A DNA stretch of 14,742 nt from an uncultured archaeon (GTDB lineage: Archaea; Asgardarchaeota; Lokiarchaeia; Sigyniarchaeales; SOKP01). A model generated the notes under the pieces. It saw only the letters and a program-made list of their open reading frames with translations, had not been told where the DNA came from and ran no database searches. Below are positions 1 to 14,742 of the stretch, piece after piece; position 1 is the stretch's first letter, and each line of letters begins with the position of its first letter. A program made the translations under genes and the position numbers. The stretch is taken from the NCBI GenBank assembly GCA_964493715.1, contig CAZBPC010000085.1, forward strand, positions 1 to 14,742, in the 5' to 3' direction.

Positions 1-1219
1 CTTCAATATATATAGCTATTGCTTTCCCAATCGCGCACTTTAACTTTAATTTTTCGTCATTATAGATGTCTGATAACTCCTCTGTAAAATTATATTGAAG
101 TATGGCCTCCTTATAGAGTCCGTGAAATAGTAAAATTAAAGCTTTCAAGTAATTCAAAGTCAAACAAGTGTGAAAATTTTGAATAATGGTCGAAAATAAA
201 GCAGCTCTTTCAAGAGCATCAATTGCATTGTTGATACGACCAAGAGTAACTAATAAGAATGCTCGTAAAAACTCCATTTTTGAAATTTCAGAGCATATTA
301 ATTGCTGCACGATTTCAAAATCTTTCAAGGTAGTTAATTTACCTGCTGCTAGTTGTAAAAGAGAAACCAAAAAACCATTACCTTTCTTCAAGAATGAAAC
401 CGCATCTTTACTTTCATTTTTAATTATTGCTTCCCTTGCTTTATTTACATATTCCCGAGATATTTTTAAATTTTCAAGGAAATACATAATACTTGTTACT
501 AATTCTTCTTTACTAGCTGTTAAATTTTGGTTTTCAATATATTTCTCAGCAATTTCAATTTCTTCAATATGTTTTGATCTACCTATCTTAAATTTAACAG
601 CATCATCTTTTGCGAGAATTGAATCTTCAGTAACGGATACTGCTCTTTCAATTAGCCATTGAATCTTTTGTTCAGCAGGATAAATTTTAGAACGTTCAAT
701 CATGTAAGAGAGAGTATAGTTCAGACTTTTTTTCCATATATTTTTAAAATAGGCTCTTAATACATTGTCAGGTATGGTTCTTTGAACTTTCAGTAAAAAA
801 CTTGAAAGAGAGAGAATATTTAATTTATTTTTAAACAAAAGAGAGGCATTTTTCGCCAATTTAAAATCATCCGTAACCAAATGGGTTGTTATCCCTTCAT
901 TATCATCCATTAACCTTTCACTTAAAACCAATAATGAGAGATCAGGGTCTTGTGCTGGAAATTTTACATTAAATTCACTCAAATTATTTTTAACCATACT
1001 AATTTCTGAATGTAAAACAGGTTCAACATTGACAAATCGAGAAATTTTATCCCTGTATGTATGCGGTCCTTTCACTTCCCCGAAGACAACTTCACTCATG
1101 TAGTAATCCAGATCTAAGACTTTACTTGCTTTTTCTAAGTTCTTTAATACATCTTTAGCCCGAATAGACAACATACAAATAAAAAAATTCGCGTCGAATA
1201 CGATGTTTTCTTTTGGCAT
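1..1219 (-). CDS. PIN-domain nuclease fused to C-terminal TPR-like helical repeats (3' end beyond window edge)
   Basis: Translated by hand from ATG at 1219; open for 406 codons to the window edge and absent from the ORF track because it has no stop. MPKENIVFDANFFI...SEVVFGEVK...AQDPDLSLL...HLVTDDFKLAKNA carries the four acidic PIN positions (DAN, E, DxD, TDD). The C-terminal part has TPR-like helices: FLRAFLLVTLGRINNAIDALERA, YLKALILLFHGLYKEAILQYNFT, CAIGKAIAIYIE. Confidence 0.85.
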   Translation of the reverse strand, partial: MPKENIVFDANFFICMLSIRAKDVLKNLEKASKVLDLDYYMSEVVFGEVKGPHTYRDKISRFVNVEPVLHSEISMVKNNLSEFNVKFPAQDPDLSLLVLSERLMDDNEGITTHLVTDDFKLAKNASLLFKNKLNILSLSSFLLKVQRTIPDNVLRAYFKNIWKKSLNYTLSYMIERSKIYPAEQKIQWLIERAVSVTEDSILAKDDAVKFKIGRSKHIEEIEIAEKYIENQNLTASKEELVTSIMYFLENLKISREYVNKAREAIIKNESKDAVSFLKKGNGFLVSLLQLAAGKLTTLKDFEIVQQLICSEISKMEFLRAFLLVTLGRINNAIDALERAALFSTIIQNFHTCLTLNYLKALILLFHGLYKEAILQYNFTEELSDIYNDEKLKLKCAIGKAIAIYIE

Positions 1220-1326
1220 GATAGGTGAGTTACCTTAAAAATTTTTTAATTAAATAATTAATTGTAATGTATATATTATTTTAGCATTACATAAAGCATC
1301 TTAGAGAATTTTTTCTACAAATAAAG

Positions 1327-1839
1327 GTGAAGAATTTTAAAGTAATTTGCATTATTGGTTATTCTGGGAGCGGAAAAACATATCTTATCGAAAGTGTAAT
1401 AGAAAAATTAAAAATTAGATTTCTTTTTGATATTGGAGTAATTAAAAATGTCCATGAGCATCCAGTGGATTCTGAAGGGAAAGATTCATCTCGATATATT
1501 AAAGCTGGGGCTGATTTATCCATTATCAGAAATAAATTCCATGAAGTAGCTTTTTTTTTTAGAAAAGAGATGGATATACAATTATTTATCAATTGGATTG
1601 CTGAAGGTCCTTTTAAATTAGATCTTCTATTTATTGAAGGATTTAGAAAATTATCTTATCCTTCCATTCTGTGTGTAAAAGATACCAAGAATATTCAAAC
1701 TCAATTATCACAAAATGTAAAGATGATTTCAGGACTCATTACAGCTCAGAATAAACCATTAGATCACTATGTTGAAATTCCAGTTATTGATATCAATAAA
1801 AATTTTGAGGTTTTTGTTAAAATATTTGATTTATTATAA
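1327..1839 (+). CDS. mobB: Molybdopterin-guanine dinucleotide biosynthesis protein B
   Basis: GTG start. Walker A GYSGSGKT followed by VIKNVHEH, DSEGKDSSRYIKAGA and LFIEGFR, all typical MobB motifs; 170 aa. Confidence 0.9.
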   Translation: MKNFKVICIIGYSGSGKTYLIESVIEKLKIRFLFDIGVIKNVHEHPVDSEGKDSSRYIKAGADLSIIRNKFHEVAFFFRKEMDIQLFINWIAEGPFKLDLLFIEGFRKLSYPSILCVKDTKNIQTQLSQNVKMISGLITAQNKPLDHYVEIPVIDINKNFEVFVKIFDLL

Positions 1840-1849
1840 TCTTCAATCT

Positions 1850-3772
1850 TCAAGTCAGCCAGATTGGAATTAATTGATTACAAGCAAATCTAAATTCCTC
1901 AATAATTGTTTCATTTTCAGGTGAAATATCAATTAGAAAGAAGTCGTTTAGAGATTTTTGAACTTCCTCCTTCTTTTTTAAATCTTTGATTGATTTTTGA
2001 ATCATTAAAATAAACTCATTTAGAGGAGCAATGATTTGATTAACTAAAAATTCTTCAAGTAAAATCGTATCAGAATATGATTGAAAATTATAGGTAATAA
2101 CAAATCTAAGAATATCTTCTACATTATAGAAATGCCTATCTGGAATATTCACTCCGAACGATTTTAACTCACCTCTTAATTCATCCTTGTTCATACTGAT
2201 GACATAATCTGGCCATACATCGTCAGAAACATTTAAATCCTGGAAAATAAATAATTCCAATACTCTTAACGCAATATTTTTTCCAATATAACGACTTCTG
2301 GGGTCAATGAAGTTTTTCGATGCTTGGTTTGGACTTTTTCTAATAAAAATTTGATCTATTAAGGTATAAAGCATTCGGCATATATGATCAACAACATCTT
2401 TAAATGTGAAAGGCTCATCATCAAATTTCTCACTTATAGTTTTATTCTCGCTTTCAATTAGTGTAGATAATTTTAAATTTAGACTGTGTAAAAAAGTCTT
2501 GAAAAAGCTATAATTCATGCTTGTCAAATGTTTATTAAATATTTTCTCAAAAAGAATATCAACATTATTAATACTTGAAAGAATTGAAGCATTGTCAATG
2601 AATTTCTGGACTCTTGTGAATGCAACATTATCAATTTTGTTCTCATGGTTTTCATTATACTGATTTAATGCTAATTTGAACTTTTCGGGTAAAAACAGCA
2701 TGCTCTTTTCTACAAATGCTTTCAAACTACTACCTCCAAAATATACTTTCATGTAGAGTAAGAATAAATTAAATTGAGCTTTTGAACTTGGAAGGTTATT
2801 AGATTGGAATGTACTATACAGCGTGGATTTCTGGTCTAAAAAATTAAAAATTTTTATTATAGAATCTTTTTTTCCTTCTGAATAATTAAAATTTACGAGA
2901 AACTGTTCTTTAATTACATCTATTTTAGAGTAAACTGAATCTTCTACACGAGCACAGACGAAATTGATAAAATCTAGGAGAGGAGAAAAGTTATGCAAAA
3001 GGTTGCATTTTTTGTAAAAATAATACAGTAGATCTACTAATTTCTCTTTAGCCAAAGGATAATTCTTAATTGCCAGATTGTATAATTTTTCTCTACCTAA
3101 TAATAATTTTCCGTAATAATCTTCAGGAATTCCCTTGAAATGTCTCAGGAAGTAATACAAAAACATGTAATAATAATATTCAAAAAGATTATCCTTACTA
3201 TCCTTGATAACAATTAAGAAATTTAGAATATTATTGTTTTCTTCTTCTCGTAAAACAGCTCCATCTAAAATCACATAAAAAGCTTCCTTCATGAGTTTCC
3301 TTAAGATTACGCCAAGGATAGATACTACAATGTATAGATACCCAGTTGGTGTTGTTATTCCATTTATTAAATTTCCATAATTCTGACCAAATTCCTTGAA
3401 ACTTCTTTTTTCCTCACTTGACATTACATAATTATATTCTAAAAAAAGATTATCTTCTGAGACTTTTTCTTTAATAATCAATTTTAATGATTTGCTATCA
3501 AATCCACAGAATCTTTCAAGGAAATTTTGAAAAAAATCATTAAAGTATAAATAAAAAAATGTGGTATACGTTTTTTGTATGACTCTGGTTTTATTTTGAA
3601 GTTTAAAGGCTTCCCATTTAAATTGTATTTCGTTTTGAAATACTTCCAATTCATGATCTTTATTCCTTAAAATGTTAAAAAATGAGCTAGAATTTAATTT
3701 TAGGGAAACACCTTCATCCTTCATTCTGTCTCCCATTGTTTCAAGTATTTTATTTAGTCCTATGCTCGACAA
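1850..3772 (-). CDS. Hypothetical 640-aa soluble, mostly alpha-helical protein
   Basis: Long ORF rich in F/Y/L/K/E with no recognisable catalytic motif. The start is uncertain (TTG at 3772 or a downstream ATG). Confidence 0.8.
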   Translation of the reverse strand: MSSIGLNKILETMGDRMKDEGVSLKLNSSSFFNILRNKDHELEVFQNEIQFKWEAFKLQNKTRVIQKTYTTFFYLYFNDFFQNFLERFCGFDSKSLKLIIKEKVSEDNLFLEYNYVMSSEEKRSFKEFGQNYGNLINGITTPTGYLYIVVSILGVILRKLMKEAFYVILDGAVLREEENNNILNFLIVIKDSKDNLFEYYYYMFLYYFLRHFKGIPEDYYGKLLLGREKLYNLAIKNYPLAKEKLVDLLYYFYKKCNLLHNFSPLLDFINFVCARVEDSVYSKIDVIKEQFLVNFNYSEGKKDSIIKIFNFLDQKSTLYSTFQSNNLPSSKAQFNLFLLYMKVYFGGSSLKAFVEKSMLFLPEKFKLALNQYNENHENKIDNVAFTRVQKFIDNASILSSINNVDILFEKIFNKHLTSMNYSFFKTFLHSLNLKLSTLIESENKTISEKFDDEPFTFKDVVDHICRMLYTLIDQIFIRKSPNQASKNFIDPRSRYIGKNIALRVLELFIFQDLNVSDDVWPDYVISMNKDELRGELKSFGVNIPDRHFYNVEDILRFVITYNFQSYSDTILLEEFLVNQIIAPLNEFILMIQKSIKDLKKKEEVQKSLNDFFLIDISPENETIIEEFRFACNQLIPIWLT

Positions 3773-3895
3773 TTTGTATCAAAGAATAATTTAATTAGAA
3801 ATGAAATCTGATTGTATTAACCCTAATATTATATAATATTAAATTATATTTCAGAAATAAAAATATTGGCTTATCAAAATGAGCACTTAATAATA

Positions 3896-4936
3896 TTAAA
3901 AAATTTTCAAAATTTCGTCTATTTCAGAATAGATCATTGGCTCTATCTTATCATCAAGTTTTTTTATTCTCAAATCTTTTTCCTTTTCTGTAAAATGACC
4001 AATAATTTGTGCTTCAATGCCATCATCTCTCAATAGATCTACTAATTTATCAGAATTTATTTCCTCTAAAGCAATTAATAGTGATCCGGAAGAAATTGTA
4101 CCGAGTGGATCCAAGCTAAAGATTTCACTTAATATTTTGGGTTCTGGTAATATGTTTATCTTTTTTTCATCAATTAACACGCCTAGATTTGAAGCAATTG
4201 CCAACTCCGCAATGCCAGTGGTTAAACCTCCTTCTGTTGGATCGTGCATGGCGTGAATATCAAATTTGCTGTTCGCTAAGAGAGCTTCCTTCATAATACT
4301 TATTCCTGGATGATGAAGATAACTTTTGCATTTTTCAATAAAAACATCACTGAATCCTTTTTTTCTTAATACTGCTTCTTTTTCTCTTCCAATTATTGAG
4401 GTTCCTTCTATAAATATTCCCTTTGTTAGAATTAAAGCATCACCTTGACAAACTCCAGAAGACTTAACCAATTTTTCTTTTGTTACTTCTCCTAATAATG
4501 ATCCTACAATAATGGGGCGAACAAGCCCTGAAGTTACTTCAGTATGACCCCCTATAATTGTAATATTTAAGGAACGACACGTATCGTGTATATCCTTGAA
4601 TATAGATTCTATTAAATCAGTTGAAGTATGTTTTTCAGGTAAAAGAATAGTAGATTGAAACCATTTTGGAGTTGCTCCAGTGCACACCACGTCATTAACG
4701 TTAATATGAACTGCATAGAAACCAATTTCGTCAGTAGCGAATGTAATGGGATCAGTTTTGGCAACTAGGTAATTATGACCCATATCAATTACTGCTGCGT
4801 CTTCTCCTAATTTAGAACCCACGATAACTCTCTCATCCTTAATTTCAAGGTCAGAAACATAGGTATTTAGGATTTTGTTCAGAAACTCGTGTTTTAATTT
4901 GCCCAACCCGAGTTTTTTATTAGATATCTCACTCAT
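3896..4936 (-). CDS. AIR synthase-related (PurM-like superfamily; HypE/ThiL/SelD relative) ATP-dependent enzyme
   Basis: Motifs LGKL, GEDAAVID, TDPITF, HINVNDV, GGHTEVT, GDALILTK, AMHDPTEGGL and SSGSLL. It lacks the C-terminal PRIC of HypE and the N-terminal C/U-x-x-K of SelD. Confidence 0.88.
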   Translation of the reverse strand: MSEISNKKLGLGKLKHEFLNKILNTYVSDLEIKDERVIVGSKLGEDAAVIDMGHNYLVAKTDPITFATDEIGFYAVHINVNDVVCTGATPKWFQSTILLPEKHTSTDLIESIFKDIHDTCRSLNITIIGGHTEVTSGLVRPIIVGSLLGEVTKEKLVKSSGVCQGDALILTKGIFIEGTSIIGREKEAVLRKKGFSDVFIEKCKSYLHHPGISIMKEALLANSKFDIHAMHDPTEGGLTTGIAELAIASNLGVLIDEKKINILPEPKILSEIFSLDPLGTISSGSLLIALEEINSDKLVDLLRDDGIEAQIIGHFTEKEKDLRIKKLDDKIEPMIYSEIDEILKIF

Positions 4937-5030
4937 GAGCCAATCAATATTAGTAATGGTATATTATTTAAATCTCAAATTATTTTTTTTTTCCAAAATC
5001 TTCAATTTTGAAACTGGTAAAATTGGTCTA

Positions 5031-5045
5031 ATATAAATTTATATA
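5031..5045. promoter_or_regulatory. TATA box (TTTATATA, 5038-5045) overlapping the palindrome ATATAAATTTATAT (5031-5044) in a divergent intergenic region
   Basis: Archaeal TATA consensus about 50 nt upstream of the 5093/5099 start. Confidence 0.5.
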
Positions 5046-5092
5046 GCTTATGTATGATTATGATTATATAATTAACAAAATATAATGAGTTA

Positions 5093-5611
5093 GTGAAAAT
5101 GGGATTCGGAAAATCATTCGGCTTTAGCTTACTCACGTATATTGGGCTAAATTTCCTTTTTGTAATTATTGTTGAGACAATAAGTGGTGATTTAAACACC
5201 ACATTCAGTGTAATATCAGCTGATCCCTTTATAATAATTCTAATCTTGTTTGGACCTATTACTAATACCCCAGGAATGGTTTTTAATGGGATAATATTGC
5301 AATTAACAGGTATATTAGGCTTAGATGTACTAATTGGATTCATCGGTAACATAGTTTCGCTTTTTATAGCTGCCATTGTTGCTGGTAGGGTAGGTGAAAA
5401 TAAGGGAGCAAGCTTTGGAGGCTTTTTGCTCACTGCATTTGTTAGTGTACTAGCAATAAGCGCTTTAGTTTATTTAAGCCCAGCAACTTTAACGGCTTAT
5501 AGTTTACCTCCTAATATGACAACTATTGCCTTAGCATCAGTTGGTGGGATAACCAATGGCATCTTTTATGGAGCTTTTGCCCTGCTATTTACAAAAACTG
5601 AAATGTATTAA
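5093..5611 (+). CDS. Small polytopic membrane protein (about 4-5 TM, Gly/Ala-rich)
   Basis: Almost entirely hydrophobic, with a short loop AGRVGENKGASFGG. The real start may be ATG 5099 (MGFGKSF). Confidence 0.8.
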   Translation: MKMGFGKSFGFSLLTYIGLNFLFVIIVETISGDLNTTFSVISADPFIIILILFGPITNTPGMVFNGIILQLTGILGLDVLIGFIGNIVSLFIAAIVAGRVGENKGASFGGFLLTAFVSVLAISALVYLSPATLTAYSLPPNMTTIALASVGGITNGIFYGAFALLFTKTEMY

Positions 5612-5635
5612 TAAAAATTTTTAGTGAAGTAGGCA

Positions 5636-5668
5636 TTTTTCTTTTTTTTTATTTAATATGCAAAATAG
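5636..5668. terminator. Bidirectional oligo-T/oligo-A terminator region between convergent genes
   Basis: TTTTTCTTTTTTTTT follows the + gene, and AATAGAATAAAAAAA (T-rich on the - strand) follows the - gene. Confidence 0.6.
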
Positions 5669-5693
5669 AATAAAAAAAGTATGTTTTTAACGT

Positions 5694-6713
5694 TTATTCT
5701 TCGATTTTATTATATTTATGGGCAAAAATGGAATGCATTCCAAACAAGAAGGTAAAAAACAAAAAGATGATAAAAATCCCCCATTGTTGTAAAAGAACGA
5801 ATTCCTCTGTGACTACTCTGGAAATTAATTTAGAAATTTGTACATATAATTTCATAGTTATTAAAAACAATGCAATTGTGTCTACCTTGAAATAGCTTAA
5901 TTTCTTCTTAATATATTCAATTCTATCATAGACCGTCCCTAAAATGTATAGTAACAAGACCACATCCATGAAGAATGATAGCATTATGTAGAATATATCA
6001 GTGGATTCATTGCTGAAAAATCGTCCATAGATGAAATCAAATATAAGATATAATATGTAAAAAGTCGTAAGAAGAAAGAACAGAGTGATATAGGCAGCAA
6101 ATTTTTTAGCTATTAAAAGTCTTAAAAATACAATTCCCATTAAGATCAAATTAATCCACAGAATTATCCTTAATATTGAACCAGCTGCTTGCTGTAATGG
6201 TGTTAAATATTTGGTAAAAAAATTTACTGTAATTTGTAACACCCACCAATCCAATATTCCGAAAAAAATGAATGTAATTATTCTTAAGGATAATCTTGAT
6301 TTTTTACCTTTATACAGATAATCATCGACTTTAGTAGCTGAATCCATGCATAATTTAAACCCAAAGAATGCGGTAAAGAATAAATTTGCATTCAACATTA
6401 TAATGAAAAAGATACCAGAGGTGGGAGAGAAGATTGTTCCCCATAAATAAACTGCCATCCCCATAGACATAACAAAAATAATAACTGAAATGAACCATTT
6501 TACCTTTTCAATTGGTTTGAATAGTAATATTATTATAAAAATAATTTCAAAAAATAATAATCCTCCCCCAAAGGTAATGATTATTTGAAATAAAAAGGGT
6601 AATGGAAAGAAATTCAATATCAAAATAAGCAACCAAAGCAAAATAAAAGAGGCAATGATGAATATATAAAATGGTTTTTTAAATAGTTCCTTGAGACCCG
6701 TTATGAATGACAT
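5694..6713 (-). CDS. Polytopic membrane protein (about 9-10 TM), function unknown
   Basis: 339-aa ORF of alternating hydrophobic segments and Lys-rich loops; ATG start. Confidence 0.82.
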   Translation of the reverse strand: MSFITGLKELFKKPFYIFIIASFILLWLLILILNFFPLPFLFQIIITFGGGLLFFEIIFIIILLFKPIEKVKWFISVIIFVMSMGMAVYLWGTIFSPTSGIFFIIMLNANLFFTAFFGFKLCMDSATKVDDYLYKGKKSRLSLRIITFIFFGILDWWVLQITVNFFTKYLTPLQQAAGSILRIILWINLILMGIVFLRLLIAKKFAAYITLFFLLTTFYILYLIFDFIYGRFFSNESTDIFYIMLSFFMDVVLLLYILGTVYDRIEYIKKKLSYFKVDTIALFLITMKLYVQISKLISRVVTEEFVLLQQWGIFIIFLFFTFLFGMHSIFAHKYNKIEE

Positions 6714-7000
6714 TTTTTATTCAGATATAAGAATTAAGGTATATCCAATTAATCTCTTTAATTCATTTTAAATTTGCTCTTGTTCTATAGATTATTAATG
6801 CATTAATATGTCTCACAAACTAAGTTTAATAAAAAGAGAATAATAGTATATGTAAAATCGAAATATTAGCGTTAATATCTCCATATCTTGAAAAAGCAGC
6901 TTAACGTAGTCATAAATACCGACAAAAAAGGAATTAATCATTGGTTTTGGGGCAATTTTGACAAATTTATTAAAATGAAATTGTTAAGAGGTCCCTCAAT

Positions 7001-7345
7001 TTGAGTTCTGGAAAATTAAAAATAGCCAAGGATTCATTAGGGGGAGACTATCTCCTTGACCAGAAATTGTCTATCAAAGCTCCAAATAATTCCCTCTTTA
7101 AAAGAGAAAATTTAACTCAAATCATGCTTATTTCTGAAGAATTTAGTCAAAATTTCAAATATGTCAATTTACAACCACTTGATGAGGATCTATATGATAT
7201 ACTTCACAAAGTCATGGAAATACATCTTTCATTATCAAATAATAAAGATAAATTGTTAAGTAACAATCAAATTATTGATTATTGCATGCTTGAAAGGTAT
7301 TTCATGAGGAAATATTTGAAAAAAGTAATAAAAAAGATTACATAA
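7001..7345 (+). CDS. Hypothetical 114-aa protein
   Basis: TTG start with GAGGT at 6988-6992 upstream. It fills the gap and ends 3 nt from the convergent gene's stop. Confidence 0.6.
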   Translation: MSSGKLKIAKDSLGGDYLLDQKLSIKAPNNSLFKRENLTQIMLISEEFSQNFKYVNLQPLDEDLYDILHKVMEIHLSLSNNKDKLLSNNQIIDYCMLERYFMRKYLKKVIKKIT

Positions 7346-7348
7346 TTA

Positions 7349-8776
7349 CTAACGTGATTGCAAGTATTCAGAGTAATCACATAATAAGGACAAGCTTCTG
7401 GCTGCTTCACTCAGGGAGAAAAAGTATAAAATTCTTTGCTTATGCAATATTTTTTGAACATTAGAAAACTTCTTGGCACTATCTAAAGAATCTGAAATAC
7501 TTGGTAAACTAAACGCAAAAGGTTTCCCACTTTTTTTTAACGTTTTGATCATTTTGGTAAACACGTAACTATATAAAAAGTGAGGCCATAATGGGGCTAG
7601 TAAAATGTCGATAAGAGGATCTTTAGCAACTACTTCAATACATTTAATGAAGATATCTACCACAAATCCAAGAGCACCAAGATCAATTGGATTCCTTATA
7701 TTAACATTTTCTTTTGGTAAGATTTCGGAGATCTCTTTTTGTGATCCTAATGTCAGTTCTGGTACTTTCAATCCGTTTACCGCAAGTAAATCCGTTGCAT
7801 TTACGGAAGAACCACCTCCAGGGGTGATTATTCCCACATTTCTTCCCTTTGGTAATAATTGTGGTACTAACAATTCAAATGTTTTAATAGCATTCCAAAA
7901 TTCTTCTTCATCATGTACGATTACAGCTCCGGTTTGCTTAGCAAGCATATTCCATAATTTCATTTCGCTTGCCATGGCACCCGTGTGAGAAAATGCTGCA
8001 CGCGAGCCATCTTTAGTGTAACCCCCTTTCCAAATTATTACTGGTTTACTTTTTGTGGTTTCTTTCAATTCTAAATAAAAATCATTCCCGTTTCCAGATC
8101 CAAATGACTCGAGATAGGCTGCAATGAGCTTTGTTTTATTATCGCTGTGGTAAAATCGTAAAAAATCAATAGCATTTAAATCAATTTGGTTTCCAAAACT
8201 TACTCCATATCGATATCTAAAATCACGCTTAATTCCAATATCTAATAGTTGAGTAAGATGCCCTCCAGATTGAGACATAAAGGATATTCCTCCAGGAATC
8301 CCTTTATGGGATGAAAACGAGAAAGCCATCCCAGTCTCTCCGTTAAATGGCCCTAAACAATTTGGACCTATAACATGTGTAGTGGAGCCCTTGATGATCT
8401 CTTTTATTTGATTTTCTAGTATAATTCCCTCTTTATCTCCAGTTTCAGAGAAGCCCGATGAAAAAATAATTACCCAGGGTATTTTTTTCTCTACACATTC
8501 AATTAGCACGCTTGGGATGATCTTGGTCTTAACAGAGATGTAAGCTGTATCAATAGGGAATGGAATGTCTAAAACGGAAGCATAACATTTCCAATCCATT
8601 AGTTTTTCATATCGTGGGTTGACTGGATAAAACTTGGATGTCCATTGAGACTCCTTAAATGCTGTTAGATATAACATCGATCCGAAAGCACTCTTCTCCG
8701 AAGCCCCAATGAAAGCAATATGTTCGGGATGAAAAAGACTCTGATCGATTTTGATCAAACGATGTTGATTTTCCAT
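7349..8776 (-). CDS. acdA: Acyl-CoA synthetase (ADP/NDP-forming) alpha subunit, AcdA-like (CoA-binding + ligase domains, no ATP-grasp)
   Basis: Motifs FHPEHIAFIGAS, YPVNP, SSGFSE, IGPNCLG, SQSGG, SFGNQID, YLES, the phospho-His motif SHTGAMA and NPIDLG. Confidence 0.85.
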   Translation of the reverse strand: MENQHRLIKIDQSLFHPEHIAFIGASEKSAFGSMLYLTAFKESQWTSKFYPVNPRYEKLMDWKCYASVLDIPFPIDTAYISVKTKIIPSVLIECVEKKIPWVIIFSSGFSETGDKEGIILENQIKEIIKGSTTHVIGPNCLGPFNGETGMAFSFSSHKGIPGGISFMSQSGGHLTQLLDIGIKRDFRYRYGVSFGNQIDLNAIDFLRFYHSDNKTKLIAAYLESFGSGNGNDFYLELKETTKSKPVIIWKGGYTKDGSRAAFSHTGAMASEMKLWNMLAKQTGAVIVHDEEEFWNAIKTFELLVPQLLPKGRNVGIITPGGGSSVNATDLLAVNGLKVPELTLGSQKEISEILPKENVNIRNPIDLGALGFVVDIFIKCIEVVAKDPLIDILLAPLWPHFLYSYVFTKMIKTLKKSGKPFAFSLPSISDSLDSAKKFSNVQKILHKQRILYFFSLSEAARSLSLLCDYSEYLQSR

Positions 8777-8835
8777 TATTTGATAAAATAATTAAAATGT
8801 TATATTTGTTATGAAATATGGTTCTAAACTTACAT

Positions 8836-8847
8836 CTTTATATAAAG
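8836..8847. promoter_or_regulatory. Palindromic TATA element CTTTATATAAAG
   Basis: Perfect 12-bp palindrome that reads TTTATATA on both strands, about 60 nt upstream of the acdA start. Confidence 0.45.
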
Positions 8848-9110
8848 TAACCGAAGGCAAAAATATGAAATTATATTTGGTAGGGAGTTTTTATAGTTCT
8901 CATTTAATTTATTCTTAGAATGGAAAAAAAAATCTGTAGAACAATTTGGATTTCGCCCTCTTTAGCTTGTTTTATATAATATCCTATGGATTTTAATTTC
9001 CTTTTCTCTTTTTAATTCTGAGTCATGAGTAAAGTTTATATGGAAAATAGGTCAAATTTTATAGGATGATTTATTGAGATAATATATAACTCAAACTGGA
9101 TTAAGGGATA

Positions 9111-12100
9111 ATGGGATTAGGTATTGATTTAAATTTATTAGATTCGTTCTCAAAAGGGACTAATCTCGAAAAAGTGCAAGACATATTTAATTCAATAATG
9201 TTGAATATCGAAGAGAATTTGGGTAGTAAACCATATGAAACTAATGTTAGGATTATCATTTTAGATACAGAAAAAATAGAATTAAATTTAGAAGATCCTT
9301 TTGAATTTGGTGTAAAACGTTCTCTTGATGATTATTTAAAAATTCAAATCTCATTCAAGTGTATAAAATTTATTCCTCAAATTTTGTTAAGAGAATGCTA
9401 TAAATTGTTCATTATTCCTAAAAATCGAAAGAGTATTCAAGTTCAATTTATAGTCTACATGATAATAGAATCGGAACTCGAAACTTTGAATAACATGATA
9501 GATTGGAAGAAAACTATCAGAGGATATGAGAATTTTCAGCAGTATTTCACAGATAATGGTGATATGTTGGTAAAATTCTTAAAATTAGAAGATCCGGATA
9601 CGAAAGAAAACATCATCCCGATTCTTTTTCAGCTGATTAACTCTCTCGAGCCAGATTTTCTCAATGATACTATTTTTGAGATCATTGTAATTGAATTCAT
9701 GAATCGGATCAGGCTATATCTTCAAGATGATGATATTTTAGAAACCATAAAAGTGCTTAAAGAAATATTTTTTTCTGTTAAAAACTACCGAGCTTTACTT
9801 GAGTATCAAGATTACTTCAAGCAATTTAAAGAAAGTGGTTCAATAACAACTAACTTAAGTCTCCGCAAATTTACATCTAACGTGAGATGGCTAAATAAAC
9901 ATTCATTTTGTGCCCCTGATTACCATTTGGATTGGTTTACGATTAACATGGCGATCTATATCATCTATATTCGGTTCCATCCCTGTTGCAGGTGGAGAAA
10001 TGTTAAAATGTTTATGAAGAACTTGCCATTTTCCTTATGGCCGCAACTTACTGCAATTGGTTATGCTCAGGAATTTTTTGGGTATATCATCATTCCTAAT
10101 TCATACATAAAGGATCTGAAACAATCTCTTGAGTTTTTCAAAGGTACTGGTTTCTTTCAAGAAATTAAAATTTATGAACCCGAGACATTGCACTACTTCC
10201 TAAATCTTAATTATTACGGAAATCTTACTAAAATGGGCAAGTTCTTGCATGCTAAGCGAAAAGGATATCGCAAGGACTTCGAGCTCATTTTCAAGACAAA
10301 ATACCAGAAAAAAGTAGTTCTGAAGGAACTTTCTTTACTTGATTTTATAATATTAGATAGAGTAAGAAATTTATCTTTTACAGGATTTGGATTTGAAAGA
10401 AGAGAATCTACTTTGAAAGATTTAAAATCAGATTTATTAAAAGAGATCTCCTATCAGAAAAATGTCATAGTTCAATTAAGAAACGTGATTGATCGGTTTT
10501 CTAAATCACCAGATCTAAAAAATATGTTTTTAGATTTACTTCAAAACAATAAAAGATATAGCTTCTTTACATTCACCGAATATATGAAACAAATTGTTGA
10601 TTCTATTAGATTATCCATGGAAATTTTAGAAAAAAATTCATCTTTAACTAATCCTATTTCTTTTAATGAGTACATTAATAAGAAAGGAATCTCAATGGCA
10701 CTCCATAAAAATTTTAATCTTAATAATCAACGAGTACGAGATTTACTGGTAAATAAACTCATTCCACTTTATTTCCGCAATAGAAATCTCTTTAATGAAG
10801 AATATCAAGCATTTTTACTGTTTTTTGAATATTTATTTATTTGCAGTGAACTAAAAATATATGATTTAAATTCATTGAAAAACATTCTTGAGAATCCAGA
10901 TGCTTCAACAAGGATTTATTCTGCAAAAGAAGAAAAATTAGATTTGATATATAAGGAGTCCCAATTGAGAAATATAACAAGTACGGAAGTGGAGAATCGG
11001 CTTGAAGATTTTTCAACTTCAGTTCCCCCAATTATATCTCCAAAAATGCTGGATTCAATGATAACTGCTTTATATTCTACAATTTCATTCATTCTTCTGG
11101 CCAAAAATACAAGCAGAGTATTAAGTTTCCTAGAAAAATTAGCACACACTGTTCCACATTATACTTATTATGAATTGAAAGACATCAAGGATGATCAAAA
11201 TTTTATTTTTTGTCGATTTGGAGTTCAAGGAATAGATACTAAAGGAAAATATGAATTCTTTTCAATCGTACATAATCATTTAAAAGAGGATTTAATAATT
11301 CTTGCTCGTTTCATCCACCAAGGTTTCTATTCTACCTTTTCCCGGAGGAATTATTATGATTTCATCGATGGTACGTTCTTTTATACTCCCAATCTTTATT
11401 CAGAATTCAAAAAATCGATTGCAGATCAATTTGGGAAAAATTTGACTCCTATCTATATTCAGGCACCTATCAATCCTGATAATTTTTGGATTAGTAAAAT
11501 TCACTTAGAATCCTTTGTAGATGCATTAAACCAAAGTAGAATTATGGAACCTCAACATTTTGACTTGAATCAATTAGATCAATTGTTAAATTTTAATAGA
11601 AGATTAGAATATTATTTGCTGAATTCAAAAGCATATCAAGATTTAAGAGAAAAAGAATTCTTCCAATTTATAAATTCTATTCGAATCAAACCAATCCTTC
11701 CAGAATTTGGTTTACAGAAATATTACTTGTATTTTCAAGCAATAGATTTCAATGCAATCATACCTGAATTACTTCTTATAAATACTTTCACGTCTGTAAG
11801 ATTTAATTCACCTAGATTTGATACATATTCCTTTTTGGTTAAATATATATTTCCATATAATACTCCAAATAAAGCATATTTAAACTGGCAATTATTCTCC
11901 AAGAAAAACTTCAATGAATATTGTTTATTCACCATCAAAAAAACTCATAAAATTTTTGATTTCTCCAAAAACATCACGCGGGATGGATATAGAATTGATT
12001 ATAATCAATTCATTCAATATGTTCAAAAAATTTTATTTGATCCGTCATATAATCCCTATCATCCTAACTCCAGAACTTTGAATTTTGAAAAAACTAATTT

Positions 12101-12716
12101 TGATTCATATATATCACCTACAAATCCTAAATTTAAGGATCTATTGAAAATATTCAAGAGAAAATCTAATATCAAGAGTTTCTGGGCTACTAAAAAAGGA
12201 ACACAATTAGAACAGGTTATTGTCAGGCTTCTAAAAAATAAATTAATCTATCCATCACTGACATTTAAGAATCTAAAGCTAAGAGAATGTCTATACTTCA
12301 TCATACCTGACCTTAATGAGGAGCAAGTTAAAATTCTTATAAAATTATTCCAGTTTTTTAATGTTGTATCCATTAATGAGATATCAGGTGAATTTTTTGT
12401 TAATTCTTTTGATGAAATGATCACATTCAGCAATGGGTTGTTTATAAAATTAAAATTACCTGAAATGGAAATAAGCCCCTATGTGGATACGTGGTTTGAA
12501 GTATTTGATCATCTAAATATCAAACATTATATTTTTTTCTCCGAGTTATTCAAGACAAAGAAATGGTTACGTGAGATTTTCAAGGATTTTGATTTAAAAC
12601 ATAACTATCATCCCTTACTAAACCTACAATGGAATGATATTGACAAAATTTACAAAAATCATAAATTATTTGGCGAAAATTTCACACCACAATATCCGAA
12701 ATTAAATCCAGAATAG
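9111..12716 (+). CDS. 1201-aa protein: degenerate zincin-like N-terminus plus about four tandem Lrp/AsnC-like (wHTH + RAM) modules; putative regulator
   Basis: The ORF itself is clear; the domain call is by eye. Repeated segments resemble the Lrp wing-to-RAM junction: VRWLNKHSFCAPDYHLDWFTINMAIYIIYIRF, VENRLEDFSTSVPPIISP...SFILLA, IRIKPILPEFGLQKYYLYF and VRLLKNKLIYPSLTFKNLKLRECLYFIIP...EISGEF. No TM helix or signal peptide. Confidence 0.6.
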   Translation: MGLGIDLNLLDSFSKGTNLEKVQDIFNSIMLNIEENLGSKPYETNVRIIILDTEKIELNLEDPFEFGVKRSLDDYLKIQISFKCIKFIPQILLRECYKLFIIPKNRKSIQVQFIVYMIIESELETLNNMIDWKKTIRGYENFQQYFTDNGDMLVKFLKLEDPDTKENIIPILFQLINSLEPDFLNDTIFEIIVIEFMNRIRLYLQDDDILETIKVLKEIFFSVKNYRALLEYQDYFKQFKESGSITTNLSLRKFTSNVRWLNKHSFCAPDYHLDWFTINMAIYIIYIRFHPCCRWRNVKMFMKNLPFSLWPQLTAIGYAQEFFGYIIIPNSYIKDLKQSLEFFKGTGFFQEIKIYEPETLHYFLNLNYYGNLTKMGKFLHAKRKGYRKDFELIFKTKYQKKVVLKELSLLDFIILDRVRNLSFTGFGFERRESTLKDLKSDLLKEISYQKNVIVQLRNVIDRFSKSPDLKNMFLDLLQNNKRYSFFTFTEYMKQIVDSIRLSMEILEKNSSLTNPISFNEYINKKGISMALHKNFNLNNQRVRDLLVNKLIPLYFRNRNLFNEEYQAFLLFFEYLFICSELKIYDLNSLKNILENPDASTRIYSAKEEKLDLIYKESQLRNITSTEVENRLEDFSTSVPPIISPKMLDSMITALYSTISFILLAKNTSRVLSFLEKLAHTVPHYTYYELKDIKDDQNFIFCRFGVQGIDTKGKYEFFSIVHNHLKEDLIILARFIHQGFYSTFSRRNYYDFIDGTFFYTPNLYSEFKKSIADQFGKNLTPIYIQAPINPDNFWISKIHLESFVDALNQSRIMEPQHFDLNQLDQLLNFNRRLEYYLLNSKAYQDLREKEFFQFINSIRIKPILPEFGLQKYYLYFQAIDFNAIIPELLLINTFTSVRFNSPRFDTYSFLVKYIFPYNTPNKAYLNWQLFSKKNFNEYCLFTIKKTHKIFDFSKNITRDGYRIDYNQFIQYVQKILFDPSYNPYHPNSRTLNFEKTNFDSYISPTNPKFKDLLKIFKRKSNIKSFWATKKGTQLEQVIVRLLKNKLIYPSLTFKNLKLRECLYFIIPDLNEEQVKILIKLFQFFNVVSINEISGEFFVNSFDEMITFSNGLFIKLKLPEMEISPYVDTWFEVFDHLNIKHYIFFSELFKTKKWLREIFKDFDLKHNYHPLLNLQWNDIDKIYKNHKLFGENFTPQYPKLNPE

Positions 12717-12870
12717 TAAAAAGAACATAAGAATAGATACGGGTTTCTTCAAATAAAATTTTTTATTAATAGTCATACGATATAAAAAAAAGATTTGTAT
12801 ATACTTCTTTCTTTTTCTCTACTTCTAAAACATAAAAAATTAGATAGTAGGAGTTTAATTTATTATTTCT

Positions 12871-12890
12871 AAAAAATCGAAGTTTATATA
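12871..12890 (+). promoter_or_regulatory. BRE/TATA promoter of the small peptide gene
   Basis: A-rich AAAAAATCGAAG immediately followed by TTTATATA (12883-12890), about 52 nt before ATG 12942. Confidence 0.65.
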
Positions 12891-12925
12891 CAAGGTTCTA
12901 GAGAGATCAATACACCAAATAAGGT

Positions 12926-12932
12926 GTGAGGT
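12926..12932 (+). promoter_or_regulatory. Shine-Dalgarno GTGAGGT
   Basis: GAGGT ends 9 nt upstream of ATG 12942; this is the clearest RBS in the window. Confidence 0.7.
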
Positions 12933-12941
12933 AATATAGAA

Positions 12942-13064
12942 ATGGATAAAAATAAAATTTTTATTGCGATTTTGTCAGCTTTAAGTGTGATTTCTCTTGG
13001 AATCGCTTTAAGTTCAACTTCATACGCCGTAGGCTCCTTTTTTCCAGGCGGTGGAGTTCCTTAA
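12942..13064 (+). CDS. 40-aa secreted pre-peptide MDKNKIFIAILSALSVISLGIALSSTSYA|VGSFFPGGGVP
   Basis: Below the ORF-track length cut-off and translated by hand (ATG 12942, TAA 13062-13064). It has a basic n-region (KNK), a hydrophobic h-region, a polar c-region ending S-Y-A, and an 11-aa tail. It has its own TATA, RBS and terminator and is GC-richer than its flanks. Confidence 0.8.
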   Translation: MDKNKIFIAILSALSVISLGIALSSTSYAVGSFFPGGGVP

Positions 13065-13077
13065 TTAATCCACGTTG

Positions 13078-13117
13078 AGGAGTATGGATACATACTTTTA
13101 TTTTCTTTTTTTTTTTT
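13078..13117 (+). terminator. Hairpin plus long oligo-T terminator after the peptide gene
   Basis: AGTATG-gata-CATACT (13081-13096, extendable by G-U pairs) followed by TTTATTTTCTTTTTTTTTTTT. Confidence 0.75.
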
Positions 13118-13196
13118 GAACAAGAACTTCTTACTCGATATTATGGGATTAGATTAATTGAAATTCAATACTTCTATATTGAAATAATTACTATCA

Positions 13197-13436
13197 ATGA
13201 TGAACTCAAAAATGACAGAAAGAAAAATTTATCTAAATAATAATGTAAAAACGTTGATTAGAATTGCTAAAACTTATAATATAGATGGGAAAATGACTTT
13301 ATCAGATTTTAAAAAATATGCTGAAGAAGAAGAGATAATTGAAAAGAAATTTTATGCCCATTTTAATCAAGCTTGCTACTTAGGATACCTTAAAAGAGCT
13401 GACAATGAAGTGATCTTCATAAGAGATTACGATTAA
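13197..13436 (+). CDS. Small stand-alone winged-helix-like protein (79 aa or slightly shorter)
   Basis: Helix, GKMTLSDFKKYAEEEEI, helix EKKFYAHFNQACYLGYL, then hairpin KRADNEVIFI fits a wHTH topology. Several in-frame ATGs make the start uncertain. Confidence 0.6.
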   Translation: MMNSKMTERKIYLNNNVKTLIRIAKTYNIDGKMTLSDFKKYAEEEEIIEKKFYAHFNQACYLGYLKRADNEVIFIRDYD

Positions 13437-13592
13437 CTTAAAAAAAGAATAGAATAAAATAACATCCTATCAAAATCCAATTTTAACTTCCTTCCTATTT
13501 GTGAAATAGAATAAGAAAAATGCTATTAACTTCAAAAAAACAAGAATTAAAATTGGGATTGGATTTTCTCTACTAAGTTAGAAGATATGATC

Positions 13593-14330
13593 TCATCTTC
13601 TCTCAGAGACCGAATTTCTTGCAGAAATAGAGTTCTCAAACATAACGTTAAAGATTTCATTCGCTCTTTGTTCGATTAGCTCTCTTCTTTGAGCCTGACC
13701 TTTCTCAGACTTTTGGTATCTCTCCATCGCGATTTTACGCCATTTCTTTTCCCAGGATGGGAAACCAGTTTTAACATAGCGTTCCCGATTTGGAAAATCT
13801 TGGCAAATCCAATTAAACATAACAAAATATCTCTGAAAACCCGCCTCTGTCGTAAGCTTGCTCGATTTTATTCCTAATTTTCTTAGATGTTGAATAAATC
13901 TACCTTCCACGGCGTCTTGAAGGACTCCTTCTACAACTGCTGGCTCGTAGTATATCCCATTCTCTTCAAAATATTCTCTTACAAGATCAAAGCAATTACC
14001 ACGACATAGAAGTATCCTATCACTGTCGTTATGATTAAGAATTCTAAGAGCTTTTATAACTACTTTTAGAATGTGCTTCTTCGGTTCAAGAATGTGTTTG
14101 TTGTTATCCTCGTCGTCTTTATAGAGGTCAACAGGAACCGATTGAAATATAATTTTTTCCGTGCTCGTATCACGGAGGCCAATAAAGGCATTTCCGAGAA
14201 GATCACCAGTCCCAGCGTCATCAATTTCTATTGTTCTTCCCTTCCACTCGCTGGGGTTAATAGTGGATTGGCACGACTCTCGCTCTTCATTATTTGAGAC
14301 TCGGTCGTCTTTTTTTGTTTCTGTCTTCAT
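13593..14330 (-). CDS. Uncharacterised RNase H-fold-like protein
   Basis: N-terminal strand IEIDDAGTGDLLGNAFIG resembles the RNase HII/HIII GxDEAGRG/DESGKGD motif. Later motifs (ILLCRGNCFD, VEGVLQDAVE) do not match RNase HII. Confidence 0.6.
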   Translation of the reverse strand: MKTETKKDDRVSNNEERESCQSTINPSEWKGRTIEIDDAGTGDLLGNAFIGLRDTSTEKIIFQSVPVDLYKDDEDNNKHILEPKKHILKVVIKALRILNHNDSDRILLCRGNCFDLVREYFEENGIYYEPAVVEGVLQDAVEGRFIQHLRKLGIKSSKLTTEAGFQRYFVMFNWICQDFPNRERYVKTGFPSWEKKWRKIAMERYQKSEKGQAQRRELIEQRANEIFNVMFENSISARNSVSERR

Positions 14331-14340
14331 TTTTTGTTTC

Positions 14341-14366
14341 TATGTTTTTAAATGTTTAAAAACATA
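14341..14366. promoter_or_regulatory. 26-bp inverted repeat TATGTTTTTAAA-tg-TTTAAAAACATA; candidate operator over a TATA box
   Basis: Two perfect 12-bp arms with a 2-nt spacer, 11-36 nt upstream of the start at 14330. It contains TTTTTAAA on the - strand at TATA distance. Confidence 0.6.
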
Positions 14367-14422
14367 AATACATTTCGATTTACTTTAGCTCAAGTAATAT
14401 AGAAAAACACTTCAATCTGAAT

Positions 14423-14742
14423 TCATGGAAAATGATCTGTTTTTTCGTTGATTTTTCTTAATGTAAACTTAAATTTCACGTTTATCTTTTTATAGATTAT
14501 ATATAAAATTTGAAGGATAATGATGGTGGATAAATTAAATAGAAAATTATTTTTCCAAAATCCAATGAATGGGATTTTAAATTGAACTATTCCTAGAATA
14601 GCTTCTTGAGGAATGTATATGATATTAGATTTATTGTATTCAAATAATAAATAGCCAGGACTTGATAATAATGTTCTATACATGCCATCAAATTCATATC
14701 CACTATTACCTCCTTTCGTCATAAAATACCAGCTTCCATTTA
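14423..14742 (-). CDS. C-terminal part of a Sec11/S26B-type signal peptidase I-like protein (5' end beyond window edge)
   Basis: The frame stays open past the annotated ATG to the window end: NGSWYFMTKGGNSGYEFDG...IYIPQEAILGIVQFKIPFIGF followed by a TM helix. This matches the TKGDNN box and the 'iiGkv...IP.iG' tail of Sec11/SipW peptidases. The catalytic Ser/His would lie outside the window. Confidence 0.7.
   Translation of the reverse strand, partial: NGSWYFMTKGGNSGYEFDGMYRTLLSSPGYLLFEYNKSNIIYIPQEAILGIVQFKIPFIGFWKNNFLFNLSTIIILQILYIIYKKINVKFKFTLRKINEKTDHFP

Follow-up and report, generated by a model that had tools for sequence, protein, structure and literature searches.

Peptide-receptor gene pairs and the archaeal locus

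Receptors of about 300-400 aa characterize the RRNPP(A) systems of Bacillota and their phages, which we compared through Rap-Phr, PlcR-PapR, NprR-NprX, AimR-AimP and Rgg-SHP. The peptides Phr, PapR, NprX and AimP have a Sec-type leader, and the Rgg-SHP pair is divergent. The genes for the intracellular protein and for the short pro-peptide are adjacent in these systems (PMC10075063). Density-dependent behavior is described for the archaeon Haloferax volcanii (PMC12240190), but the available part of that account names no peptide-receptor gene pair. A full-text literature search, within the excerpts that it returned, found no genetically defined peptide-signalling pair in archaea.

The window, i.e. 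the whole stretch of 14,742 nt analyzed here, comes from an uncultured archaeon of Lokiarchaeia (genome G000, contig CAZBPC010000085.1). As in RRNPP(A), a pro-peptide gene is adjacent to the gene of a large protein in the window, in its relatives (type A) and in two further types (B and C), the peptide variants are clade-specific, and the genome encodes an Opp-type peptide-binding protein (one SBP_bac_5 protein). Two layouts occur, which are also comparable with RRNPP(A): the peptide gene follows the large gene on its strand, or it lies upstream in divergent orientation, so that the two promoters are back to back. In contrast, the large protein has about 1200 aa, the host is an archaeon, the peptide tails are Gly-rich and Pro-ended, and a search of 31 members of the large-protein family against Pfam (E up to 1) matched no family, TPR included. 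The pair is outside the RRNPP(A) family.

The large protein, the peptide gene and their neighbors

The large protein is predicted to be a cytoplasmic protein of unknown fold without detectable domain. Its solubility, claimed in the sequence-only reading, is plausible because the peak 19-residue hydrophobic window is only 1.59. No match was found in Pfam, NCBIfam, PDB or PADLOC, and a PDB search with E up to 1 returned no relative. The family is present in 61 of the 66 genomes of a single Promethearchaeota family (f1) and in none of the 232 genomes across the 29 other families of the phylum. A profile search against 1.84 billion proteins resulted in 319 matches, and the 150 listed are all proteins of about 1200 aa or fragments of them.

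The same reading had described this protein as a dead zincin with tandem Lrp/RAM modules, which Pfam, profile-profile comparison and motif checks failed to confirm, and no AsnC-type HTH was found either. The motifs HExxH and HxxEH are absent and no peptidase family is matched, while a 'dead' zincin fold would be visible in a structure only. Whole-genome scans with PF13404 and PF01037 hit 25 and 10 places, respectively, none of them in the large genes even at E 10; aligning its profile with those of eight Lrp proteins from this genome (hhalign) gave E 0.53, and no internal repeats were detected. These results separate the large protein from Lrp/AsnC regulators, with which it shares a weak lead. 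A close and a distant family member have the same first language-model match, an archaeal AsnC-type/MarR HTH cluster (717-aa archaeal proteins with AsnC-type HTH, HTH_24 and MarR domains), at 0.80 and 0.78, although Atlas scores of the large protein are at a level reached by one third of shuffled proteins. A relationship with winged-helix (wHTH) regulators of the AsnC-type/MarR kind is suggested only as a weak lead. On visual inspection, the C-terminal part of the large protein looks like a wHTH-to-beta-alpha-beta module.

The 40-aa pre-peptide encoded downstream starts with basic residues, continues with a hydrophobic core of 18 residues (2.45 in a 19-residue window) and has small residues at positions -3 and -1 of the proposed cut, which leaves a tail of 11 residues ending in Pro-Gly-Gly-Gly-x-Pro. 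Signal-peptide features were judged by inspection, and so judged they agree with a Sec-type signal peptide (basic n-region, hydrophobic h-region, small -3/-1). In the 14 aligned type A sequences, the Ala at -1 and the terminal Pro-Gly-Gly-Gly-x-Pro are invariant, and position -3 is Ser, Thr or Ala. The Pro and Gly codons of this terminal motif vary between copies while the residues do not change, and the type A peptide gene has a pN/pS of 0.61.

A TATA-like box, a Shine-Dalgarno-like run and a terminator-like hairpin surround this ORF (Table 1), making a separate promoter plausible, as initially proposed. Four copies of the peptide gene, among them relocated ones and that of G344, have an invariant TATA-like block, and the 9-bp hairpin (13078-13099) folds at -8.7 kcal/mol (z -1.93), with 10 of 200 shuffles folding equally well. 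The upstream promoter and downstream terminator blocks travel with copies of the gene to other genomic sites. Together with the invariant residues, the codon differences and the pN/pS, this leads us to consider the peptide gene real and autonomous.

Table 1. Features of the module and of the surrounding genes in the window
Feature	Position	Strand	Basis
ADP-forming acyl-CoA ligase alpha-like gene	7349..8776	-	Pfam, NCBIfam
1201-aa large ORF, type A member of the ~1200-aa family	9111..12716	+	ORF call
TATA-like octamer of the peptide gene, ~52 nt before the start codon	12883..12890	+	read from sequence
Shine-Dalgarno-like run, 9 nt before the ATG	12928..12932	+	read from sequence
40-aa pre-peptide ORF, signal peptide and 11-residue tail	12942..13064	+	ORF call
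Terminator-like hairpin and T-run of the peptide gene	13078..13120	+	folding vs shuffles
79-aa ORF	13197..13436	+	no Pfam/NCBIfam match
245-aa ORF, family unknown	13593..14330	-	no Pfam/NCBIfam match
Putative tandem signal peptidase I, C-terminal 105 aa, cut by the contig end	14423..14740	-	G298 ortholog

Three genes on the far side of the peptide are probably local neighbors and not part of the module. The first, of 79 aa, was taken for a small wHTH gene; the ORF stands, but no family match backs the wHTH label. It adjoins the peptide only in the closest relatives (G298, G295 and, of 8 metagenome contigs, 7) and is missing from the G344 module, from which the 245-aa ORF is missing too. The third, a signal-peptidase-like gene announced at about 1.4 kb from the peptide, lies 1359 nt from the peptide stop. 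The fragment in the window has no Pfam or NCBIfam match by itself, its catalytic part being beyond the contig end. Its G298 ortholog has 416 aa in two domains and exceeds the cut-off of TIGR02228 (88.9 vs 51.85 bits), a similarity with archaeal/ER-type signal peptidase I (Sec11/S26B), and a G348 homolog matches PF10502 and PF00717. It differs from that enzyme in being a tandem duplication, with the Gly-Asp-Asn box of the second domain reading Gly-Gly-Asn in the window. This neighbor could cut the pre-peptide, but the suggested functional link is weak, as neither the G344 module nor any of the type B and C loci examined has the gene, which is near the weak peptide relative in G348 only. A canonical archaeal signal peptidase I is encoded elsewhere in the genome (G000:C6). 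On the other side of the module, the acyl-CoA ligase gene is part of the syntenic backbone around the variable island holding it, and an ACD-like gene adjoins the large gene at 11 of 27 other loci.

Recurrence of the pair in three clades

Type A peptide genes adjoin the large gene in G000, G298 and G295, as well as in 6 of 8 metagenome contigs; one more contig is too short on that side, and one 10-kb contig has no large gene beside the peptide gene. The pair is also kept in G344, although its large protein is only 38.5% identical and the backbone neighbors 44-72%. Type A peptides were found in seven genomes only, those whose large gene reaches 752 bits or more in the comparison with the protein of the window (the next one scores 652). 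Of the nine full-length type A peptide genes, five have no large gene next to them: a paralog locus shared by three genomes (G000:C34, G298:C229 and G295:C128), G244:C71 and G099:C54. In G099 and G348, the large gene and the peptide relative are on different contigs, and the weak relative in G348 matches only the first 25 positions of the profile (E 2.5e-4). A chance synteny, with window-type peptides beside the large gene only in close relatives and G344 and with unlinked paralogs elsewhere, was considered and overturned by the pairs of other clades.

Two further clades of the large family have small ORFs of their own, located 115-320 nt upstream of the large gene in divergent orientation. 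Each encodes a signal peptide followed by a short, Gly-rich tail that ends in Gly-Gly-(x)-Pro. Type B large genes (G298:C111, G295:C59 and G344:C47) have one to three of these ORFs at 115-121 nt, and a divergent signal-peptide ORF is likewise found at the type C gene G000:C63, a contig that may be mis-binned in view of its 84% identity with a locus from a different genus. Searching 119 genomes with a joint profile of type B and C peptides (E<1e-4), we recovered 15 places, 6 from the training set and 9 new. Seven of the new ones have an intact large-family gene no more than 750 nt away, one is beside a 47-residue remnant and one is an orphan. Orphan type C-like peptide genes are those of G343:C5, G262:C2, G184:C276 and G220:C226.

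At type C loci, the intergenic DNA contains two conserved promoter blocks, one per gene, and a Shine-Dalgarno-like run also precedes the peptide starts. The last five codons of these peptides have a pN/pS of 0.27. Only 2 of the 7 type C loci share the genes beyond the peptide, so that the pair was kept while its context changed.

In a tree built from the N-terminal 360 residues of the large protein, clade A together with G099 and G348 has a support of 1.0, clade C of 1.0 and clade B of 0.62. The three paired clades are about 30% identical to one another, and the type of peptide tail follows the clade of the large protein, each clade having its own adjacent ORF and tail type. The expected co-variation of tails with receptor clades was thus observed across homologs, with the reservation that the paired instances are not independent events and each clade may count once. 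The pairing itself, proposed from one locus, holds in the three clades but is not universal, considering the unlinked type A copies and 29 loci of other clades (L011-L035 and L095-L098), where a heuristic scan of about 1.5 kb of flanks found no such ORF. An MFS transporter gene neighbors the large gene at 15 of 27 other-clade loci (PF07690, 5.3e-14); at the only one examined closely (G328), it is divergent upstream of the large gene.

The cassette of large protein and pre-peptide therefore passed the comparative test of the flanks of its homologs. Recurrence in three clades, changing context and clade-specific tails argue that, at the level of sequence, the large protein and the short signal-peptide ORF are a conserved recurrent two-gene module of one Promethearchaeota family, with pre-peptides of 37-41 aa that would be transcribed separately, judging from promoter and terminator sequences.

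Possible roles of the module

We tentatively suggest, stopping short of calling it probable, that the module consists of an exported peptide and a large protein that would respond to it as a regulator. Sec would export the pre-peptide and signal peptidase I would cut it behind the small-x-small site; the released peptide of 8-11 residues would carry an aromatic residue close to its N-terminus and end in Gly-Gly-(x)-Pro. The large protein would be the intracellular partner, most likely a regulator of the peptide gene, and could respond to the peptide after uptake. This would make an autoinduction loop analogous to RRNPP, assembled from unrelated parts. A more specific version, with several 'pherotypes' per genome in which giant wHTH-bearing receptors of a new kind would each bind their own re-imported 8-11-residue Gly-rich peptide and control the back-to-back promoters, seems doubtful.

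The pre-peptide may instead remain uncleaved, as a microprotein that crosses the membrane once and exposes a short tail on the outside, being the regulatory target of the large protein or its membrane anchor, with no diffusible signal involved. The hydrophobic core of 18-20 residues could span a membrane and is as conserved as the start of the tail (pN/pS of 0.62-0.66 vs 0.58-0.73), and the MFS neighbors in other clades suggest a regulator whose target, for the membrane or for export, is encoded divergently. We regard this as unlikely, however, since constraint is strongest on the last residues of the tail and small residues occupy -3 and -1 in 14 of 14 type A sequences and, by inspection, in the listed sequences of types B and C.

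Pairing and clade-specific tails would fit an enzyme with its substrate or a toxin with its immunity protein equally well, and the large protein could modify, chaperone or protect against a RiPP- or bacteriocin-like peptide, which would then be a product and not a signal. In G348, the weak peptide relative is the first of three same-strand genes that include a YcaO gene (PF02624, 1.2e-37), and the G244 copy has a CPBP/Rce1-type protease and an MFS transporter as neighbors. Yet RiPPs do not usually have a Sec signal peptide as sole leader, the search of the large protein yielded neither an enzyme domain nor a catalytic motif, and, unlike YcaO-dependent RiPP clusters, the module resides in a genome (G000) with no YcaO anywhere; the gene occurs only beside the G348 relative, itself a partial match. 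A maturation or immunity pair is accordingly a quite unlikely explanation.

The least probable explanation is that no functional link exists and independent small genes became neighbors by descent in variable islands, as the type A adjacency inside a long conserved synteny block, the several orphans and the presence of the peptide gene, with its own promoter and terminator, in at least 5 other contexts could indicate, since the pairing recurs in three clades of about 30% identity, in two layouts and with changing far-side neighbors, and 8 of the 9 new matches of the unbiased genome-wide search are beside a large-family gene or remnant, although these genes with 1 kb on each side are estimated at well under 1% of a genome.

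The preferred reading of an exported peptide and a responding regulator is offered by a concrete conserved pair, so that peptide signalling in archaea becomes directly testable. The pair, with peptide variants that differ by clade, belongs to the lineage closest to eukaryotes. Even without signalling, a family of 1200-aa proteins in which no domain is recognized, with a dedicated candidate exported micro-peptide, is an undescribed system. If the pherotype reading is true, the module would parallel RRNPP by convergence and be the first system of peptide signalling in archaea to be defined genetically.

The large protein and the peptide gene of the window

The host genome of the window (G000) has 3.68 Mb and 28% G+C, and the relatives of the window proteins carry source labels of Promethearchaeota or Lokiarchaeota. 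As described in a sequence-only reading, which proposed a peptide-signalling cassette, the window contains a 1201-aa soluble ORF and a 40-aa signal-peptide ORF with its own promoter-like elements. The most hydrophobic 19-residue stretch of the large protein scores 1.59, and the best hydrophobic window of the peptide ORF scores 2.45. By inspection, the pre-peptide has small residues at -3/-1 of the proposed cut, which would leave an 11-residue tail ending in Pro-Gly-Gly-Gly-x-Pro. That this ORF encodes instead an uncleaved membrane microprotein, acting as target or anchor of the large protein, seems unlikely to us. The 79-aa and 245-aa ORFs of the window had no family match, and a PADLOC match of 20.9 bits to the 79-aa ORF was the sole one among the window proteins. 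A bacterial-type promoter scan of the window was set aside, since it does not apply to archaea.

Features of the large gene, the peptide gene and the peptidase gene in the window
Feature	Coordinates	Strand	Remarks
Large protein, 1201 aa	9111-12716	+	ORF
TATA-like box of the peptide gene	12883-12890	+	read from sequence
Shine-Dalgarno-like run of the peptide gene	12928-12932	+	read from sequence
Pre-peptide, 40 aa	12942-13064	+	ORF; basic start, 18-residue hydrophobic core
9-bp hairpin and T-run after the peptide gene	13078-13120	+	
C-terminal piece of signal peptidase gene	14423-14740	-	truncated by the contig end

The window's large protein has no match in Pfam, NCBIfam, PDB or PADLOC and no HExxH motif; with Pfam at E up to 1, no domain was found in 31 of 31 family members. 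A word-indexed search returned 38 relatives, all unnamed or annotated as 'hypothetical'. A global profile built from the last 1150 residues gave 319 matches among 1.84 billion proteins, and the 150 of these that were listed are all ~1200-aa proteins or fragments. In a phylum sample of 299 genomes, the large family is present in 61 of the 66 genomes of the window's own family, with one to three copies per genome, and in none of 232 genomes from 29 other families.

The tandem Lrp/RAM domains proposed for this protein were not supported. Whole-genome scans with PF01037 and PF13404 matched other genes and missed the large one, a profile of eight Lrp proteins from the same genome compared with the large-family profile gave an E of 0.53, and a search for internal repeats in the large protein found none. 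The sole positive hint, a weak one, that the family might be related to AsnC-type HTH/MarR proteins comes from a language-model search, in which an 85%- and a 31%-identical member had the same 717-aa archaeal cluster as first match (domains AsnC-type HTH, HTH_24 and MarR), with scores of 0.80 and 0.78; shuffled proteins score as high in a third of cases.

Type A peptide genes and their loci

Fourteen relatives of the window peptide (type A, downstream of the large gene on the same strand in the window) were aligned over 39-40 residues. All have Ala at -1 and the ending Pro-Gly-Gly-Gly-x-Pro, with variation in the first residues of the tail. In the invariant C-terminal motif, Pro and Gly codons vary between copies with the residues unchanged; pN/pS of the gene is 0.61. 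A hairpin-like element of 8 pairs (window 12987-13006) lies within the best-conserved part of the ORF, and synonymous divergence around it is lower than in the tail (pS 0.20 vs 0.39), which may reflect RNA-level constraint.

A profile search in 119 genomes of the family found nine full-length type A places in six genomes, besides four places, one per genome in G348, G168, G030 and G008, that matched just the N-terminal part of the profile. Four of the nine (G000, G298, G295 and G344) lie on the same strand, 110-245 nt downstream of a large gene. The same layout is present on 6 of 8 metagenome contigs; one more is too short on that side, and on a 10-kb contig the peptide gene sits between thioredoxin-like and aldehyde-oxidoreductase-like genes (named by eye). 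The five unlinked genes include those of a second locus, beside two membrane proteins, common to G000:C34, G298:C229 and G295:C128, as well as G099:C54 and G244:C71, the latter flanked by genes for an MFS transporter and a CPBP/Rce1-type protease. In relocated copies, 60-140 nt before and about 95 nt after the gene are retained, which makes the peptide gene an autonomous unit some 270-350 bp long. Only 6 and 2 clusters of these peptides came up in the global protein search, a low yield that probably reflects how seldom ORFs of this length are called.

Genome G244 was rejected as a clean case of unlinking, since its large-gene contig has an N-gap and runs into unrelated sequence. There (G244:C212; L045, 1-1510), the large gene enters an N stretch that has a duplicated flank and, past residue ~1058, continues as Fe-S-protein-like unrelated sequence with no stop, being probably an assembly chimera.

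G298 and G295 share the entire block with the window in conserved gene order, and these two cases alone carry little weight. The G344 locus is more telling. There, identity drops to 38.5% for the large protein, against 44-72% for the backbone genes; the locus has retained the peptide gene and lacks the 79-aa, 245-aa and peptidase genes. When the large genes are scored against the window protein, the seven genomes that reach 752 bits or more are the only ones with type A peptides (next best, 652 bits). This phyletic co-occurrence was not accepted as independent evidence: the ranking of the genomes by EF-2 differs from that by RpoB, so that the number of events cannot be counted. EF-2 identity (G000:C1:99085-101256) is 73-74% for G344, G099 and G348, among the lowest values within the genus, whereas RpoB and six syntenic genes put G344 next to the window's group; this points to a conflict between markers or to mixed bins.

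The module occupies a variable island in the conserved backbone of the genus, between an acyl-CoA-ligase-like gene and a Cdh-like gene (window 7349-14742; L043, L087, L095-L098). In G328, G338, G332 and G330, the large gene at this place belongs to another clade and points the other way; the stretch was read in G328 alone, where an MFS gene stands beside the large gene and there is no peptide gene. Besides the large gene, which occurs in either orientation, the cargo is an MFS gene (seen in G328), or peptide and NYN genes, or peptide, 79-aa, 245-aa, peptidase, SWIM and NYN genes.

The suggested involvement of the nearby signal peptidase is a weak link, as the tandem peptidase is absent from the G344 module and from every type B or C locus examined (see the next section). 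In the closest relatives it is found with the peptide gene, and in G348 it is near a weak peptide relative. The G298 ortholog (416 aa; L043, 4776-6026) and the G348 homolog (407 aa) each have two complete signal-peptidase-I domains in tandem; in the window protein, the second-domain Gly-Asp-Asn box reads Gly-Gly-Asn. The canonical archaeal signal peptidase I of G000 is on another contig. The weak relative in G348 matches no more than the first 25 profile positions (E 2.5e-4). It is the first of three genes on one strand, the others being a 99-aa ORF and a YcaO gene (PF02624, 1.2e-37), and the three are convergent with the tandem peptidase (G348:C111; L089, 3137-6607). The trio looks like a small RiPP-like cluster; no YcaO was found in G000.

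Divergent peptide genes of types B and C

No peptide ORF came up at 27 more distant large-gene loci in a first scan, which was limited to the top-scoring large gene of each genome and to tails with three terminal glycines. Other large-family clades have divergent small ORFs upstream (types B and C), as seen at a paralog in the window's genome (G000:C63) and at the second large genes of G298, G295 and G344 (3 of 3, 115-121 nt from the large-gene start; three ORFs in tandem in G298). By inspection, each type B ORF begins with a basic stretch, followed by a hydrophobic core and a small-x-small site; its short tail contains an aromatic residue and ends in Gly-Gly-Pro or Gly-Gly-Val. A tRNA-Ile(GAT) is found directly beyond the type B peptide genes of G298:C111 (L100, 1046-1119) and G295:C59 (L105, 1222-1295).

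A type B/C profile built from six ORFs was run against all contigs of the same 119 genomes. At E<1e-4 it gave 15 places, the six training ORFs and nine new ones, seven of which are at most 750 nt from an intact large-family gene (G250 on two contigs, G190, G339, G299 and G345 on one each, and a second ORF, downstream, in G295:C59). One of the remaining two is 563 nt from a 47-residue large-gene remnant and the other is an orphan. Weaker matches include adjacent copies (G339:C32, G250:C34, G339:C19) and orphans (G262:C2, G184:C276, G220:C226). We estimate that one to three large genes with 1 kb on each side make up well under 1% of a 4-Mb genome. Small-ORF detection was heuristic, with flanks of 1.5 kb at most loci, in genomes that are metagenome bins.

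At the seven type C loci, the first ~400 residues of the large protein have 54-84% identity to G000:C63, and only 2 of the 7 have the genes beyond the peptide in common. Their intergenic DNA has two conserved blocks, one per gene start, separated by variable sequence, a pattern that back-to-back promoters would give. In the type C peptides, pN/pS falls from 0.62 in the hydrophobic core to 0.27 in the last five codons. Over its first 416 residues, the G000:C63 protein (L106/L048) is 84% identical to that of G250:C34 (L107), from a genome of another genus. This far exceeds the identity of the window's own orthologs within the genus, and could result from a mis-binned contig or a recent transfer.

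The tails follow the large-protein clades, a covariation that the sequence-only reading had proposed to test for. A tree built from the N-terminal 360 residues places the peptide-linked large genes in three separate clades (support of 1.0 for A with G099 and G348, 1.0 for C and 0.62 for B), each with its own tail type and adjacent small ORFs, interspersed with clades lacking such ORFs. No such peptide ORF was found at 29 loci of other clades (flanks of about 1.5 kb, heuristic), where the neighbors include an MFS-like gene (15 of 27) and an acyl-CoA-ligase-like gene (11 of 27).

A probable coupled module and its likeness to RRNPP systems

These data are best explained by the large gene and the peptide gene being a functionally coupled module. 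Judged by sequence, the two genes are arranged in tandem, each with its own promoter, or divergently, with the promoters back to back. A coupling of another kind, in which the two products form a maturation or immunity pair, strikes us as rather improbable. An early reading as chance synteny was overturned by the type B ORFs and by the genome-wide matches beside large-family genes, and it is very doubtful that the two genes have no functional link.

For the coupled module, peptide uptake is possible in principle, since G000 encodes one Opp-type binding protein. Among known systems, Rgg-SHP pairs are divergent, and Phr, PapR, NprX and AimP carry Sec leaders. The Asgard pair is not a member of the RRNPP family, because no TPR domain was found by Pfam in 31 members. 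RRNPP systems are presented in PMC10075063 as two adjacent genes for a pro-peptide and its intracellular receptor, and both they and the Asgard pair have adjacent genes for an intracellular protein and a short peptide. By analogy, the mode of action of the module may resemble RRNPP logic: a cytoplasmic protein of ~1200 aa is partnered with a predicted exported peptide, whose variable part tracks the protein clade.
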